Shown here in pieces: positions 1 to 64,000 of a stretch of DNA of 64,000 nucleotides (its first letter is position 1; every line of letters begins with the position of its first letter). The DNA is from Nanobdellota archaeon (GTDB lineage Archaea > Nanobdellota > Nanobdellia > Woesearchaeales > GW2011-AR4), in contig JBBSWH010000005.1 in NCBI GenBank assembly GCA_038046385.1, positions 1 through 64,000 of the forward strand, written 5' to 3'. The notes below the pieces were generated by a model. It was not told the DNA's origin. It did not search any database and saw nothing but the letters and a program-made list of their open reading frames with translations. The position numbers were made by a program, and so were the translations under genes.

Positions 1-217
1 TGACAGAAGAGGCATCTGTCCTGCTTGTTATTGTGTCTGAATACAATGTGTTATGTGATGGCTGGGACGAAGTCCAGCCGTCTGCGTAAACAACTGGAAG
101 TATACTCAAAGAAAATGCAATCACAAAAAGCCTGATTCCCGATTTATTTAATATAAGTTTAATTATTGAAATGCTATTTTTCTGAAAAGTATCTGTACTC
201 TTTTTTTTGCCTTCCAA
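1..217 (-). CDS. N-terminal part of a probable secreted protein (runs off window start)
   Basis: Manually read open frame from TTG at 217 with GAGGAG upstream: MEGKKKSTDTFQKNSISIIKLILNKSGIRLFVIAFSLSILPVVYA-DGWTSS..., a signal-peptide-like segment. Downstream of the secretion ATPase. Confidence 0.55.
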   Translation of the reverse strand, partial: MEGKKKSTDTFQKNSISIIKLILNKSGIRLFVIAFSLSILPVVYADGWTSSQPSHNTLYSDTITSRTDASSV

Positions 218-250
218 TCTATCTCCTCTTTTTTATTGATAATATGATTA

Positions 251-2554
251 TTAAAGCGACTTGTGAAAATCCATTTTCTTGACATGGCGTTTCAGCCAGT
301 CATTCCATTCAAAAAATATTTTTTTTGAATCCAAATTTCCTGTTTCTTCCTTTATTTTTTCTGATATCTTGTGGAACTGGTCGTTGCTCTGTATGACAAA
401 CTCTGCTTCTATCAGGCTTGGATCGTTTATTTTATTTGAATATTCAAGAAGCGTTTCCTTAATTTTTGCGCGCAGCAGTATGTTGTCCCAGACAGCATCC
501 CAGTTTCCCGCCCACTCTTTTACATTGCCTGCAATTGCCTTAAGGATTTCAGAATCTCCATTAAGAAGTTCGTCTGTAGGCAGCAATTCATCTTTTTTAG
601 AGTCATATTTCATCAGGTCAACAAAACCTTTTTCCAGAATAGGATCATTTTCCCACTGCTTCCTGACTTCGGTTATTTGCGTTATTCTTCTCCATCTGTG
701 AAGCCCGTCTGCGCTTTTTACCGGATTTGTGACAACAATAATGTCTGTTGCCTTGAAACTCGTTTTAGGAACCTGCAGGTCATTGACAACTCTGTCATAA
801 ACACCATAAGGAGAGTCACCGTGTATTGTTCCTGCAACTACATTTGCCAATGCGCCAACTCTCATCGCTTCATACAATGCAAGCGCTTCCTTGCTTCTTA
901 TTTCTCCGATTATCAAAGCAGAATCTCCCATTCTCAATGTTGTTCTTATTCCTTCATCTGCAGGCACTTCAGAAGATCCTTTTGATAATGCAGCTGCAAC
1001 TTTCATCGGCTGGATGTTGTAGCCCAATTTTCTAAGTGAACTTGTCGGAAGTTCAAGAGTATCCTCTATTGTAATAACCCTGTATTTTCTCATTAATTCT
1101 ACAAGAAATGACCCAAGAAGGCTTGTTTTTCCTGCGCTTCTTGTTCCTGCAACAAGCAATGATCTTGAACCATCTATAAGGAAACTGATCAACCCAGCCC
1201 CCAATGGACTTATCATCTTGTTTTTCATAAACAAAGGAAGTGTCCATGGCTTGTCCCTGTGTCTTCTAAATGAATATGCAAGACCATCAGGATTCAATGG
1301 GGGTGCAACAACTGCTATTCTTGCATTTGCTCCAGGCAAAAATAATTCTGTATCTAGTATTGGATTTGCTTCGTCAAGCGGCCTTCCTGAAATCAGCCTT
1401 AATTTTGAAGCCCATGATTCGGATTCTGGCGCTGTAGGGATTATGTTTGTTTTGCAGTCTGCGTAATCCTGATGGACTATAAATATCGGGGTTTCTCCCA
1501 TTGGAGAATTTATGGATATATCCTGTATCTTTTCGTCCTGCAGAAGCACTTCTATTAATCCAAAGCCCACAGTGTACCTTACAAGAATTTTTGTCATCTC
1601 ATCCACTTCATCTGAAGAAAGCTTGATGTTCCTGTAGCTCACAAGCTCTTCTATCAAATCCAAGCCAATATTATAAAACACCTGGCGCATTCTTTCAGGG
1701 TCGATGAACTCCTGCCTTGTAGGCTTGTGCTCTGCCATTATTTTTCTTGCAGTGTCCAGAATTTCATATTTCTCCTCGCTTAATTTGAATTCCGGAGGAT
1801 CCAGATGGTAAAGATATTGGACATTGTCCTGCAATTCAAATATTGTGACTTCTGTGTTCTTGCCAATTTCGTAATTATCTACTTCCTCTGCGTCGGCAGG
1901 GAAAGTCGACATCAATTTTGTGAAAATAAAATCCGGCCTTATGTCCGGGGTTAAGATGCGCCTGTAAACAGAACGGTCTCCGATTCTGTAGCCTGAAAGG
2001 TACTTTCTGGAATTTTCAATAATCTTTGTCTTGTCCAAAAGCGCCGAAAGGTACTGGAGTATTGCAAGATATTTTTGCGCTGACCTTACATAATCGTCGT
2101 CAAGCGACCTTTCAATTTTTATTCTCTCTTCCCTCGATACCCTTCTAAGCTCAACATAGGCGCCTATAGGATCGCGCTTCAATAAATCTGCAGTGATGTT
2201 CTGTATTGTAGAATACCACTGCGGAGACCATCTAGAATATCTCGGATCGTTCATCAGCGTCGTATATCCAAGAATATCTTTTCTTTTTGTCAGCTGGGAA
2301 TATATTCTTGCTATCTCCTGTATCATTGACGTCTGAGAATAGTCATATTCGTAGTTTCTTTTCTGCATGTAAATTATTTTTGTCACAATGCCGGCTTCTG
2401 AAAGAATGTCCACTGTTCTTGACATGCATACAGGATCATCTTCAAGAGAGGGGATATGCTGATACTGCTCCATATCTACCGATAGTATTGTTTCTTCCCC
2501 TTCCTTTATGACTTCATAAGTAAAGGGTTTTTTGGACTCTCCGAACAGAACCAT
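251..2554 (-). CDS. Type II/IV secretion / type IV pilus-like assembly ATPase (VirB11/TadA/FlaI family) with long N-terminal extension
   Basis: Walker A GTRSAGKTS, Asp box TIEDTLEL, Walker B LRMGDSALIIGEIR, His box GTIHG. Confidence 0.9.
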   Translation of the reverse strand: MVLFGESKKPFTYEVIKEGEETILSVDMEQYQHIPSLEDDPVCMSRTVDILSEAGIVTKIIYMQKRNYEYDYSQTSMIQEIARIYSQLTKRKDILGYTTLMNDPRYSRWSPQWYSTIQNITADLLKRDPIGAYVELRRVSREERIKIERSLDDDYVRSAQKYLAILQYLSALLDKTKIIENSRKYLSGYRIGDRSVYRRILTPDIRPDFIFTKLMSTFPADAEEVDNYEIGKNTEVTIFELQDNVQYLYHLDPPEFKLSEEKYEILDTARKIMAEHKPTRQEFIDPERMRQVFYNIGLDLIEELVSYRNIKLSSDEVDEMTKILVRYTVGFGLIEVLLQDEKIQDISINSPMGETPIFIVHQDYADCKTNIIPTAPESESWASKLRLISGRPLDEANPILDTELFLPGANARIAVVAPPLNPDGLAYSFRRHRDKPWTLPLFMKNKMISPLGAGLISFLIDGSRSLLVAGTRSAGKTSLLGSFLVELMRKYRVITIEDTLELPTSSLRKLGYNIQPMKVAAALSKGSSEVPADEGIRTTLRMGDSALIIGEIRSKEALALYEAMRVGALANVVAGTIHGDSPYGVYDRVVNDLQVPKTSFKATDIIVVTNPVKSADGLHRWRRITQITEVRKQWENDPILEKGFVDLMKYDSKKDELLPTDELLNGDSEILKAIAGNVKEWAGNWDAVWDNILLRAKIKETLLEYSNKINDPSLIEAEFVIQSNDQFHKISEKIKEETGNLDSKKIFFEWNDWLKRHVKKMDFHKSL

Positions 2555-2697
2555 TATTTTTTGCCCCCTTTCTTCAGATTATGCAGCGCAATTTCTATGA
2601 GATGTGACTTATTCCTGTATTTTTCACGATTAAGAACTTCCTTGCCTATCCATTCAATCAATTCTTCATCGATTGTCGCGCTTATTGGCTTTTTCAT
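2554..2697 (-). CDS. Small ribbon-helix-helix (CopG/MetJ-like) protein, 47 aa
   Basis: Manual translation MKKPISATIDEELIEWIGKEVLNREKYRNKSHLIEIALHNLKKGGKK fits the RHH beta-strand plus NxSxxI pattern. Stop overlaps ATPase start (TAATG). Confidence 0.75.
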   Translation of the reverse strand: MKKPISATIDEELIEWIGKEVLNREKYRNKSHLIEIALHNLKKGGKK

Positions 2698-2786
2698 AAA
2701 TCAATTATATTATAAAATGTATTTTATATGATTTTATGTAGTTTATATTAGATTATAATATATTGCCTATTTAAAGATTGCGGTTG

Positions 2787-3002
2787 GGCGTTATTGAAAA
2801 GTCCTCAGCTTTGAGCTTCGGGTTGCCATCGCTCAGCTTGAACCTTATTGTTGGATTGCATTTTTCTCTCTGGAATGTCAAAAATCAATGATTTTTGAGC
2901 ATACGCAAATCCTAGGGATTTGCTTTACCCCGAAAAATGCCCAATTCACTATTTTGATAAGCTTCGCATGTTGATGGCAACCTTCAACTTTTCAATAACG
3001 CC
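2787..3002. mobile_element. MITE-like palindromic element, 216 bp
   Basis: Perfect 16-bp terminal inverted repeats GGCGTTATTGAAAAGT/ACTTTTCAATAACGCC. Nested internal IRs GGTTGCCATC/GATGGCAACC and GCATTTTTC/GAAAAATGC, plus two triloop hairpins. Non-coding, between divergent genes. Confidence 0.7.
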
Positions 3003-3043
3003 TGAGGTTGGAAAGTTTTATATAAGCGCTTTAGTTATCATAA

Positions 3044-3832
3044 ATGATGAAACTTAAATGGAGCTTTAAGAATCTTGAATTCTTTGAAAGCTTAAGGATT
3101 GCAAAAGCGAATATTGGAAAATCCGGCTTGATGCTGCTTTTTGATGTTTCTTTCTTTGCTTCATTCTATTATATCATACCGCTGCTGTTCGAGTACATTG
3201 CCTCAAAAATAACCCCTTCACAGACGCAAACATTCTTGTTTTTGGTGCTGCTTATGTCAGTTGGATATTTACTTCTGATGACACTTGTCTATTCTTTTTT
3301 CAAATATTCCCTGCTTGAGATAGTAAAGTCGCTGTTTCAGAAGAAATCTTTTTCATTTGCGAGATTATGGAATTTTTGCCTGATGAACATAATTATAATA
3401 CTGCCTACATTCCTAATTTTCAACGCAGTATTGGGCGGAGTAAAAGAAGCTTACAGGCCCTATGCATTTGTTTTGCTAGGAATTCCTGTTTCATTGCTTC
3501 TTTACGCAGCCATAAACATTTCCCATTCTTTGTTTTATGAGGGGGCTTCATTGAAGAAATCACTGAAAGCCGGGTTTAATGTTACATTCAGCAAAATACA
3601 TATTTACAAAGAACAGATCGGCGCATTTGCATTGGCAGGAATTTCACTATGGGCGCTATTTTTAATTTTTGGATTTGCTTTAAGGAGCTTCACATCTCAA
3701 AATTATACTTTGTACCTTAGTGCATATTCTTATCTTACGAATGCAGAGTATATCATCTCATATCTTGTATTTTATTTTGTAATTTTTGTTAACAGAATTT
3801 CATTTTACAGAATACTGAGGGAGATGAAATGA
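3044..3832 (+). CDS. Multi-pass membrane protein, unknown function
   Basis: About 6 hydrophobic segments. TATA-like TTTTATATAA ~25 nt upstream. Confidence 0.75.
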   Translation: MMKLKWSFKNLEFFESLRIAKANIGKSGLMLLFDVSFFASFYYIIPLLFEYIASKITPSQTQTFLFLVLLMSVGYLLLMTLVYSFFKYSLLEIVKSLFQKKSFSFARLWNFCLMNIIIILPTFLIFNAVLGGVKEAYRPYAFVLLGIPVSLLLYAAINISHSLFYEGASLKKSLKAGFNVTFSKIHIYKEQIGAFALAGISLWALFLIFGFALRSFTSQNYTLYLSAYSYLTNAEYIISYLVFYFVIFVNRISFYRILREMK

Positions 3833-3833
3833 G

Positions 3834-4625
3834 ATGTTCTACCACAACATAGACCCGGTTTTGCTCGGAATCGGAATTTTTCAGATTAGATACTATGGGC
3901 TTTTTTATGCAGCAGGATTCCTTATGCTATATTATCTTATGCCTTATCTTGCAAAGATTAAAGGGATTAAGTTTACAAAAGATGACGCTGCTGATTTTCT
4001 GGTTTATGCGATAATTGGGGTAGTTGCCGGGGCAAGAGCAGGATATATCCTGTTTTATAATCTGCCATTTTATTTACAGAATCCGCTCGATATACTTGCT
4101 GTCTGGAACGGCGGCCTGAGCTTCCACGGAGGGATTATCGGATTAGCTGTATCCACTTGGATTTTTTGCAGGGAAAAAAAAATAAATTTCTTTGACCTTG
4201 CAGACATAATTGTTGTGCCTGCTGCCCTTGCGCTTGCTCTTGGAAGAATGGGAAATTTCATGAACGCCGAGCTTTTTGGAAGAATAACCGATGTTTCATG
4301 GTGCATTGACTACTCAAAAAATGTTTTTGTGCAGGGATTGCCTGAAGGATGCAGGCACCCGTCTCAGATTTATGCTTCTCTGAAGAACCTCGTTATATTC
4401 GGCGTTTTGTGGCGCATTAAAGACAGAAAACTGCCTTCCGGCTTTATGTTCTGGACTTTTGTTGCTTTATACGGGCTTCTTAGGACATTTATTGAGTTTT
4501 TCAGGCAGCCGGACGAGCAGGTTGGTTTTATTTTCCAATATTTCACAATGGGGCAGCTGCTTAGCTTTCCGCTTTTCCTTATAGGGATTTACATGCTTTA
4601 TAGGTTAAAAAATAAATTCCAATGA
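3834..4625 (+). CDS. lgt: Prolipoprotein diacylglyceryl transferase (canonical type)
   Basis: IRYYG, GARAGY, WNGGLSFHGG, GRMGNFMNAELFG, HPSQIY, RTFIEFFR motifs. Confidence 0.93.
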   Translation: MFYHNIDPVLLGIGIFQIRYYGLFYAAGFLMLYYLMPYLAKIKGIKFTKDDAADFLVYAIIGVVAGARAGYILFYNLPFYLQNPLDILAVWNGGLSFHGGIIGLAVSTWIFCREKKINFFDLADIIVVPAALALALGRMGNFMNAELFGRITDVSWCIDYSKNVFVQGLPEGCRHPSQIYASLKNLVIFGVLWRIKDRKLPSGFMFWTFVALYGLLRTFIEFFRQPDEQVGFIFQYFTMGQLLSFPLFLIGIYMLYRLKNKFQ

Positions 4626-5176
4626 AATTTTTAGGTGGCTTAAAACTAGATGCAGTAAAATATTCTTTAATTATTGTACTGAAAAGCCCCTTGCATATTT
4701 TCATTACTTTATTTGGGGGATTTATTATGATATCCTTTTCGATTTTGATTATGAACGCATCCTTGATTCTAGACGGCATGTCTCCTGCATACACTATATT
4801 TGATAGAATTACTTTGGCTTTCAATCTTCTTGGCGGGCTTTTCACAAATAATTCTTTGCTTGGCGCAATGCTTTTGATAACTGCATCATTGCTTTCAGGC
4901 CTGAATTTAGCATTGCTTTTCATCAAAATAAGGAATATAAAAAATGTCAGCTACAAGGAAAGCGGGTTAAGCTCCAGCGGCACGATTGCAAGCATAATGG
5001 CTTCTGGCTGCACATCCTGCGGAATAAGCATTTTATCAATTATTGGATTTGCAGGCATTCTGGCATTTTTGCCTTTCAATGGCTTGGAACTCGGATTCGC
5101 AGGAATTTTGCTGCTGCTGTTCTCTATTTATTGGAATTCAAAGAAATTTAAAAACTACAAAACCTGTAATGTTTAA
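4622..5176 (+). CDS. Membrane protein with CxxC (GCTSCG); paralog of 16193-16639
   Basis: About 4 TM segments, SGCTSCG, LPFNGLE (compare LPLKGIE in the paralog). Overlaps lgt stop. Confidence 0.75.
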   Translation: MKFLGGLKLDAVKYSLIIVLKSPLHIFITLFGGFIMISFSILIMNASLILDGMSPAYTIFDRITLAFNLLGGLFTNNSLLGAMLLITASLLSGLNLALLFIKIRNIKNVSYKESGLSSSGTIASIMASGCTSCGISILSIIGFAGILAFLPFNGLELGFAGILLLLFSIYWNSKKFKNYKTCNV

Positions 5177-5180
5177 AGAT

Positions 5181-5957
5181 ATGGCCAAAAACAAAAAAAG
5201 AGCTGCTAGTGGATGGAGAAAATTAAAAATAAACGCATTTGCGATAACACTTTTTGTGATTATTATTTTGTCACTCTATATTTATTTTCTGAATGGACCA
5301 TATATAAAAATGAATGGTAACTCTACAACAGAAAATCTGGAGCTTAAATCCAAGACAGACAGAAATGAAAATGCATTAATTGATGATGATGCCATCATGG
5401 GAAATGCTGATGCCCCTATAGCCATTATTGAGTTTGGCGACTTCATGTGCAAATTTTGCGGAGAATTGCACCGAGAAATTGAGCCAATCTGGAGGAAAGA
5501 ATATATAGAGACAGGAAAGGCCAAGTATGTATTCAGAGATTTCGTATCAAGCGACCATCCTCAGGCATACCCGGCTGCCGAGGCAAGCGAATGCGCAAAT
5601 TTGCAGGGAAAGAAATGGCAGATGTATGACTTATTGTTTGACAATGCATATACTGGCGACAGCTGGGCAGGGATTAAAGACAGGGAAGCTCTTCTTAATA
5701 TCTTCAAAAAATATGGAGAAAAAATAGGGCTGAACATGGAGCAATTCAGCCCATGCTTGTCAAATAATTTCTTTGCCAATGAGATTAATAATGACATATT
5801 TGCCGGAGTAAGCACTGGAGTTTCAGGCACTCCGACCATTTTTATAGGCAATGACCAAACAGGATTTGCCAAAATTTTAGGATCTCAGCCTTATTCCGTC
5901 TACAAGCAGATTATAGATGAAAAATTAAACTGGAATTTGAGCAAAAGCAAAAAGTAA
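5181..5957 (+). CDS. Membrane-anchored DsbA-family thiol-disulfide oxidoreductase
   Basis: EFGDFMCKFC active site, GVSGTPT cis-Pro loop, N-terminal TM. Start moved to the ATG after the upstream stop. Confidence 0.88.
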   Translation: MAKNKKRAASGWRKLKINAFAITLFVIIILSLYIYFLNGPYIKMNGNSTTENLELKSKTDRNENALIDDDAIMGNADAPIAIIEFGDFMCKFCGELHREIEPIWRKEYIETGKAKYVFRDFVSSDHPQAYPAAEASECANLQGKKWQMYDLLFDNAYTGDSWAGIKDREALLNIFKKYGEKIGLNMEQFSPCLSNNFFANEINNDIFAGVSTGVSGTPTIFIGNDQTGFAKILGSQPYSVYKQIIDEKLNWNLSKSKK

Positions 5958-6042
5958 GATAGTTTAGGGTTAAAATGCATTCAAAACTGCCAAGAAAGTT
6001 TCCGAATACAGATTAAGAATATTCTTTCTTGTTGCTAAATGA

Positions 6043-6321
6043 TTATTCGTTTAATCCAAAAGAGCTGGTAAATTCTGCAATCATCTGGTATTTGCTAAGG
6101 TAATCAAATCCTTTCTGAGTCAGAGAGTATGTTTTGCTTTTATTGATTTTATTTTCAACTATAAACTCTTTTTGTATCAGTTCATTCATATATTCTAATA
6201 ACATCTTGTTAGAAAGATTTGACTTGTAAAGAATATTAGTCGGCTTTATTTTTCCGTTCTTCTCTTTAATAACACTTAGGATGTCGAAGATTATCTGCAG
6301 CCTTTCTCTTTTTTTGCTCAT
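6043..6321 (-). CDS. Archaeal winged-helix transcriptional regulator (COG3432-like)
   Basis: RERLQIIFDIL...KPTNILYKSNLS...YSLTQKG pattern. Confidence 0.85.
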   Translation of the reverse strand: MSKKRERLQIIFDILSVIKEKNGKIKPTNILYKSNLSNKMLLEYMNELIQKEFIVENKINKSKTYSLTQKGFDYLSKYQMIAEFTSSFGLNE

Positions 6322-6986
6322 TGTCTTCTTGTTACGGCAATTAAGTTTATCAATATCAACGAGTAAGCAACAAGCTCAAGAATGTGACCAGCTACATAAA
6401 ATGCCCCATGATCTATCGAAAATATAAAGTGAATTTTTCCAAAAAGCAAAAACAAAAATGCAATAAAAACTACGAGAGAATTGGTTTTCCGGTTCTTAAG
6501 GTAATTTCTTAGGTAGTAAAATGATATATAAATCAATAGCATTGACGAGATTACATAAAAAAAGTACAGCTTATTGGAGCTTAAAAGCAAAACCAGCATA
6601 ACTGCAGTTAACATCACTCCATACATTTTTGCATCTTTTCTCCTTAGCGTCATATAAACAATTGTAACAAGCCCGGCAAGAAATAAAATCATATGCGCAT
6701 AAACGCCAAGGATATTGAAGCCACGCGCCGCTGCCATTGTCTGCATGCTGCACCCGTCTGACATAGAATAGCTTGCAGCGAAGTTCAAAAATGACTGGAT
6801 GAAATAAGATGATGAAACCATCAAAAAAGAAAATCCAAACAATTTTGATTGCTTCTGGCCTGATAAGTTATAAATGTGGATAGCATAGGCCCCTACAAGA
6901 AGAGTTACTACAAAGAATATCATTTCAAGAAAAGAATTGTAGCCATAAAACCAGTAAGGCACTATAGGATAGTTCATCATAACCAA
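6318..6986 (-). CDS. 7-TM membrane protein, candidate sensor
   Basis: About 7 hydrophobic helices with intramembrane His. Overlaps the wHTH start (ATGA). Confidence 0.75.
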   Translation of the reverse strand: MVMMNYPIVPYWFYGYNSFLEMIFFVVTLLVGAYAIHIYNLSGQKQSKLFGFSFLMVSSSYFIQSFLNFAASYSMSDGCSMQTMAAARGFNILGVYAHMILFLAGLVTIVYMTLRRKDAKMYGVMLTAVMLVLLLSSNKLYFFYVISSMLLIYISFYYLRNYLKNRKTNSLVVFIAFLFLLFGKIHFIFSIDHGAFYVAGHILELVAYSLILINLIAVTRRQ

Positions 6987-7152
6987 ATTTCATTGTTGCC
7001 CTTTTTAAGCTTTACGAAGGACAACTCCTTATTTTTCCTTAATAACGCATTAATAAACGTCCCTATATATTTCAACTGCATGATACTGAAAGCACACTGC
7101 ATAATAACGCACATGAAAACAAAAGCACAGCAAAAATCAGGAGGACAATAAG

Positions 7153-7428
7153 ATGAACAATGAATCGTATGGATGGGCACTTGTCATAATTATACTGCTC
7201 CTTGTGTCGGGCGGCATGATGATGGGCCGCGGCTATATGGGAATTGGAATGGGCTTTGGATTTGTGCTTATGGCACTTTTTTGGCTGGCTGTTATCTGGC
7301 TGATTTTTGGGCTTGCATCCAGCAAATCTGACAAAAAAAAGCCCATAGAAATACTAGAGGAAAGGTATGTTAAAGGAGAAATCCAAAAAAAGCAGTTTGA
7401 GCAGATGAAAAAGAAAATTCAAAGGTAA
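7153..7428 (+). CDS. SHOCT-domain membrane protein with Met/Gly-rich loop
   Basis: GGMMMGRGYMG, C-terminal EILEERYVKGEIQKKQFEQMK, GGAGG SD. Confidence 0.85.
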   Translation: MNNESYGWALVIIILLLVSGGMMMGRGYMGIGMGFGFVLMALFWLAVIWLIFGLASSKSDKKKPIEILEERYVKGEIQKKQFEQMKKKIQR

Positions 7429-7432
7429 AACG

Positions 7433-7642
7433 ATGAATCACCCGCCAAAAACGAAAGATGGATTTTTTCATAATCTAAAACATAGCCATTTTTTCATGAT
7501 TCTGTTGTGCATCGTCCCAGTAATAATGCTACTTGCTAGAAGCTCCTATCTTGGATGGAGGAGCAGCAATCTGCTCGTATTTGCATTATTTTTTGCATGC
7601 ATGCTAAGCCACACGCTCATGATGAAAAATCATAATCACTAG
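7433..7642 (+). CDS. Small His/Cys/Met membrane protein (DUF2933-like)
   Basis: HFFMILLCIVP and ACMLSHTLMMKNHNH, typical of copper islands. Confidence 0.65.
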   Translation: MNHPPKTKDGFFHNLKHSHFFMILLCIVPVIMLLARSSYLGWRSSNLLVFALFFACMLSHTLMMKNHNH

Positions 7643-7673
7643 GATAAATGTAAAAATGGCCGGAGGTGAAAAT

Positions 7674-7706
7674 ATGGGAAAAGGAAAAACAAAAGGGTGC
7701 TGTTAG
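7674..7706 (+). CDS. Micropeptide MGKGKTKGCC (10 aa)
   Basis: GGAGGTGA SD at 7662-7669. Homologous micro-ORF at 61247-61276. An in-frame ATG at 7656 would give 16 aa. Confidence 0.65.
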   Translation: MGKGKTKGCC

Positions 7707-7833
7707 AATATATCGGTTTTTATTTTTTGAAGATATTTGGATAGGTTAAGATAAAAAATTTGCACTTATGCCACTACGGCTGCTTGCAGATTAACGCTGC
7801 AGCAAAAACAGTCAAGATACTAAAGGTATTAAA

Positions 7834-8508
7834 ATGGAAGAAGACACGTTTCGGATAAAAAAATCATATGCTTATGCAACGCTTGGGGTATTGCTGGCAT
7901 TCGGATTTTTTATGTATTCGCTTGTGCTTAACAATAATAACATTTCTGCAACGCAAGGAACAAGGATGATGAATGGCGATGCTAACACTGATTCGATGGC
8001 TGATCATCATAAGCCTGTTCAGGGAAAATCAAGCGGTTTTTTTGAGAGTGCAGTAGGAAAGCAGGCTCCTGAATTTGAACTGCAGGGCATTGAAGGAGCT
8101 GCTGTCAAATTAAGCGATTATAAAGGAAAAAATGTGATTTTGTTTTTCAGCGAAGGCAGCATGTGCTATCCTTCGTGCTGGAATCAGATTGCAGCGCTTT
8201 CAAAGGATGAAAGATTAAATTCAGATGGCACAGTTGCACTGTCAATTGTTGTTGATTCGCCGGCGCAATGGCAAAAAATAATGCAGAAAGCGCCTCAAAT
8301 GGCAGAATCAAATATTCTTTTTGACACGGCCAAAAAAGCCTCATCGGATTATGATGTTATTTTCCTTGCATCTTCGATGCACAAGGGCTCTTATCCCGGG
8401 CACACTTATTTCATAATTGACGGGGAAGGAATAATACGATACACAAAAGATGATCCGTCAATGGCAATAAGAAATGATGAGCTTGCTGCAGAATTGGCAA
8501 AACTTTGA
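7834..8508 (+). CDS. Membrane-anchored AhpC/TSA (redoxin) family protein
   Basis: APEFEL...LSDYKGKNVILFF, atypical CYPSC, SMADHH metal-binding-like linker. Confidence 0.8.
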   Translation: MEEDTFRIKKSYAYATLGVLLAFGFFMYSLVLNNNNISATQGTRMMNGDANTDSMADHHKPVQGKSSGFFESAVGKQAPEFELQGIEGAAVKLSDYKGKNVILFFSEGSMCYPSCWNQIAALSKDERLNSDGTVALSIVVDSPAQWQKIMQKAPQMAESNILFDTAKKASSDYDVIFLASSMHKGSYPGHTYFIIDGEGIIRYTKDDPSMAIRNDELAAELAKL

Positions 8509-8517
8509 GGCTAATAA

Positions 8518-9378
8518 ATGGAACCGACATTCATAATAGCATCTTTTATCACAGCATTTGTTGCAGGAATAGCAGCATTGCTGGCTCCATGCTGCATAAC
8601 TGTCCTGTTGCCAACTTACCTTAGCTCAATTTTCAGGCAGAAAAGAACCGTTGTTGCAATGACACTTGTTTTCTTTTTGGGACTGCTTGCCGTGTTTCTT
8701 CCGCTTGGGCTTGGATTTGCAAGCATCGGGACTTTGTTCAGCAAGAGCCATGACTGGCTTTTCATAGTTGGAGGAATTTTCCTATTAATGCTTGGAGCAT
8801 CCATATTGCTGGGATTGCATTTTTCTTTATCATTTACAAAGCATCCGAAAACAAAAATAACAGGCGCGGTGTCTGTTTTCATTCTTGGAATATTTTCTGC
8901 TTTTGCAACGCTTTGCTGCGCCCCGGTTCTTGCAGGGGTCATGGCATTGTCTATACTGCCAGGCTCAATTTTCTGGGGAGGTATGTACGCTCTTGCCTAT
9001 GTTATCGGAATGATTACACCTTTGCTGCTGATAGCAGCATTCCTTGACAAATTTGATTTTACAAAGAAATTTGAGAAGCTAAGCCAAGGCGTGAATTACA
9101 GGATTGCCGGAAGAGAAGTCACAATAACAATTGCTGAAATGATTTCAGGAACGATGTTTTTATTGCTTGGAATCTTCATAATCTATCTTGCGCAGGCCGG
9201 CAAGCTTGCAATGGAAAACAGCGCTATGCAGACTTCCATAAATATTTTCATGAGCAATTTGACAGCATCTATTAACAAATTCATTGCAGGAATGCCAACT
9301 ATAGCCTGGATAGCCATTGCTGCCTTGCCGATTGCTGTGTTTTTGCTAAGAAAATTGAAAAGGAAAACTTCAAAATGA
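8518..9378 (+). CDS. CcdA/DsbD-type transmembrane electron transporter
   Basis: AFVAGIAALLAPCC and LCCAPVLAG motifs, multiple TM segments. Confidence 0.85.
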   Translation: MEPTFIIASFITAFVAGIAALLAPCCITVLLPTYLSSIFRQKRTVVAMTLVFFLGLLAVFLPLGLGFASIGTLFSKSHDWLFIVGGIFLLMLGASILLGLHFSLSFTKHPKTKITGAVSVFILGIFSAFATLCCAPVLAGVMALSILPGSIFWGGMYALAYVIGMITPLLLIAAFLDKFDFTKKFEKLSQGVNYRIAGREVTITIAEMISGTMFLLLGIFIIYLAQAGKLAMENSAMQTSINIFMSNLTASINKFIAGMPTIAWIAIAALPIAVFLLRKLKRKTSK

Positions 9379-10139
9379 TTCCTTACAAGATAATTCCACC
9401 TTTGCAGATAGGTCCTTTTCATGTCAACATGTACGGGATTATGTTTGCGCTTGGAGCCTTCATTGCAATCAAGATTGCTGCGAAGGAAGCCAGAAAAAGA
9501 AATGCAAAAGAAGATGTGATTCATGATATTGCTTTGTACCTTCTCTTTGGCGGCATTATAGGAGCAAGGCTTTTTTACGTTTTATTTTACTGGCCTAATG
9601 ACGTGTCTTTTGATTTTTTCGATATTTTCAAAATATGGGAAGGTGGGCTTGCATTCTTTGGAGGGATTATTGGAGCGATCATCGTAGGATACTACTACCT
9701 CAGAAAGCGCAATCTTAGTTTCTGGGCTTATGCGGACATTTTTACAATTCCCCTAATTATTGGCCATATATTTGGAAGAGCAGGGGATTACCTTACAGGA
9801 GGCCACCCAGGAAAAATAACTAATTTGCCTTGGGCAATATACATGGATAATGCTTTAAGGCACCCGGTTGTTCTGTATGAGATAATTGGCCTTTTTGCAA
9901 TCCTTGGAATAATCTATCTATTAAAGAAAAAAAGCCATTTTGATGGATTCTTGTTTTGGCCATATATAACCTTGTATTCAATCCAAAGATTGTTTTTGGA
10001 TATTTTCAGGGCAGAGTCTACGGACCCAAAATTTTTGGGATTAACTCCGTCTCAATATATCGCCCTGATTATTGTTGCTGTTAGCTTGTATGCGATAGCA
10101 CGATTTAAATATAAAAAAATTCAAACGGAGGCGGTATAA
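9375..10139 (+). CDS. Divergent Lgt-family protein (second copy)
   Basis: NMYG, GARLFY, WEGGLAFFGG, GRAGD, HPVVLYE, QRLFLDIFR. Confidence 0.85.
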   Translation: MIPYKIIPPLQIGPFHVNMYGIMFALGAFIAIKIAAKEARKRNAKEDVIHDIALYLLFGGIIGARLFYVLFYWPNDVSFDFFDIFKIWEGGLAFFGGIIGAIIVGYYYLRKRNLSFWAYADIFTIPLIIGHIFGRAGDYLTGGHPGKITNLPWAIYMDNALRHPVVLYEIIGLFAILGIIYLLKKKSHFDGFLFWPYITLYSIQRLFLDIFRAESTDPKFLGLTPSQYIALIIVAVSLYAIARFKYKKIQTEAV

Positions 10140-10349
10140 ATGAAAAAAACAGTTTTGTTGATTGCAATATTGGCTATTAGCGTTTTTTTGGCAGGATGCG
10201 CATCCAAACAAGGGAGTTATAATAATTATAATCAGCAAGCGCAAGGCCAGCAGGGCCAATATGTCGGCGGTGGATGTGGGGTTGCTCCAATGGCAGATTA
10301 TGAAAGCACGCCTGTAGCAGATTTCAATAATGTGGATGCTAACTTGTAA
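10140..10349 (+). CDS. Small lipoprotein with YVGGGCGV motif
   Basis: Lipobox FLAG-C, N/Q-rich linker, directly after the second Lgt. Confidence 0.8.
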   Translation: MKKTVLLIAILAISVFLAGCASKQGSYNNYNQQAQGQQGQYVGGGCGVAPMADYESTPVADFNNVDANL

Positions 10350-10357
10350 GATTAAAA

Positions 10358-10816
10358 ATGGAACTCTCAAAAAGAGAAAAACGAAAGCTTAAGCTAGAGG
10401 GGCTAAGGCAGGAAAGCCACAAAGCACAACAGGAATTTGAGCAAAGAACTGAAAAGCAAAAACAATTTGAGCCAGAACAGAAAAAATCCAAATGGAAAAT
10501 CTATGGTGCAATTGCAATAGCTATTATTATTGTGCTGATATCCTTTTCTGCTTATTCTGCAGCAAAACCCGGGCGTTATGATAATTTTGCAAGGTGCCTT
10601 ACTTCCAAAGGGGCTGTTGTTTATGGGGCAATAGACTGGTGCAAATACACACAGGCGCAAAGAGCGATGTTTGGAAATTCTTGGAAATATTTAAATTATC
10701 AGGATTTTACAAAATTGCAGGGAATACGAAAAACACCAACGTGGGTTATAGGCGGCAAATGGTACGAAAACGTGCAGACGTTTGATAGATTGTCTGAATT
10801 AACCGGATGCAGATAA
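10358..10816 (+). CDS. Membrane-anchored thioredoxin-fold protein (CxxT variant)
   Basis: FARCLT...YGAIDWCKYTQAQ...TPTW...LSELTGC, resembling VKOR-associated Trx domains. Confidence 0.75.
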   Translation: MELSKREKRKLKLEGLRQESHKAQQEFEQRTEKQKQFEPEQKKSKWKIYGAIAIAIIIVLISFSAYSAAKPGRYDNFARCLTSKGAVVYGAIDWCKYTQAQRAMFGNSWKYLNYQDFTKLQGIRKTPTWVIGGKWYENVQTFDRLSELTGCR

Positions 10817-10870
10817 ATAATTGAAAAGGATATCAAGAAAAAGATAAAAAAAGCTGTTGATTTTATCTAA

Positions 10871-11290
10871 ATGAATATGAAAAACCTCAAGGAAAAAATC
10901 ATTGGAGCAACTGGAAGCGTTTCAGGCGCCGCAAGCGTGCTTGGATCGTGGCAGATATGCCACAGCGTGTGCCTTGGAATAATTGCGCTTCTTGGCCTTA
11001 TAGGAATAACAATAATCGGCATGCCGCTTGAGTTTCTCACAAGGATTGCTATTCCGATGTGGACAATAGCAGTTTTGCTCCTTATAACTACATTTATCCT
11101 TTACAAAACCAAAAAATGCATTTCAAAAAATATGGTGATAATGAATACAGGAATAATAATTGCAGGAACGCCATTTGCTCAAGTACAGCAATTCTCTATA
11201 TTCTTTTGGTTTTTTGGGGGGCTGATAGCTGCTTATGGAATATTTTTAATGATAAAAGAAAGAAGAGAAATGAAATGTCATGAAAACTGA
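10871..11290 (+). CDS. Membrane protein with CHxxC motif
   Basis: WQICHSVCLG, about 4 TM segments. Confidence 0.7.
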   Translation: MNMKNLKEKIIGATGSVSGAASVLGSWQICHSVCLGIIALLGLIGITIIGMPLEFLTRIAIPMWTIAVLLLITTFILYKTKKCISKNMVIMNTGIIIAGTPFAQVQQFSIFFWFFGGLIAAYGIFLMIKERREMKCHEN

Positions 11291-11726
11291 CTATTTAATT
11301 TATGGATTACTGATAGCGGTGATTGCAATTGCAGCATACACTTTTGCAGGAATGGTTGATAATCAGCCGGCAGCTGCACCCAACATCCAAAATAATGCCC
11401 AAGGATTCGGGTTGATATCCACCGGCGGCACGGATGATGGAAATGTTCAGGTTGATTTAACGCCAAAAGGGATTGTTAATGGGCAATTTCTTGTTGATTT
11501 TGCGATTAACACGCATTCTGTTGACTTAAGCCAGCTTGACCTGAAAAAAATAACAACGCTGGAATACAGCGGGAAAAAAATCCAGCCATTGTCTGCCCCT
11601 GCATTAAGCGGGCATCACAACTCAGGCATAATTGCTTTTAACAGCGTTTCTGATTTAAAAAATTTCAAGATAACAATTGTTGGAATCCCCAACATTGAAG
11701 AAAGAGTTTTTGAGTGGAAATCCTAA
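11280..11726 (+). CDS. Exported His-motif protein of metal islands
   Basis: N-terminal TM, NTHSVDL and SGHH motifs. Confidence 0.7.
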   Translation: MKTDYLIYGLLIAVIAIAAYTFAGMVDNQPAAAPNIQNNAQGFGLISTGGTDDGNVQVDLTPKGIVNGQFLVDFAINTHSVDLSQLDLKKITTLEYSGKKIQPLSAPALSGHHNSGIIAFNSVSDLKNFKITIVGIPNIEERVFEWKS

Positions 11727-11728
11727 AA

Positions 11729-13303
11729 ATGAGGAATATAAATTTAAATCATAAAATTGCAGTAATTATGATAGTTTCTCTGCTCATAATATTGACCGCC
11801 TGCAGCCAGACTGATGATTCAATGCCTAATCATATGATGCCTATAAAAGAGATTTCTGAAGTGAAGCCGATTGGCAGAAGCGTTTCCGGGCTGGGAGAAG
11901 CAGAGCAATCAAGAATTGTTGAGTTAAAGGATAATCAAGCGTTTCAAATGGAAGCTAAGCCTATTGCCAAAGACATAAATGGCAATAAAATAATGATGTA
12001 TGCTTACAATGGCCAGATGCCTGGCCCTTTGATAAAAGCAAAACAGGGCAGCTTAATTTATGTTAATTTTACAAACAACATCGATATGGAAACAACAATC
12101 CATTGGCACGGAATAAGGTTAGATAACAAATTTGACGGTGTTGATGGGGCAAGCCAGAAGCCTGTGAAGCCAGGGGAAAGCTTTCTTTATGAAATCAGGC
12201 TTCCAGACGAAGGAATTTACTGGTATCATCCGCACATAAGGGAAGATTTGCAACAGGAACTTGGTTTGTATGGCAATATCTTAGTTGAGCCAAAAGACAA
12301 GGATTATTTCAATAAAGTGGATAATGAAATTGCTTTATTTTTGGATGACATAAAAATGAATGGCAATGATATCGAGCCATTCAACAGCCAGTTTGCAACA
12401 TTCACAATAATGGGCAGGTTTGGAAATGTGATGCTTGTGAATGGGGAAACGTACTATAGATTAAATGCAAATAAAGGAGAATCTGTAAGATTTTATTTGA
12501 CTAATTCTGCAAACATAAGGACATTTAATTTTATGATTGGAGATCATAAGCTGAAGGTTGTAGGAAGCGATTCTGGCAAATATGAAAAAGAATCTATTGC
12601 CAACTCCATTATAATCTCTCCAGGTGAAAGATATACTGCAGAAGTTCTTTTTGACAAAGCAGGAATTTTCAAAATTATCCATAGAACTCCCAATAAAGAC
12701 TACATTCTTGGAGAGGTTATTGTCAACGAAGCTTCTGGAAGTGTTAATGATGAATTTTATGAATTAAAGGAAAATGAAGAGATTAAGAGCTCAATAGCGC
12801 CCTTTAGAAGATATTTTTCTTCTGAGCCAGATTATATTTTCAATCTAGAAATAAATCAAGAATCTATGGGGAAGATGGAAAGCAGAGCCAGCAATGAAGG
12901 CATAGAATGGGAAGACACGGGGCATGATGAAATGATGAATTCCATGTCGACAGCCAACAATGTAAGATGGATGATTGTTGATGCTTTGACCGGCAAGGCA
13001 AATATGGACAATAATTACAAAGTTAAAGCTGGAGACATCAAAAAAATAAGATTTGTTAACGACAAAGATTCCATGCACCCGATGCAACATCCAATGCATT
13101 TGCACGGGCAAAAGTTCCTTGTTTTAAGTGTTGACGGAGTTGAAAATGAAAATTTAGGATGGAAAGACACTGTCCTTGTCCCTACGGGAAAAAATGTGGA
13201 TATACTTATTGAGTTTTCAAACCCTGGAGAATGGATGCTCCACTGCCATATTGCAGAGCATCTTGAAGCCGGAATGGCAACAATGTTCACGGTCTCACAA
13301 TAA
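11729..13303 (+). CDS. Multicopper oxidase lipoprotein (CueO/laccase-like)
   Basis: HWHG, WYHPH, HPMHLHG, HCHIAEHLEAGM copper motifs; lipobox LTA-C. Confidence 0.93.
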   Translation: MRNINLNHKIAVIMIVSLLIILTACSQTDDSMPNHMMPIKEISEVKPIGRSVSGLGEAEQSRIVELKDNQAFQMEAKPIAKDINGNKIMMYAYNGQMPGPLIKAKQGSLIYVNFTNNIDMETTIHWHGIRLDNKFDGVDGASQKPVKPGESFLYEIRLPDEGIYWYHPHIREDLQQELGLYGNILVEPKDKDYFNKVDNEIALFLDDIKMNGNDIEPFNSQFATFTIMGRFGNVMLVNGETYYRLNANKGESVRFYLTNSANIRTFNFMIGDHKLKVVGSDSGKYEKESIANSIIISPGERYTAEVLFDKAGIFKIIHRTPNKDYILGEVIVNEASGSVNDEFYELKENEEIKSSIAPFRRYFSSEPDYIFNLEINQESMGKMESRASNEGIEWEDTGHDEMMNSMSTANNVRWMIVDALTGKANMDNNYKVKAGDIKKIRFVNDKDSMHPMQHPMHLHGQKFLVLSVDGVENENLGWKDTVLVPTGKNVDILIEFSNPGEWMLHCHIAEHLEAGMATMFTVSQ

Positions 13304-13317
13304 TGGAGGTAATAAAA

Positions 13318-13518
13318 ATGAAACAAAATTTAGGTACAGTTGACAGAGTTTTGAGATTTGGATTGGCTTTTTGGTGGCTAGGGCCTTGGGCTCCGCAATA
13401 CAGCGTTGAGTGGGTTAATTGGATAATTTTCCTTGTTGGCTGGATTGCGTTAATTGAAAGCTTTTTGGGATTTTGCTGGCTGCATAACATGTTTGGAATA
13501 AATAATATAAATCAATGA
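13318..13518 (+). CDS. DUF2892/YgaP-like small membrane protein
   Basis: NLGTVDRVLR...GFCWL..FGIN; GGAGGT SD at 13305-13310. Confidence 0.85.
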   Translation: MKQNLGTVDRVLRFGLAFWWLGPWAPQYSVEWVNWIIFLVGWIALIESFLGFCWLHNMFGINNINQ

Positions 13519-13589
13519 TAGAATTTTTGTAAGCTATGGAGATGAAGCATACCAACAACTAATAAAGCAAAGAACATCCATGACAGACT

Positions 13590-14180
13590 ATGCCAAAAAT
13601 CACTAGAAAGTTGAATGCGGGCTATTTTTTGGCAGCAATTATCACATTGATATTGGCTTTTGTCATCTATGAATTTTCAAGCAATGGCAAACTTGAAGAA
13701 AAATCAACAACAGTTTATCAAAACCTGAATCAGGTGCAAGTTATCGGCACCAGAGTTGGCCAAGCCCCTTCGGATTTTGTTGCAATAACTACAGAAGGAA
13801 ATCCAGTAAGGCTATATGATTTCATTGAGCAGAAAAAGCCAGTTATTGTATATTTTATGGCAACTTGGTGCCCATGGTGCGCAAAGGACTATGCCGCATT
13901 ATCAAAAGTATACAAGAAATATGAAGATAATATAACTTTTATATCAATAAGCCTTGATTTGAGTGAAGATTTCCTTGAACTTAGGGAATATAAGAAAAAA
14001 TACCCGGAACTGCAAAAAACAATATTTGCCCAGGGGCAGGAAAGAATACTTATTGATTATAGAATAACAAAAACAACAACAAAATATGCAATAGGCAGTA
14101 ATGGAACCATAGCATACTTCGCAATTGGCGCATTTGATGAAAAAGAATGGGAAATTTTGTTGAATAAACTTAGCAGTTAG
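13590..14180 (+). CDS. TlpA/ResA-like thioredoxin
   Basis: YFMATWCPWC, N-terminal TM. Confidence 0.88.
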   Translation: MPKITRKLNAGYFLAAIITLILAFVIYEFSSNGKLEEKSTTVYQNLNQVQVIGTRVGQAPSDFVAITTEGNPVRLYDFIEQKKPVIVYFMATWCPWCAKDYAALSKVYKKYEDNITFISISLDLSEDFLELREYKKKYPELQKTIFAQGQERILIDYRITKTTTKYAIGSNGTIAYFAIGAFDEKEWEILLNKLSS

Positions 14181-14330
14181 GATAAAAATAACATTTGTAT
14201 TCTTATGATTGTGTGCCTACTTGTGGAGCCCACTAAAGAAGCAAAGCTGATAATCTGCCACAATGCTTCACAACCCATTAAATCAGAAACTATGGCTGCA
14301 CCTACAGTTTTCTTGGAACTAAGCAAAAGC

Positions 14331-14364
14331 TTTAAATATATGTTATTAATAACATATGTTATTA
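14331..14364. promoter_or_regulatory. TATA box plus overlapping palindromes, probable ArsR operator
   Basis: TTTAAATA followed by perfect palindromes ATATGTTATTAATAACATAT (14338-14357) and TAATAACATATGTTATTA (14347-14364), just upstream of arsR. Confidence 0.7.
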
Positions 14365-14371
14365 AAGCAAA

Positions 14372-14674
14372 ATGAAAACTCAATTAAGGCAGCCATACAG
14401 AACGTTTTTTGGGACGCTGGACAACCAGCACAGGATAGACATAATAGAGGCGCTCAGCAAAGAGGTAATGAATGTTTCAAGCATTTGCAAAAAGACAGGA
14501 TATGAGCAGTCCACAGTATCACACAGCCTCCAAAGGCTTGAGCACTGCGGATTTGTTTCTGTAAAGCAGAAAGGCAAGGAAAGAATATACACACTAAATA
14601 AGGATACTATCAAGCCGCTGATTAAGCTTATGAACAAGCACATTAAAAACCACTGCAGCAGGATATGCCATTAA
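14372..14674 (+). CDS. ArsR/SmtB-family metal-responsive repressor
   Basis: RIDIIEAL...QSTVSHSLQRL...GKERIY; C-terminal HIKNHCSRICH ligands. Confidence 0.88.
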   Translation: MKTQLRQPYRTFFGTLDNQHRIDIIEALSKEVMNVSSICKKTGYEQSTVSHSLQRLEHCGFVSVKQKGKERIYTLNKDTIKPLIKLMNKHIKNHCSRICH

Positions 14675-14675
14675 A

Positions 14676-14882
14676 ATGACAAAATACAATATTTCAATAC
14701 AGGGAATGCACTGCAAGAGCTGCAAAATGCTTGTAGATGACATTTTGTGCGATTCTGGCGCAAAATCAATAAAAATAGAAGTTGATGATAAGAAAAAAAT
14801 TGGAAAAGCCTCCTTTGAATTTTCGGGGAATTTTAATGAGCTTAAAAAAGAAATAGAAAGCAACGGATATAAGGTGAAGTAA
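14676..14882 (+). CDS. copZ: Copper chaperone (HMA domain)
   Basis: GMHCKSC. Confidence 0.85.
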   Translation: MTKYNISIQGMHCKSCKMLVDDILCDSGAKSIKIEVDDKKKIGKASFEFSGNFNELKKEIESNGYKVK

Positions 14883-15808
14883 TGCACGTTAAAGTTTACT
14901 GCCCGGACATTGAATGCGATTCCTGCGCAAGGCTCCTTAAAAGGAGTTTTGAGAAAGCTGAAGGAATTGTAAAATTTGAAATAAACAAAGAATCAATTGA
15001 TTTTGAGTACAACCGTGGCGAATCAAGCGTCGAGATGATTCTTAAAATAATACGCAGCAAGGGATTCAGGGCTTCGCTTGAGCCGTTTATAAGAAAAAAT
15101 TTTAAGGAGCGCTTGAGGGACTTCAGGGAAAACAAAAGCAAGTATGAGCTGGAATACAGAATGCTGAATTATTTGTTGTTTAACCTGTTTTGCCTGCTTG
15201 TTTTTAATGCAGCAGTATATCTTATTTTTTTAAAAAATGTGCCTGATTTTCTCCAGAGATACGGCTGGTGGGCATTTTATACTATGATTTCAATAGCAAG
15301 CATAGGCACTGCAATGTGGCACTTCAGGTCATACAAAGGCGAAGTGACTTCAATGACCGGGATGATGATCGGGATGACATTCGGCATGCAGACCGGGCTT
15401 ATGATTGGGACGATAATAGGGGCAACAAACGGAATTTTTATAGGAAGCATGGCCGGGATGCTATCAGCAGTCATTGTCGGGATTTACAACGGCAAATGCT
15501 GCGGAATTATGGGTATTCTTGAAGGAGTTATGGCAGGGCTGATGGGCGGGACAATGGGAGGCATGATAGGGGTCATGATGTTCGCAGACCATATACTCTG
15601 GTTCATGCCGTTTTTCTTTTTGATAAATATTGCAGTAATGCTTGGCCTTTCTTACATGCTGTTTGAAGAATTTGTCGAAGACAATGAAAAAACCAAAAAA
15701 GATGAAGTCAAGCTGTGGAAGCTGATTGCAGCCAGCATAATAGTAATGGCTGTTTTTCTGGTGATTATGGTTTATGCCCCAAAGTCCGGGCTGGCAAGAG
15801 TGATTTAA
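14882..15808 (+). CDS. HMA domain fused to Met/Gly-rich membrane domain
   Basis: CPDIECDSC at N-terminus; MTGMMIGMTFGM, KCCG and MAGLMGGTMGGMIGVMM in TM segments. Confidence 0.8.
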   Translation: MHVKVYCPDIECDSCARLLKRSFEKAEGIVKFEINKESIDFEYNRGESSVEMILKIIRSKGFRASLEPFIRKNFKERLRDFRENKSKYELEYRMLNYLLFNLFCLLVFNAAVYLIFLKNVPDFLQRYGWWAFYTMISIASIGTAMWHFRSYKGEVTSMTGMMIGMTFGMQTGLMIGTIIGATNGIFIGSMAGMLSAVIVGIYNGKCCGIMGILEGVMAGLMGGTMGGMIGVMMFADHILWFMPFFFLINIAVMLGLSYMLFEEFVEDNEKTKKDEVKLWKLIAASIIVMAVFLVIMVYAPKSGLARVI

Positions 15809-16180
15809 ATGAAAAAAACAGCCTTATTGTTTTTCCTTGCCATATTTATCACGGCATGCTCTTCCAATGCGCCAATCTCTCCCCAGTCTTCTAATTCAGA
15901 AGCAAAAATTGTAGACGGAATGCAGGCCATAACACTAAGCTGGGGGAAATTCAATTATGAGCCTGCAACGATGAAATTCAAGCTGGGAGTTCCTGCAAGA
16001 ATCTACGGAGACCTTACAAGACTGCAGGGCTGCTTCAGATCTTTTGAGATTCCTGAACTAGGAGTTTCTACGGTTTTTTCCCAAAGAAAAAATTATGTTG
16101 ATTTTATGCCTGATCAAGAAGGAAGATTCACGTTTGCATGCTCCATGGGAATGGGCAGCGGCACAATAATAGTCGAATAA
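15809..16180 (+). CDS. Cupredoxin-like lipoprotein
   Basis: Lipobox ITA-C; GC...FTFACSMGM (CupA/EfeO-type cupredoxin). Confidence 0.85.
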   Translation: MKKTALLFFLAIFITACSSNAPISPQSSNSEAKIVDGMQAITLSWGKFNYEPATMKFKLGVPARIYGDLTRLQGCFRSFEIPELGVSTVFSQRKNYVDFMPDQEGRFTFACSMGMGSGTIIVE

Positions 16181-16192
16181 TAGCTGAATAAA

Positions 16193-16639
16193 ATGAAAAT
16201 AATCTTCAAAAAGCCTTATTTATACTGGACATTCGGAATATTTTTTGGATATTTCTTATTGAATGCCTACCTAAGCGATTTTTTTTATGACATGAAGTTT
16301 ATCGGGTACTACCTGGAGACTATAAACTGGGGCAAATTTGTTATTAGCGTATCTTTGTCTGTTTTAATTGCTGCTCTTGTGGCGGCAAATGCAGTATACC
16401 TTTACATAAGGTATAAAGAGCATAAAAATCTCAAAGTTGAGGGAACCCTGGCCTGTGCAGGAACTTTTGGTGGATTGGCAACCGGGGTCTGTTCAATATG
16501 CGCTGCAGGAATCCTTCCATTTATGCTTGATTTAATGGGAATCTCATTCACTTTTGGAACGCTTCCATTGAAAGGAATTGAAATCCAGATTTTGACTGCT
16601 GCATTATTATTTGCCGGCTTGTGGGGGATAAAAAAATGA
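16193..16639 (+). CDS. Membrane protein with CxxC (VCSIC)
   Basis: Similar to 4622-5176. Confidence 0.75.
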   Translation: MKIIFKKPYLYWTFGIFFGYFLLNAYLSDFFYDMKFIGYYLETINWGKFVISVSLSVLIAALVAANAVYLYIRYKEHKNLKVEGTLACAGTFGGLATGVCSICAAGILPFMLDLMGISFTFGTLPLKGIEIQILTAALLFAGLWGIKK

Positions 16640-18825
16640 AAAAAGAAGTAACTTTCTCTATAAGGGGGATGCACTGCGCCAGCTGCTCAAACATAATCAC
16701 AAGGGCACTAACCAAAACTGAAGGAGTTGAGAGTGCAGTTGTAAATTATTCTACGGAAAAGGCAAATGTGACTTTTGACGGAAATATTTTAGAAGAAGAT
16801 TTGATAAAAATAATAGAGAAAAAAGGCTACAAAGCCTCAGTAGCAAAAGATTTGCAGCAGGAAAAGAAAAAGAAACTTGAAGAGATTCTGTCATTAAAGA
16901 AAAGTTTTCTCATAAGCCTTGTTTTGTCATTGCCGGCTTTTCTGATTGGAATGATATTTATGGAAGACGGCATGCTTTATTTTGGAATTATGGTGCCTTA
17001 TGCAGTTATAATACTTTTTTTGCTTTCCACACCGGTGCAATTTTGGATTGGATGGAGATTCTACAAAGGAACCTTTGCAGCGCTTAAGAACAAAAACGCA
17101 AACATGGACAGCCTCATTGCAATAGGAACAAGCGCGGCTTATTTCTACAGCGTTTATTCAGTTTTCGTTTTGAAAAGCGACGTCCAGTATTTTGAAGTGA
17201 GCGCGGTCCTTATAACATTTGTAATGATGGGCAAGTGGCTGGAAGCAAGAGCCAAAGGCAAGATGTCGGAAGCAATTGAAAAGCTAATTTCACTATCGCC
17301 GAAAACTGCAATTGTTGTAAAAAAAGGAAAAGAAGTGAAAGTGAGCGTCGATGAGTTAGCTGCAGGAGATATCATAATAGTAAAGCCAGGAGAAAAAATA
17401 CCGGTTGACGGAATAATAACAGAAGGCAATTCATCAATTGACGAAAGCATGGTCACAGGGGAAAGCATACCGATTGACAAGGCAAAAGGGAGTTTAGTAA
17501 TTGGAGGGACCCTTAACAAACACGGGTCATTCAGGTTCAAGGCAACCAAAGTGGGGGCTGACACTACATTATCGCATATAATCAAATTGATAGAGGATGC
17601 ACAAGCCAAAAAAGCCCCAATACAGAGGTTTGCTGACAATGTTTCGTCTTATTTTGTCCCTATTGTTATTGTTATTTCTATTGTGACTTTTGCAGTCTGG
17701 TATTACCTATTGTCTTCTACATTTACATTTGCACTTATCAATGCAGTGTCTGTTCTTGTGATAGCCTGCCCATGCGCTTTGGGACTGGCGACGCCGACTG
17801 CAATACTTGTCGGAACCGGCCTTGGAGCAAAACAAGGCATTCTGATAAAAGGAGGGGATTCTCTGGAAAATGCGCACAAAGTCAGGCACGTGATTTTTGA
17901 CAAAACAGGCACTATCACAAAAGGCAAGCCGGAAGTGACTGACATAATATCCTTAAAATCCGGCGAGAAGGAGATAATACAGATTGCAGCAAGCATGGAA
18001 AAAAATTCCGAGCATTCGCTTGCAGAATCAATCCTTAATAAGGCAAAATTGATGAACCTTAAGCTGGATAGTCCGTCTGGTTTTTTAGCAATTTCAGGCA
18101 AAGGCATAACCGCTTCAGTCAAAAACAAAAAGTATTATCTTGGGAACAGCAAGCTGGTCAAAAAAAGCCTGTCAAATGAAATTAAAAATAAGATAAATTC
18201 TTTGCAGGATCAGGGAAAAACTGTGGTGATGCTTGCTTCTGATAAGAATGTGCTTGGAATCATTGCAATTGCAGACACAATAAAAGATTCAGCAGTTGAG
18301 ACGATAAAACAGCTGCATTCAATGAAAATAGAGACGTATATGATAACCGGAGACAATGAAAGGGCGGCAAAGGCGATAGCCAAACAAGTCGGAATCAAAA
18401 ATGTATTTGCAGAGGTAATGCCAAAGGACAAAAGTGATTATGTGAAAAAACTCCAGAAAAAGGGGAAAGTTGCAATGGTGGGGGACGGGATTAATGACGC
18501 TCCTGCGCTGGCACAGGCAGATATCGGGATTGCAATGGGTTCCGGAACAGATGTTGCGATTGAAACTGGAAACATTGTTCTGATGAGAAACGATTTGATG
18601 GATGTGCCTGCTGCATTCAGGTTAAGCAGGATTACAATGTCAAAAATAAAGCAGAACATGTTCTGGGCGATGTTTTACAATGTGATGGGGATTCCGATTG
18701 CAGCAGGAGTTTTATATCCGCTTACCGGAATGCTTTTATCCCCCATGCTTGCAGGAGGGGCAATGGCATTAAGCTCAGTCAGCGTTGTGACAAACTCATT
18801 ATTATTAAAAAATAAGAGATTGTAG
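16636..18825 (+). CDS. copA: Cu(I)-exporting P1B-1 ATPase
   Basis: HMA GMHCASC, TGES, CPC, DKTGT, GDGIND, YN and MALSS motifs. Confidence 0.95.
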   Translation: MKKEVTFSIRGMHCASCSNIITRALTKTEGVESAVVNYSTEKANVTFDGNILEEDLIKIIEKKGYKASVAKDLQQEKKKKLEEILSLKKSFLISLVLSLPAFLIGMIFMEDGMLYFGIMVPYAVIILFLLSTPVQFWIGWRFYKGTFAALKNKNANMDSLIAIGTSAAYFYSVYSVFVLKSDVQYFEVSAVLITFVMMGKWLEARAKGKMSEAIEKLISLSPKTAIVVKKGKEVKVSVDELAAGDIIIVKPGEKIPVDGIITEGNSSIDESMVTGESIPIDKAKGSLVIGGTLNKHGSFRFKATKVGADTTLSHIIKLIEDAQAKKAPIQRFADNVSSYFVPIVIVISIVTFAVWYYLLSSTFTFALINAVSVLVIACPCALGLATPTAILVGTGLGAKQGILIKGGDSLENAHKVRHVIFDKTGTITKGKPEVTDIISLKSGEKEIIQIAASMEKNSEHSLAESILNKAKLMNLKLDSPSGFLAISGKGITASVKNKKYYLGNSKLVKKSLSNEIKNKINSLQDQGKTVVMLASDKNVLGIIAIADTIKDSAVETIKQLHSMKIETYMITGDNERAAKAIAKQVGIKNVFAEVMPKDKSDYVKKLQKKGKVAMVGDGINDAPALAQADIGIAMGSGTDVAIETGNIVLMRNDLMDVPAAFRLSRITMSKIKQNMFWAMFYNVMGIPIAAGVLYPLTGMLLSPMLAGGAMALSSVSVVTNSLLLKNKRL

Positions 18826-18834
18826 GTGATTTAA

Positions 18835-19215
18835 ATGTATCAGATAAAAAAAGAAACAAAATTGAGTTTTGAAGCTGCGGTTGCAAAAACAAGGGAAGAG
18901 CTGCAGAAAGAAGGGTTTGGAGTGCTGACAGAGATTGATGTCAAAGCTACTCTTAAGAAGAAGTTAGATGTGGATTTTGATGATTATACAATATTAGGCG
19001 CATGCAATCCTCCGATGGCTTACAAGGCGCTTCAGGCAGAGCAGGATTTGGGACTGATGCTCCCGTGCAACGTGATAGTTTATTCCAAAAACGGCAAGAC
19101 AGTTGTTGCTGCAATAAAGCCGACTGTCCAGATGGAAAAACTTGGAAATCCAAAGCTGAAGGAAGTTGCTGTGATGGTGGAAGAAAAGCTGAAAAAGGTT
19201 GTTGAGGGAGTTTGA
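18835..19215 (+). CDS. DUF302 family protein
   Basis: GFGVLTEID, ILGACNP, GLMLPCNV. Confidence 0.9.
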   Translation: MYQIKKETKLSFEAAVAKTREELQKEGFGVLTEIDVKATLKKKLDVDFDDYTILGACNPPMAYKALQAEQDLGLMLPCNVIVYSKNGKTVVAAIKPTVQMEKLGNPKLKEVAVMVEEKLKKVVEGV

Positions 19216-19252
19216 AGATAAACTTTGAATTGGATTAACTAATGTTATCGGC

Positions 19253-20239
19253 CTAATCTGAATTTATTTTTAATATTTCTTGATAAGCAGGCATCCAGCT
19301 TTCATGAATCATTATAAGATGTTCGTAATTTCTGATAACATGAGGGAATGCTTTCCTTAATTCATTTATTATTTTGTTGAAATGTTGGTAATTCTCAACT
19401 GCAAATTCAAACTCTACTTCCCAAGGAGCAAGGCTTCTGATGTAATAAAGAGAGTTTGGATGCTGGCTCATCCATTCAAAAAGGGACTTTTCGTCTTTGT
19501 CTGACAATTTTCTGAAATAGATTATTGCCTTGAAGAACTCCAAGCCTAATTTGTTGAAATCGACTGCTATTCTGTAATTTAAGATTATTCCTTTTTCTTC
19601 TAATTTCCTTATCCTTCCCCTTACGATTTCTATTGTGGATTCGGTTTTTCTTGACAATTCTGTCAGTGGGATTCTTGCTTCATTTGCCAGTATAAGGAGA
19701 ATTTTTGAATCCAATTCATCAATTTTGTTATCTACGACATCGCCTCCAAATGTTACACAATCTGCATTTTTTTCATTTGTGAAAAATTTTTTATTATATT
19801 GTCTTGTGTCTACCATTGTGCCAAGCACTTTGCTTACAATGAGATGTTCCCATTTTGAAAGCAGAGTGTTTATTTTTTCAAAATATTCCGGGATGCTTTT
19901 TGATAGGAACGCAAATACCACATCAAAAACTCCGTCAGAAATGCCATACCAGTAAATGTCCTTGTTTTGCTTCAGCTCTTCAAAGAATTTTTCCCTTTCA
20001 TTCGGTATGTTTTCCAGTTTTAAATAAACTTTAAACATGTAATAGCCTAGCTTATTTGGGTTGATTGAAGTTATAAAACCTTGAAGCACACCATCCTTTT
20101 GCAATTGCTGGATTCTGTATTTTACTGCTTCCCTTGACTTGTGAACTTTCTTTGCAAGCTGGGCATTTGAGATTCTGCAATTCTTGTCAAGTTCTGCAAT
20201 TATTTTTCTATCGGTTGTATCTAGTTGAATTTTACTCAT
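19253..20239 (-). CDS. Tandem (double) Lrp/AsnC-family regulator
   Basis: Two repeats: LDTTDRKII...LAKKV and IDELDSKIL...RIRKLEEKGII. Confidence 0.9.
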   Translation of the reverse strand: MSKIQLDTTDRKIIAELDKNCRISNAQLAKKVHKSREAVKYRIQQLQKDGVLQGFITSINPNKLGYYMFKVYLKLENIPNEREKFFEELKQNKDIYWYGISDGVFDVVFAFLSKSIPEYFEKINTLLSKWEHLIVSKVLGTMVDTRQYNKKFFTNEKNADCVTFGGDVVDNKIDELDSKILLILANEARIPLTELSRKTESTIEIVRGRIRKLEEKGIILNYRIAVDFNKLGLEFFKAIIYFRKLSDKDEKSLFEWMSQHPNSLYYIRSLAPWEVEFEFAVENYQHFNKIINELRKAFPHVIRNYEHLIMIHESWMPAYQEILKINSD

Positions 20240-20349
20240 ATATTAACCGATATGTGTTTTTATTTATAAATATTTCTATAAAATGGTTAAAAAATAGTAC
20301 AAAGTTTAATATCTATGTTTAATCTGTTATTATTTATTGGTGGTAACAA

Positions 20350-20601
20350 ATGGCAGGAAACAGAACGAATGATGGAATAAGAATCTCGGACATAATCAGA
20401 TTGCTAAGCCAATTGCCTGGAATCAATATCAGACAAGGCAGCAATCATCCTTACATTGCAATAAGAGATGGAATGAGGCCGTGTCCAATTGCAGCTTCTA
20501 CCAATGCAAAAACTATGCTGGTGCCTTGGATAGCACAAGCTACTGGCTACAACAGGCAGTCAATCTATTCTTCTTTAAGATCCGGGGAGTGGTACGGATG
20601 A
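20350..20601 (+). CDS. Small basic protein, HicA-like fold suspected
   Basis: GINIRQGSNHPY resembles the HicA RQxGSH motif. GGTGG SD. ATGA overlap with the next gene. Confidence 0.6.
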   Translation: MAGNRTNDGIRISDIIRLLSQLPGINIRQGSNHPYIAIRDGMRPCPIAASTNAKTMLVPWIAQATGYNRQSIYSSLRSGEWYG

Positions 20602-21992
20602 CAAAAATAGATTTAATCCAACCAAGGCACAATTATGCACCTCCTGCTAGTCAGGAAGCTATTGGGCATGTGTACATGCCAACTTCACTGTTAACAGCAG
20701 CTGCAAGATTAATTGCCGCAGGAGTGGATGTAGAAATACATGATGAAAACATAAGGCCACGCAATATAACTTCTGAATATATAGGAATTAATCTTCTTGG
20801 AGCGCCTTACATTCCTGAAGCTATAAGGATTCAGAATGAAATAAGCAGGGAAGCAGAAAATGCAAAATATATTCTTGGCGGGCAGGTAATATCCGGGCTT
20901 TCTCCAGAGGAATTAAGAAGGCTTTTTGGAAATTCTGCACATAACGGAAATGATGACACAACCTTGGCGTCTGTGCTTGGAGTAGACACCAGAAGCTTAA
21001 CTTCTGCAAGAAACACTTCTTTGATTCCGGCATATGAAAGAATCTCGGATAAAGATATGAAGATGTACCTATCAAGAGAATTTGGATTTTATCTTTCCCA
21101 GGGTTGTGAGAAAGCGTGTGATTTTTGCGCTGCATCCAGAACATTTAAAGATCCGGTTACTGGGGATATTTCCAGAGTGATTGAGTCTTATAGGAGCCCT
21201 GAAATTATAAGAGCAGATTTGGAATATCTTGTAGGAAGGGCAAGAAGAATGGGGATGAATGAATTAAATATGTACCTCTCTAATTTGGATGTATTCCAAA
21301 CTCCTGGTGCATTGGCAGAATTTGCAAATATAGTTCAAGATATCAGAAGAGAAAATCCTGGCTTTGAAATAGTGACAAGAGGGCTTTCAAGAGTAGATTC
21401 GTTCCTAAATGCTAGAAAAAATGCAATTAGTCCAATTGAAGAGATAGTTTCATCTGGCTTTCATACTGTCGGGTTTGGTGTAGATGGGGGGACAGAAGAG
21501 GCATGGAGAAACAACCATAAGGGACAGAATGAAAGGATGTGCATCGAAGCAATAAGATCTGCAAGGCAGGATTATGGGATAACACCTGAGGCATTGATGG
21601 TATTTGGACATGTAAACACAAGCGAAAATGACCCTCGCGCAGCGTATGACTTTGCAAAGTCGATGTCAGAGAGTTATGGAGCAATCCCAAGGCCGCATAT
21701 TTCAAAGTGGAGAATTCCAGGAAATGCAGGCTGGAGGGAAGAAAGTGGCAGAAATTATAGAGAAGCATTAATTTCAAATCCAGTTCTTTTCCAGTCATTA
21801 GACTTTACAGCGCTTCCTTCAAGGCTTACGCATCCAGATTCTGCACTAAGAGAGGAAGCAATAAAGTATTTTCTTATGATGTGCCTGCTTCCAGACAATA
21901 CGACGCAGCCGGTGTTTCCTTTAGAGCCAGGAATGGGGCCGCATGAAATTGAACGTGTTAGGCTGCGCAATATTGGAAAATATGACAGATAA
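20598..21992 (+). CDS. Radical SAM enzyme with N-terminal B12-binding-like domain
   Basis: SQGCEKACDFC (CxxxCxxC); KIDLIQP...PTSLLTAAARL...VEIHDEN...ILGG N-domain; VGFGVD. Confidence 0.88.
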   Translation: MTKIDLIQPRHNYAPPASQEAIGHVYMPTSLLTAAARLIAAGVDVEIHDENIRPRNITSEYIGINLLGAPYIPEAIRIQNEISREAENAKYILGGQVISGLSPEELRRLFGNSAHNGNDDTTLASVLGVDTRSLTSARNTSLIPAYERISDKDMKMYLSREFGFYLSQGCEKACDFCAASRTFKDPVTGDISRVIESYRSPEIIRADLEYLVGRARRMGMNELNMYLSNLDVFQTPGALAEFANIVQDIRRENPGFEIVTRGLSRVDSFLNARKNAISPIEEIVSSGFHTVGFGVDGGTEEAWRNNHKGQNERMCIEAIRSARQDYGITPEALMVFGHVNTSENDPRAAYDFAKSMSESYGAIPRPHISKWRIPGNAGWREESGRNYREALISNPVLFQSLDFTALPSRLTHPDSALREEAIKYFLMMCLLPDNTTQPVFPLEPGMGPHEIERVRLRNIGKYDR

Positions 21993-22079
21993 TTTCACAA
22001 AATCACTAAAATCCGACAGAAATGTTTAAATACGCCCTGTTTTGAGTATGGTAAAATAACAACTCAGGGGGCTGATAAA

Positions 22080-23240
22080 ATGAAAAAGTCAATTTTTGTT
22101 TTGTTTATTATTTCTGTGTTTTTGCTTGCAGCATGCTCGCAAACTGAGCAGGCGCAGCAGCCGGCGCAGGATACGCAGGGCTCATATAAAATAGGGGTCA
22201 TGGCTCCTTTGACAGGGGACGCAGCTTCTGTTGGCCTGCCAATCCAGAAGGCATTAAAGATTGCTTTTGATGAGGTAAATGCAAAAGGCGGAGTCAACGG
22301 AAAAAAGCTTGAGCCTATTTACGAGGACAGCAAGTGCAATCCAAAGGATGGAAACGCAGCAGCCCAGAAGCTTATCAGCGTTGATAATGTTAAAGTCATA
22401 ATAGGAGGAGTATGCTCTGGAGAGACTCTTGGAGCAGCGCCGATAACAGAAGCCAATAAAGTTTTGCTTATATCTCCAAGCGCAACTTCACCGGATATAA
22501 CCAAAGCAGGAGATTTTGTTTTCAGGACTGCTCCGAGCGATGCTTATGCCGGAGCGGTTGCATCTGATTATGCATTCAATGAATTAAATTCAAGGAAAGC
22601 AGCCATAATATCAGAAAACACTGACTATGCACAGGGCTTGAAAAGAGTATTTGCAGAAAACTTTGTCAAGCTTGGCGGAGAAATTGTTGCTGATGAAACA
22701 TACAATCCGGAAGACGCTGATTTCAGGACACAGGTTACAAAAGTCAAGGCAGCCGGACCTAATGTGATATACATTGTTCCTCAGACTCCTCCAAAGGGAA
22801 TTTTGCTTATTAAGCAGATTAGGGAAGCAGGAGTTACTGCACAGCTTGTAACAGCTGAAGTTTTGATAGGAAGGAATGTTGTCAAGGAAAACTGGGCAGA
22901 CATGGAAGGCCTTATAGGAATTGAACAGAAGTTTGATGAGAAAGGAACAAAGGCAGCTGCACTGCTTGCAAAGTACAGGCAGCAGACAAATGAAGAAGCC
23001 CCATTCCCCGGATACATGGCCGGCGCTTATGACATTGTATACCTGATTGCAGACGCAATTGCAAAGAACGGCTACGACAGCGAAGCATTGAAAAATTATT
23101 TCTATGCTATTGAGGATTATAACGGTGCTGCCGGAAAGATTACAATGGACCAGAACGGAGATCCGATAATGGAGTACTCTGTGCAGCAGGTAAAGAACGG
23201 CGTTGTAGTTCCGGCACAGGCAACTCCGAGCAAGGGATAA
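22080..23240 (+). CDS. livK: Branched-chain amino acid ABC substrate-binding lipoprotein (LivJ/K family)
   Basis: Lipobox LAA-C, KIGVMAPLTG, EDSKCNP, ISPSATSP. Confidence 0.9.
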   Translation: MKKSIFVLFIISVFLLAACSQTEQAQQPAQDTQGSYKIGVMAPLTGDAASVGLPIQKALKIAFDEVNAKGGVNGKKLEPIYEDSKCNPKDGNAAAQKLISVDNVKVIIGGVCSGETLGAAPITEANKVLLISPSATSPDITKAGDFVFRTAPSDAYAGAVASDYAFNELNSRKAAIISENTDYAQGLKRVFAENFVKLGGEIVADETYNPEDADFRTQVTKVKAAGPNVIYIVPQTPPKGILLIKQIREAGVTAQLVTAEVLIGRNVVKENWADMEGLIGIEQKFDEKGTKAAALLAKYRQQTNEEAPFPGYMAGAYDIVYLIADAIAKNGYDSEALKNYFYAIEDYNGAAGKITMDQNGDPIMEYSVQQVKNGVVVPAQATPSKG

Positions 23241-23265
23241 TCTCCCTTTTTCTTTTTTTTATTTT
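23233..23265 (+). terminator. Short hairpin plus long T tract
   Basis: AGGGA-TAATC-TCCCT followed by TTTTCTTTTTTTT. Confidence 0.55.
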
Positions 23266-23429
23266 GTTAGCATCGGCTTAGGTTATCTGCAATAAGTATA
23301 ATACATGACATCCCCGTAAGGGACTCGACTTGAAGCATAGCTTCAAGTGAGCAATTGAGCTTTGCTCAATTCGCTTCCCCCTATCATGTTAGATGTAAAA
23401 ATAGAACACCTTCGCGAATTGATGCTAAC
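23266..23429. repeat. Palindromic intergenic element (copy A)
   Basis: Outer IR GTTAGCATC/GATGCTAAC. The 54-nt core 23326-23379 matches the reverse complement of 42334-42387 at 48/54 positions. Confidence 0.8.
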
Positions 23430-23475
23430 CTTAATTTGAAAAAAGCTTAAATACTGGTTAGAACCGGTTAAAAAA

Positions 23476-24360
23476 ATGCCATTCACGGACATACTGCCGC
23501 AGCTGCTGGTCAATGGGCTGATTGCCGGGGCAATTTATGCGCTTGCGGCTTCTGGATTCTCGCTTGTTTATTATGTTCTCAAGTTCCAGTATTTCTCGCA
23601 GGGCGCGATAATGACAATAGGCGCTTACTCTTTTTTTGCATTTTTCACTTCCATGAAAATTGGCTATGTTACTGCAGGCATTCTTTCAGTAATTGTATCA
23701 ATTCTTGCGGCTTTGATAACAAACTGGATTGTTTACAGGCCATTGAGAAGGAGAAAAGCGACTCCGGTGACATTGCTTATAACATCTATTGTTTTGCTTA
23801 TGTTCTCTTCTTCATTGATTCTTGCGCTTTTTGGGTCGAGTGCAAAGACAATACCTTTTTCAAACAAAACTTATGATTTTGGGATGTTTACGATAACTTT
23901 GCTGCAGATATGGATTATTGCTTCATCAATTGTTTTGTTCTTTGCGCTTTGGCTTGTTCTTAAATTCACAAGGCTCGGGAAGGCAATGCGCGCAATAGCA
24001 GACAACAAGGATGTTGCGCAGATTATAGGAATAAATCCTGAAAAAATCTACACTTTCACGTTTGTTATTGCCTCTGTTTTAGGGGCTTTTGCAGGAATTC
24101 TGCTGGGGCTCGAGCAGAACCTGTATCCGAGGATGGGGGTGCTGGTTATAGTAAAAGGATTCATCGGCGCTGTTGTCGGCGGAATAACATCTGTGCCGGG
24201 CTCAATAATCGGCGGGCTGACAGTAGGGGTTGTTGAAAACATAGGGATATGGTTTTTGCCTTCAGGCTACAAGGATGTTATATCATTTACCATACTCCTT
24301 GTGTTTCTTTTGCTTAGGCCGCAGGGAATTTTTGGAGTGAGGTTGCGGGATGATTCTTGA
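23476..24360 (+). CDS. livH: BCAA ABC permease
   Basis: QLLVNGLIAGAIYAL, TRLGKAMRA, RPQGIFG. Confidence 0.92.
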   Translation: MPFTDILPQLLVNGLIAGAIYALAASGFSLVYYVLKFQYFSQGAIMTIGAYSFFAFFTSMKIGYVTAGILSVIVSILAALITNWIVYRPLRRRKATPVTLLITSIVLLMFSSSLILALFGSSAKTIPFSNKTYDFGMFTITLLQIWIIASSIVLFFALWLVLKFTRLGKAMRAIADNKDVAQIIGINPEKIYTFTFVIASVLGAFAGILLGLEQNLYPRMGVLVIVKGFIGAVVGGITSVPGSIIGGLTVGVVENIGIWFLPSGYKDVISFTILLVFLLLRPQGIFGVRLRDDS

Positions 24361-25201
24361 TTATTTTGTTTCAATTATTACATATTCTTTGATTTACATA
24401 CTGATAGTCACATCATTAAATCTTGCCTATGGATTTACAGGGCTTGTGAATCTTGGGCATATGGCTTTCTTCGGCATCGGAGCGTATGCTTCTGCATTAT
24501 TGACTTTAAATGGGATGCCTTGGTATGCTGCAATGATTTTAGCAGGAATAATTGCGTCAGTTTTTGGGGCAATAATGGCTGCAATAACTGTTCGTTTGAA
24601 GGGAGATTATTTTCAGGTGGTTACTTTGGGGCTCGTGTTTATGACGATTGCAGTATCAAGAAATTGGATATCGCTGACAAGGGGCGCTTTGGGACTGCCC
24701 GGGGTGCCAAGCATAATATCAAGCAAATTTTATTACATGCTTTTTGTTTTATTAATCTGCAGTATTTGTGTTCTTATAATTAATCTTATTGTGAAGTCAA
24801 AAACCGGAAGAATTTTTCAGGCAATAAGGGATGATGAGACTGCGGCAGCTATTCTTGGGAAGAACACTTATTTTTACAAGGTTTTAAGCATTTCAGTATC
24901 AACATTCTTTGCAGGAATTGCGGGAAGCTTGTTTGTTCATTATATTAATTTTGTAGATCCCACTATATTTGACCTTGAGTTTTTCGTGCTAATACTTTCC
25001 TTCCTCATTATTGGGGGAGTTGCGTCTATAAAAGGAACTATAATCAGCGTTTTTGTGTTGGAAGCAATACATGAGTCACTGAGATTTGTTGCAATAAGCC
25101 CGGAAATAATTGGCGCTTTGAGGGTTATGCTTTTTATGGGGATATCGATTGTCATACTGATATTCAGACCGAGGGGAATGTTTGGCAAGGTGGACATATG
25201 A
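24350..25201 (+). CDS. livM: BCAA ABC permease
   Basis: GLVNLGHMAFFGIGAY, LKGDYF, AIRDDE. Confidence 0.92.
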   Translation: MILDYFVSIITYSLIYILIVTSLNLAYGFTGLVNLGHMAFFGIGAYASALLTLNGMPWYAAMILAGIIASVFGAIMAAITVRLKGDYFQVVTLGLVFMTIAVSRNWISLTRGALGLPGVPSIISSKFYYMLFVLLICSICVLIINLIVKSKTGRIFQAIRDDETAAAILGKNTYFYKVLSISVSTFFAGIAGSLFVHYINFVDPTIFDLEFFVLILSFLIIGGVASIKGTIISVFVLEAIHESLRFVAISPEIIGALRVMLFMGISIVILIFRPRGMFGKVDI

Positions 25202-25884
25202 TGCTTTCATTAAAGAATATTTCAAAAAGCTTTGGGGGTGTTAAGGCTGTTGATAGATGTACATTTAATGTTGAAGAAGGAACTATCACATCGCTTATCG
25301 GGCCGAACGGCGCAGGCAAGACCACTGTGTTTAACATAATAAGCGGATTAACGAATCCGGATTCCGGATCAATAAAGCTTGGAAACAGGGATGTTGCAGG
25401 GCTTCCTGCTTACAAAATCGCACAATTCGGGATAAGCAGGACTTTTCAATTGACTAAAGTGTTCAGGAATATGTCAATAAAAGACAACCTGCTTATGGCA
25501 AAAGAAGCATCTGAAAAAGAGATGGAAGATGTTATTAAAAGTGTTTACCTTAACAAGCCGCTCGATACAACTGCTTCTGAGCTTTCTTACGGCCAGCAAA
25601 GACTGCTGGAGATTGCAAGGGCATTATTGATGCCGCATAACCTTTTGATGCTTGATGAGCCTACTGCAGGAGTTAATCCAAGGATAAGGCAGGAATTAAA
25701 GATAATACTTAAGAAATTAAGAAAAGAAGGGAAAACTGTTTTGCTTATTGAGCACGACATGGATTTTGTGATGGATATAAGCGACAAAGTGATTGTCCTT
25801 GCAGAAGGCAGTGTTTTAAGAGAAGGAAAGCCAAATGAGATAATGAAAGACAAAAAGGTTTTAGAGGTTTATCTGGGGAAATAA
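25198..25884 (+). CDS. livG: BCAA ABC ATP-binding protein
   Basis: GPNGAGKT, RTFQ, LSYGQ, LDEP, EHDM. Confidence 0.92.
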   Translation: MMLSLKNISKSFGGVKAVDRCTFNVEEGTITSLIGPNGAGKTTVFNIISGLTNPDSGSIKLGNRDVAGLPAYKIAQFGISRTFQLTKVFRNMSIKDNLLMAKEASEKEMEDVIKSVYLNKPLDTTASELSYGQQRLLEIARALLMPHNLLMLDEPTAGVNPRIRQELKIILKKLRKEGKTVLLIEHDMDFVMDISDKVIVLAEGSVLREGKPNEIMKDKKVLEVYLGK

Positions 25885-26051
25885 TGATTATAATAAATAG
25901 GCGAGCTGGTTATGGTGCCAGCGAGCACAAAAGTCTGTGCGAAGCACGGAAAAATAAAAATCACAAAAACAATAAACAAAACTCATTAACTAATAACATT
26001 AAAAAATAAACATTGAATAAAAATTGTTATAATAAAAATTAAAAAACTAAA

Positions 26052-26759
26052 ATGTTAAACATACAAAACCTAAAATCAGGATATGGGAAGATGCAAGTAC
26101 TTGATGGAGTGAATCTTGCTGTAAAACCGGGAGAGATAGCTGTGCTGATTGGGCCAAATGGCGCAGGGAAATCAACTGTGCTAAAAAGCATCTTTAATTT
26201 GATTGATATTTACAATGGAAAAATTGTTTATAAAAATAAGGACATCACAGATATTCCAACTCATGAGCTTATCGAGCTTGGAATAAGCTATGTTCCGCAG
26301 GGGAGGCAGGTTTTCAGCAGCCTGACTGTGAAAGAAAATCTTGAAATGGGTGCTTTTCTTACAAAGGAAAAAACGCTTGTAGATAAAAAAATGGAAGAAG
26401 TGCTGGAAAAGCATTTTCCAGACTTAAGGAAAAAACTTAATGATTATGCATTCTCCCTTTCCGGAGGGCAGCAGCAGATGCTTGCAATCGGAAGGGCGCT
26501 TATGCAAGATCCGCAGCTGCTTTTATTGGATGAGCCTTCGCTTGGGCTGGCCCCAAAGATAATGAAAGAGTTATTCAGAAAGATAAAGGAAATCAATGAA
26601 GAAGGAGTTACAATACTGATGGTTGAGCAGAACGCAAGACAGGCTACTCAGATTGCAGACAAAATATTCGTGCTTGAGGACGGAAAAGTGGCTTTGAGCG
26701 GCAATAAATCGTTGTTGAAAACAAAAAAGATACAGCATATTTATCTTGGCGGGCATTGA
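26052..26759 (+). CDS. livF: BCAA ABC ATP-binding protein
   Basis: GPNGAGKS, LSGGQQQM, DEPSLGLAP, VEQNA. Confidence 0.92.
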   Translation: MLNIQNLKSGYGKMQVLDGVNLAVKPGEIAVLIGPNGAGKSTVLKSIFNLIDIYNGKIVYKNKDITDIPTHELIELGISYVPQGRQVFSSLTVKENLEMGAFLTKEKTLVDKKMEEVLEKHFPDLRKKLNDYAFSLSGGQQQMLAIGRALMQDPQLLLLDEPSLGLAPKIMKELFRKIKEINEEGVTILMVEQNARQATQIADKIFVLEDGKVALSGNKSLLKTKKIQHIYLGGH

Positions 26760-26799
26760 AAACCCAATCTTTTTAAATTGAGTATTCATTCTTTTTATT

Positions 26800-28272
26800 A
26801 TGGCAAAGCACAATGTGTCAAGGACAATGTCAACACAGCATCCTGACAATGTACATACTCCTTTTTTCTCCGACAATCCCGAATTAGGGGGGGAAGATGA
26901 AGTCAAAGAAGTTTTCTATGCATATTCGCACATACACTGCAAGGAACAGCTGTGGGACTGTGAGGGAAAAGAGGTTGATAATTTTGTTGTTAAGAAATTA
27001 TTAAGCAAGTACGAGCCTTATTTCAGGAAGAATACGCTTGGAAAAGATATAGCGCTTACTTTAAGGGTCCCCAATCCTTCTGTTGAGAAGAATGAAGCCA
27101 AAATATTATTGGAAACGCTTGAAAGCATCCCAAGAAATTATGATGCAGCCAATCTTTTTTATGATAAAGAAGTTGCGCCAATATTTGAGATTGCTCTGCC
27201 GATGACAAGAAGCCATAAAGAGCTTGTGAGGATTGCACAATATTACAGGAACCATGTTGTGGGGAAGCAGCACCACAAGATTGATGGCATGAAAATATCC
27301 GATTGGATAGGCGACTTTAAGCCAGAATCATTAAGAATGATTCCGCTGATAGAGGAGAACGACACAATACTTGATGCTGACAAAATTGTTGAGAATTATT
27401 TAAAAGAAGAAAAAGTTGAGGAATATCAAAGAGTGTGGCTTGCAAGATCTGATCCTGCGCTGAATTACGGGAATCTTGCAACTGTGCTGATGCTGAAGGT
27501 GTCATTGCAGAAGCTTAGAAAAGTGCAGGAAAAGATGTCTATTGATATTCTGCCGATATTAGGATGCGGTTCTGCTCCATTCAGGGGAAACTTCAAGCCA
27601 ACTAACATAAAGAACTGTATTAAAGGATATCCAAGCATACACACTTACACATTGCAGTCTGCTTTCAAATATGATTACAATATACATGACGTCAACAAGG
27701 CTGTTAAATTTTTGAATGGGACAAAAGCAGGCAAGCCGGTGCAGGTTGATGAGAAAAGATTATTGCCGATAATTGAAAAGCTGACAAAAGAATATCAGAA
27801 GCAGGTCAAGCTGCTTGTTGGCCAGATTAACAATATAGTGCCCTATATTCCTTCGAGAAGAAAAAGAAAACTGCACATTGGATTATTTGGATATTCGCGG
27901 GAGATGAAAGGCACAAAATTGCCACGCGCGATAACATTCTGTGCATCCCTTTATTCGTATGGTCTTCCGCCAGAATTATTGTCGCTGAATGTTTTAAATT
28001 CAAAGGATATTGATTACATCAAAGATGTTTATGCAAATTTTGAAGCTGATTTGAAAGACTCATTGAAGTATTTGAACAAAAATAACTTGAAGATATTCCC
28101 TAACGAAATTGTAAAATCAATCAATAAAATAAAAAGTATGGCTGATTATGAGCCTGATGAGAAGCACAATAAAGTAACTTCAATAATTCTTGAAAATTTG
28201 AAAAAGAAAGAGTATACTACATTAACCGAAAACATAACGAGAGCTGGATTTATCAGAGGATTTTTAGGCTGA
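26800..28272 (+). CDS. ppcA: Archaeal-type phosphoenolpyruvate carboxylase
   Basis: MSTQHPDN, WDCEGK, ARSDPALNYG, GSAPFRG, LPRAITF. Confidence 0.93.
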   Translation: MAKHNVSRTMSTQHPDNVHTPFFSDNPELGGEDEVKEVFYAYSHIHCKEQLWDCEGKEVDNFVVKKLLSKYEPYFRKNTLGKDIALTLRVPNPSVEKNEAKILLETLESIPRNYDAANLFYDKEVAPIFEIALPMTRSHKELVRIAQYYRNHVVGKQHHKIDGMKISDWIGDFKPESLRMIPLIEENDTILDADKIVENYLKEEKVEEYQRVWLARSDPALNYGNLATVLMLKVSLQKLRKVQEKMSIDILPILGCGSAPFRGNFKPTNIKNCIKGYPSIHTYTLQSAFKYDYNIHDVNKAVKFLNGTKAGKPVQVDEKRLLPIIEKLTKEYQKQVKLLVGQINNIVPYIPSRRKRKLHIGLFGYSREMKGTKLPRAITFCASLYSYGLPPELLSLNVLNSKDIDYIKDVYANFEADLKDSLKYLNKNNLKIFPNEIVKSINKIKSMADYEPDEKHNKVTSIILENLKKKEYTTLTENITRAGFIRGFLG

Positions 28273-28824
28273 TTATTTTTTTCTAAAACAAGTTTCAATG
28301 TGGTCATCGACCATTCCAACAGCCTGCATGAAGGCGTAGCAGATTGTGGAGCCTGCAAACTTAAAGCCTCTTTTTAGAAGGTCTTTAGACATTGCATCTG
28401 ATTCAGGTGATTTTGCAGGGATTTCTTTCAATGATTTTGGATGGTTTGTTATTGTTTTATTATTTGTAAACTGCCATATATACTTGTCAAATGTTCCAAA
28501 CTCTTCTTTTACCTTAAGAAAGCATTTTGCATTTGTTATTGCTGATGCTATTTTCAGTTTGTTTCTTATTATTCCGGAATTTGAAAGAAGCTCTTTGACT
28601 TTTTTTTCATTGTATTTTGAAACTTTAATTGGGTCAAAGTTGTCAAAAGCTTTTTTGTACTCTTTTCTTTTCTTGAGTACAGTGCTCCAGCTTAAGCCGG
28701 CTTGGGCGCCTTCAAGTATCAGGAATTCAAACAGTAATCTGTCATCATGAACAGGAGTTCCCCATTCTTTATCGTGATACTCCTGCATTAAATCGCCGGA
28801 TTCGCACCATTCGCATCTTTTCAT
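28273..28824 (-). CDS. tag: DNA-3-methyladenine glycosylase I
   Basis: RCEW, YHDKEWG, LEGAQAGLSW, IIRNKLKI, DDHIETC. Confidence 0.93.
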   Translation of the reverse strand: MKRCEWCESGDLMQEYHDKEWGTPVHDDRLLFEFLILEGAQAGLSWSTVLKKRKEYKKAFDNFDPIKVSKYNEKKVKELLSNSGIIRNKLKIASAITNAKCFLKVKEEFGTFDKYIWQFTNNKTITNHPKSLKEIPAKSPESDAMSKDLLKRGFKFAGSTICYAFMQAVGMVDDHIETCFRKK

Positions 28825-28938
28825 TGGATTGTAGAATAATTGGCGGTTTAAATTGGTTTTGCCATCGTTTGCATTGAATGTAAGACAAAACTGCATTTTA
28901 TGACAAGGTTTTTAAACAAAAAATTGTTACATGCAGTT

Positions 28939-29820
28939 ATGGAAGTTGTTTCGTCATTCTACAAGTATGTAAAAATAGAAAATCCTGCAGAAGTGCAGAA
29001 GCAGCAGATTGAGTTGTGCAATTTGCTTGGATTAAAGGGGAGGATATTACTCGGTGAAGAGGGAATAAACGGCTGTGTTGCTGGCACAAAAGAGAATGTT
29101 GATATTTATAAGAAAGAAGTTGTCAAGAATAAACTGTTTGATGATGTAACTTTCAAGGACACTTTGTCAGAAAAACACGCTTACAGGAAGCTTTTTGTCA
29201 GGATAAGGGAAGAAATCGTTAATTCCGGATTGAATGTTGACTTAAAGAATACGGCTGAATTTGTAACGCCTGAACAGCTAAAGGAGATGCTTGATGCCAA
29301 TGAAGATTTGATTTTGGTTGACATGAGAAATGATTATGAATCGAATATCGGCAAGTTTAGGAACGCTGTTCCAATGCCAATAAGAAACTTTAGGGATTTG
29401 CCTAATGCTGTTGATGTTTTAAAGGAATTTAAAGATAAAAAAATAGTCACATACTGCACCGGAGGGATAAGATGCGAAAAGGCATCTGCATTTTTGAAAG
29501 AGAACGGATTCAGTGATGTGCAGCAGCTAAAAGGAGGCATTCTTGACTATGGCAATAAATTCCCCGACACTTATTGGGAAGGAAAATGCTTTGTTTTTGA
29601 CGACAGGCTTGCAATTCCATTCAACACAAAAAAAGAAGAACTTACAAAATGCAGATGGTGCGGTTCTGATGCAAACTATGTCAACTGCCATAATATTGCA
29701 TGCGACAAACTGTTTTTATGCTGCGAAGAATGCGCTTTAACTCATAAGGCAAGCTGCTCTGAAGAATGCGAAAAAGCGCCGAACAGAAGAATTAAAGCAG
29801 TTATTGAAGTTCTTAACTAA
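28939..29820 (+). CDS. trhO: UPF0176 rhodanese-domain tRNA U34 hydroxylase
   Basis: FYKY, KGRILLGEEGING, RNDYE..IGKF, YCTGGIRCEKAS, GKCFVFDDR. Confidence 0.88.
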   Translation: MEVVSSFYKYVKIENPAEVQKQQIELCNLLGLKGRILLGEEGINGCVAGTKENVDIYKKEVVKNKLFDDVTFKDTLSEKHAYRKLFVRIREEIVNSGLNVDLKNTAEFVTPEQLKEMLDANEDLILVDMRNDYESNIGKFRNAVPMPIRNFRDLPNAVDVLKEFKDKKIVTYCTGGIRCEKASAFLKENGFSDVQQLKGGILDYGNKFPDTYWEGKCFVFDDRLAIPFNTKKEELTKCRWCGSDANYVNCHNIACDKLFLCCEECALTHKASCSEECEKAPNRRIKAVIEVLN

Positions 29821-29821
29821 A

Positions 29822-30118
29822 ATGGCAACAAAAGACGAAATAATTGAAGTTCTGAAGAAAGTTGTTGATCCTGAAATCAATTATGATGTTTGGAGCCTTG
29901 GATTGATATACAACATAGACATTGCTGACGGTAAGGTTAAAGTTCTGATGACATTTACAACGCCAATGTGCCCTTATGGCCCGCAATTGATGGATGATGT
30001 CAGAAGGCATGTTTCCTCTGTTGATGGCGTCAGGGAAGTTGAAGTTGAAATCACATTCACGCCAGTGTGGGGACCGGACAAGATGTCAGAAGACGCAAGG
30101 ATGGCGCTGGGGATTTGA
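29822..30118 (+). CDS. DUF59 (SufT/PaaD-like) Fe-S assembly protein
   Basis: DPEI, LGLIY, MTFTTPMCP. Confidence 0.9.
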   Translation: MATKDEIIEVLKKVVDPEINYDVWSLGLIYNIDIADGKVKVLMTFTTPMCPYGPQLMDDVRRHVSSVDGVREVEVEITFTPVWGPDKMSEDARMALGI

Positions 30119-30154
30119 TAAATTTAAAAGTATGAACAAATTCTAACAAAATTC

Positions 30155-30265
30155 GGGCCCATGGTCTAGTGGCTACCACGCAAATACAATTTGCTGTGTT
30201 TGCGTGACCGCAAATGACACAACCTTCACAGGGTTGTAGCAGGAGTTCAATTCTCCTTGGGCCCA
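30155..30265 (+). tRNA. tRNA-Val(CAC) with a 39-nt D-loop intron (30175-30213)
   Basis: Acceptor GGGCCCA/TGGGCCC, anticodon arm CAACC-TTCACAG-GGTTG, T arm AGGAG-TTCAATT-CTCCT, bulge-helix-bulge at the junctions. Confidence 0.92.
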
Positions 30266-30402
30266 TTAAATTAAATTGTTATAACTAGAATTTTAACAAA
30301 AAAGAAATCAATGAAAAATAATTTGGCTCCCCTTATTATACGGTTTATACGTGGGGGTGGTTGAGAAGAAATCGTTTTTACAGGGAGCCAATTAAGCGTG
30401 AT

Positions 30403-30813
30403 TCACCTCATTACCGACTTTGATGGTTTTCTCATTTCTCTTATCCACATCAGTCCGATGTGCTGAAGATCCTTGTTGAACTTGTCAGATACTTTGTACG
30501 TCTTCTTGTAAAGGTCGTAATCAATGATGCCCATGCTCTTCATAGGCGTTAATATCCTGTCGTAAAACTGCCTTTTGTTGTATGAAACCTTGACTTTCTT
30601 GCCTTTGTACGGCGGTTCATCTATCAAATCTGTAATCAAATTGCCATCATGAAGCTTGGTTGCGAACAAAGACATCTCAGTTTTGCCGATTTCTCCGCCA
30701 TTTTCCTTCATCATCTCTATGAGCAGTTTGGCCACGATGACCTGCTGCTTTGTCGCAAATACAACCTCATAAATGTCTTCAGGTAAGTTAAACCTGTCGA
30801 ACAACATCACCAT
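30403..30813 (-). CDS. Hypothetical protein (winged-helix-like C-terminus)
   Basis: Long ORF, normal codon style, FYDRILTPMKSMGIIDYD. Confidence 0.75.
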   Translation of the reverse strand: MVMLFDRFNLPEDIYEVVFATKQQVIVAKLLIEMMKENGGEIGKTEMSLFATKLHDGNLITDLIDEPPYKGKKVKVSYNKRQFYDRILTPMKSMGIIDYDLYKKTYKVSDKFNKDLQHIGLMWIREMRKPSKSVMR

Positions 30814-30971
30814 TTTAATAGATTAAGCACTGCTAGTATATAAATATTTCGCTTTTATATCCTAGTATAGTAAAAAGTATATTAATGAATTTATGAGTGA
30901 ATCGTATAGGAAAATAAATCGAAGAAATAAGGTACATTAGCTTTAAAAACAAGGCAGCATTACTCATAAAG

Positions 30972-31352
30972 ATGAGTGAAGGTATAGTTGGCACGATATT
31001 AACGCAACAGGGAATAAATGAAGTAGATAAATTGCCAAACGGCATGCAAGGGTATGTAATAAAAATGATAATACAAAAACCAGTAACTGATGTTATTGGA
31101 GAGTATTTAGGAAATATTGGAGCTACTGGCACAAATAATATTTTAACTTCCCAAGAGTTCGGATCTTTAACTCTCATTGTGAATATGGAATTGCAGAATC
31201 TAGGCATTGTGCCAAAAGAAGGTATAACAGCTGCAGAAAGAGTAGTTCAAAAATATTTAGATAGTAAACACTACAGTGTACTTGGATTTGTAGATGAAAT
31301 AGTGCGCGAAGAAGAAGAACCTGTTGTCGAAAGAACTCTTTCACTAATTTAG
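30972..31352 (+). CDS. Hypothetical protein
   Basis: 126-aa ORF filling the gap, converging on XPD. Confidence 0.6.
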   Translation: MSEGIVGTILTQQGINEVDKLPNGMQGYVIKMIIQKPVTDVIGEYLGNIGATGTNNILTSQEFGSLTLIVNMELQNLGIVPKEGITAAERVVQKYLDSKHYSVLGFVDEIVREEEEPVVERTLSLI

Positions 31353-33203
31353 TTATCCAATAAATTTCTTCAGAACATCTTCATAATTGAGTTCAACTTC
31401 CATATCCCATTCTGAGGGGAAGCACTCGTAATAATTGCGATTTGTATATCGCTCGTCTAAGAATATAATTGCGCCTTTATCTGTTTCTGACCTTATGCAG
31501 CGGCCTGCATTCTGCAAACATTTGGTTATTGCAGGAAGTATATACCCATATTCAACTCCCCTTTCAAATTTGTCATCATAATATTCTATAAGCAGTTTAG
31601 TTTCTGCATCCGGCTTTTGCAAAGGCAAGCCAACTATAACCACAGCTTTCAGAACATTCGGCATGTCTATTCCTTCTCCAAAAGAGCCTGTTGATACCCC
31701 AAGAAGGACACTGTTTCCGGAATGGTTTCTGAATGAAGCCAGCATATTTTCTTTTTCTTCTTTTATCATCCTCTGCTTTTCCATGAAGATCGGATTATTG
31801 CACACTTTTTTCAGATGCTCATTGATGTTCTGCATCAAGTCATAGCTTGGAAAGAATATTGCAGTTTTCCCGTTTACAATCTTTATGACATCGCTGCAGA
31901 CAGAAGCAATTTCACTGTATTGCTTGTGGCTTCTTTCAACAAACTTTGTTGTTGTCTTTGGTATAATCAAATTTAATCTGTTTTTCTTTGGAAACGGGCT
32001 TTTGTATTCTTTTTCAATTACATTGTTCCCTAAGCCAAGAATGTCCTTGTACATCTCTGTTGGAGTTAAAGTGCCTGACATTAGTATTGAGGAATAGCAA
32101 TTATCAAAGACTTCTTTTGTGGCAATTGACGGGTCAAGGCACCTGTAAGCAAGGTTTATTTTTATTTTCTTGTCAGAATATTTTGAAACAATCCTTCCGA
32201 AGCCCTTGTCAGGCCCAAGCCATGCCTCGAGGAATTTTGCAATATTCAAAACAAAACTTCTCTTTTGCTTGTCCCTTATGTCCTCTCCAATAAAAAGCAG
32301 CTCTGAAACAACAGTGTCATAATTTTTTATCTTGTTTATCTGGTCTACAAAATCATTTTTGCTTATGATTGCTTCCGAATCAATATCTTTTGCAACTGCA
32401 AAGAGCGCTTCCTCTATAATATGCAGGTTTGCAGCTGTTTCAGGATATTCATATTTCTGCGCCTCTTTCATTGCATACTCTATTAGATTGCTTGATGTGC
32501 TCTGCGTCAATAATTCCCTTGCTCTTGACGGAAGGTTATGGGCTTCGTCCACAATAAGAATACAGTTCTGCAGCTCTTTTTTTGCTTTCAAAAGGAAACT
32601 ATTCCTTATGCTTGTGTTGAACATGTAATAATAATCTGCAACAATGACTTTTGCGTCTGAAGCTGACAATACTGCGAGCTCGTATGGGCACAGGGACATA
32701 TTTTTTCCTATTTCAATGACATCCTGCACATGCAATGGCTCCTTCATTCTTTCAAGGGCTTCCTTGGCTTCAAAAGTCGGCTGAAGATTTTGTTTTCTGG
32801 TATTTGTATAAAATTCGCACTTGTTTTCATCTCTTAATGACTTGCAGTATTCGTGGAATGAGCCGGACTGCATGATCTCAACATTATTCTGCAGGCACAT
32901 TGCTTTTTTGCCTATGATATCAGCGCATCCCAGATCTATATTGAATTTCTGCTTTATCTGCTTTAAGCTGTCGACAACTATCTTATGCTGGGTATGCCTT
33001 GATGTGAGAAAGAATATTGTAAGATTTTTTTTCATTGCAAAAGGCAAAGAAGGGGCGAGGGAAGCAATTGTCTTTCCTATTCCGGTTGGAGCATGCATTA
33101 TGATGTGCTTCTTTTTTTCAAGAGAATTGAGCACGTCGGCAACCATATCGGATTGAACATTTCTTATTTTTTCATAAGGAAAATAAATTTCGCTTGATTC
33201 CAT
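31353..33203 (-). CDS. xpd: XPD/Rad3-family Fe-S DNA helicase
   Basis: APTGIGKT, four Fe-S Cys (incl. CPY), DEAH, SGTL, QNAGRCIR. Confidence 0.92.
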   Translation of the reverse strand: MESSEIYFPYEKIRNVQSDMVADVLNSLEKKKHIIMHAPTGIGKTIASLAPSLPFAMKKNLTIFFLTSRHTQHKIVVDSLKQIKQKFNIDLGCADIIGKKAMCLQNNVEIMQSGSFHEYCKSLRDENKCEFYTNTRKQNLQPTFEAKEALERMKEPLHVQDVIEIGKNMSLCPYELAVLSASDAKVIVADYYYMFNTSIRNSFLLKAKKELQNCILIVDEAHNLPSRARELLTQSTSSNLIEYAMKEAQKYEYPETAANLHIIEEALFAVAKDIDSEAIISKNDFVDQINKIKNYDTVVSELLFIGEDIRDKQKRSFVLNIAKFLEAWLGPDKGFGRIVSKYSDKKIKINLAYRCLDPSIATKEVFDNCYSSILMSGTLTPTEMYKDILGLGNNVIEKEYKSPFPKKNRLNLIIPKTTTKFVERSHKQYSEIASVCSDVIKIVNGKTAIFFPSYDLMQNINEHLKKVCNNPIFMEKQRMIKEEKENMLASFRNHSGNSVLLGVSTGSFGEGIDMPNVLKAVVIVGLPLQKPDAETKLLIEYYDDKFERGVEYGYILPAITKCLQNAGRCIRSETDKGAIIFLDERYTNRNYYECFPSEWDMEVELNYEDVLKKFIG

Positions 33204-33317
33204 TAAGCAAAGGCATTCATCTTGTTTTATAAGCTTTTAGGCAAGATTTGGCTGCGCGGTTGGAAGAGGGCATACGGCAACAAAAAGCTTTAAATCCAGC
33301 TAAAAATACCACTTATC

Positions 33318-33929
33318 ATGATAATCTGGATAATCATAGTCACCTTTTTTTTGCTTCTTATCTCGTTCCTGCTGAATTTCTACAGGGATCCTGAAAGAAC
33401 AATTCCAAAAGGAAACAATATTGTTTCTCCTGCAGATGGAAAAGTTATAAGCATAATAGACACGGCAAAAAACAATGTAAGAATAAACAAAGGTTTCCTT
33501 GGAAAAATAAAATCTTATTCAAAGGATGTTGCTCCAGAATGCAAAATAATATCTATTTTCATGTCTCCTTTGGATGTGCACATAAACAGAGCCCCAATAA
33601 GCGGAAAAGTGGTTTATGCAAAGCATTCAAAAGGCAAATTTTTCAGGGCGTATAACCTAGAAAAAAGCTTCGAGAATGAGAAAAATGAGATTCTTATAGA
33701 AAATAAAAAGATGAAAGTCAAGGTCATCCAGATAGCCGGGTTCCTTGCAAGAAGGATAATCTGCCATGTAAAAAAGAATGACAAGGTTGATAAAGGCGGT
33801 AAGATAGGAAAGATATCCCTTGGAAGCCAGGCTACTTTAATGCTTCCAAAAAATGTTGAAATAAAAGTTAAACTTGGCCAGAAAGTAAAGGCAGGCGAGA
33901 CAATAATTGCATCAATAAAATGGCAATAA
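33318..33929 (+). CDS. psd: Phosphatidylserine/archaetidylserine decarboxylase
   Basis: FYRDPER, SPADG, IFMSPLDVH, LGS cleavage motif. Confidence 0.9.
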   Translation: MIIWIIIVTFFLLLISFLLNFYRDPERTIPKGNNIVSPADGKVISIIDTAKNNVRINKGFLGKIKSYSKDVAPECKIISIFMSPLDVHINRAPISGKVVYAKHSKGKFFRAYNLEKSFENEKNEILIENKKMKVKVIQIAGFLARRIICHVKKNDKVDKGGKIGKISLGSQATLMLPKNVEIKVKLGQKVKAGETIIASIKWQ

Positions 33930-34987
33930 AAATTAAAAAGGAAAAAATATTTTTCACAATACCCTGGTTAAGGTGCATTCTTGCGATTATTGTGGGTATT
34001 GCAATCATATCCGAAAAAAGAAATATATCTCTGTTTATTTTCATTCTTGCAACTTTAATCGGGTTTTTTGATATTTTCATAGCAAAACGCTATCCTTCAA
34101 TGCTTCGCTCTGTGATTGACTTCTTTGCAGACAAATTAATTGTGAATATAGCTGCAATTGCCCTTGCATTTGGAGGAATAATCCCTTTTTGGGCTGCGCT
34201 GATTTTCATTGCAAGGGACATGCTTACTGTGATAGGGGGCACTATACTGATTTACAGGGACTTGAGAAGGGAATTCAAGCCGACTGTGCTCGGCAAGATA
34301 AGTTATTTTTTCCAGATAATGTCGCTTATTCCCCCAATTATAAACAATGAGGTTGACTGGTACCTGATGTCTGCTGCGCTTATACTTACGGTTGCATCCG
34401 GCGCCTATGCGCTGATAAAATCCGAATTCAGGTTTACAAGAAAAAAAAGAGACCTGGATGATTTCAGGATAATCAAGCTTATTAAGCTTGCTGATTTGTT
34501 CACGCTTTTCAACGTAGCCATTGGGCTTATGAGCATAGTTTTTTCAATAGAAAACAGCTTTAACTATGCAGCGTTTTTTCTTTTTATTGCAGTTGCCTTT
34601 GACTATTTAGACGGAAAAATAGCAAAAGTAATGCAGCAGCAAAATGAGTTTGGGAAAGAGCTTGATTCATTGGCGGACACTGTATCTTTTGGAGTTGCTC
34701 CTGCTATATTTGGATTTAGCCTGATGCAGGATGCAATTGGCGCCAGCCAGATTAAGGTAACATTCGGGATGATAACTCTCGCCATTTTCCTTTTCTGCGG
34801 AATCCTGAGGCTTGCAAGATACAATATAATGAATTTGAAAGGCTCTTTTCAGGGCATGCCTATAACTTTGAACGGGATAATAATTCCAGCAGCATACTAC
34901 ATTAATTCCCCGATAAAATTTTACCCTTACATTTACCTTGTGTTAGGAATTCTAATGGTTTCTTCTTTCAGAATAAAGAGATTGTGA
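33920..34987 (+). CDS. Two-domain CDP-alcohol phosphatidyltransferase (degenerate PgsA-like plus PssA-like)
   Basis: C-domain DYLDGKIAK...GKELDSLAD.VSFGVAPA, LRLARYN, FQGMP; N-domain FFDIFIAK...IDFFADK. Confidence 0.85.
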   Translation: MAIKIKKEKIFFTIPWLRCILAIIVGIAIISEKRNISLFIFILATLIGFFDIFIAKRYPSMLRSVIDFFADKLIVNIAAIALAFGGIIPFWAALIFIARDMLTVIGGTILIYRDLRREFKPTVLGKISYFFQIMSLIPPIINNEVDWYLMSAALILTVASGAYALIKSEFRFTRKKRDLDDFRIIKLIKLADLFTLFNVAIGLMSIVFSIENSFNYAAFFLFIAVAFDYLDGKIAKVMQQQNEFGKELDSLADTVSFGVAPAIFGFSLMQDAIGASQIKVTFGMITLAIFLFCGILRLARYNIMNLKGSFQGMPITLNGIIIPAAYYINSPIKFYPYIYLVLGILMVSSFRIKRL

Positions 34988-36010
34988 CTATTTTTTTGAA
35001 AAGGTCTTGTATGCAAAAGTTGCCAGTGTTGCGTATGTTGACGCCATCACTATCATCAAAAATATGTTCTTGTAGGCGAAGTCTATCAGCAAGGCAAGTA
35101 TGGCAGCATATCCAAGCCCGACGTTTACAGTGCTGATTGTCGGCTTTATTACCCTCTTGTATTTTTTTAGGTTATATGCCTTGAGCAAAACTATCAGCAA
35201 TATTGCCAAAATAAGCATGGCTGCATAAAAACCCGTTACATATTTTGCGTAAATGAATATCACAAGAGTTGTCAGGATAAAAATAGTGTCTGAGGTAGAA
35301 TCAAATAAGCTACCAAATTCCGTCATCTGGTTCATGACCCTTGCTGAAACCCCATCAAGCTTGTCGCTTAATGTGATTATTCCAAAAATAATCAATGCGA
35401 TGTTTACTTTTGAATTAAGAAAGTAATATGCAAAAGGGATTATGAGCAAAAGCCTTGAAAGAGTTATAAGATTAGGCAAGTTTACTATTTTGTTTCCTGT
35501 CTTGATTCTTATTTTTATAAGATATTCTATTCCAGACCCCAATGTGATAATCACTGCAAGGATCATCATGGGGTATGCAAACTGAAGCTGAAGCAACGCA
35601 AAGACTATCGCAATGCTTTGCACGACTGTTTTTGCCTTTCCAAAAAAGCTTGCAGGCACAATTATTTTTGAAGGTATCAAGTAAAACCTTATTCCAGTAA
35701 CTACTATCTCTCTCGATATTATGGCCATGGCCATCCAAAGTTCAACTCCATTGCCTATCAAAAAAATGAGAGCAGTGGATATAAGGAGTTTATCCGCTAT
35801 AGGATCTATCAGCTGCCCAAGTTCAGTAATCTGGTTCTTTTTTCTTGCAAAATATCCATCAAATGCGTCTGAAACAGAAAGCATGATAAAGATAAATGCA
35901 GAAAGCAAAGGCTTGTGGGGAATGTCTACAAGAAGGATTACTGCAAAAAGAGGTATCAATGCCACCCTTAGCAGAGTTATTCTATTAGGAATGTTAAAAT
36001 GAAATTTCAT
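34988..36010 (-). CDS. Tandem PgsA-like CDP-alcohol phosphatidyltransferase
   Basis: Two PN.IT..R domains: DAFDGYFAR...G..IDPIADK and DKLDGVSAR...GSLFDSTSD. Confidence 0.88.
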   Translation of the reverse strand: MKFHFNIPNRITLLRVALIPLFAVILLVDIPHKPLLSAFIFIMLSVSDAFDGYFARKKNQITELGQLIDPIADKLLISTALIFLIGNGVELWMAMAIISREIVVTGIRFYLIPSKIIVPASFFGKAKTVVQSIAIVFALLQLQFAYPMMILAVIITLGSGIEYLIKIRIKTGNKIVNLPNLITLSRLLLIIPFAYYFLNSKVNIALIIFGIITLSDKLDGVSARVMNQMTEFGSLFDSTSDTIFILTTLVIFIYAKYVTGFYAAMLILAILLIVLLKAYNLKKYKRVIKPTISTVNVGLGYAAILALLIDFAYKNIFLMIVMASTYATLATFAYKTFSKK

Positions 36011-36050
36011 AAAACAAAATATTTATAACGGCTTAAATAGTTTTCTGAAA

Positions 36051-36689
36051 ATGATGAAATACGACCTGCACATGCACACGCATTATTCAAAATGCAGTAA
36101 CTTGAAGCCAGATACTATTCTGAAACTTGCAAAAAAGAAAAAACTGGATGGCATTGCAATAACTGACCATCACGAGATAAAAGGCGCTTTGGAAGTCAAG
36201 AAGCTAAACAAGAATAAGAATTTTGAGGTTATTGTAGGAGAAGAGATAAGCACTGACAAAGGAGATGTTCTTCTTTATTATCTTGAGAAAAAGGTTTATG
36301 AAACTGAATTTTACAAGGTGGTTGAAGAAGCAAAAAAACAGAATGCATTAATCGTCATACCTCACCCTTTCAGGAGAACAATGCTGCATGACCATAAATT
36401 CCAGATGCCGCTTGAAAAAATAAAAAATATTGCTGATGCTGTTGAATGCTTCAACGCAAGGATGTTATTCCCATATGACAATAAAAAGGCCGATTTGGAA
36501 GCTTCACGCCTCGGAATGGCAAAAACCGGAGGGTCTGATGCGCACTTCTCCTTTGAAATCGGGACAGGCTGCACTGTTTTTGACGGAAATTTAAGAAATG
36601 CTATAAAAAATAAAAAAACAAAACCATGCGGAAGAATAAAATTCGGGGCTTTTGGAGGGATATTAAGCTATCTTAGAAAAATATATTAA
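36051..36689 (+). CDS. PHP-family metal-dependent phosphoesterase
   Basis: DLHMHT, ITDH, GEE, PHP, GGSDAH. Confidence 0.9.
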   Translation: MMKYDLHMHTHYSKCSNLKPDTILKLAKKKKLDGIAITDHHEIKGALEVKKLNKNKNFEVIVGEEISTDKGDVLLYYLEKKVYETEFYKVVEEAKKQNALIVIPHPFRRTMLHDHKFQMPLEKIKNIADAVECFNARMLFPYDNKKADLEASRLGMAKTGGSDAHFSFEIGTGCTVFDGNLRNAIKNKKTKPCGRIKFGAFGGILSYLRKIY

Positions 36690-36771
36690 ATTTTCCCGTC
36701 AGTTAGCGCATAAATTGTCAACAATCTGAATTTTTGCAAAACTATTTAAATAAATATCTTATAGTTAATGC

Positions 36772-37320
36772 ATGACAGAAACTTTGTTTGTGCTAATTTC
36801 ACAATGCTTTTACCTTCTTTTGCCTGCATATTTTGCGAACATGGCACCGGTCATTGTAAAAAATGTGAATTTTCTTAATTATCCTATCGATTTCGGAAAA
36901 AAAATAGGAGGGAAGCCAATACTTGGAAATCATAAGACATTCAGGGGATTGTTTTTCGGGGTTTTGTTTGGAATTATAATTGCATATTTTCAATTTCTTA
37001 TTTATAAATCGGGAAATTTTGCCGGCATCGCAGTTGTTGACTATGACAAGTGGCTGCTTTTGGGCATTTTGCTGGGAAGCGGCGCTCTTATAGGGGATGC
37101 TGTAAAAAGCTTTTTCAAAAGAAGAGTGAATATAGCACCAGGAGCAAAGTTCATACCATTTGACCAAACTGATTTTGTGATTGGGGCATTGATTTTCACA
37201 ATGCTGTTTTTTGAAATAAACTTAAAAATATTTTTTACGTCGATATTATTGAGTTTTGCGCTGCATATAATAACCAATCACCTTGCTTTCTGGCTCAAGA
37301 TGAGAGACGAGAAATGGTAG
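36772..37320 (+). CDS. carS: CDP-archaeol synthase
   Basis: PAYFANMAP, PIDFG, G.HKTFRG, GDAVKSFFKRR, PFDQTDF. Confidence 0.92.
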   Translation: MTETLFVLISQCFYLLLPAYFANMAPVIVKNVNFLNYPIDFGKKIGGKPILGNHKTFRGLFFGVLFGIIIAYFQFLIYKSGNFAGIAVVDYDKWLLLGILLGSGALIGDAVKSFFKRRVNIAPGAKFIPFDQTDFVIGALIFTMLFFEINLKIFFTSILLSFALHIITNHLAFWLKMRDEKW

Positions 37321-37788
37321 TCAAATCAGATAAAGAAGGTTTGCAAGCAGAATAAATCCGGTGTTGTAGAATATCAATTTGTACCGGTTGTTTTCTTTTT
37401 TGGTGTAAAGAAGAGATGCGGCTGCAATTCCGTAGATGAAAATTAAGCTCGATTCAATCAGGAAAAAAATCTGGTTTTTTGAGCTTAGGTAAAAAAGAAT
37501 GCCAAAAAGGCCGTATGATATGATTGATTTTTTCATCTGGTCTTTTAGGCTGTATTCGACAAAAAAGACAAATAGGCCATAAGCAATTGTGATTACCAAA
37601 TAAACGCTATTTTTATAAAAATTTAATATTGCAAAAAGGAATATTAAAATCAATATAGATTTTCTGCATATCTCAAAATATTTCTTGAGCGGCTTCTGCT
37701 CTTCAGGCGCTATTTTTATCAATAATATTCCTGCGGCAAGCCCGAGAAAAGAGATTATAGAAGCAAAAAAATAGTTGATGAACTCCAT
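37321..37788 (-). CDS. Membrane protein, unknown function
   Basis: About 5-6 TM segments. Confidence 0.7.
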   Translation of the reverse strand: MEFINYFFASIISFLGLAAGILLIKIAPEEQKPLKKYFEICRKSILILIFLFAILNFYKNSVYLVITIAYGLFVFFVEYSLKDQMKKSIISYGLFGILFYLSSKNQIFFLIESSLIFIYGIAAASLLYTKKENNRYKLIFYNTGFILLANLLYLI

Positions 37789-37792
37789 TTTG

Positions 37793-38248
37793 TTATTTTT
37801 CAGCTTTTGTTATTTTTGAAATTCTTCTCACGTGCCTTTCATCATTTGTAAAATATGTTGATAACCATATTTTTGCTGCTTCAAAAGCATGGTCGTTTGT
37901 CATGAATCTTGCGCCGATTGAAAGAATATTGGCGTCGTTGTGCTCTCTTGAGAGTTTGACTATCTCAAGGTTATTGCAGTTGTAGACTGCTGCGCGGACT
38001 CCTTTTACTTTGTTTGCTGAAATTGCCTCTCCCTGACCTGAACCGCCGAAGATTATTCCTTTTGAGATTTTGTCTTTGGAAACTTCTTTTGCGGCTGAAA
38101 TTATAAAGTCAGGATAATCGTCTTCCTTGTCGTATTCTAATGCTCCTTTATCTATGACGTTGTAACCTTCTTTCAGCAGCGCTTTTTTCATGAATTCCTT
38201 CATCTCAAAGCCTGCATGATCTGTTGCGAGAAATATTTTGGGTTTCAT
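37793..38248 (-). CDS. rpiB: Ribose-5-phosphate isomerase B
   Basis: DHAG, DYP, GGSGQGE, ANKVKGVRAA, SREHNDAN, RHVRR. Confidence 0.92.
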   Translation of the reverse strand: MKPKIFLATDHAGFEMKEFMKKALLKEGYNVIDKGALEYDKEDDYPDFIISAAKEVSKDKISKGIIFGGSGQGEAISANKVKGVRAAVYNCNNLEIVKLSREHNDANILSIGARFMTNDHAFEAAKIWLSTYFTNDERHVRRISKITKAEK

Positions 38249-38291
38249 AAGAATGAAATAATTATTTTGCTTTTAAATGTTTCTTAAAATC

Positions 38292-38558
38292 TTAATACCA
38301 AGTCCCGCGCCACGTGGAGTGTCCCCATTGGATTAGCAAATCAACACCTAATCTTTCAACCTGCAAAGGAACGTCGCATGCGCCGAAGCATGAGCCCATC
38401 CAGATGACAACAGAGGATCCTGTGTTTTTCTCTATTGATTCCTGTATTTCAGCTGCCTTTGGCTTTAATCCGTCCGGTAGCTGCACGCAGACCATCTTAG
38501 GATTATCTTTCTTGATTCTTTCAATGACTTTGCTTAATTCAAGGTCGTATTGGTCCAT
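38292..38558 (-). CDS. Stand-alone N-terminal domain of Dph2 (88 aa)
   Basis: VQLPDGLK, SCFGACD, DLLIQWGHS. Confidence 0.8.
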   Translation of the reverse strand: MDQYDLELSKVIERIKKDNPKMVCVQLPDGLKPKAAEIQESIEKNTGSSVVIWMGSCFGACDVPLQVERLGVDLLIQWGHSTWRGTWY

Positions 38559-38589
38559 ATCAAATAGGAAGAATATGTGGTTTAAAAAG

Positions 38590-39357
38590 TTATTTGAGAA
38601 TTCGCTGTATAATATAGTTCATGTATTTTTGACGATGTGAATCTGTAACCCTTGAATCTTGTCCAAATATTGCGCTAAAATCTGCTGCTACAAGATACAT
38701 AAGGAAAATCTTCCCGAACTGATTAGGATTCGCTTCCTTAAGCTGTTTTTTTGACGGGCCTCTTTGATATTCTGATGCAGCCACTGCAAGAAGATGCGGA
38801 TTGTTCAATGCAGAATCTGCATTAAATAATGAATCTGATTTTGTTAGGGGAAGCCTGTTCTGCTCGTCCAGCAAATCCCTGTATGCCATTGCAACATATT
38901 TAACATTTCTTTCCGGATCTGCCAATATTTCTTCAAATTCTCTTCTTCCTCTTTCGAGGCCGGGATGAAACATCTTATCAAGGCCTGCCGCTGTTGCAGC
39001 TTTCACCTGGCCCGGGCCAAGAGAAGGGTTATTCAAATTCAGCATTAATGCAATATTATCTTTCCAGTCTTCATAACGCGGCCTGTCGTGGTTTTGCGCC
39101 ATTATAAGCGCTGCAACTGCCTCTGGAAAAATTCCATAAAGTTTTGAAGATGAAGCAATCTCGTTGCTGTATTTTTTTACAAATGCAAGAGAAATTTGGT
39201 CTCCTTTTAATTCAGAAGAAGCTGTTTGCATCTCTCCCCTATCGAGATATCTTGACAGATTTCTCGAATCTGCAAGTCTCCCATATGAAGCGATTCCAGC
39301 AGAAGCTACAAGAGCGCACAACGATGCAACTTTAGCTTTCTGGTTTAAGCTTGCCAT
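38590..39357 (-). CDS. Exported lysozyme-like / lytic transglycosylase-fold protein
   Basis: N-terminal hydrophobic segment; YGIFPEAVAALIMAQ, SLGPGQV...TA, LADPERNVKYVA (SLT motif I-III pattern). Confidence 0.6.
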   Translation of the reverse strand: MASLNQKAKVASLCALVASAGIASYGRLADSRNLSRYLDRGEMQTASSELKGDQISLAFVKKYSNEIASSSKLYGIFPEAVAALIMAQNHDRPRYEDWKDNIALMLNLNNPSLGPGQVKAATAAGLDKMFHPGLERGRREFEEILADPERNVKYVAMAYRDLLDEQNRLPLTKSDSLFNADSALNNPHLLAVAASEYQRGPSKKQLKEANPNQFGKIFLMYLVAADFSAIFGQDSRVTDSHRQKYMNYIIQRILK

Positions 39358-39382
39358 CTAGGTAAAATAAAATTATTGCGAT

Positions 39383-39535
39383 TTATTCGCAGAAAATCTC
39401 ATCCATTTCGAATCCAGATAAATCTCTCTTGTTGATGAGCTTTGCAAAGTCCTTGTCCTTAAGCTTTTTCCTTGCGCTTCTCATGTTCTCTATCTGGTCC
39501 ATATCCTCGTCCAAAAATAATTCTTCTGATTCCAT
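39383..39535 (-). CDS. Small charged hypothetical protein, 50 aa
   Basis: Manual translation MESEELFLDEDMDQIENMRSARKKLKDKDFAKLINKRDLSGFEMDEIFCE. Confidence 0.6.
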   Translation of the reverse strand: MESEELFLDEDMDQIENMRSARKKLKDKDFAKLINKRDLSGFEMDEIFCE

Positions 39536-39536
39536 T

Positions 39537-39638
39537 TTAGTATGATTGATTGCTATAGCTCTGATTAGGCTGATATTCTATTGCAGGCTTCTCTTGCTTA
39601 GAGTATGCCCCCTCAGCTATTGAACAAGCTAAACACAT
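39537..39638 (-). CDS. 33-aa peptide with N-terminal CxxC
   Basis: MCLACSIAEGAYSKQEKPAIEYQPNQSYSNQSY. G-rich SD upstream. Stop lies 1 nt before the next ATG. Confidence 0.5.
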   Translation of the reverse strand: MCLACSIAEGAYSKQEKPAIEYQPNQSYSNQSY

Positions 39639-39744
39639 TTTAAACCAATCCCCCCTATTATTCGTTACTTAGTAGTGATGTAACTGGTATATAAAGTTTT
39701 CTATCGGTATAGCTAAAATGAATTATTTTCACTATAGAAAAAAA

Positions 39745-40059
39745 CTACTTTACCGGAAACCGTGTATAGTGCTTACAGCCAGAACAATAGTAGATTAGCC
39801 TGCTTTTATGCAGCCTTACCCTACAGTTTACGCTCGGAACAAGGTATTTGTAGCAGTTCTTGCAAACTGTTCTCTTTTGATTTGATGTAAACTTGATTTT
39901 GTACTTCATGGCAATCCTTCTTGCCATGGCTATGTGCTTGTTTGATATGGATGAATCTTTTTTGAAAGAATCCTTTGCCATGCTGAACAAAAGAGAAATT
40001 CGCTTTTTTGCAATCTCTAATTGTTTTGCAGGCTTCTTGTAGTAGCGTTTCTTGGGCAT
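39745..40059 (-). CDS. rnp4: Ribonuclease P protein component 4 (Rpp21)
   Basis: IAKKRI, CKNC...CSGC zinc ribbon. Confidence 0.9.
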   Translation of the reverse strand: MPKKRYYKKPAKQLEIAKKRISLLFSMAKDSFKKDSSISNKHIAMARRIAMKYKIKFTSNQKRTVCKNCYKYLVPSVNCRVRLHKSRLIYYCSGCKHYTRFPVK

Positions 40060-40102
40060 AGAGATAACTTAAGGGAATTGAAATATAAAGTTATCCGAGA
40101 AA

Positions 40103-42157
40103 TCAAACAAACAGCGGAACAAGAACTAATGTTATTGTTGCAAGAAGTTTGATTAAAACGTGCAGTGATGGTCCTGCTGTGTCCTTGAATGGGTCGCCTA
40201 AAGTATCTCCTGTGACTGCTGCCTTGTGAGCGTCAGAGCCTTTTCCGCCGTGGGCGCCTTCTTCAATGTATTTCTTTGCATTGTCCCATGCTCCCCCGCC
40301 TGTGTTGAAAAGCAATGCCATCAAAATTCCTGTGATTGTGGCAACCATCAAATAAGCGGCAACTGCTTCATATCCTAAAAGAACGCCAACAAGTATAGTA
40401 ACAACGACAACAAGCAGTCCCGGAAGAATCATTTCCTTCAAAGAAGCTTTTACGCAAATGTCAACTACTCTTGCATAATCCGGCTTCTGCTTTCCGGTCA
40501 TTATTCCTTTCTTTTCTTTCCATTGCTTTCTTACTTCATTGACAATGCTTCCAGCTGCGTCTCCAACTGCCCTTATTGCAAATGAGCTGAAAAGGAAGAT
40601 TAACATTGCGCCCATCAATGCGCCGACGAAAACTGTGATTTTTGAAATATCGACTGTAACTGTAAATCCTGTGTGCTTTGCAACATCATCAAGATATGCG
40701 CTGAAAAGCAGGAACGCTGCAAGTGCAGCAGATCCGATTGCGTATCCTTTTGTCAATGCTTTTGTTGTGTTTCCGACTGCATCAAGCTTATCTGTTCTTT
40801 TCCTGACTTCAGCAGGGGAGTTTGACATTGATGCTATGCCGCCTGCATTGTCTGTGATTGGGCCAAAATTGTCCATTGCAAGGACGTATGCTGCTGTTGC
40901 AAGCATTCCCATTGTTGCTACAGCTGTTCCATATAATCCGCCTCTTTCGATTCCGCTTAAGAAACCAAGGTGGAATGACAAAAGCAATGCGCCTGACAAA
41001 ACAATAACCGGCAATACTGTTGCTTCCATTGCAACTGCGAATCCGGAGATTATGTTTGTTGCGTGCCCTGTGACAGAAGCCTTTGCAATGCTCCTGACTG
41101 GCCTGTATGTTGATTCAGTATAGTAAATGCTTATCTTCACAATCAGTATGCTTGTTGCAAGCCCAACCAATCCGGCGTAGAAAAACCATGTCCAGCTGTC
41201 GAGGAATATCCATTTTGTTGCGGCATACAATCCAAGTGCAGACAAGACACTCGCAATATAATATCCCCTATTCAGGGCTTTCATTGGATGCTCATTTTCG
41301 TTCTTTAATTTTGTAAACATGACTCCTATAGTGCTTGCAATCAGCCCGAATGCTCCAACTATTAGCGGGAAAACAACTCCGTTGATTCCAAAATAAGGAT
41401 ACAACGCCACTCCGAGAATCATTGCGCCTATGTTTTCTGCTGCAGTGCTCTCGTACAAATCAGCGCCTCTTCCTGCGCAGTCTCCAACATTATCACCAAC
41501 CAAGTCTGCAATGACTGCTGGATTTCTTGGATCGTCTTCCGGGATTCCTTTTTCAACTTTTCCGACAAGATCAGCTCCGACATCGGCAGCCTTTGTGTAA
41601 ATTCCGCCGCCCAATTGTGCAAATAAAGCTACAAAAGATGCTCCAAATGCGTAACCTACGATTAAGAAAGGAACTTCAGTTGGCTTTAATCCTGCGCTGA
41701 ACCAGTTGAAAACGAGAGAAACTCCAAGCAATGACAAAGCTACTACAACAATTCCAGTTATGGCGCCTGACCTTAATGCAACAACAAAAGCCTCGTTAAG
41801 GCTTCTTCCTGCAGCGCTTGCTGTTCTGACATTGGCTCTTATTGATATCCACATGCCAAAGATGCCTGCAAATGCTGATGTTGATGCCCCGATTAAAAAT
41901 GAAGCAGATGTTTTCCAACCCATATCTGTCTTGCCAAAGGCAGCATATGCAATATATATTAATACAGAAAGAACTATTGCGAGGACTGCGATTGTGGTAT
42001 ACTGCCTTTTGACGAATGCTTCTGCTCCTGTCCTGATTGCATTAGAAACGGCCTGCATTTCCTCTGTTCCGGAGTCTTTATTCAGGATCTGCCTTGTAAG
42101 CCAGGCAGCGAAAATCAGCGCCAGAATGCTTATTGAAATAACTAAACCCAAAACCAT
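40103..42157 (-). CDS. hppA: Membrane proton-pumping pyrophosphatase, K+-independent type
   Basis: DVGADLVGKVE, EDDPRNPA, GNTTKA (Lys marks K+-independence), GDTLGDPFKD. Start at 42157 follows a TATA at ~42185. Confidence 0.93.
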   Translation of the reverse strand: MVLGLVISISILALIFAAWLTRQILNKDSGTEEMQAVSNAIRTGAEAFVKRQYTTIAVLAIVLSVLIYIAYAAFGKTDMGWKTSASFLIGASTSAFAGIFGMWISIRANVRTASAAGRSLNEAFVVALRSGAITGIVVVALSLLGVSLVFNWFSAGLKPTEVPFLIVGYAFGASFVALFAQLGGGIYTKAADVGADLVGKVEKGIPEDDPRNPAVIADLVGDNVGDCAGRGADLYESTAAENIGAMILGVALYPYFGINGVVFPLIVGAFGLIASTIGVMFTKLKNENEHPMKALNRGYYIASVLSALGLYAATKWIFLDSWTWFFYAGLVGLATSILIVKISIYYTESTYRPVRSIAKASVTGHATNIISGFAVAMEATVLPVIVLSGALLLSFHLGFLSGIERGGLYGTAVATMGMLATAAYVLAMDNFGPITDNAGGIASMSNSPAEVRKRTDKLDAVGNTTKALTKGYAIGSAALAAFLLFSAYLDDVAKHTGFTVTVDISKITVFVGALMGAMLIFLFSSFAIRAVGDAAGSIVNEVRKQWKEKKGIMTGKQKPDYARVVDICVKASLKEMILPGLLVVVVTILVGVLLGYEAVAAYLMVATITGILMALLFNTGGGAWDNAKKYIEEGAHGGKGSDAHKAAVTGDTLGDPFKDTAGPSLHVLIKLLATITLVLVPLFV

Positions 42158-42213
42158 ATTAGAACAATGAAATAGGGAGATATTTATAAAGTTTATTGAA
42201 AATGTCATATAAT

Positions 42214-42450
42214 ATTGCAACGACTGCCGCACGCCACCACATCGGCGGCTGTCGTCGCTTTCGCTCCTCGTCGGACAGACCGTAGGGCGCGTCCCCAGTC
42301 CGACCAGCGCCGACGTGGCGTGCGGCGAGCCGAGGGATGCAAATTGAGCAAAGCTCAATTACACACTTGAAGCTTCGCTTCAAGTCGTGGCTCCTACGGA
42401 GTGGCGAGCAGGTTGCTAGGCAACCGTCGCACTGCCATTGTCGGCGCATA
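42214..42450. repeat. GC-rich multi-hairpin intergenic element (copy B)
   Basis: 12-bp stem GCCGCACGCCAC/GTGGCGTGCGGC (42226-42237/42315-42326), shared 54-nt core 42334-42387, hairpins CTCC-TAC-GGAG and GGTTGC-TAG-GCAACC. Confidence 0.8.
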
Positions 42451-42489
42451 GTATTTTAACAAATTCGGTTTACACAAAATGGAATTAAG

Positions 42490-43326
42490 ATGATAATAAC
42501 TCATAATGAAGCAAGGCAGCTTTTGGGCGCAAAGAAAGCCGGATTAAAAACGCTTGATGTATCTCTTGACCTCGGCAAAACAAAAGCAAAAGTAACCATA
42601 GATGGGGATTATTTTGCCTTTCCGGATGGGCAGAAAGTTGATGAAGAGCAGCTGAAAAAAACGCTTAAGAAAGATGCGGTCTGCTTTATTGTAAAGGATA
42701 ATTCTGTTTTGAAGGCGCAGCTTTTCTCTGATGATACAAACAAGTTCTACAAGCTCGTGCCAACATCAGATGCACCCACAGTTGAAATATCCGGCATAAG
42801 GATGCATGTGACAAAAAGCATGACTCCAATGCAGGATACTGAGAAAAAGCTCGAGAGCATAATGCCTGTGAAAGGTTTTGTGCTTGATACGTGCATGGGA
42901 CTAGGATATACGGCGATAATGGCATCAAAAAGCGCTGAATTTGTTTTTACCTGTGAAAGAGATGCTAATATAATAGAGGTTGCGATGCACAACCCATGGT
43001 CAAAAGAGCTGTTTGATAACAAAAAAATAAGTATAATCAATACAAGCGTATTTGAACAAATTAAGTTGTTTAAGAGTGGTATGTTTGATATTGTAATCCA
43101 TGATCCTCCAAGGCTGACGCTTGCAACAGAACTTTACTCGCTTGATTTCTATAAAGAGGTTTTCAGAGTCTTAAAAGAAAAAGGAAAACTGTATCATTAC
43201 ACAGGCAATCCCGGCGGAAAAAACAGGAATATTGACCTTGCTGCAAATGTAATGCTAAGGTTAAGAAAAGCTGGTTTTAGTAATATTAAGAAAGCTCATT
43301 TTGGTGTTGTTGCGTCGAAAAAATAG
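42490..43326 (+). CDS. SAM-dependent methyltransferase (COG2521-like)
   Basis: PTVEISGIRMH, VLDTCMGLGYTA, HDPPR. Confidence 0.88.
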   Translation: MIITHNEARQLLGAKKAGLKTLDVSLDLGKTKAKVTIDGDYFAFPDGQKVDEEQLKKTLKKDAVCFIVKDNSVLKAQLFSDDTNKFYKLVPTSDAPTVEISGIRMHVTKSMTPMQDTEKKLESIMPVKGFVLDTCMGLGYTAIMASKSAEFVFTCERDANIIEVAMHNPWSKELFDNKKISIINTSVFEQIKLFKSGMFDIVIHDPPRLTLATELYSLDFYKEVFRVLKEKGKLYHYTGNPGGKNRNIDLAANVMLRLRKAGFSNIKKAHFGVVASKK

Positions 43327-43364
43327 CTTAAGTTTTATATATAAAACATGTTTCTAATACTAAT

Positions 43365-44465
43365 ATGGCACTAAACGAATCTGAAAGGTTTCATCTGAAA
43401 AAGTTCATCAAGGAGCTTGAAAAGTTTAGAGGGCGCCATACAGAATTGGTAAGTGTTTATATTCCCCAGGATTATGATATCAACAAGATAATCAACCATC
43501 TTGCGCAGGAGCAGGGGACTGCGTCAAACATCAAATCTTCCGGAACAAGGAAGAATGTTACAGATGCGCTTGAAAGGATGATACAGCACCTTAAGCTTTT
43601 CAAAAGAACTCCGACAAACGGGCTTGTTGTATTTTCCGGAAATGTTGCAGAAAGAGAGGGAGCGCAGGATTTTAAAGTTTGGAGCCTTGAGCCGCCTGTT
43701 CCATTAAAAACAAGAATTTACAGGTGCGACAAAGAGTTCCAGCTGGATATTGTAAGAGACATGCTGGATGTGAAGGAAGTTTACGGGCTTGTTGTTATGG
43801 ACAGAAGGGATGCAAATATTGCTTTGTTAAAAGGAAAAAGCATAATTCCACTTGTAAAGACGCATTCAGAAGTTCCCGGCAAGTTTAAAGCAGGAGGGCA
43901 ATCTGCAATGAGGTTTTCGCGTTTGATAGAAGGCGCTGCAAAGGATCATTACAAAAAAGTTGCTGAATATATGAAAGAAGCGTTTCTTACCATGGAAGGG
44001 CTGAAAGGGATTATAGTTGGCGGCCCTGGGCCTACAAAATATGACCTTGTGGAAGGGAATTTTATCACTAACGAAGTCAAGAAAAAAATAATAGGCATCA
44101 AAGACTTAAGCTATACTGGCGAGTTTGGACTTGAAGAACTGCTGGAGAAAAGCCAGGATTTGCTGGCTGCAGAAGAAGTGACTGATGAAAAAAAGATTGT
44201 TGGAAGGTTTCTTGAAATGCTGGCCACAAAGCAGAAGATGGTTGCCTATGGAGAAGCAGATGTCATGTCAAAACTGCAGATGGGGACTGTTGACATAATG
44301 CTTTTGTCAGAAGACTTAAGCGATGAGAAAATTGAGGAATTTGAGAATACTGCCAAGCCGGTTGGAACAATTGTGAAGATTATATCAACGCAGACAAGGG
44401 AAGGCGTTCAATTGCGTGATTTGGGGAAAGTGGCTGCTATATTAAGGTATGAAGTTCATACGTAA
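43365..44465 (+). CDS. prf1: Peptide chain release factor aRF1
   Basis: NIKS, YRCD, GGQS. Confidence 0.96.
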   Translation: MALNESERFHLKKFIKELEKFRGRHTELVSVYIPQDYDINKIINHLAQEQGTASNIKSSGTRKNVTDALERMIQHLKLFKRTPTNGLVVFSGNVAEREGAQDFKVWSLEPPVPLKTRIYRCDKEFQLDIVRDMLDVKEVYGLVVMDRRDANIALLKGKSIIPLVKTHSEVPGKFKAGGQSAMRFSRLIEGAAKDHYKKVAEYMKEAFLTMEGLKGIIVGGPGPTKYDLVEGNFITNEVKKKIIGIKDLSYTGEFGLEELLEKSQDLLAAEEVTDEKKIVGRFLEMLATKQKMVAYGEADVMSKLQMGTVDIMLLSEDLSDEKIEEFENTAKPVGTIVKIISTQTREGVQLRDLGKVAAILRYEVHT

Positions 44466-44549
44466 GATATAATTTATTTTTTATGTTAAAAAAATAATCT
44501 GTTATGAAAGTAGGAAATTTTATATATTATTAACTACATTTAAGCTTTT

Positions 44550-46796
44550 ATGGGGGTAATTATAAGTAGAAATATTGTATTTATTATCCTATCATTACTA
44601 ATTGTTCCTATATCTTTAGGGATAGTATCTGATTCTCTGCCAATAGGTACGACAAAAGGTTATACTATAGGTCAAGATCATTTTGAAATTAATTGTTATA
44701 ATGGAAATCCAGATTCGCAAATCGCAGATTACAAAATCAATGGTGATTTGCATGGACTACTGCAAGGTTGGACATGGAATTTACCAAATGGGTACACGAT
44801 AAGAAATCTTGGTTTTAGCGGCGGCTCATGTAAATTTTCATTAGGATTAGCCTCTGATCCAGCAATGTGTAATGAGTGTGTTAATCAAAATGAAAAATGG
44901 TGCAAAGGAACGGATTTAATTCAAAGTTGTCAGCCAGTAGGAATTGATAACTGCTTAAAAATTGTTAATTATGAGGGTTGTGATAGTCCTTCTATTTGTT
45001 CAAATGGGCAATGTGCTTTACCTTCAGGATGTTCGAATAATAATCCACCATGCGGCTCTGGATATCAGTGCGTTAATAACCAATGTGTGAAACAATGCAA
45101 TGAGGGGAATATATGCGAAGGAAATTATGTGTACTCTCAAAAAGCAGATTGTAGCAAGCAACAAATAAAATTTTGTCAGTGGGGATGCAACAATTTTGGA
45201 GATTGCTCAGGAGCTCCGCCAGGTTGCACATATAATAATCCTTCTTGCCCTTCTAATTATAACTGTGTGAATAACCAATGTGTTCAAAAAACTCAGACAG
45301 GATGCTCTTATAATAATCCGCTATGTACAACTGGGTACACTTGTTCGAATAATCAGTGCATAAAAAATCAACCTTTAGGGTGTGCTTACCACAATTCAGA
45401 TTGTACTTCTGGTTATGATTGTGTCAATAATGCTTGTATTAAAAAACAACAAGTTATAACTTGTCAACAAGGCTGGAAGTGTAAAGATAACAACAATAAA
45501 GTCTATCAATATTCTGATTGTAGCTTTTCTAGTTCTAATTATTGTAGTTATGGATGTGAGAGTGGTAATTGTAAAATTTGCCAACCAAACTGGAATTGTG
45601 GAGGATGGAATGCTTGTGTAAATAACCAACAAACTAGATTATGTACTGATAACAACAATTGTGGCGATTTTACATCTAAGCCAATTGAATCTCAATCTTG
45701 CAGAAGTGTAGAAACAGAAGTACAATCAATTTCTGAAACTAAAGATTTTGTGAGTGATGGATATCCAATTATATTTGTGCATGGCATTAATTTGAATCAA
45801 AAGGTATACAACGGAACTATATGCGATGGAAATCTAAGGAAAGATTCTTTATTGGATTTTAAAGAAATGCAAAAGAAGTTAGAGGACGATGGACTTTATG
45901 TAAATGCTGGAGAGATTGGTAATGAATTTACAAGTTGTCCAAGTAATTGGCAAAATAATAAGCCCATATCAGTTAGGATGTCATATTACACTAACTGCAT
46001 AGAAGATACCGTTTATTGGGGTGACTATGCTAACAGATTAGGTAAGGTTATTGATGAAGTTAGGAGTTGCACTAAAAGTCAAAAAGTAAATATTATCTCC
46101 CATAGTCTAGGAGGCATAGTCACAAGGTATTATATTAAATATGTACCAAACCATGCCTCTGACGAAATCAATAAAGTTATAATGTTAGGTACTCCAAATC
46201 ACGGCATATCTCCAGCACTTACAGGTTTGTCATTAAACACTTGTTGGTATAAGAATGATAATGACTCGTTTTTATTCTGCCCACTCGGTCAAGTAGATAT
46301 GTTTCCTAATAATCCTAAAGGTGTCTTGAATGATCTTAACATACAAGAAACTTATCCACCAATCAGATATTATACTATTGGAACTACCCAATGGGATGGG
46401 TTAGTAACAATTAATAGTGTGTCTCTTAAAGGAGCCAACAAAAACTTTGTAGTGGATACGGGATGTGACCATTCAGGTTTAAGAGTTCCAGATAGATGCA
46501 AGCAAGCATACAATTTTGTGTTAGAAGCATTAAAATCTTCCACAACTTCTACTGAAACAAAAACACAACAGCAATTAAACCAACAACCAAATACACTTCA
46601 ATCTCAACCTGGGATTACACAACAATCTCAAACACAACAAAACACTAGAACAGACAAACCAAATCCTCAAAGCAAACCAACAAATGAAAAACCAAAAGAA
46701 ACTCAATCTGAGCCTCAAAAACAAGAACAAAAAAGAGAAGAGCCTAAAACTGTAGCTTCATCAATAAAATCTTGGTTTAGTAAGTGGTTTGGATAA
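44550..46796 (+). CDS. Secreted Cys-repeat protein with alpha/beta-hydrolase (lipase-like) domain
   Basis: Signal peptide; 4 repeats of GCx(Y/N)(N/H)Nxx-C-xxxY-x-C-(V/S)NNxC; IFVHG, SHSLGG, DGLV, DHS; Q/K/E-rich tail. Confidence 0.85.
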   Translation: MGVIISRNIVFIILSLLIVPISLGIVSDSLPIGTTKGYTIGQDHFEINCYNGNPDSQIADYKINGDLHGLLQGWTWNLPNGYTIRNLGFSGGSCKFSLGLASDPAMCNECVNQNEKWCKGTDLIQSCQPVGIDNCLKIVNYEGCDSPSICSNGQCALPSGCSNNNPPCGSGYQCVNNQCVKQCNEGNICEGNYVYSQKADCSKQQIKFCQWGCNNFGDCSGAPPGCTYNNPSCPSNYNCVNNQCVQKTQTGCSYNNPLCTTGYTCSNNQCIKNQPLGCAYHNSDCTSGYDCVNNACIKKQQVITCQQGWKCKDNNNKVYQYSDCSFSSSNYCSYGCESGNCKICQPNWNCGGWNACVNNQQTRLCTDNNNCGDFTSKPIESQSCRSVETEVQSISETKDFVSDGYPIIFVHGINLNQKVYNGTICDGNLRKDSLLDFKEMQKKLEDDGLYVNAGEIGNEFTSCPSNWQNNKPISVRMSYYTNCIEDTVYWGDYANRLGKVIDEVRSCTKSQKVNIISHSLGGIVTRYYIKYVPNHASDEINKVIMLGTPNHGISPALTGLSLNTCWYKNDNDSFLFCPLGQVDMFPNNPKGVLNDLNIQETYPPIRYYTIGTTQWDGLVTINSVSLKGANKNFVVDTGCDHSGLRVPDRCKQAYNFVLEALKSSTTSTETKTQQQLNQQPNTLQSQPGITQQSQTQQNTRTDKPNPQSKPTNEKPKETQSEPQKQEQKREEPKTVASSIKSWFSKWFG

Positions 46797-46883
46797 CAAG
46801 ATAGTTATAATTGGAGATAAAAATCTACTTGTTTTACTTTTAAAACCACAACCTTTTTTAAGCTTACTTAACCTATTTTCTCC

Positions 46884-47546
46884 ATGTCATCGCTTGTTGA
46901 AGAGGCATACGAAGAGTTGTATCCTGATAAAAAGAGCAGTTACAATTTCTTTTTGGAATATTCTGGAAAATTCAAGGCTTACAACGCAAATGTCAGAAGG
47001 CATGGCTATAATATTACATTTAACTTAAGCAAAGAGTGGAGAAAGATAAGCAGAGACATACAGATTGGATTAGTGCAGGAGTTGATGCTTAAGATAATCA
47101 AGGACAAGAAGAAAAAAACAATGAACATGGAATTATATAATCTTTTTCTCAAGAATGTGCATGTTGCAATACCTAAGACAAAAAGCGATCCTTTGCTGGA
47201 AGAATCTTTTAATCGGGTGAATGATGCTTACTTTAACGGCATGATGGATATTCCAAATCTGGAATGGGGCAATGATTCAACAAGCAAACTTGGAAGTTAT
47301 CATTATGGATCTGACCTGATAACAATAAGCACGATTTTTCAGGAATCAAAACAAAATTTATTAGATTACATAATGTACCACGAGATGCTGCACAAGAAGT
47401 TCAAGTTTGAAAGCAAGAACGGAAGAAGTTTGCATCACAGCCCCGAGTTCAAAAAAATGGAAGCAAAGTTTGAAAATAGTGATTTGGTGGAGAAGGAAGT
47501 TTCGAAGCTTGCTAGGAAGCATAGGTTCGGGTTTTTTGGGTTTTGA
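46884..47546 (+). CDS. SprT-like zinc metalloprotease
   Basis: FNRVNDAYF, LGSY, YHEMLH, HSPEF. Confidence 0.85.
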   Translation: MSSLVEEAYEELYPDKKSSYNFFLEYSGKFKAYNANVRRHGYNITFNLSKEWRKISRDIQIGLVQELMLKIIKDKKKKTMNMELYNLFLKNVHVAIPKTKSDPLLEESFNRVNDAYFNGMMDIPNLEWGNDSTSKLGSYHYGSDLITISTIFQESKQNLLDYIMYHEMLHKKFKFESKNGRSLHHSPEFKKMEAKFENSDLVEKEVSKLARKHRFGFFGF

Positions 47547-48395
47547 TTAACTGTGTGATGCTCTTGCGACCCAAGCTGATAATTTATCTTTTAAATAACC
47601 AATTGGTTTTTTTGTGTCTTGCTGATCAATTCCTGCTAATCTTGAAAAATCTGAGCTCCGTACAGAGGACAAAGGAAGAATTTGGGATGTTTTTCCATCT
47701 TTAAATTGAATAGTGACTGCCAGTTTATCTTCTAATTTAGTTTCAGCTTCATTATAAGAAAAACCTATAGTGCTGCCCTGGTAAGTAATTATGGTTTGGG
47801 GAGGGATAGGCCGAACATGAATTGTGTTTGACCCCCTAAAGTTTAGATAGCCATCTGCGCTTCCCACAAATCCCATTGGACAATGCAGCGCCATTGCCGT
47901 GTTTGGATAGATACACACCGTTATCCCCCTTTTCAGATCATGTTCAAAACCAAAAGCCCCTATACTATCGACGATTTCTGCCAAGTCTGCCGGATCTGTG
48001 CTAATAGCTTTTGGTTCTACTTTAATTTTTCCAAATGTCTCTTCAAACGAAAAATATCCACAGCTCATGTTCCGGTATAAATTATAAAAATTCATTCTTT
48101 CCATTTTGCTGAATTGCGGGAATAAATTCCTTATAAGTGCCTCAAAAGCTGGAGAGAATAGACTATCCATAAAGGGGTTGAGCTCTTCAATACTGCATAG
48201 TTCATTTGCAGGGGCAATGTTAAAATTCCATCGCTCCGCAAAATAGTCACGGCATACCTCAGCTACAAGCATTGGATCTCCATGAGTTTTCCTGATTTTT
48301 TTTAATCGGTCTCTCAGAGTAAATCTCTGGGCGGAGGCCAAAACTACATTAGGATTCGATTCTAAGGATTTTTCCAAGGCAGTTGCTAGTTCCAT
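47547..48395 (-). CDS. Hypothetical protein
   Basis: 282-aa ORF, TATA-like TTTATGTA upstream, no recognised motif. Confidence 0.7.
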   Translation of the reverse strand: MELATALEKSLESNPNVVLASAQRFTLRDRLKKIRKTHGDPMLVAEVCRDYFAERWNFNIAPANELCSIEELNPFMDSLFSPAFEALIRNLFPQFSKMERMNFYNLYRNMSCGYFSFEETFGKIKVEPKAISTDPADLAEIVDSIGAFGFEHDLKRGITVCIYPNTAMALHCPMGFVGSADGYLNFRGSNTIHVRPIPPQTIITYQGSTIGFSYNEAETKLEDKLAVTIQFKDGKTSQILPLSSVRSSDFSRLAGIDQQDTKKPIGYLKDKLSAWVARASHS

Positions 48396-48440
48396 TTTGC
48401 TTAATCTTCAGTAAAGCCCGAGGGTTACATAAATTTTTAC

Positions 48441-48454
48441 CCGAACTTGTTCGG
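48441..48454. promoter_or_regulatory. Palindrome, candidate site for the adjacent HTH-10 regulator
   Basis: CCGAAC-TT-GTTCGG immediately upstream of the BRE/TATA of the 47547-48395 gene. Confidence 0.4.
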
Positions 48455-48464
48455 TATTATAGAA

Positions 48465-49130
48465 TCAGCTTTTCATCTCTCTTATGATGAATGGCAATAA
48501 CTTTATCTCTGCTTTTCTTAAATGCTCCTGAAAGGTTGCAAGAGATATTTTGGCTTCTTTTGCCAGCACTCTTAGCTCTGTTTTTCTCGGGTAAGTGTAA
48601 TAGCCCCTTTGATATGCAAGGATTATTGCTTTTCTTTGACTTAATGATAATTCTGGCAGGACATTTGGAAAATATATTTCTTTCAGTTTTTCATCCTGAA
48701 ATTTAAGCATTTCAAAGTAATCCATGTGCTTCTTCAGGGAGTTTACAAATTTCATCAGTATATTCTTGTCGTAAGCGGCAACATTCCAGTATTCAAACCC
48801 GTCTCTGGAGTTTATTACAGGAGCGACAAAAAACATTTCAGGGCTGTGGTAAAGCTGGACATGCTCGCCTGCTTTTCCCAAATCGACTTCATAGCTGTAG
48901 ATGCTTCCGGATATTTCCAGTTTTTTTATCCTTCTGTCTTTTTTTAAGTCCCTTATGAATGCTTTTTTGTTTTTTTCCTCTCCTTCCAGGAAATGGATTG
49001 CAGTAACATATTTTCTTCCATTTTTGCTGTAATTGGAAGTCGGATAAGCGTAGCTGTTGACTTTGAATTTCTCGCATCTTGGGACAATATGGCAGTCTTT
49101 ATGCATCAGCTTTAACTTTAAAATCCACAT
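48465..49130 (-). CDS. Bat-like HTH-10 transcriptional regulator
   Basis: LSLSQRKAIILAYQRGYYTYPRK...TFQEHLRKAE. Confidence 0.9.
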   Translation of the reverse strand: MWILKLKLMHKDCHIVPRCEKFKVNSYAYPTSNYSKNGRKYVTAIHFLEGEEKNKKAFIRDLKKDRRIKKLEISGSIYSYEVDLGKAGEHVQLYHSPEMFFVAPVINSRDGFEYWNVAAYDKNILMKFVNSLKKHMDYFEMLKFQDEKLKEIYFPNVLPELSLSQRKAIILAYQRGYYTYPRKTELRVLAKEAKISLATFQEHLRKAEIKLLPFIIREMKS

Positions 49131-49226
49131 AGCTCAAACAAGCCATGCATGTTTTAAATAATTTGTTATCCGTTGCCTTATAGTACATACAAAACCTTTA
49201 AATAGCCACTCTCGTTAATCGGGATT

Positions 49227-49436
49227 ATGACAAACAAACTTCTACCTTTGGCTGCAATGGAGAAACTCCTTAAGCAGGGAGGGGCAGAAAGGGTTTCTGA
49301 CAAGGCAAAAGTTGCATTGAAGAATGCATTGGAAGAGATTGCACACGAAATATCAGTCAAGTCTATCAAGCTCGCGATTCATGCAGGAAGGAAGACAGTC
49401 AAGGCAGAAGACATAAAGCTGGCTGTGAAAGATTAA
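49227..49436 (+). CDS. Archaeal histone
   Basis: LPLAAMEKL..GAERVS...HAGRKTVKAEDI. Confidence 0.95.
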   Translation: MTNKLLPLAAMEKLLKQGGAERVSDKAKVALKNALEEIAHEISVKSIKLAIHAGRKTVKAEDIKLAVKD

Positions 49437-49477
49437 ATTCTAGCATAATCTTTATAAATCAGGCGCAAAACCCAAGT

Positions 49478-49553
49478 ATGTTAATATCTAACATTTATAG
49501 CAGACATAATCTCACTGGCGTTCGGAATGTCTGCATTTTCGCAATTGAACGCT
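49478..49553 (+). ncRNA. Candidate structured 5' leader (H-type pseudoknot) of eIF5A-L40e
   Basis: Stem GCAGACAT/ATGTCTGC; loop GCGTTC complementary to downstream GAACGC; TATA TTTATAAA at 49451. Confidence 0.45.
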
Positions 49554-49588
49554 AAAAACAGAAAAATGAAAGGTAAACTATAAGAAAA

Positions 49589-49990
49589 ATGGCAGACACA
49601 AAATCAATCGGAGCAAACCAGATTCAAAAAGGCACTTCAATAGTACTTGACGGAGTTGCGTGCAAGGTTGTTGATGTTGAAATATCAAAACCAGGCAAGC
49701 ACGGGCACTCTAAAGTAAAACTTTCTGCTGTTGGCCTGATTGATGACAGAAAAAGAATAGTTGTAATGCCTGGGCATGACGCCATTGAAGTCCCTATAAT
49801 AGGCAAGAAAAGCGCACAGGTATTGTCTGTGCAGGGTAATATGGCAAATGTAATGGATGCTGAAACTTACGAGACATTTGATCTTAAAATTCCGGATGAG
49901 CTTAAAGGGCAGGTTGTTGACGGATGCTCTATTCTTTACTGGAACATCATGGGCGACAGAGTACTAAAACAAGTAAAAGGGAGCGAATAA
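49589..49990 (+). CDS. eif5a: Translation factor eIF-5A
   Basis: SKPGKHGHSK hypusine loop. Confidence 0.95.
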   Translation: MADTKSIGANQIQKGTSIVLDGVACKVVDVEISKPGKHGHSKVKLSAVGLIDDRKRIVVMPGHDAIEVPIIGKKSAQVLSVQGNMANVMDAETYETFDLKIPDELKGQVVDGCSILYWNIMGDRVLKQVKGSE

Positions 49991-49992
49991 TA

Positions 49993-50154
49993 ATGGTTAA
50001 ATTTCATGAAGCTGAGGTAAGAAAGTTTAGGAATGTTTTTGTCTGCAGAAAGTGCAAGACAAAGAGAAAATCACCTAACGTGAAGATTATACAGGGCAAG
50101 ATAAAATGCCGCAGATGCGGAAGCAAGGCATTCAAGGCCGTAAGGAAGAAGTAA
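49993..50154 (+). CDS. rpl40e: 50S ribosomal protein L40e
   Basis: MVKFHEAE...VCRKC...KCRRCG. Confidence 0.85.
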   Translation: MVKFHEAEVRKFRNVFVCRKCKTKRKSPNVKIIQGKIKCRRCGSKAFKAVRKK

Positions 50155-50156
50155 AC

Positions 50157-51347
50157 ATGGACTTTGAGTCAATAGCTTCTATAATCTTTCTTTTGATTCT
50201 TGGGATTTTGCTTTATAGAAACAGAAGCAAGCTTGATACAAAACAGATTATTCCCTATATTCTTTATTTTTCAATGTACAGGACCAAATTGGGACTTTCT
50301 TTGATGGATAAATGGTCGTCTAAATACAGAAAATTGACTGTTTGGATTGGATATTTTGGGATTGTCATCGGATTTATTGGAATGGCCTTGATAAGCTTCA
50401 GCTTAATCCAAAATCTTTTTATGCTGTTTACAAAACCAGCAGCTTCTTCAGGCGTTGGATTGGTTTTGCCGTTCAAGGCAAAGGGTGTTTTTTATGTTCC
50501 TTTCTTTTACTGGATAATTTCAATATTTGTTATTGCTGTTGTGCATGAATTTTCCCATGGATTAATTGCGCGCGCCAATAATATAAAAGTCAAATCTTCT
50601 GGATTTGCATTTCTTGCCTTGCTTGTTCCAATAATTCCTGCTGCTTTTGTCGAGCCTGATGAAAAAACACTGAAGAAAAGGCCTTACAAAGAGCAGTTAA
50701 GCATATTTGCAGCAGGCCCTTTGGCGAATATTGTGCTTGCGTTTTTGTTAATTGGGGCAATGTTTGCAATAACCCCTAAGATTGATTCGATGATTGTTCC
50801 TAATGGGGTCGTTATTTCTGATTATGTTAAGGGTGATTTTCCTGCAAAAGCATCCGGTATGCAGATTGGCGAGATAGTGCAGCAGATTGACAGCAATCCT
50901 GTTGAATATGTAGATAATCTTTCCATGGTTTTGAAGTCTAAAAAACCAGGAGATGCTGTAACGCTAAAAACAGATAAATCGTCTTATCAGATAACACTTG
51001 GAAAAAACCCTGACAATGAAACAAGTGCATATCTTGGAGCATATCTCGGGCAGAGCACAAAAATAAATGATGATTTCAAAGCAAGATACGGTGAATTTGT
51101 TCCGAATGCATTGATATGGGTGTACGGGCTTATGGTTATTATGATTGTTCTTAATCTTGGAATTGGGCTGTTTAACCTTGTTCCTCTTGGCCCATTAGAC
51201 GGAGGAAGAATGCTTCAGCTTGCAATGCACAAGTTTTTCGGCGTTGAGAAGGGAAACAAATACTGGTATTATATTGGGATGTTTTTCCTTGCTATAATTT
51301 TTATAAACATAGCAGCAGGGTTTGGGTTCTTGAAATTGTTTAGATAA
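50157..51347 (+). CDS. Site-2 protease (M50) with PDZ domain
   Basis: HEFSH, AFVEP, AAGP, FNLVPLGPLDGG. Confidence 0.93.
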   Translation: MDFESIASIIFLLILGILLYRNRSKLDTKQIIPYILYFSMYRTKLGLSLMDKWSSKYRKLTVWIGYFGIVIGFIGMALISFSLIQNLFMLFTKPAASSGVGLVLPFKAKGVFYVPFFYWIISIFVIAVVHEFSHGLIARANNIKVKSSGFAFLALLVPIIPAAFVEPDEKTLKKRPYKEQLSIFAAGPLANIVLAFLLIGAMFAITPKIDSMIVPNGVVISDYVKGDFPAKASGMQIGEIVQQIDSNPVEYVDNLSMVLKSKKPGDAVTLKTDKSSYQITLGKNPDNETSAYLGAYLGQSTKINDDFKARYGEFVPNALIWVYGLMVIMIVLNLGIGLFNLVPLGPLDGGRMLQLAMHKFFGVEKGNKYWYYIGMFFLAIIFINIAAGFGFLKLFR

Positions 51348-51420
51348 CGCAAAATTGCTAGTAATAAATAGGTAATTTTGCTGGATTGAAAATTTCAAAT
51401 GCACGAAATTTACGATAGAA

Positions 51421-51741
51421 TTATTGTTTCTGCCTGCTTTCAACATACTCTTTAACACGGTCGTTGATTGCAGGCTTTGCGTTTGGACCAAGAGCGTAAT
51501 ATATCTTTTCAGCTTCTGTGCCCCATGAATAATCACCTTTTGTCTTCTCAACTTTGTTGATTTCAAATTCGCCAAGGGAAACCCCTTTCCTTAAATGATA
51601 ATAAATGCTTCTTAATGTGACTTTTGGAAATATTGCAACGTAAATCTTGTAGATTTCATACCCATATGCTTTTTTTATGAAATGGAGTATCTCGACAACA
51701 TTCTGCCTTATCTCTGATTTTACCGGGCGTCCTTTTTTCAT
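51421..51741 (-). CDS. Winged-helix protein
   Basis: GRPVKSEIR...YGYEIY...RSIYYHL. Confidence 0.8.
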   Translation of the reverse strand: MKKGRPVKSEIRQNVVEILHFIKKAYGYEIYKIYVAIFPKVTLRSIYYHLRKGVSLGEFEINKVEKTKGDYSWGTEAEKIYYALGPNAKPAINDRVKEYVESRQKQ

Positions 51742-51845
51742 AGAAATGATAATTATTTACTTATATTTATAATTATTGTTTCAATATGGAAAAGAAGATG
51801 AAAATATAGGATAAATTTTTATAGTAATAATATATAATAACTAAA

Positions 51846-52439
51846 ATGATTGACTTAAGGAGGGTTGCAATAATATTTGTGATTGCCGTATTGTATGCGA
51901 TATTTGTCAATGCAATAATAGACGCAGTCTATCCTTCTCCGAGATATGAAGACTTTTGCAAAGGAAGGTATACTCCTGAAAAGGCTTATGCAGTGGCTCC
52001 AGTAGGCTTTAATTGCGGAGTTTTGAGCCAGATAGAACAGGACAAGGCAAACAGCTGCTATGATGAAAAAGGCTATCCAGAATATACTTATGATTCAAAC
52101 GGATGCCAGTCAAAATTCAAGGAATGCAATTACTGCCAGAAAGATTTTGATACTTCAAACCAAAGATACAACCTTTACTTTTTTATAATATCGTCAATAC
52201 TTGCGCTTGTCGCGATTGGGATAGGATTATCGCTTCCATCTTCCGATGGATTGAATGAGTGGATTGCAACCGGCTTTATGCTGGGGGGATTGTTTACACT
52301 GTTCTTCGGCACTTTCAGGTATTATCAGTACCTTGGAAGGTTTGTAAAGCCAGCGGTTATATTGGCAGAATTGCTCATCATAATCTATCTTTCATACAAG
52401 AAGCTAAGGGATGTTAAGGGCAAGAAAAAGAAAAGGTAG
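51846..52439 (+). CDS. Membrane protein with Cys-rich extracellular loop
   Basis: 4 TM segments, six Cys in the loop. Confidence 0.8.
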   Translation: MIDLRRVAIIFVIAVLYAIFVNAIIDAVYPSPRYEDFCKGRYTPEKAYAVAPVGFNCGVLSQIEQDKANSCYDEKGYPEYTYDSNGCQSKFKECNYCQKDFDTSNQRYNLYFFIISSILALVAIGIGLSLPSSDGLNEWIATGFMLGGLFTLFFGTFRYYQYLGRFVKPAVILAELLIIIYLSYKKLRDVKGKKKKR

Positions 52440-52470
52440 ATTTATTATTAGTTCTTGATTAGTTTATTCA

Positions 52471-53571
52471 ATGAAACACCTTTTATTTTTATCAGGGGAT
52501 TATATCGGGCTTGGGAAAGAGGAAGTTTTGAGTTTGTTTGATGCTAAGAGTGTTAAACTGATTAATCATGTTTTGATTGCTGATTTAGAGCCTTCAGATA
52601 GTTTTCAGAGACTTGCACTAACAAAACAAGTTTACAAAGCTCTTTTTGAGTGCAAAACAAATGAGTTGGTTGATTCAATTAAAAATTTTGATTGGGATTC
52701 TGTTTACAAAAAGGATTTCTGCTTACGTGTTCATAATTTAGACAATAATAGCTCAATAAATAAAAAACTCATTGATAATAAATCAAATAAAAAAGATATA
52801 ATAAAAATAAATAATTTAAAAAGTTTCTCTGAAAGAAAACTTGCCGGTTATATCTGGGATAAGCTGAAAAATCCAAAAGTAAGCCTTCAGAATCCAAAAA
52901 CTTTGATTGCAGTTGTAATTGCAAAAAATAAAGCTTACTGCGGCGTTCTTGAATATGAAAACAATGAGGATTTTGAATCGCGTAAATCTCATCTGAGGCC
53001 TTTTCCGCATCCAAGTTCATTGCATCCGAAGATTGCAAGGGCGTTGATAAATCTTACAGGAATAAAGCAAAATGAGATTCTTCTCGATCCTTTCTGCGGC
53101 ACCGGAGGTTTTTTTATTGAAGCAGGATTAATGAACATAAAATCTGTTGGCTATGACATAAATAAAGTAATGGCAGAAGGGTGCATCGCCAATCTTGAGC
53201 ATTATAAAAATAATAACTATAAAATAAAAATAAAAGATGCTGCTGATATTACGGATAAATTTGACTGTCTTGTAACAGACTTGCCTTATGGGTTGAATTC
53301 AAATGCTGTTTCACAGCAGGATAGAAAATCATTGAAGACGCACAGGATAAACAAAAAAATACAGAAAAAAGATTTTGTAAAAGATTTGGAGGAGTTTTAT
53401 TCTGAGTTTCTGAAAAATTTAAGGAAAAAAATAAAGAAAAAGGCAGTTATAGTTTTCCCAAGCTATGCTGACTACAAAAAACTGCTTAAGAAAAACGGAT
53501 TCAAGATAGAATTTGAATATTCTGATTATGTTCACAGGAGCTTAACGAGAAAGATGGTGAGGGTAAGCTAA
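52471..53571 (+). CDS. tRNA m2G10 methyltransferase-like (THUMP plus MTase; Trm11/TrmG10)
   Basis: RPFPHPSSLHPKIARALIN, DPFCGTGG, TDLPYG. Confidence 0.85.
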   Translation: MKHLLFLSGDYIGLGKEEVLSLFDAKSVKLINHVLIADLEPSDSFQRLALTKQVYKALFECKTNELVDSIKNFDWDSVYKKDFCLRVHNLDNNSSINKKLIDNKSNKKDIIKINNLKSFSERKLAGYIWDKLKNPKVSLQNPKTLIAVVIAKNKAYCGVLEYENNEDFESRKSHLRPFPHPSSLHPKIARALINLTGIKQNEILLDPFCGTGGFFIEAGLMNIKSVGYDINKVMAEGCIANLEHYKNNNYKIKIKDAADITDKFDCLVTDLPYGLNSNAVSQQDRKSLKTHRINKKIQKKDFVKDLEEFYSEFLKNLRKKIKKKAVIVFPSYADYKKLLKKNGFKIEFEYSDYVHRSLTRKMVRVS

Positions 53572-53634
53572 GTCAATCGTATTGATTTATAATTTATCAA
53601 TAAATTATTTAAACTACTTAGATAATGTAATTAT

Positions 53635-54393
53635 ATGAATAAATATAAGATTATTGTTATATTAATACTATTTATAAGTATTATTCCTCTATCTCTAGGA
53701 GTTAAATTTGCCTCAGAACCATATAAAGACAAAACAGATATATTAGTACTTAGTCTTAATGGATCTGCAGAGAGGATATTAAGGTCTTATTATTTTAATC
53801 CAACCGAAAGAGGAGTGAATCAGCCTTATTCTTTTACTTCAGATGATTATTTTTATTCTAATGATCCTCATGTTGTAGATAGTTTTGGATACCCTCTCAT
53901 TATTGATGGAGTTCAACAGAAAGTAAAAATAGAAAATATAACGTTAAATGGGAAGCAAATTTTTCGTTATTCTTTTGGTCCTGTAGGGTTTTATGTTAAT
54001 GCAAAAGCTGCTGATTATATTGAATTTCACGAACCGATATCTAGATACTGGAATGGCAAAAATTTCGCAATAAGACAAAAAATAGTCACTTTTGATGAAG
54101 TTAAAAATTTGAGAGTTGAGTTTAAAATTCCAAAATATTCTCAATCAATATTTTATGATTATTCTCCATTCTTGACTAAAATTGAACCTGCCCCAAATAG
54201 TATTTATGAAACCCCTAATGAGAAAATTTTTGTTTGGAATTTAGGAGAACTATCATTAGGAGATTTCTTTTATATAGATTTTGAAGGAGGGTATAAAACA
54301 TCTTGGTTCCCTTTTATAGATAAAATAATTGCCGGGATAATAGGATTTTTAGTTGCGGCTTTATTTGGAATAAAACTAGCAAGAAAAAAATAA
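53635..54393 (+). CDS. Secreted/membrane-anchored hypothetical protein (AT-rich)
   Basis: Signal peptide and C-terminal TM followed by KLARKK. Confidence 0.75.
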   Translation: MNKYKIIVILILFISIIPLSLGVKFASEPYKDKTDILVLSLNGSAERILRSYYFNPTERGVNQPYSFTSDDYFYSNDPHVVDSFGYPLIIDGVQQKVKIENITLNGKQIFRYSFGPVGFYVNAKAADYIEFHEPISRYWNGKNFAIRQKIVTFDEVKNLRVEFKIPKYSQSIFYDYSPFLTKIEPAPNSIYETPNEKIFVWNLGELSLGDFFYIDFEGGYKTSWFPFIDKIIAGIIGFLVAALFGIKLARKK

Positions 54394-54438
54394 TGATACC
54401 TGCATTTTAAAGAAATTTTATTCCTAATCTAAATAATG

Positions 54439-55443
54439 CTAACCATACTGATTAACTCTCAAAACCTTGGTAGCGCCTTTTTCCAGTATCCTCTGCCTTT
54501 CTGCATGAACTCCGAAGCCTATCTCTTTTGCAAATTTATCAAGCTGCTTGGCTCCAATATAAAGGCTCCACATATTGTGCCTTGTGCTTCTTAAAAGAGG
54601 CTTGCAGTCATAGCCAAGCATTGCCAAAAGCCTGTGAAGGTACTTGATTTCCTTTTCATTGCGCATTTCAATTCTTACATACCGGCTTTTGCCAAAATAG
54701 GCAGTTCCTTCGCCTATCATCATCCCTCTTGTGTAGGCTGCTGCCAACTTTGGATCTCTGGAGCATAAATCCTTGATTGTGTTTTCTAGAGAAAGAACCA
54801 AATCAATAGCTAAAGCATTGTTAAAGCAAAGTTTATATTTTACAAGCTTGTTGTAGTCCTCGTTTTTGAATTTCAAAATAGGATGATTTATCAGTTTTTT
54901 AATGTCTTTAGTAATAATTTTCATGCCACGCGGTATTATAACATCAACATAAGAATCGTTAGCCGGTAAGTGTGTATTAAGCCATTTTATCATGTAATTT
55001 ATGACTGACGGCTCTGAATTTGTAAACCTGAATTTTCTTGGCCTGTGCTTGGCGTTTGAGCCATTATCGCCTTCTGCAAAGTATAAAGCAAAACCTTCAA
55101 CGAAGAATTCATTAATAGGCAATTCTGTAGGTATTACTAAGGGAGATTTATCGTGCGAACCCCAATGATAAAAGCCTAGAACATTGTTGTAGACTTCTTC
55201 TTGACCTACGCCAAGAATTTCAGTGATTTTTAGGACTCTTGCGAAAGGATGGTAAATATTATGAGTAAATTCTGATCTAAAAGTGTTGTAATTAACCCCT
55301 AAAATATCATTGCTAAATTTTTCCATTCCATATTCTTTTACAATTGCGTTCTTTAACCTGCCAAAAAAGCTGTCAGTAATCTTAACGTGTATTCTATTAA
55401 ACTGCTTCAGATAATCAAATGTTGTAATTTTTGTTGAGTTCAT
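54439..55443 (-). CDS. Free-standing double-motif LAGLIDADG endonuclease-like protein
   Basis: FALYFAEGD...FTNSEP and AYTRGMMIGEG motifs; no intein splice residues. Confidence 0.82.
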   Translation of the reverse strand: MNSTKITTFDYLKQFNRIHVKITDSFFGRLKNAIVKEYGMEKFSNDILGVNYNTFRSEFTHNIYHPFARVLKITEILGVGQEEVYNNVLGFYHWGSHDKSPLVIPTELPINEFFVEGFALYFAEGDNGSNAKHRPRKFRFTNSEPSVINYMIKWLNTHLPANDSYVDVIIPRGMKIITKDIKKLINHPILKFKNEDYNKLVKYKLCFNNALAIDLVLSLENTIKDLCSRDPKLAAAYTRGMMIGEGTAYFGKSRYVRIEMRNEKEIKYLHRLLAMLGYDCKPLLRSTRHNMWSLYIGAKQLDKFAKEIGFGVHAERQRILEKGATKVLRVNQYG

Positions 55444-55545
55444 TTTAAATCACCAAGTTTTACTGTGTTGAGGCTGCGTAAAAGAGTTTTGACAAAGTCA
55501 AAAGGCTTAATTTGGCAACCGAGACAATACTTAAGGTGATTAAAA
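55444..55545 (-). promoter_or_regulatory. Long 5' leader hairpin occluding the SD of the LAGLIDADG gene
   Basis: AATCACC/GGTGATT outer stem covers the GGTGAT SD; inner GGTTGC/GCAGCC; apical TTTTGAC-TTT-GTCAAAA. Confidence 0.5.
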
Positions 55546-55626
55546 GTATTGAATGAAACAGAAATAGTATTGATTACTGGTTTAAATAGTTTACACGAGA
55601 ATGTCCAGTGGTATTTTGTCCAGTGG

Positions 55627-58041
55627 CTATCGCTTTTTACGTATTTTCTTTTCTAACTTGCCTATAGCCATTGTAGTTTTAATGACAGTATCCGGATTCA
55701 ACGATATGCTGTCTATGCCACATTGTACTAAAAATAGCGCAAAGTCCTCATAATCGCTGCTCGCTTGTCCGCAAATTCCGATCTTTGTATGATTTCGTTT
55801 GCATTTGTGAATTGCTTCCCAAATCATTCTCTTGACAGCAGGATTGCGTTCGTCATACAGTCTCGATACAAGTTCAGAGTCTCTATCCAAACCAAGCGTC
55901 AATTGCGTCAAATCATTGCTTCCGATTGAAAATCCGTCAAATACCTTGGCAAATTCATCTGCAAGAATCACGTTGGCTGGAATTTCGCACATGACATAAA
56001 TCTCAAGCTCGTTCTTTCCCCTTTCAAGCCCGTATTTCTTCATTTCTGCAACAACTGCCTTTCCTTCGTCAACTGTCCTGCAGAATGGTATCATGAGCTT
56101 TATGTTTGTAAGTCCCATTTCTTCTCTTGCTTTTTTCATTGCCAAACATTCAAGAGCAAAAGCTTCCCTGTAATTGCCGGTGTAGTATCTTGAAGCGCCT
56201 CTCCACCCAATCATTGGATTTTCTTCTTTTGGCTCAAAATCATGTCCGCCAATCAGATTGGCGTATTCGTTTGACTTAAAATCGGACATTCTTACGATAA
56301 CATCTTTCGGATAGAATGCGGCTGCAATCATTGCAACTCCCTGTGAAAGCTTTTCTATGAAAAAATCAGTCTTGCTTTTGTAAGGATATGCAAGCTCGTC
56401 AATTATTGCCTTTACTTTCTTATCCTTTAATTTTGAGTAATGCATCAGCGCAAGAGGGTGCACTTTTATGTAGGAGCTTATGATAAACTCCTCCCTCGCC
56501 AATCCAACACCGTCATTTGGAATGAATGAGAATTCAAAAGCGCTGTCGGGGTTGCCGACGTTCATCATTATTTTTGTTTTTGGCCTGGTTAATTTTCTTA
56601 AGTCTGTTTTTTTTACATCATACTTTAATTTGCCGCTGTAAACATTTCCAACTTCCCCTTCTGCGCAGGATACTGTGACATCAATTCCGTTTTTGATAAG
56701 CTCTGTGCCGTTCTCTGTTCCGACAATTGCAGGTATTCCGAGCTCTCTTGCTATTATTGCAGCGTGCGCTGTTCTTCCGCCCTTGTTTGTTACAATGGCA
56801 GATGCAATTTTCATAATAGGCTCCCAGTCCGGGTCTGTTTTTTCTGTTATCAGAATTTCTCCCTGCTTGAAATTTCCGATGTCATTGGCATTTTTTATCA
56901 CATGGGATTTTCCAACTCCTATTTTTCTTCCAACACTCAATCCTGTTGCAATGATTTTGCTTCTTCCTTTTAGTATATATTCTTCAAAGAAATTGAAATT
57001 CTTCTGGCTTTGGACAGTTTCCGGCCTTGCCTGCACTATGAAAAGCTGTCCTGTAATGCCATCTTTTGCCCACTCCATATCCATCGGCTTGAATTTTTTT
57101 GCCTTCTTGGAATAATAATCTTCTATTATGCATGCCCACTCTGCAAGTTTCAGAATTTCATTGTCATTGATGACGAATTTGAAGCGGTCTTCATATGGCA
57201 CTTCTACGTTTTCTGTTGTTTGCTTAACTTTGTCACTGTAAATCATCTTTATTCTTTTGCTACCGAGCTTTTTGCTTAAAATCGGCTTGAAGCCTTTTTT
57301 CAGAGTCGGCTTGAAAACATAAAACTGGTCTGGATTAACTGCGCCAAGAACAACATTTTCTCCAAGTCCGTAAGAGCCTGTAATGAGAGCAGCGTCCTTG
57401 AAACCAGTTTCTGTGTCTATTGAGAACATTACTCCGGAGCATGCCTTGTCGCTCCTAACCATTTTCTGCACTCCAATTGACAATGCAATCTTAAAATGGT
57501 CAAACTTTTTATCGACTCTGTATGAAATTGCGCGGTTTGTGAATAATGAAGCAAAACACTTTTTGCATGCTTCTATAAGGGCGTGGTCGCCCCTTATGTT
57601 AAGGTAAGTTTCCTGCTGGCCTGCAAAGCTTGCATCAGGCAAATCTTCTGCTGTTGCAGAGCTTCTTACTGCAACGTCTGTGTTTGGACCATATTCCTTG
57701 CACAGTTTTTTGTAAGATGCTGTTATTTCTTCTACTAGCTCTTTTGGAAACTCTGCTTTTAATATTATTTCACGCACTTTTCTTCCCCTTTCGGAGAGGT
57801 TATGCATGTTTCCTGTATCGAGCCCTTTCAGCGTGTTTTTTATGTTGTCCCTTATCTTTGCCTTTTCAAGAAGATAATTGTAAGCGTATGCCGTTACTGC
57901 AAATCCGTTTGGAATTCTAACTCCTTTTGAAGTTAAATTTCTGTACATCTCCCCTAAAGAAGCATTTTTTCCGCCGACGAGAGGAACATCTTCTATTGAA
58001 AGCTCATTAAACCATAGAATAAACCTCTTTTTTTTATCCAA
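55627..58041 (-). CDS. ppsA: Phosphoenolpyruvate synthase
   Basis: VGGKNASLGEM, RSSATAED, GGRTAHAAI, GFSIGSNDLTQL. Confidence 0.95.
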   Translation of the reverse strand: MDKKKRFILWFNELSIEDVPLVGGKNASLGEMYRNLTSKGVRIPNGFAVTAYAYNYLLEKAKIRDNIKNTLKGLDTGNMHNLSERGRKVREIILKAEFPKELVEEITASYKKLCKEYGPNTDVAVRSSATAEDLPDASFAGQQETYLNIRGDHALIEACKKCFASLFTNRAISYRVDKKFDHFKIALSIGVQKMVRSDKACSGVMFSIDTETGFKDAALITGSYGLGENVVLGAVNPDQFYVFKPTLKKGFKPILSKKLGSKRIKMIYSDKVKQTTENVEVPYEDRFKFVINDNEILKLAEWACIIEDYYSKKAKKFKPMDMEWAKDGITGQLFIVQARPETVQSQKNFNFFEEYILKGRSKIIATGLSVGRKIGVGKSHVIKNANDIGNFKQGEILITEKTDPDWEPIMKIASAIVTNKGGRTAHAAIIARELGIPAIVGTENGTELIKNGIDVTVSCAEGEVGNVYSGKLKYDVKKTDLRKLTRPKTKIMMNVGNPDSAFEFSFIPNDGVGLAREEFIISSYIKVHPLALMHYSKLKDKKVKAIIDELAYPYKSKTDFFIEKLSQGVAMIAAAFYPKDVIVRMSDFKSNEYANLIGGHDFEPKEENPMIGWRGASRYYTGNYREAFALECLAMKKAREEMGLTNIKLMIPFCRTVDEGKAVVAEMKKYGLERGKNELEIYVMCEIPANVILADEFAKVFDGFSIGSNDLTQLTLGLDRDSELVSRLYDERNPAVKRMIWEAIHKCKRNHTKIGICGQASSDYEDFALFLVQCGIDSISLNPDTVIKTTMAIGKLEKKIRKKR

Positions 58042-58216
58042 AATATCGCCTCTTGAATTAAATTGCTTTTTTGTCTTATTTAAAGGTATCGAAAATTAAA
58101 AATGTTACACCTTTAAATTAGAAAATCTTTGATTTTCTCCATATAAAGCTTGTGATTTTATAGTTCCAACAAGAAAATTTAAATATATTAGCGGAAAACT
58201 AACTATTGTGAATTGA

Positions 58217-58522
58217 ATGAATTTTGTAAAAGTCTTAAATGTAAATGAACTGAATCACGGAGAGTGCAAGGTTGTTGAAGTTGACGGCAATGAAGTTGCG
58301 CTGTTCAATGTAAACGGAGAATTTTTCGCAATCCGCAATACATGCCCTCACAGAGGAGGCTCTTTGGGAGAAGGAATGCTTGAAGGAAATGTTGTTTCCT
58401 GCCCATTGCATGGCTGGCAGTTTGACGTCAAAAACGGGCAGAATGCAAGAATGCCTGGCCCTAATGTAACGTGCTATAAAGTAAAGATTGAAGGCAACGA
58501 TGTGCTTATATCGCTAGAATAA
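58217..58522 (+). CDS. Rieske [2Fe-2S] ferredoxin (NirD-like)
   Basis: CPH...CPLHGW. Confidence 0.92.
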   Translation: MNFVKVLNVNELNHGECKVVEVDGNEVALFNVNGEFFAIRNTCPHRGGSLGEGMLEGNVVSCPLHGWQFDVKNGQNARMPGPNVTCYKVKIEGNDVLISLE

Positions 58523-59506
58523 TTATAACTTTTTCTTTTTAATCTTTATTTTCAGCTTCTTCATTGACTTAAGCGCTGCAGGATATGAAAGAAGTATGTT
58601 TTTTGCGCCGTAATGGGTTATGACGGATAATGAATTTGTTATGCCCAGCTTTATCGCAAACTCTATGTCATTTTTTTTCAGGATACCGGAAAGCATTGAA
58701 GATGCAAACGCGTCTCCTGCGCCTGTTGAGTCCAAAACTTTTACAGATGGAGGCCTTGCAGTATAGATATGATTGCCATGCGACACATGGATATCATTTT
58801 TTCCGTCTGTGACTGCAATTATGTTTGGTCCAAAGCCATGAAGCCTTTGCAGAACATCTTCAATTTTACCGCTGCCTGCAAGAGTTTCTGCCTCTTCTTT
58901 GTTCAGGATAAGAAGCTCTGTATTGCTGAGTATGTTTTTAAGATATCTGCTCCCTTTTTCCGCAAGATATGATGTAGGATTAAAAGCGATCTTTATTTTG
59001 TTCTTTTTTGCAAATACAGCAATTTTTTCAAGAGTCTTGAATGATGTTTCCATCATTGCGCCAAAATAAAACCATTTTGCCTTAAGCTTGTTGTAAGGAA
59101 CATCTGCATTTCTTAAATCGTTGTTGATGCCCTTATAGGCAAGTATTGTCCTGTCATGCTCTATGCTGTCAAGTATGACAGAATACCCGGAGTTTCCTTT
59201 TCCGCGGCTGCACAACAAGTCAACTTTTTCTTTTTTGAGGGAAGAGTGGATGAATTCTGAGTTTGTTCCATCTCCAATTTTTCCCACAAATCCCACTTTA
59301 TGGCCAAGCCTTGCCAGCGCAACAGCAGTGTTTGTTCCTCCGCCCCCTGTTGTGAAATCAAGCTCGTCTATGAGGATTTTTGTTCCAACAGGGAATGCAA
59401 GCAAATCAGTCTCTCCTTTTGGGTCAATTATCTTGATAATCTCAGAAAACCTTGTCCTTGCAAAAACATCAAGAGTTGCGCTGCCAACAGTTATTACGTC
59501 ATACAT
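58523..59506 (-). CDS. PfkB-family carbohydrate kinase
   Basis: GGGGTNTA, NKEEA, DSTGAGDAF; start at MYDVITVG. Confidence 0.92.
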   Translation of the reverse strand: MYDVITVGSATLDVFARTRFSEIIKIIDPKGETDLLAFPVGTKILIDELDFTTGGGGTNTAVALARLGHKVGFVGKIGDGTNSEFIHSSLKKEKVDLLCSRGKGNSGYSVILDSIEHDRTILAYKGINNDLRNADVPYNKLKAKWFYFGAMMETSFKTLEKIAVFAKKNKIKIAFNPTSYLAEKGSRYLKNILSNTELLILNKEEAETLAGSGKIEDVLQRLHGFGPNIIAVTDGKNDIHVSHGNHIYTARPPSVKVLDSTGAGDAFASSMLSGILKKNDIEFAIKLGITNSLSVITHYGAKNILLSYPAALKSMKKLKIKIKKKKL

Positions 59507-59598
59507 AACTATAAAACTGAATTGGCAGTTTATATAGTTTATTGTTAAAGAAGCCCAATACCAAAGATTATTTATAGTATCTCTGCATATTAAGCAGA

Positions 59599-60141
59599 AT
59601 GGTTCCAAGCAAAATTTTTATGACGAAAGGTATTGGGGTCCATAAGGATAGGCTTTCCTCATTCGAGCTTGCATTAAGGGATGCAGGCATTGAAAAATTT
59701 AATCTTGTCACAGTTTCCAGCATTTTACCGCCAAACTGCAAGATTATACCAAAAGATGAGGGATTGACCCACCTTAATCCGGGTGAGATAGTTTTCTGTG
59801 TTATGGCCAGATTGGACACTAATGAGCCCAATAGACTGATAGCCTCTTCTATAGGGGTTGCAGTTCCGAAAGATACAAGCAATTATGGCTATTTGTCGGA
59901 GCATCATTCTTATGGAGAAACTGCAAAAAAATCAGGAGAGTATGCAGAAGATCTTGCAGCGACGATGCTTGCCACCACTCTCGGAATTGAATTTGACCCA
60001 AACCAGGCATGGGAAGAAAGGGAAGACATATACAAAGCCAGCGGCCACATATTCAAGACAATAAATATATGCCAGTCTGCCGAGGGCAACAAAGACGGCT
60101 TGTGGACAACTGTAGTTGCAAGCGCAATACTTCTGCCTTAA
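59599..60141 (+). CDS. pdaD: Pyruvoyl-dependent arginine decarboxylase
   Basis: [29 protein letters not shown]. Confidence 0.92.
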
Positions 60142-60185
60142 TTTAACAGTTAAATTTATATTTGCGAAAAAAATATGTTTTTTAT

Positions 60186-60707
60186 ATGAAAAATAAAATA
60201 TTTGCCATAGTTTCATTTGCTTTAGTTTTATTTCTGATTGGGTGCGCGCAGGAAGACAAAACAGCGTGCACAATGGACGCAAAGGCATGCCCTGATGGGA
60301 CATATGTCGGAAGGATTGCACCAGACTGCGAGTTTGAAAAATGCCCAGAAGTTCCGAATTCCGGCTGTGATTACACTAAAGAAGAGCCAAAATACGTTGG
60401 AAAGAGCGAAGATGAGTGTTCTGTCATAAGATTTATGTGCACTCAGGAAAGGGAATATTTCAAAGATGAATGCGGCTGCGGGTGCAAATTAAAAACAACA
60501 TCTCCGGAAACTAAACTGAAGGTAACAGACTGCCCTGCCCAAAGACCAGAAATGTGCACGAAGGATTACAGGCCTGCATGCGGATGGTTTGACCCTGCAA
60601 AAATACAATGCATAAAATATCCGTGCGCCCAGACTTTCTCCAATTCATGCACTGCATGCTCTGATGAAAAAGTCATATCCTGGTCAGAAGGAGATTGTCC
60701 AAAGTAA
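60186..60707 (+). CDS. Disulfide-rich lipoprotein with Kazal-like C-terminal domain
   Basis: Lipobox LIG-C; CTMDAKACPDG; CTKDYRPACG...TFSNSC. Confidence 0.8.
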   Translation: MKNKIFAIVSFALVLFLIGCAQEDKTACTMDAKACPDGTYVGRIAPDCEFEKCPEVPNSGCDYTKEEPKYVGKSEDECSVIRFMCTQEREYFKDECGCGCKLKTTSPETKLKVTDCPAQRPEMCTKDYRPACGWFDPAKIQCIKYPCAQTFSNSCTACSDEKVISWSEGDCPK

Positions 60708-60761
60708 TCAGTTCAGTGGAACTTCTATAAAGAGTATTTTTTGATTTTGTTGCCAGTATAC

Positions 60762-61157
60762 TTATCTTGCAGTGTAGCTGAAGATAAAAAGTAGGATGTT
60801 AACAAAATAGATGGAATAACATACTATACATACTGTCTTGACCTTGAAGTTAAGCATATAGGCAAGGTATATTGAACCTATCAGGGATAATATTGAAAGG
60901 TAAAATATTATGTTAGTCATTCCGAAAATGTTCAGTGTAATTACCAGAATGTAAAACGCCATTCCGGCCAGTCCGTTTGATATTCCAAAAAACAGATGCC
61001 CGTAGCCGCTTGTAAATGTCTTGCTGCACGACATCCTGTCGCTTATGTCACATACTGCCTTGTAGCTGCTGTCTTTTGAAGTTTTTCTTTCAACGTAAAA
61101 TGAATATAGGGAAAGAAGAAATCCAATTGCAGGGATTATCAATAATGAGGTTTGCAT
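60762..61157 (-). CDS. Vitamin K epoxide reductase (VKOR) family protein
   Basis: CDISDRMSCSKTFTSGYG loop, CIVC active site. Confidence 0.92.
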   Translation of the reverse strand: MQTSLLIIPAIGFLLSLYSFYVERKTSKDSSYKAVCDISDRMSCSKTFTSGYGHLFFGISNGLAGMAFYILVITLNIFGMTNIIFYLSILSLIGSIYLAYMLNFKVKTVCIVCYSIYFVNILLFIFSYTAR

Positions 61158-61246
61158 TGTATGTATTATTCGTTCCTTATTTATTAATTATTCGCATTCT
61201 TTACGCGCTAAAAAATAAAAAGAAAAAAATTTATCCAAAAAAAAAC

Positions 61247-61276
61247 TTAACAGCACCCTTTTCCTTTTCCTACCAT
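61247..61276 (-). CDS. Micropeptide MVGKGKGCC (9 aa)
   Basis: GAGGTGA SD (61281-61287), T-rich tract after the stop, homolog of 7674-7706. Confidence 0.65.
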   Translation of the reverse strand: MVGKGKGCC

Positions 61277-61310
61277 TTTTTCACCTCTGAGTTTAATGTT
61301 TATTATTGGT

Positions 61311-61910
61311 TTATATGAAAACTTCGTTTTCATCGAACCTTACTTTTGGCTTTGAAGTATCTGCTGCATATCCTATCGGACACAATACGGTCGGCACAAT
61401 ATTGGCTGGGAGGTCCAGTATTTTTGCGTATGCTGCTGAATCAAATCCTTCCATTGGGCAAGAATCTATTCCGAGCGCTTTTGACCCGTTTAATGCATTG
61501 CCTAGAGCAAGATAAACCTGTCTTTGAGCCCATGCAAGCTTTTTCTGGTCGTCCATTCCTTTTTCAAATGATCTCATCATGTCAGCGTATTGCTTGGCGC
61601 CTGCGGCATCCATTCCATTTTTAATCATGAGCTTTTCAAGCCTGTCTATGTTGCCTGCAACATCCTTGTCTGCGCAGAACACGAGTAAATGAGAACATGT
61701 AGTTATCTGCAGTTGGTTCCATGAAACTGGAGCTAATTTTTCCTTTGTAGCCTGATCCGTTACTATTTTGATTTTCCACGGCTGTATATTGTAAGAGCTC
61801 GGAGAGTATCTTATGAGTTCTTTAAGTTTGTTTACCCTTTCTTCAGGAACCTTTTTTCCGTCGAATTTCTTTACTGCATATCTTCCCATTACTACTTTTT
61901 CGAATTCCAT
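61311..61910 (-). CDS. Nitroreductase (NfsB-like flavoprotein)
   Basis: RYAVKKF, SPSSYNIQPW, SCPMEGFD. Confidence 0.92.
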   Translation of the reverse strand: MEFEKVVMGRYAVKKFDGKKVPEERVNKLKELIRYSPSSYNIQPWKIKIVTDQATKEKLAPVSWNQLQITTCSHLLVFCADKDVAGNIDRLEKLMIKNGMDAAGAKQYADMMRSFEKGMDDQKKLAWAQRQVYLALGNALNGSKALGIDSCPMEGFDSAAYAKILDLPANIVPTVLCPIGYAADTSKPKVRFDENEVFI

Positions 61911-61969
61911 TTTATCACCACAATTTTATTAATTTAATTTTATCTGATTATTTTATGCTGATTTATAAA

Positions 61970-62104
61970 GTTATGTTGGCAGGAAGAGGGTCTTCTCCTG
62001 CCGCATAACCAAACTATAGGAAATAACTTTAATTTTCGTATGTATTTGTTATTTCCTAATAAGCAAATCACAACGGAAAGCTATGAATATTCGTGTGATT
62101 TGCT
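61970..62104. repeat. Three adjacent inverted repeats
   Basis: GGCAGGA/TCCTGCC; TAGGAAATAAC/GTTATTTCCTA; AGCAAATCACA/TGTGATTTGCT. Confidence 0.65.
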
Positions 62105-62113
62105 ATAAAATGA

Positions 62114-62425
62114 TTACATCATTGCTTTCTTCAGCTTCTCCTCAAATTCTGCAAATGATGCCTTATCCTTCATCTGATTGTTCCAGTATGCAATGCACGC
62201 TTCAACGCCTACTTGAGCCATTCGGTCCATTTTTGGGCCGATTGCCTTTTCATAAGCGGCTTTCATTTTTTCCTTCATCAGCTTTGACCATGCCTCATTG
62301 GCAAGCCCCATTATCATAGTAGCCATATTGTTGCTTTCGCAGCTGCATTCGTTTTCGCATCCGCATTTGCTGTCTTCGCAGCAGCTGTCGTTTGTTTCGC
62401 AGCACTTTTCTTCATTGCATCCCAT
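62114..62425 (-). CDS. Protein with metallothionein-like acidic Cys-rich N-terminus and Met-rich helical domain
   Basis: 9 Cys in the first 29 aa (CC, CxC); GGAGG SD. Confidence 0.8.
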   Translation of the reverse strand: MGCNEEKCCETNDSCCEDSKCGCENECSCESNNMATMIMGLANEAWSKLMKEKMKAAYEKAIGPKMDRMAQVGVEACIAYWNNQMKDKASFAEFEEKLKKAMM

Positions 62426-62490
62426 TTTCGTATCCTCCGATTGTTTGATTGATTATTTCTAATATTGGATATGCGATACTAATATTTAAA

Positions 62491-62510
62491 TATATCGGTT
62501 GTACGATATA
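62491..62510. promoter_or_regulatory. Inverted repeat, candidate PadR operator
   Basis: TATATCG-N6-CGATATA next to a TATA-like TATTTAAATA, between divergent genes. Confidence 0.55.
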
Positions 62511-62556
62511 CCAATCTAAGAAAAGTATAAATAGGATTCGTTATTCTTACCCTAAT

Positions 62557-62871
62557 ATGAGGAAGTGCTGTGAGATGAAGGGTTTTCTTAGCTTTCTTGT
62601 CCTCAAGCTAATAGGGAAAAACAATATGTCAGGAGAGGAGTTAAGCGAGGAGCTTAAGAAAAGAAAGGGAACAAAGCCAAGCCCTGGCACTATTTATCCA
62701 GTTCTGAAAGCCTTGAGCGAGAACGGCTTCATAGAGGAAGTCAAAGGAAAAGGCAAGCTGAAGAAATACAAAATAACAAAAAAAGGCCAAAAAGAGCTTG
62801 AGATAGCAACTCACAAGTTCTGCAATCTTTTCTATGACATGGAAAACGAATTTCACAGGTGCTGTAAATAA
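62557..62871 (+). CDS. PadR-family regulator with N- and C-terminal CC motifs
   Basis: MRKCCEM...SPGTIYPVL...YKITKKG...HRCCK. Confidence 0.9.
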   Translation: MRKCCEMKGFLSFLVLKLIGKNNMSGEELSEELKKRKGTKPSPGTIYPVLKALSENGFIEEVKGKGKLKKYKITKKGQKELEIATHKFCNLFYDMENEFHRCCK

Positions 62872-62882
62872 TTTTTCTTAAG

Positions 62883-63539
62883 ATGCAAAAATACAAGCTA
62901 GTTTGTTTTGATGTTGACGGCACTTTGATAGACAACATAAAATTCTCGTGGCAATTATTTCATGACTATTTCCAGACTGATGAGCATAGAAGAGAGGATG
63001 CAAAGAAAAAATTCTTTGACGGAAAAATAAGCTACATGGAATGGGCGGAGCATGACATAGGAATGTGGAAGGAAAAAGATGCAAAAAAGCAGGATTTCAT
63101 GAAAGCGCTTGACAAATTGAAGCTGATGGAAGGCGCAATTGAAACTCTGGAAGAGCTGAAGAAAAACGGAATGAAGCTTGCAGTCATATCTGGATCATTG
63201 AATGTGCTTCTTGAAAATTTCATACCAAACTACGAAGAGATTTTTGATGATGTTTTCATAAGCAAAATTCATTTTGACGAAAAAGGGCATATTGAAAGCA
63301 TTGAAGCAACTGAATTTGATATGGAAGCAAAGGCGCTTGCGCTGAAAAAAATAGCTGAAAGAGAAAAATTAAAGCTTGAAGAGTGTGTTTTTGTCGGAGA
63401 TTACCTGAATGACCTCAAGATAATGCAGGAAGCCGGGTTGGGGATTGCGTTCAACTGCAGCCATGATGAGCTTAAGAAAGCTGCTGATGTTGTAATAGAA
63501 GGGAAAGATTTGAGGAGCATTCTAAAGTATATAATTTAG
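62883..63539 (+). CDS. HAD phosphatase (SerB-like)
   Basis: FDVDGTL, ISG, K, GDYLND. Confidence 0.9.
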   Translation: MQKYKLVCFDVDGTLIDNIKFSWQLFHDYFQTDEHRREDAKKKFFDGKISYMEWAEHDIGMWKEKDAKKQDFMKALDKLKLMEGAIETLEELKKNGMKLAVISGSLNVLLENFIPNYEEIFDDVFISKIHFDEKGHIESIEATEFDMEAKALALKKIAEREKLKLEECVFVGDYLNDLKIMQEAGLGIAFNCSHDELKKAADVVIEGKDLRSILKYII

Positions 63540-63546
63540 AATTGCG

Positions 63547-63918
63547 TTATTTTCTTTTAAAAAGATTAATTACATAAAGAATAATTATTATCAAAATTCC
63601 AAGAACTATTGCCCCGTTTAATGAAACTGCGCTTAGGTATGCTGCATCGCTTCCGTCTGTTGCTATGAGATAGATAATCTGATCTGCAATCAAAGCGGCC
63701 CCTATTCCAGACACCATAATAACTAGTTTATTGTTGATCCTATTCACAAGCAACAAAGTGGAAAATATCAGAAGTATAGCGCCAGTAAACAGATGATGGA
63801 TGTTGTACCCCCCAATACTAAAATTAGCGCCAGGGTATAAATAAAGAAAAATTCTAAGAACTATCAGGGCTGCAGTAAATGATGCGGCAAACAAATGAAC
63901 GTTATTTTTTGATCGCAT
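63547..63918 (-). CDS. Membrane protein (HHLFTG motif)
   Basis: 4 TM segments, NIHHLFTG, GIGAALIADQ. Confidence 0.75.
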   Translation of the reverse strand: MRSKNNVHLFAASFTAALIVLRIFLYLYPGANFSIGGYNIHHLFTGAILLIFSTLLLVNRINNKLVIMVSGIGAALIADQIIYLIATDGSDAAYLSAVSLNGAIVLGILIIIILYVINLFKRK

Positions 63919-64000
63919 GTTAAAAAATTTAATCTTGAACCATACTTAACGCAAGCATCGGGAAAACTATTGTCGCATCTGCCTCTATGCAGACTGATTT

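What the first reader, a model, noticed from the sequence alone, without database searches (positions are those of the whole stretch)
7662..7706. Ultra-small 'KGCC' peptide gene family: two homologous 9-10 aa genes, one in each metal/redox cluster
Seen: 7674-7706 (+) reads GGAGGTGA-AAAT-ATG GGA AAA GGA AAA ACA AAA GGG TGC TGT TAG (MGKGKTKGCC). 61247-61276 (-) reads GAGGTGA-AAAA-ATG GTA GGA AAA GGA AAA GGG TGC TGT TAA (MVGKGKGCC). Both have the same strong SD at the same spacing. Their ORFs differ only by frame-preserving indels (3 and 6 nt) and a TAG/TAA stop swap, the pattern expected of coding selection. They are 53 kb apart. One is inside the copper island, the other is in the nitroreductase/VKOR/metallothionein-like/PadR cluster. 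Both are below gene-caller length limits. Inference: a ribosomally made basic peptide with a C-terminal vicinal dithiol, acting as a minimal Cu/Hg/As chelator or as a small thiol buffer in place of glutathione. Less likely, a modified-peptide precursor (the basic ...GCC end superficially recalls Rab prenylation tails).
Basis: partly seen in the sequence, partly recalled or inferred. Interest (0 to 1): 0.85.

Follow-up and report, generated by a model that had tools for sequence, protein, structure and literature searches.

The report
Tiny archaeal genes ending Gly-Cys-Cys
Two 9- and 10-codon genes in this small groundwater archaeon belong to a conserved family of ultra-short genes whose only constant feature is a Gly-Cys-Cys end; they sit beside metal-export and oxidative-stress genes and probably either make a minimal thiol peptide or sense the cell's cysteine supply.

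Summary
Both ORFs exist exactly as described: 7674-7706 (+) MGKGKTKGCC and 61276-61247 (-) MVGKGKGCC. Each has a GAGGTGA ribosome-binding site 4 nt upstream and a T-run downstream. They are the only SD-led short ORFs ending in Cys-Cys-stop in the 1.28 Mb genome.

They are not chance. I collected 40 non-redundant homologues of 7-15 codons, plus 6 more, from related small archaeal genomes. These give 26 distinct peptides from 40 distinct DNA sequences. All three stop codons and all Gly and Cys synonyms occur, and one copy is frame-broken. Gly-Cys-Cys-stop is the invariant part, even where the search did not impose it.

Neighbours recur: copper-type P1B-ATPases, ArsR, DUF2933 and DUF5676 membrane proteins, nitroreductase, peroxiredoxin, glutaredoxin-like proteins, OsmC and PadR.

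Best reading (0.45): a translated micro-peptide with a C-terminal vicinal dithiol, working in thiophilic-metal and thiol-redox stress. Main rival (0.30): a cis-acting Cys-codon or thiol-sensing short ORF, like the mycobacterial polycysteine attenuators.

No expression data exist. I found nothing in print on this family. Function is inferred.

The parts
7662..7669 (+). Shine-Dalgarno GGAGGTGA of tiny ORF 1, 4 nt before the ATG
   Evidence: In 40 homologues the distance from GGTG to the ATG is 4-8 nt, most often 5. GAGGTG-N4-9-ATG precedes ORFs of 30 aa or more at 38 of 47 sites in the genome.
7674..7706 (+). Tiny ORF 1, MGKGKTKGCC plus TAG
   Evidence: An orthologue in the same gene order occurs in G065 (MGKGKSKGCC) and a frame-broken copy in G030 C10.
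7717..7728 (+). T-run (TTTTTATTTTTT) 10 nt after the stop; probable archaeal oligo-T terminator (inferred)
   Evidence: A run of 5 or more T within 45 nt of the stop follows 25 of 40 homologues, against 343 of 1267 (27%) ordinary ORFs of 120 aa or more in this genome.
7433..7642 (+). 69-aa two-helix His/Met-rich membrane protein, DUF2933-like, ending 31 nt before tiny ORF 1
   Evidence: No Pfam hit by itself. It aligns over its full length (E 8e-6) with the 84-aa G215 protein, which is DUF2933 (E 7e-7) and directly follows a tiny ORF there.
7153..7428 (+). 91-aa SHOCT-domain membrane protein, same operon-like string
   Evidence: weak SHOCT hit, E 2e-4, below the Pfam cut-off. Conserved in G065 and G030.
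7834..8508 (+). AhpC/TSA (thioredoxin-fold) protein, 127 nt downstream of tiny ORF 1
   Evidence: E 8e-20. Conserved downstream in G065 and G030.
8518..9378 (+). 286-aa multi-pass membrane protein with two Cys-Cys pairs in predicted helices
   Evidence: No Pfam family. Sequence read.
11714..13303 (+). Multicopper oxidase; part of the copper context
16621..18825 (+). P-type ATPase with N-terminal HMA domain (CopA-like); the only HMA domain found in the assembly
61281..61287 (-). Shine-Dalgarno GAGGTGA of tiny ORF 2, 4 nt before the ATG
61247..61276 (-). Tiny ORF 2, MVGKGKGCC plus TAA
   Evidence: Relatives in the PadR/nitroreductase context occur in G012 (MEKGKKGKGCC) and G186 (MKGGEGCC).
61237..61245 (-). 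T9 run starting 1 nt after the stop
61311..61910 (-). Nitroreductase-family gene ending 34 nt before tiny ORF 2; one of only two such genes in the assembly
62114..62425 (-). 103-aa protein with a Cys-rich N-terminus (10 Cys in the first 29 residues); first gene of the string
   Evidence: No Pfam family above cut-off.
62449..62871 (+). PadR-family regulator, divergent from the string
   Evidence: A PadR-like cluster (K21) is also divergent from tiny ORFs in G012 and G186.
60762..61157 (-). VKOR-family protein, 89 nt downstream of tiny ORF 2, no SD

Best explanation
The two ORFs are real, translated genes of a family of 7-15-codon genes (mostly 7-12) found in Woesearchaeota-type DPANN archaea. 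The product is a free, flexible micro-peptide. Its functional part is the C-terminal Gly-Cys-Cys-COOH, a vicinal dithiol.

Inferred mechanism:
- The strong SD drives translation, usually as the last cistron of a stress operon.
- The initiator Met is probably removed when residue 2 is Gly or Cys (general methionine-aminopeptidase rule, recalled).
- The two adjacent thiolates then either bind soft metals or metalloids (Cu(I), Hg(II), As(III), Cd(II)) and hand them to the HMA domain of the P1B-ATPase or to Cys/His/Met-rich membrane proteins, or cycle between dithiol and disulfide as a gene-encoded small thiol for the neighbouring peroxiredoxin, glutaredoxin-like and thioredoxin-fold proteins. Re-reduction would be by a flavoprotein such as the nitroreductase-family or thioredoxin-reductase-like enzymes nearby.

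Shown: conservation, coding-type variation, translation signals and gene neighbourhoods. Inferred: that the peptide accumulates, and its chemistry and partners.
For: 1. Family and coding signature.
- 13 in-frame copies in 11 of 43 genomes of the genus, with 0 control hits.
- 28 copies in 24 of 401 genomes of the order (my reading of 82 places).
- 6 more with weaker SDs found upstream of DUF5676 genes, which makes 17 of 43 genus genomes.
- 40 non-redundant loci give 40 different DNA sequences but only 26 peptides. MCGGGCC, MGKGKKGCC and MGKGKSKGCC are each encoded 4 different ways.
- Gly codons before Cys-Cys: GGA 32, GGG 5, GGT 2, GGC 1. Cys TGC/TGT: 22/18 and 13/27. Stops: TAA 27, TAG 9, TGA 4. 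Lengths differ by whole codons.

2. The C-terminus is constrained at residue level.
- A search anchored only on the N-terminus (SD plus MGKGK) found 15 ORFs of 13 aa or fewer among its 18 hits; 11 of the 15 end in KGCC-stop.
- With Gly not imposed, 11 of 11 in-frame genus copies still have Gly before Cys-Cys.

3. One family across contexts. In the conserved arrangement of regulator, tiny ORF, (pentapeptide-repeat protein), nitroreductase, the peptide is MCGDGCC, MGGGGCC, MKGGEGCC or MEKGKKGKGCC. Only Gly-Cys-Cys-stop stays constant.

4. Position is flexible relative to the same partner genes, as expected for a co-functioning product and not for a leader.
- Nitroreductase is upstream in G000 and downstream in 5 loci.
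- The DUF2933-like gene is upstream in G000, G065 and G030 and directly downstream (TAAATG) in G118 and G215.
- The P1B-ATPase is upstream in G213 and downstream in G147 (ArsR, 15 nt, tiny ORF, 44 nt, ATPase) and G117 (4 nt).
- 30 of 40 copies follow a co-directional gene.
- In G109 the tiny ORF ends inside a convergent SHMT gene, so nothing co-directional lies downstream for it to control.

5. Neighbours are thiol- and metal-stress genes. Clusters come; Pfam was run on one representative per cluster. They include:
- P1B-ATPase in 6 loci, ArsR, cupredoxin and DUF5676 (a tiny ORF within 500 nt upstream of 10 of 29 genus DUF5676 genes);
- nitroreductase in 6 loci, peroxiredoxin, a thioredoxin-reductase-like protein, ferritin, MsrA/MsrB and OsmC;
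- by my reading of sequences rather than by Pfam: glutaredoxin-like CPWC proteins and rubrerythrin-like proteins.

6. Assembly content (85% complete). It shows no stand-alone HMA chaperone and no gamma-glutamylcysteine ligase family.

7. RNA. No Rfam family and no RNA fold better than shuffles was found.
Against: - There is no transcript, ribosome-profiling or peptide evidence.
- By recall, nearly all known prokaryotic ORFs of 15 codons or fewer act in cis as regulators, so the prior favours the rival.
- A T-run follows 25 of 40 copies against 27% of ordinary genes. That fits a leader-plus-terminator as well as an operon end.
- Several genomes carry 2-3 copies in different stress islands: G000, G014, G030, G118, G202 and G215 (3 in G215, counting a 15-codon ORF ending GGCC that was caught by the script, not by any family search). 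This is the pattern expected of per-operon sensors.
- 34 of 40 copies have a co-directional gene called downstream, so a cis role is rarely excluded.
- Two thiols are few for a chelator, and peptides of this size are usually short-lived in cells (general knowledge).
- Distribution is patchy (24 of 401 and 17 of 43 genomes). One copy is frame-broken (G030 C10) and one has lost the last Cys (G064, MGKGKGCR), so the gene is dispensable.
- Three related loci (G128, G221, G284) lie between transketolase and DAHP-synthase genes, which is not a metal or redox context.
Confidence: 0.45

Rival explanations
1. The tiny ORFs act in cis as sensors. Ribosomes pause at the two terminal Cys codons when charged Cys-tRNA is scarce, for example when oxidants or thiophilic metals deplete free cysteine. 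Alternatively the nascent ...Gly-Cys-Cys chain itself responds to a metal or oxidant at the stop codon. Either event changes termination at the T-run just downstream, or changes translation of the next gene, and so tunes thiol- and metal-stress genes. This would be an archaeal counterpart of the mycobacterial polycysteine short-ORF attenuators.
For: - In mycobacteria two consecutive Cys codons suffice for a cysteine response (10.1101/834739: abstract, section 'Attenuating sORF requirements').
- A T-run within 45 nt follows 25 of 40 copies against 27% of ordinary genes.
- The MCG[GD]GCC type usually lies next to a divergent Lrp/AsnC regulator (L060, L061; MGGGGCC in L032) and ahead of pentapeptide-repeat, nitroreductase and peroxiredoxin genes, and three of its seven codons are Cys.
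- Several genomes have one copy per stress island.
- Some copies abut the next gene (TAAATG, or a 4 nt gap), which allows translational coupling.
- The rest of the ORF consists of very common codons (AAA 73, GGA 43 of the interior codons).
Against: - 30 of 40 copies lie just after a co-directional gene, not in a 5' leader. All are SD-led, not leaderless.
- The same partner genes occur on either side of the ORF.
- In G109 the gene downstream is convergent.
- Many downstream genes lack an SD and have their own A/T-rich upstream region, so they may have their own promoters (inference).
- No cysteine-synthesis gene was seen among the annotated neighbours.
- The invariant Gly before Cys-Cys and the Gly-rich spacer are not needed by a pure codon sensor.
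- No stable or conserved RNA structure was found at the two window sites: z = +1.33, -0.37, -0.12 and -0.02.
- By recall, ribosome-mediated attenuation has not been shown in archaea.
Confidence: 0.3
2. The peptide is a substrate for modification: S-lipidation or prenylation of the terminal cysteines as in Rab tails, S- or carboxyl-methylation, or azole formation as in microcin-B17-type peptides. It would then act as a membrane-anchored or secreted small molecule.
For: - Endings such as GGGCC resemble Rab prenylation tails (recalled).
- In G118, G215 and G213 the ORF lies next to SAM methyltransferases, one of them of the thiopurine-S-methyltransferase/TehB type.
- Bacterial copper clusters pair DUF2933 with isoprenylcysteine carboxyl methyltransferase genes (PMC8478169, table passages seen).
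- The pairing of a Gly/Cys-rich tiny ORF with a pentapeptide-repeat protein and a nitroreductase-family protein recalls mcbA/mcbG/mcbC (recalled).
- Two Lgt homologues flank site 1.
Against: - No ICMT/PEMT-family gene lies in the window or in any fetched locus (tblastn). The one such gene in G000 sits beside glmS and a GNAT gene on another contig.
- No YcaO or other cyclodehydratase family appeared among the neighbours sent to Pfam (one representative per cluster plus 15 selected single-locus proteins, not every ORF).
- There is no leader peptide for a modifying enzyme to bind.
- No modifying enzyme is common to all contexts.
- Prenyltransferases were not searched for.
Confidence: 0.07
3. The ORFs are not functional genes. 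They would be chance ORFs in purine-rich spacers, or a DNA/RNA element (protein-binding site, terminator arm) that happens to be open.
For: - The interior is low-complexity purine-rich sequence that can pair with the downstream U-run (MFE structure at site 2).
- The distribution is patchy.
Against: - Frame, ATG, SD spacing and Gly-Cys-Cys-stop are kept while third positions, stop codons and length (in whole codons) vary.
- Identical peptides are encoded by different DNA sequences.
- Reversed-pattern controls gave 0 hits and 1 hit.
- Folds are no better than shuffles, and there is no Rfam match.
Confidence: 0.03

Closest known systems
Mycobacterial polycysteine leaderless short ORFs (cysteine-responsive attenuators; Canestrari et al., bioRxiv 10.1101/834739)
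   Same: Unannotated, very short ORFs with two or more consecutive Cys codons, several per genome, placed before operon genes (abstract and one section read).
   Different: The mycobacterial ORFs are leaderless first genes ahead of cysteine-metabolism loci and work through an RNA duplex. The ORFs here are SD-led and mostly follow another gene. Their neighbours are metal and redox genes. They keep Gly before Cys-Cys at the very end, and no RNA structure was found. Table S2 of that paper, which lists the ORFs, could not be seen.
Metallothioneins and small bacterial copper-binding peptides such as MymT (recalled)
   Same: Cys-based, unannotated or tiny, linked to copper stress.
   Different: Those have many Cys in CxC/CC clusters and are tens of residues long. 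These have 2-3 Cys in 7-12 residues, too few for a metal-thiolate cluster in a single chain.
CopZ/HMA metallochaperones beside P1B-ATPases
   Same: Gene position. In G147 the order is ArsR, tiny ORF, ATPase; in G117 the tiny ORF sits directly before the ATPase, where copZ often sits. The G000 assembly shows no stand-alone HMA protein.
   Different: There is no ferredoxin-like fold and no MxCxxC motif. Ten residues cannot form an HMA domain.
C-terminal redox or metal-transfer tails: Cys-Cys of mercuric reductase MerA, and Gly-Cys-Sec-Gly or Ser-Cys-Cys-Ser of large thioredoxin reductases (recalled)
   Same: A flexible tail ending in adjacent Cys (or Sec) residues that shuttles Hg(II) or electrons. 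A thioredoxin-reductase-like gene and nitroreductase-family flavoprotein genes lie nearby.
   Different: Those tails are part of the enzyme. Here the 'tail' would be a free-standing gene product, which is not known for any system.
Low-molecular-weight thiols (glutathione, gamma-Glu-Cys, bacillithiol, mycothiol) and phytochelatins
   Same: A small thiol compound proposed to work with peroxidases, glutaredoxin-like proteins and metal pumps. No gamma-Glu-Cys ligase family was found in the assembly.
   Different: All known ones are made by enzymes, not by the ribosome. The review PMC7278568 (passages) places GshA-like hits in some DPANN genomes, so absence across the group is not established.
Rab-type Cys-Cys prenylation tails (recalled)
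   Same: Endings such as GGCC.
   Different: There is no GTPase or other cargo domain. No ICMT-type gene is nearby. Prenyltransferases were not tested.

Membership tests
Cysteine-responsive attenuator short ORF (mycobacterial type) | Two or more consecutive Cys codons in a very short ORF | tested here: met
   All 40 loci end in TGY TGY before the stop. In most searches the pattern imposed this. It was not imposed, where 11 of the 15 ORFs of 13 aa or fewer have it.
Cysteine-responsive attenuator short ORF (mycobacterial type) | Leaderless first ORF of the transcript | tested here: not met
   All copies have an SD 4-8 nt upstream. 30 of 40 follow a co-directional gene, often within 40 nt. Transcript starts are unknown.
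Cysteine-responsive attenuator short ORF (mycobacterial type) | Lies ahead of cysteine or sulfur-metabolism genes | tested here: not met
   Annotated neighbours are metal-export, thiol-redox, oxidative-stress and regulator genes, and in three loci aromatic amino-acid genes. Only cluster representatives and selected single-locus ORFs were annotated.
Cysteine-responsive attenuator short ORF (mycobacterial type) | RNA structure that masks the next gene's start or forms a terminator and is opened by the stalled ribosome | tested here: inconclusive
   Folds at both window sites are no better than shuffles. However, A/U-rich pairings with the T-run are possible, and T-runs are enriched.
Metallothionein / MymT-like peptide | Many Cys arranged to form a metal-thiolate cluster | tested here: not met
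   2 Cys per peptide (3 in the MCG[GD]GCC type) in 7-12 residues.
Metallothionein / MymT-like peptide | Metal binding and metal-induced expression | not testable with these tools
   No RNA run holds the locus. No biochemical data exist.
HMA (CopZ-type) metallochaperone | Ferredoxin-like HMA fold with an MxCxxC motif | tested here: not met
   The peptide has 9-10 residues and lacks the motif. The only HMA hit in G000 is the ATPase N-terminus.
Prenylated Cys-Cys tail system (Rab-like) | Cargo protein carrying the tail | tested here: not met
   The ORFs are free-standing and are not in frame with the upstream genes (coordinates).
Prenylated Cys-Cys tail system (Rab-like) | Associated prenyltransferase or isoprenylcysteine carboxyl methyltransferase | tested here: not met
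   No ICMT/PEMT homologue lies in the window or in any locus. The one in G000 is elsewhere. Prenyltransferases were not searched for.
Azole-forming RiPP (microcin B17 type) | Precursor with a leader peptide, plus a YcaO cyclodehydratase | tested here: not met
   There is no leader, and no YcaO family was found among the neighbours sent to Pfam. Not every ORF was scanned.
Low-molecular-weight thiol system | Small thiol compound with a dedicated reductase and thiol-dependent enzymes | tested here: inconclusive
   Thioredoxin-reductase-like, nitroreductase, peroxiredoxin, glutaredoxin-like and OsmC genes are nearby. No link is shown by experiment.

The most novel reading that the evidence does not exclude
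These archaea encode their small-molecule thiol directly in the genome. A 7-12-residue peptide, whose only essential part is Gly-Cys-Cys-COOH, serves as a free-standing counterpart of glutathione or of the mobile Cys-Cys tails of MerA and thioredoxin reductase. It would carry electrons to peroxidases and carry Cu(I), Hg(II) or As(III) to pumps and Cys-rich membrane proteins. It would replace enzymatic thiol-cofactor synthesis in cells with minimal biosynthetic capacity. These would also be among the shortest stand-alone protein-coding genes with a trans-acting product.
Probability: 0.25. Interest if true: 0.9.

Novelty: new variant of a known kind. Interest (0 to 1): 0.72.

Why it matters
Genes of 7-12 codons are invisible to annotation, yet this family is conserved, multi-copy and tied to metal and oxidative-stress islands in an abundant group of uncultured groundwater archaea.

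If the peptide acts in trans, it would be a ribosomally made thiol cofactor or metal carrier. No such kind of molecule is known, and it could help answer what DPANN archaea use in place of glutathione.

If it acts in cis, it would be the first candidate for ribosome-mediated sensing of cysteine or thiol stress in archaea.

Either result is testable with a ten-residue synthetic peptide and simple reporter constructs. Either would also argue for systematic searches for motif-terminated micro-ORFs.

Tried and rejected
- **Rfam scan of the whole window:** no family.
- **Archaeal SSU rRNA in the assembly:** none. tRNA scan of the window: none.
- **RNA folds around both ORFs:** no better than shuffles.
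- **Sequencing runs:** no RNA holder listed; 13 DNA holders from groundwater or unlabelled samples.
- **Contigs of four DNA runs laid on 7100-8600:** identical where they cover the ORF (X4 record 2, X5 record 11). This gives no variation to analyse and is no evidence on expression.
- **Decayed 3' end or read-through extension of the upstream gene:** rejected, because both ORFs are out of frame with the upstream gene (coordinates).
- **ICMT/prenylation link** suggested by bacterial DUF2933-ICMT modules: G000 has one PEMT/ICMT-family gene beside glmS and a GNAT gene on contig 19. There are no homologues in the window or in any fetched locus.
- **Microcin-B17-like reading:** no YcaO among the annotated neighbours. 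Those loci are oxidative-stress islands with thioredoxin-reductase-like, ferritin, MsrA/B and peroxiredoxin genes.
- **Other orders of the same class:** 36 genomes sampled, with one unverified in-frame candidate (G453, MRMKRLEKPGCC) and nothing else.
- **Whole-collection scan for the MGKGK...GCC form:** 10 records. Seven are titled Woesearchaeota, Nanoarchaeia or Nanoarchaeota, and three 'uncultured Methanosarcinales'.
- **Literature searches that found nothing on such peptides:** (DUF5676, 0 papers). (DUF2933) led to PMC8478169.
- **Papers seen only as search listings:** every paper except 10.1101/834739 (abstract plus section 13), PMC7278568 (two passages) and PMC8478169 (table passages). 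Supplements were not seen; Table S2 of 10.1101/834739 and Table S1 of PMC7278568 may bear on the comparison.
- **Correction to my notebook:** entry 4 says 12/12. The right count is 11 of 11 in-frame copies, plus the one frame-broken copy.
Full report

Reading the window shows GGAGGTGA-AAAT-ATG GGA AAA GGA AAA ACA AAA GGG TGC TGT TAG at 7662-7706 on the + strand. It shows GAGGTGA-AAAA-ATG GTA GGA AAA GGA AAA GGG TGC TGT TAA at 61287-61247 on the - strand. Each is followed by a T-run, at 7717-7728 and 61245-61237.

The assembly has 19 contigs and 1.28 Mb. It is an archaeon by the presence of ribosomal protein S8e, and no rRNA gene was found. I scanned it for short ORFs ending Cys-Cys-stop. Only these two combine an SD-like word with an ATG at SD-like spacing.

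The SD is meaningful here. GAGGTG followed 4-9 nt later by ATG occurs 47 times, and 38 of those open ORFs of 30 aa or more. Two of the nine short exceptions are the ORFs in question.

**A conserved family**

A pattern search (AGGTG, 4-10 nt, ATG, 9-45 nt, GGN TGY TGY, stop; frame not imposed) covered the 43 genomes of the genus and gave 18 places:
- 13 are in-frame ORFs of 8-12 codons, in 11 genomes;
- 1 is a Lys-rich copy whose ATG is out of frame with the Cys-Cys-stop (G030 C10);
- 4 are unrelated;
- the reversed pattern gave 0.

In 401 genomes of the order I read 82 places, of which 28 are such ORFs, in 24 genomes. Control hits numbered about 14 by my reading.

The order search also shows a second form, MCGGGCC/MCGDGCC, and intermediates such as MGGGGCC, MLGGGGCC, MKGGEGCC, MKGDEDGCC, MNGPGCC and MQAQGCC.

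Looking upstream of DUF5676 genes in the genus found six more copies with weaker SDs. At least 17 of 43 genus genomes therefore carry one, and my SD-dependent counts are lower bounds.

A scan of one genome per prokaryotic species for the MGKGK...GCC form returned 10 records. Seven are titled Woesearchaeota, Nanoarchaeia or Nanoarchaeota and three 'uncultured Methanosarcinales'.

In a sample of 36 genomes from other orders of the class there was one unverified candidate.

**Coding signature**

After removing duplicates I had 40 loci.
- They have 40 different ORF sequences but only 26 peptides.
- MCGGGCC, MGKGKKGCC and MGKGKSKGCC are each encoded four different ways.
- All four Gly codons, both Cys codons at both positions and all three stops occur.
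- Lengths are 7-15 codons.
- In same-length pairs the third codon position differs most (263, 290 and 412 differences at positions 1, 2 and 3).

Two searches that did not impose the C-terminus show it is constrained:
- Anchoring only on SD plus MGKGK gave 18 hits. Of these, 11 are ORFs of 8-10 codons all ending KGCC-stop, 3 are long proteins, 3 are other short ORFs, and 1 is MGKGKGCR in a homologous island of G064.
- Dropping the Gly requirement in the genus still gave Gly before Cys-Cys in 11 of 11 in-frame copies, and the 5 other matches were out of frame or interrupted by a stop codon.

No Rfam family matches. Folding gives z-scores of +1.33, -0.37, -0.12 and -0.02. This is a protein-coding pattern, not an RNA or DNA element.

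**Neighbourhoods**

I clustered neighbouring ORFs by blastp. I annotated one representative per cluster, plus selected single ORFs, with Pfam.

Recurring neighbours:
- HMA-bearing P1B-type ATPases in 6 loci. In G147 the order is ArsR, 15 nt, tiny ORF, 44 nt, ATPase. In G117 the ATPase starts 4 nt after the ORF.
- DUF5676 two-helix proteins. 10 of 29 genus genes have a tiny ORF within 500 nt upstream.
- DUF2933-type two-helix His/Met-rich proteins.
- Nitroreductase-family genes in 6 loci.
- PadR, Lrp/AsnC and ArsR regulators.
- Peroxiredoxin, a thioredoxin-reductase-like protein, ferritin, MsrA/MsrB, OsmC, cupredoxin, a ferredoxin-thioredoxin-reductase-like protein and two SAM methyltransferases.
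- By my reading of the sequences, glutaredoxin-like CPWC proteins and rubrerythrin-like proteins.

In the window, site 1 lies in the following gene string:
- Lgt;
- DsbA-like protein;
- SHOCT protein;
- DUF2933-like 69-aa protein;
- tiny ORF;
- AhpC/TSA protein;
- Cys-Cys-bearing membrane protein;
- Lgt;
- several further ORFs;
- multicopper oxidase;
- thioredoxin-like protein;
- further ORFs;
- the only HMA-ATPase of the assembly.

Site 2 follows a Cys-rich 103-aa protein and one of only two nitroreductase-family genes. It is divergent from PadR and lies ahead of VKOR.

An exception is a group of three related loci (G128, G221, G284), which lie between transketolase and DAHP-synthase genes.

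**One family with a variable spacer**

The arrangement of regulator, tiny ORF, (pentapeptide-repeat protein), nitroreductase is shared by loci whose peptides are MCGDGCC, MGGGGCC, MKGGEGCC and MEKGKKGKGCC. G000 site 2 (MVGKGKGCC) has the same partners in another order. The short flexible spacer and the Gly-Cys-Cys end are.

**Product or sensor?**

For a trans-acting peptide:
- The ORF takes either side of the same partners (nitroreductase, DUF2933-like, ATPase).
- 30 of 40 copies sit just after a co-directional gene, not in a 5' leader.
- In G109 the ORF ends inside a convergent SHMT gene.
- Gly at position -3 is conserved.
- The assembly (85% complete) shows no stand-alone HMA chaperone and no gamma-Glu-Cys ligase family.

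For a cis-acting sensor:
- By recall, almost all known ORFs this short are regulatory.
- Two consecutive Cys codons suffice in the mycobacterial system.
- T-runs follow 25 of 40 copies against 27% of ordinary genes in G000.
- Several genomes carry one copy per stress island.
- 34 of 40 copies have a co-directional gene called downstream.

The downstream genes are heterogeneous. Some have an SD a few bases after the ORF. Others have no SD and their own A/T-rich upstream region. There is thus no uniform attenuator architecture.

I put the peptide reading at 0.45 and the cis reading at 0.30. A modified-peptide reading gets 0.07, a non-functional reading 0.03, and the rest is unassigned.

**What could not be tested**

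- No RNA run holds the locus.
- DNA contigs from other groundwater samples are identical over the ORF.
- The peptides are too short for the protein look-up and for the complex predictor, which asks for chains of 30 residues or more. No complex job was sent.

**Novelty**

Full-text searches found no description of such ORFs, of DUF5676, or of a gene-encoded thiol in DPANN archaea.

The nearest known things are:
- mycobacterial polycysteine short ORFs;
- metallothionein-like peptides;
- CopZ-type chaperones;
- the Cys-Cys tails of MerA and large thioredoxin reductases (the last two recalled).

The family meets the defining features of none of them in full.

Noticed in passing
window 62114-62425 (-): A 103-aa protein whose first 29 residues hold 10 Cys, including two Cys-Cys pairs. 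It has no Pfam family above cut-off. It is the first gene of the string that ends with tiny ORF 2.
   Followed up: partly
L091 1353, L092 1349, L093 1311, L096 1164, L097 1323 (oriented coordinates): A conserved unannotated 39-40-aa ORF beginning M-x-x-(L/I/E)-C-(N/S)-C-G-x-x-C-x-C lies between the tiny ORF and the DUF5676 gene in at least five genomes of the genus. It is a second small Cys-rich gene in the same operon.
   Followed up: partly
L059 and L060 about 40-90 nt, and L028 about 50-100 nt, upstream of the MCG[GD]GCC ORF: A hairpin with a conserved loop-like core (GGTTTAGG(C)CCCTTTTCC) and stems that differ between loci in a compensating way. In L060 it sits after a 37-aa zinc-ribbon-like ORF. 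It could be a terminator or an RNA element.
   Followed up: no
window 3834-4625 (+) and 9375-10139 (+): Two full-length homologues of bacterial prolipoprotein diacylglyceryl transferase (Lgt; E 6e-75 and 1e-56) in an archaeal genome. Both lie in the extracytoplasmic thiol/copper island.
   Followed up: no
window 8518-9378 (+); also the K44 proteins in L048/L049 and the 162-aa protein in L003: Multi-pass membrane proteins without a Pfam family that carry Cys-Cys or CPxC motifs inside predicted helices. They lie next to tiny ORFs or ATPase genes.
   Followed up: no
L007, L048, L049 (clusters K5 and K29): Several secreted-looking proteins of 82-394 aa end in the same C-terminal ...MVGGC.
   Followed up: no
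G000 C11:31882 (+): A 29-codon Lys-rich ORF ending ...CEFC, with a GAGGTG SD at start distance. It is another short SD-led ORF exception.
   Followed up: no
G202 C43:1920-1959 and 8064-8103: Two identical copies of the MKGDEDGCC ORF with its SD, 6 kb apart on one contig. This may be a repeat or a duplicated island.
   Followed up: no
window 7790-7815 (+): An imperfect palindrome (TTGCAG-N7-CTGCAGCAA) lies in the spacer ahead of the AhpC/TSA gene. It is a possible operator, which would mean that gene has its own regulated promoter.
   Followed up: no
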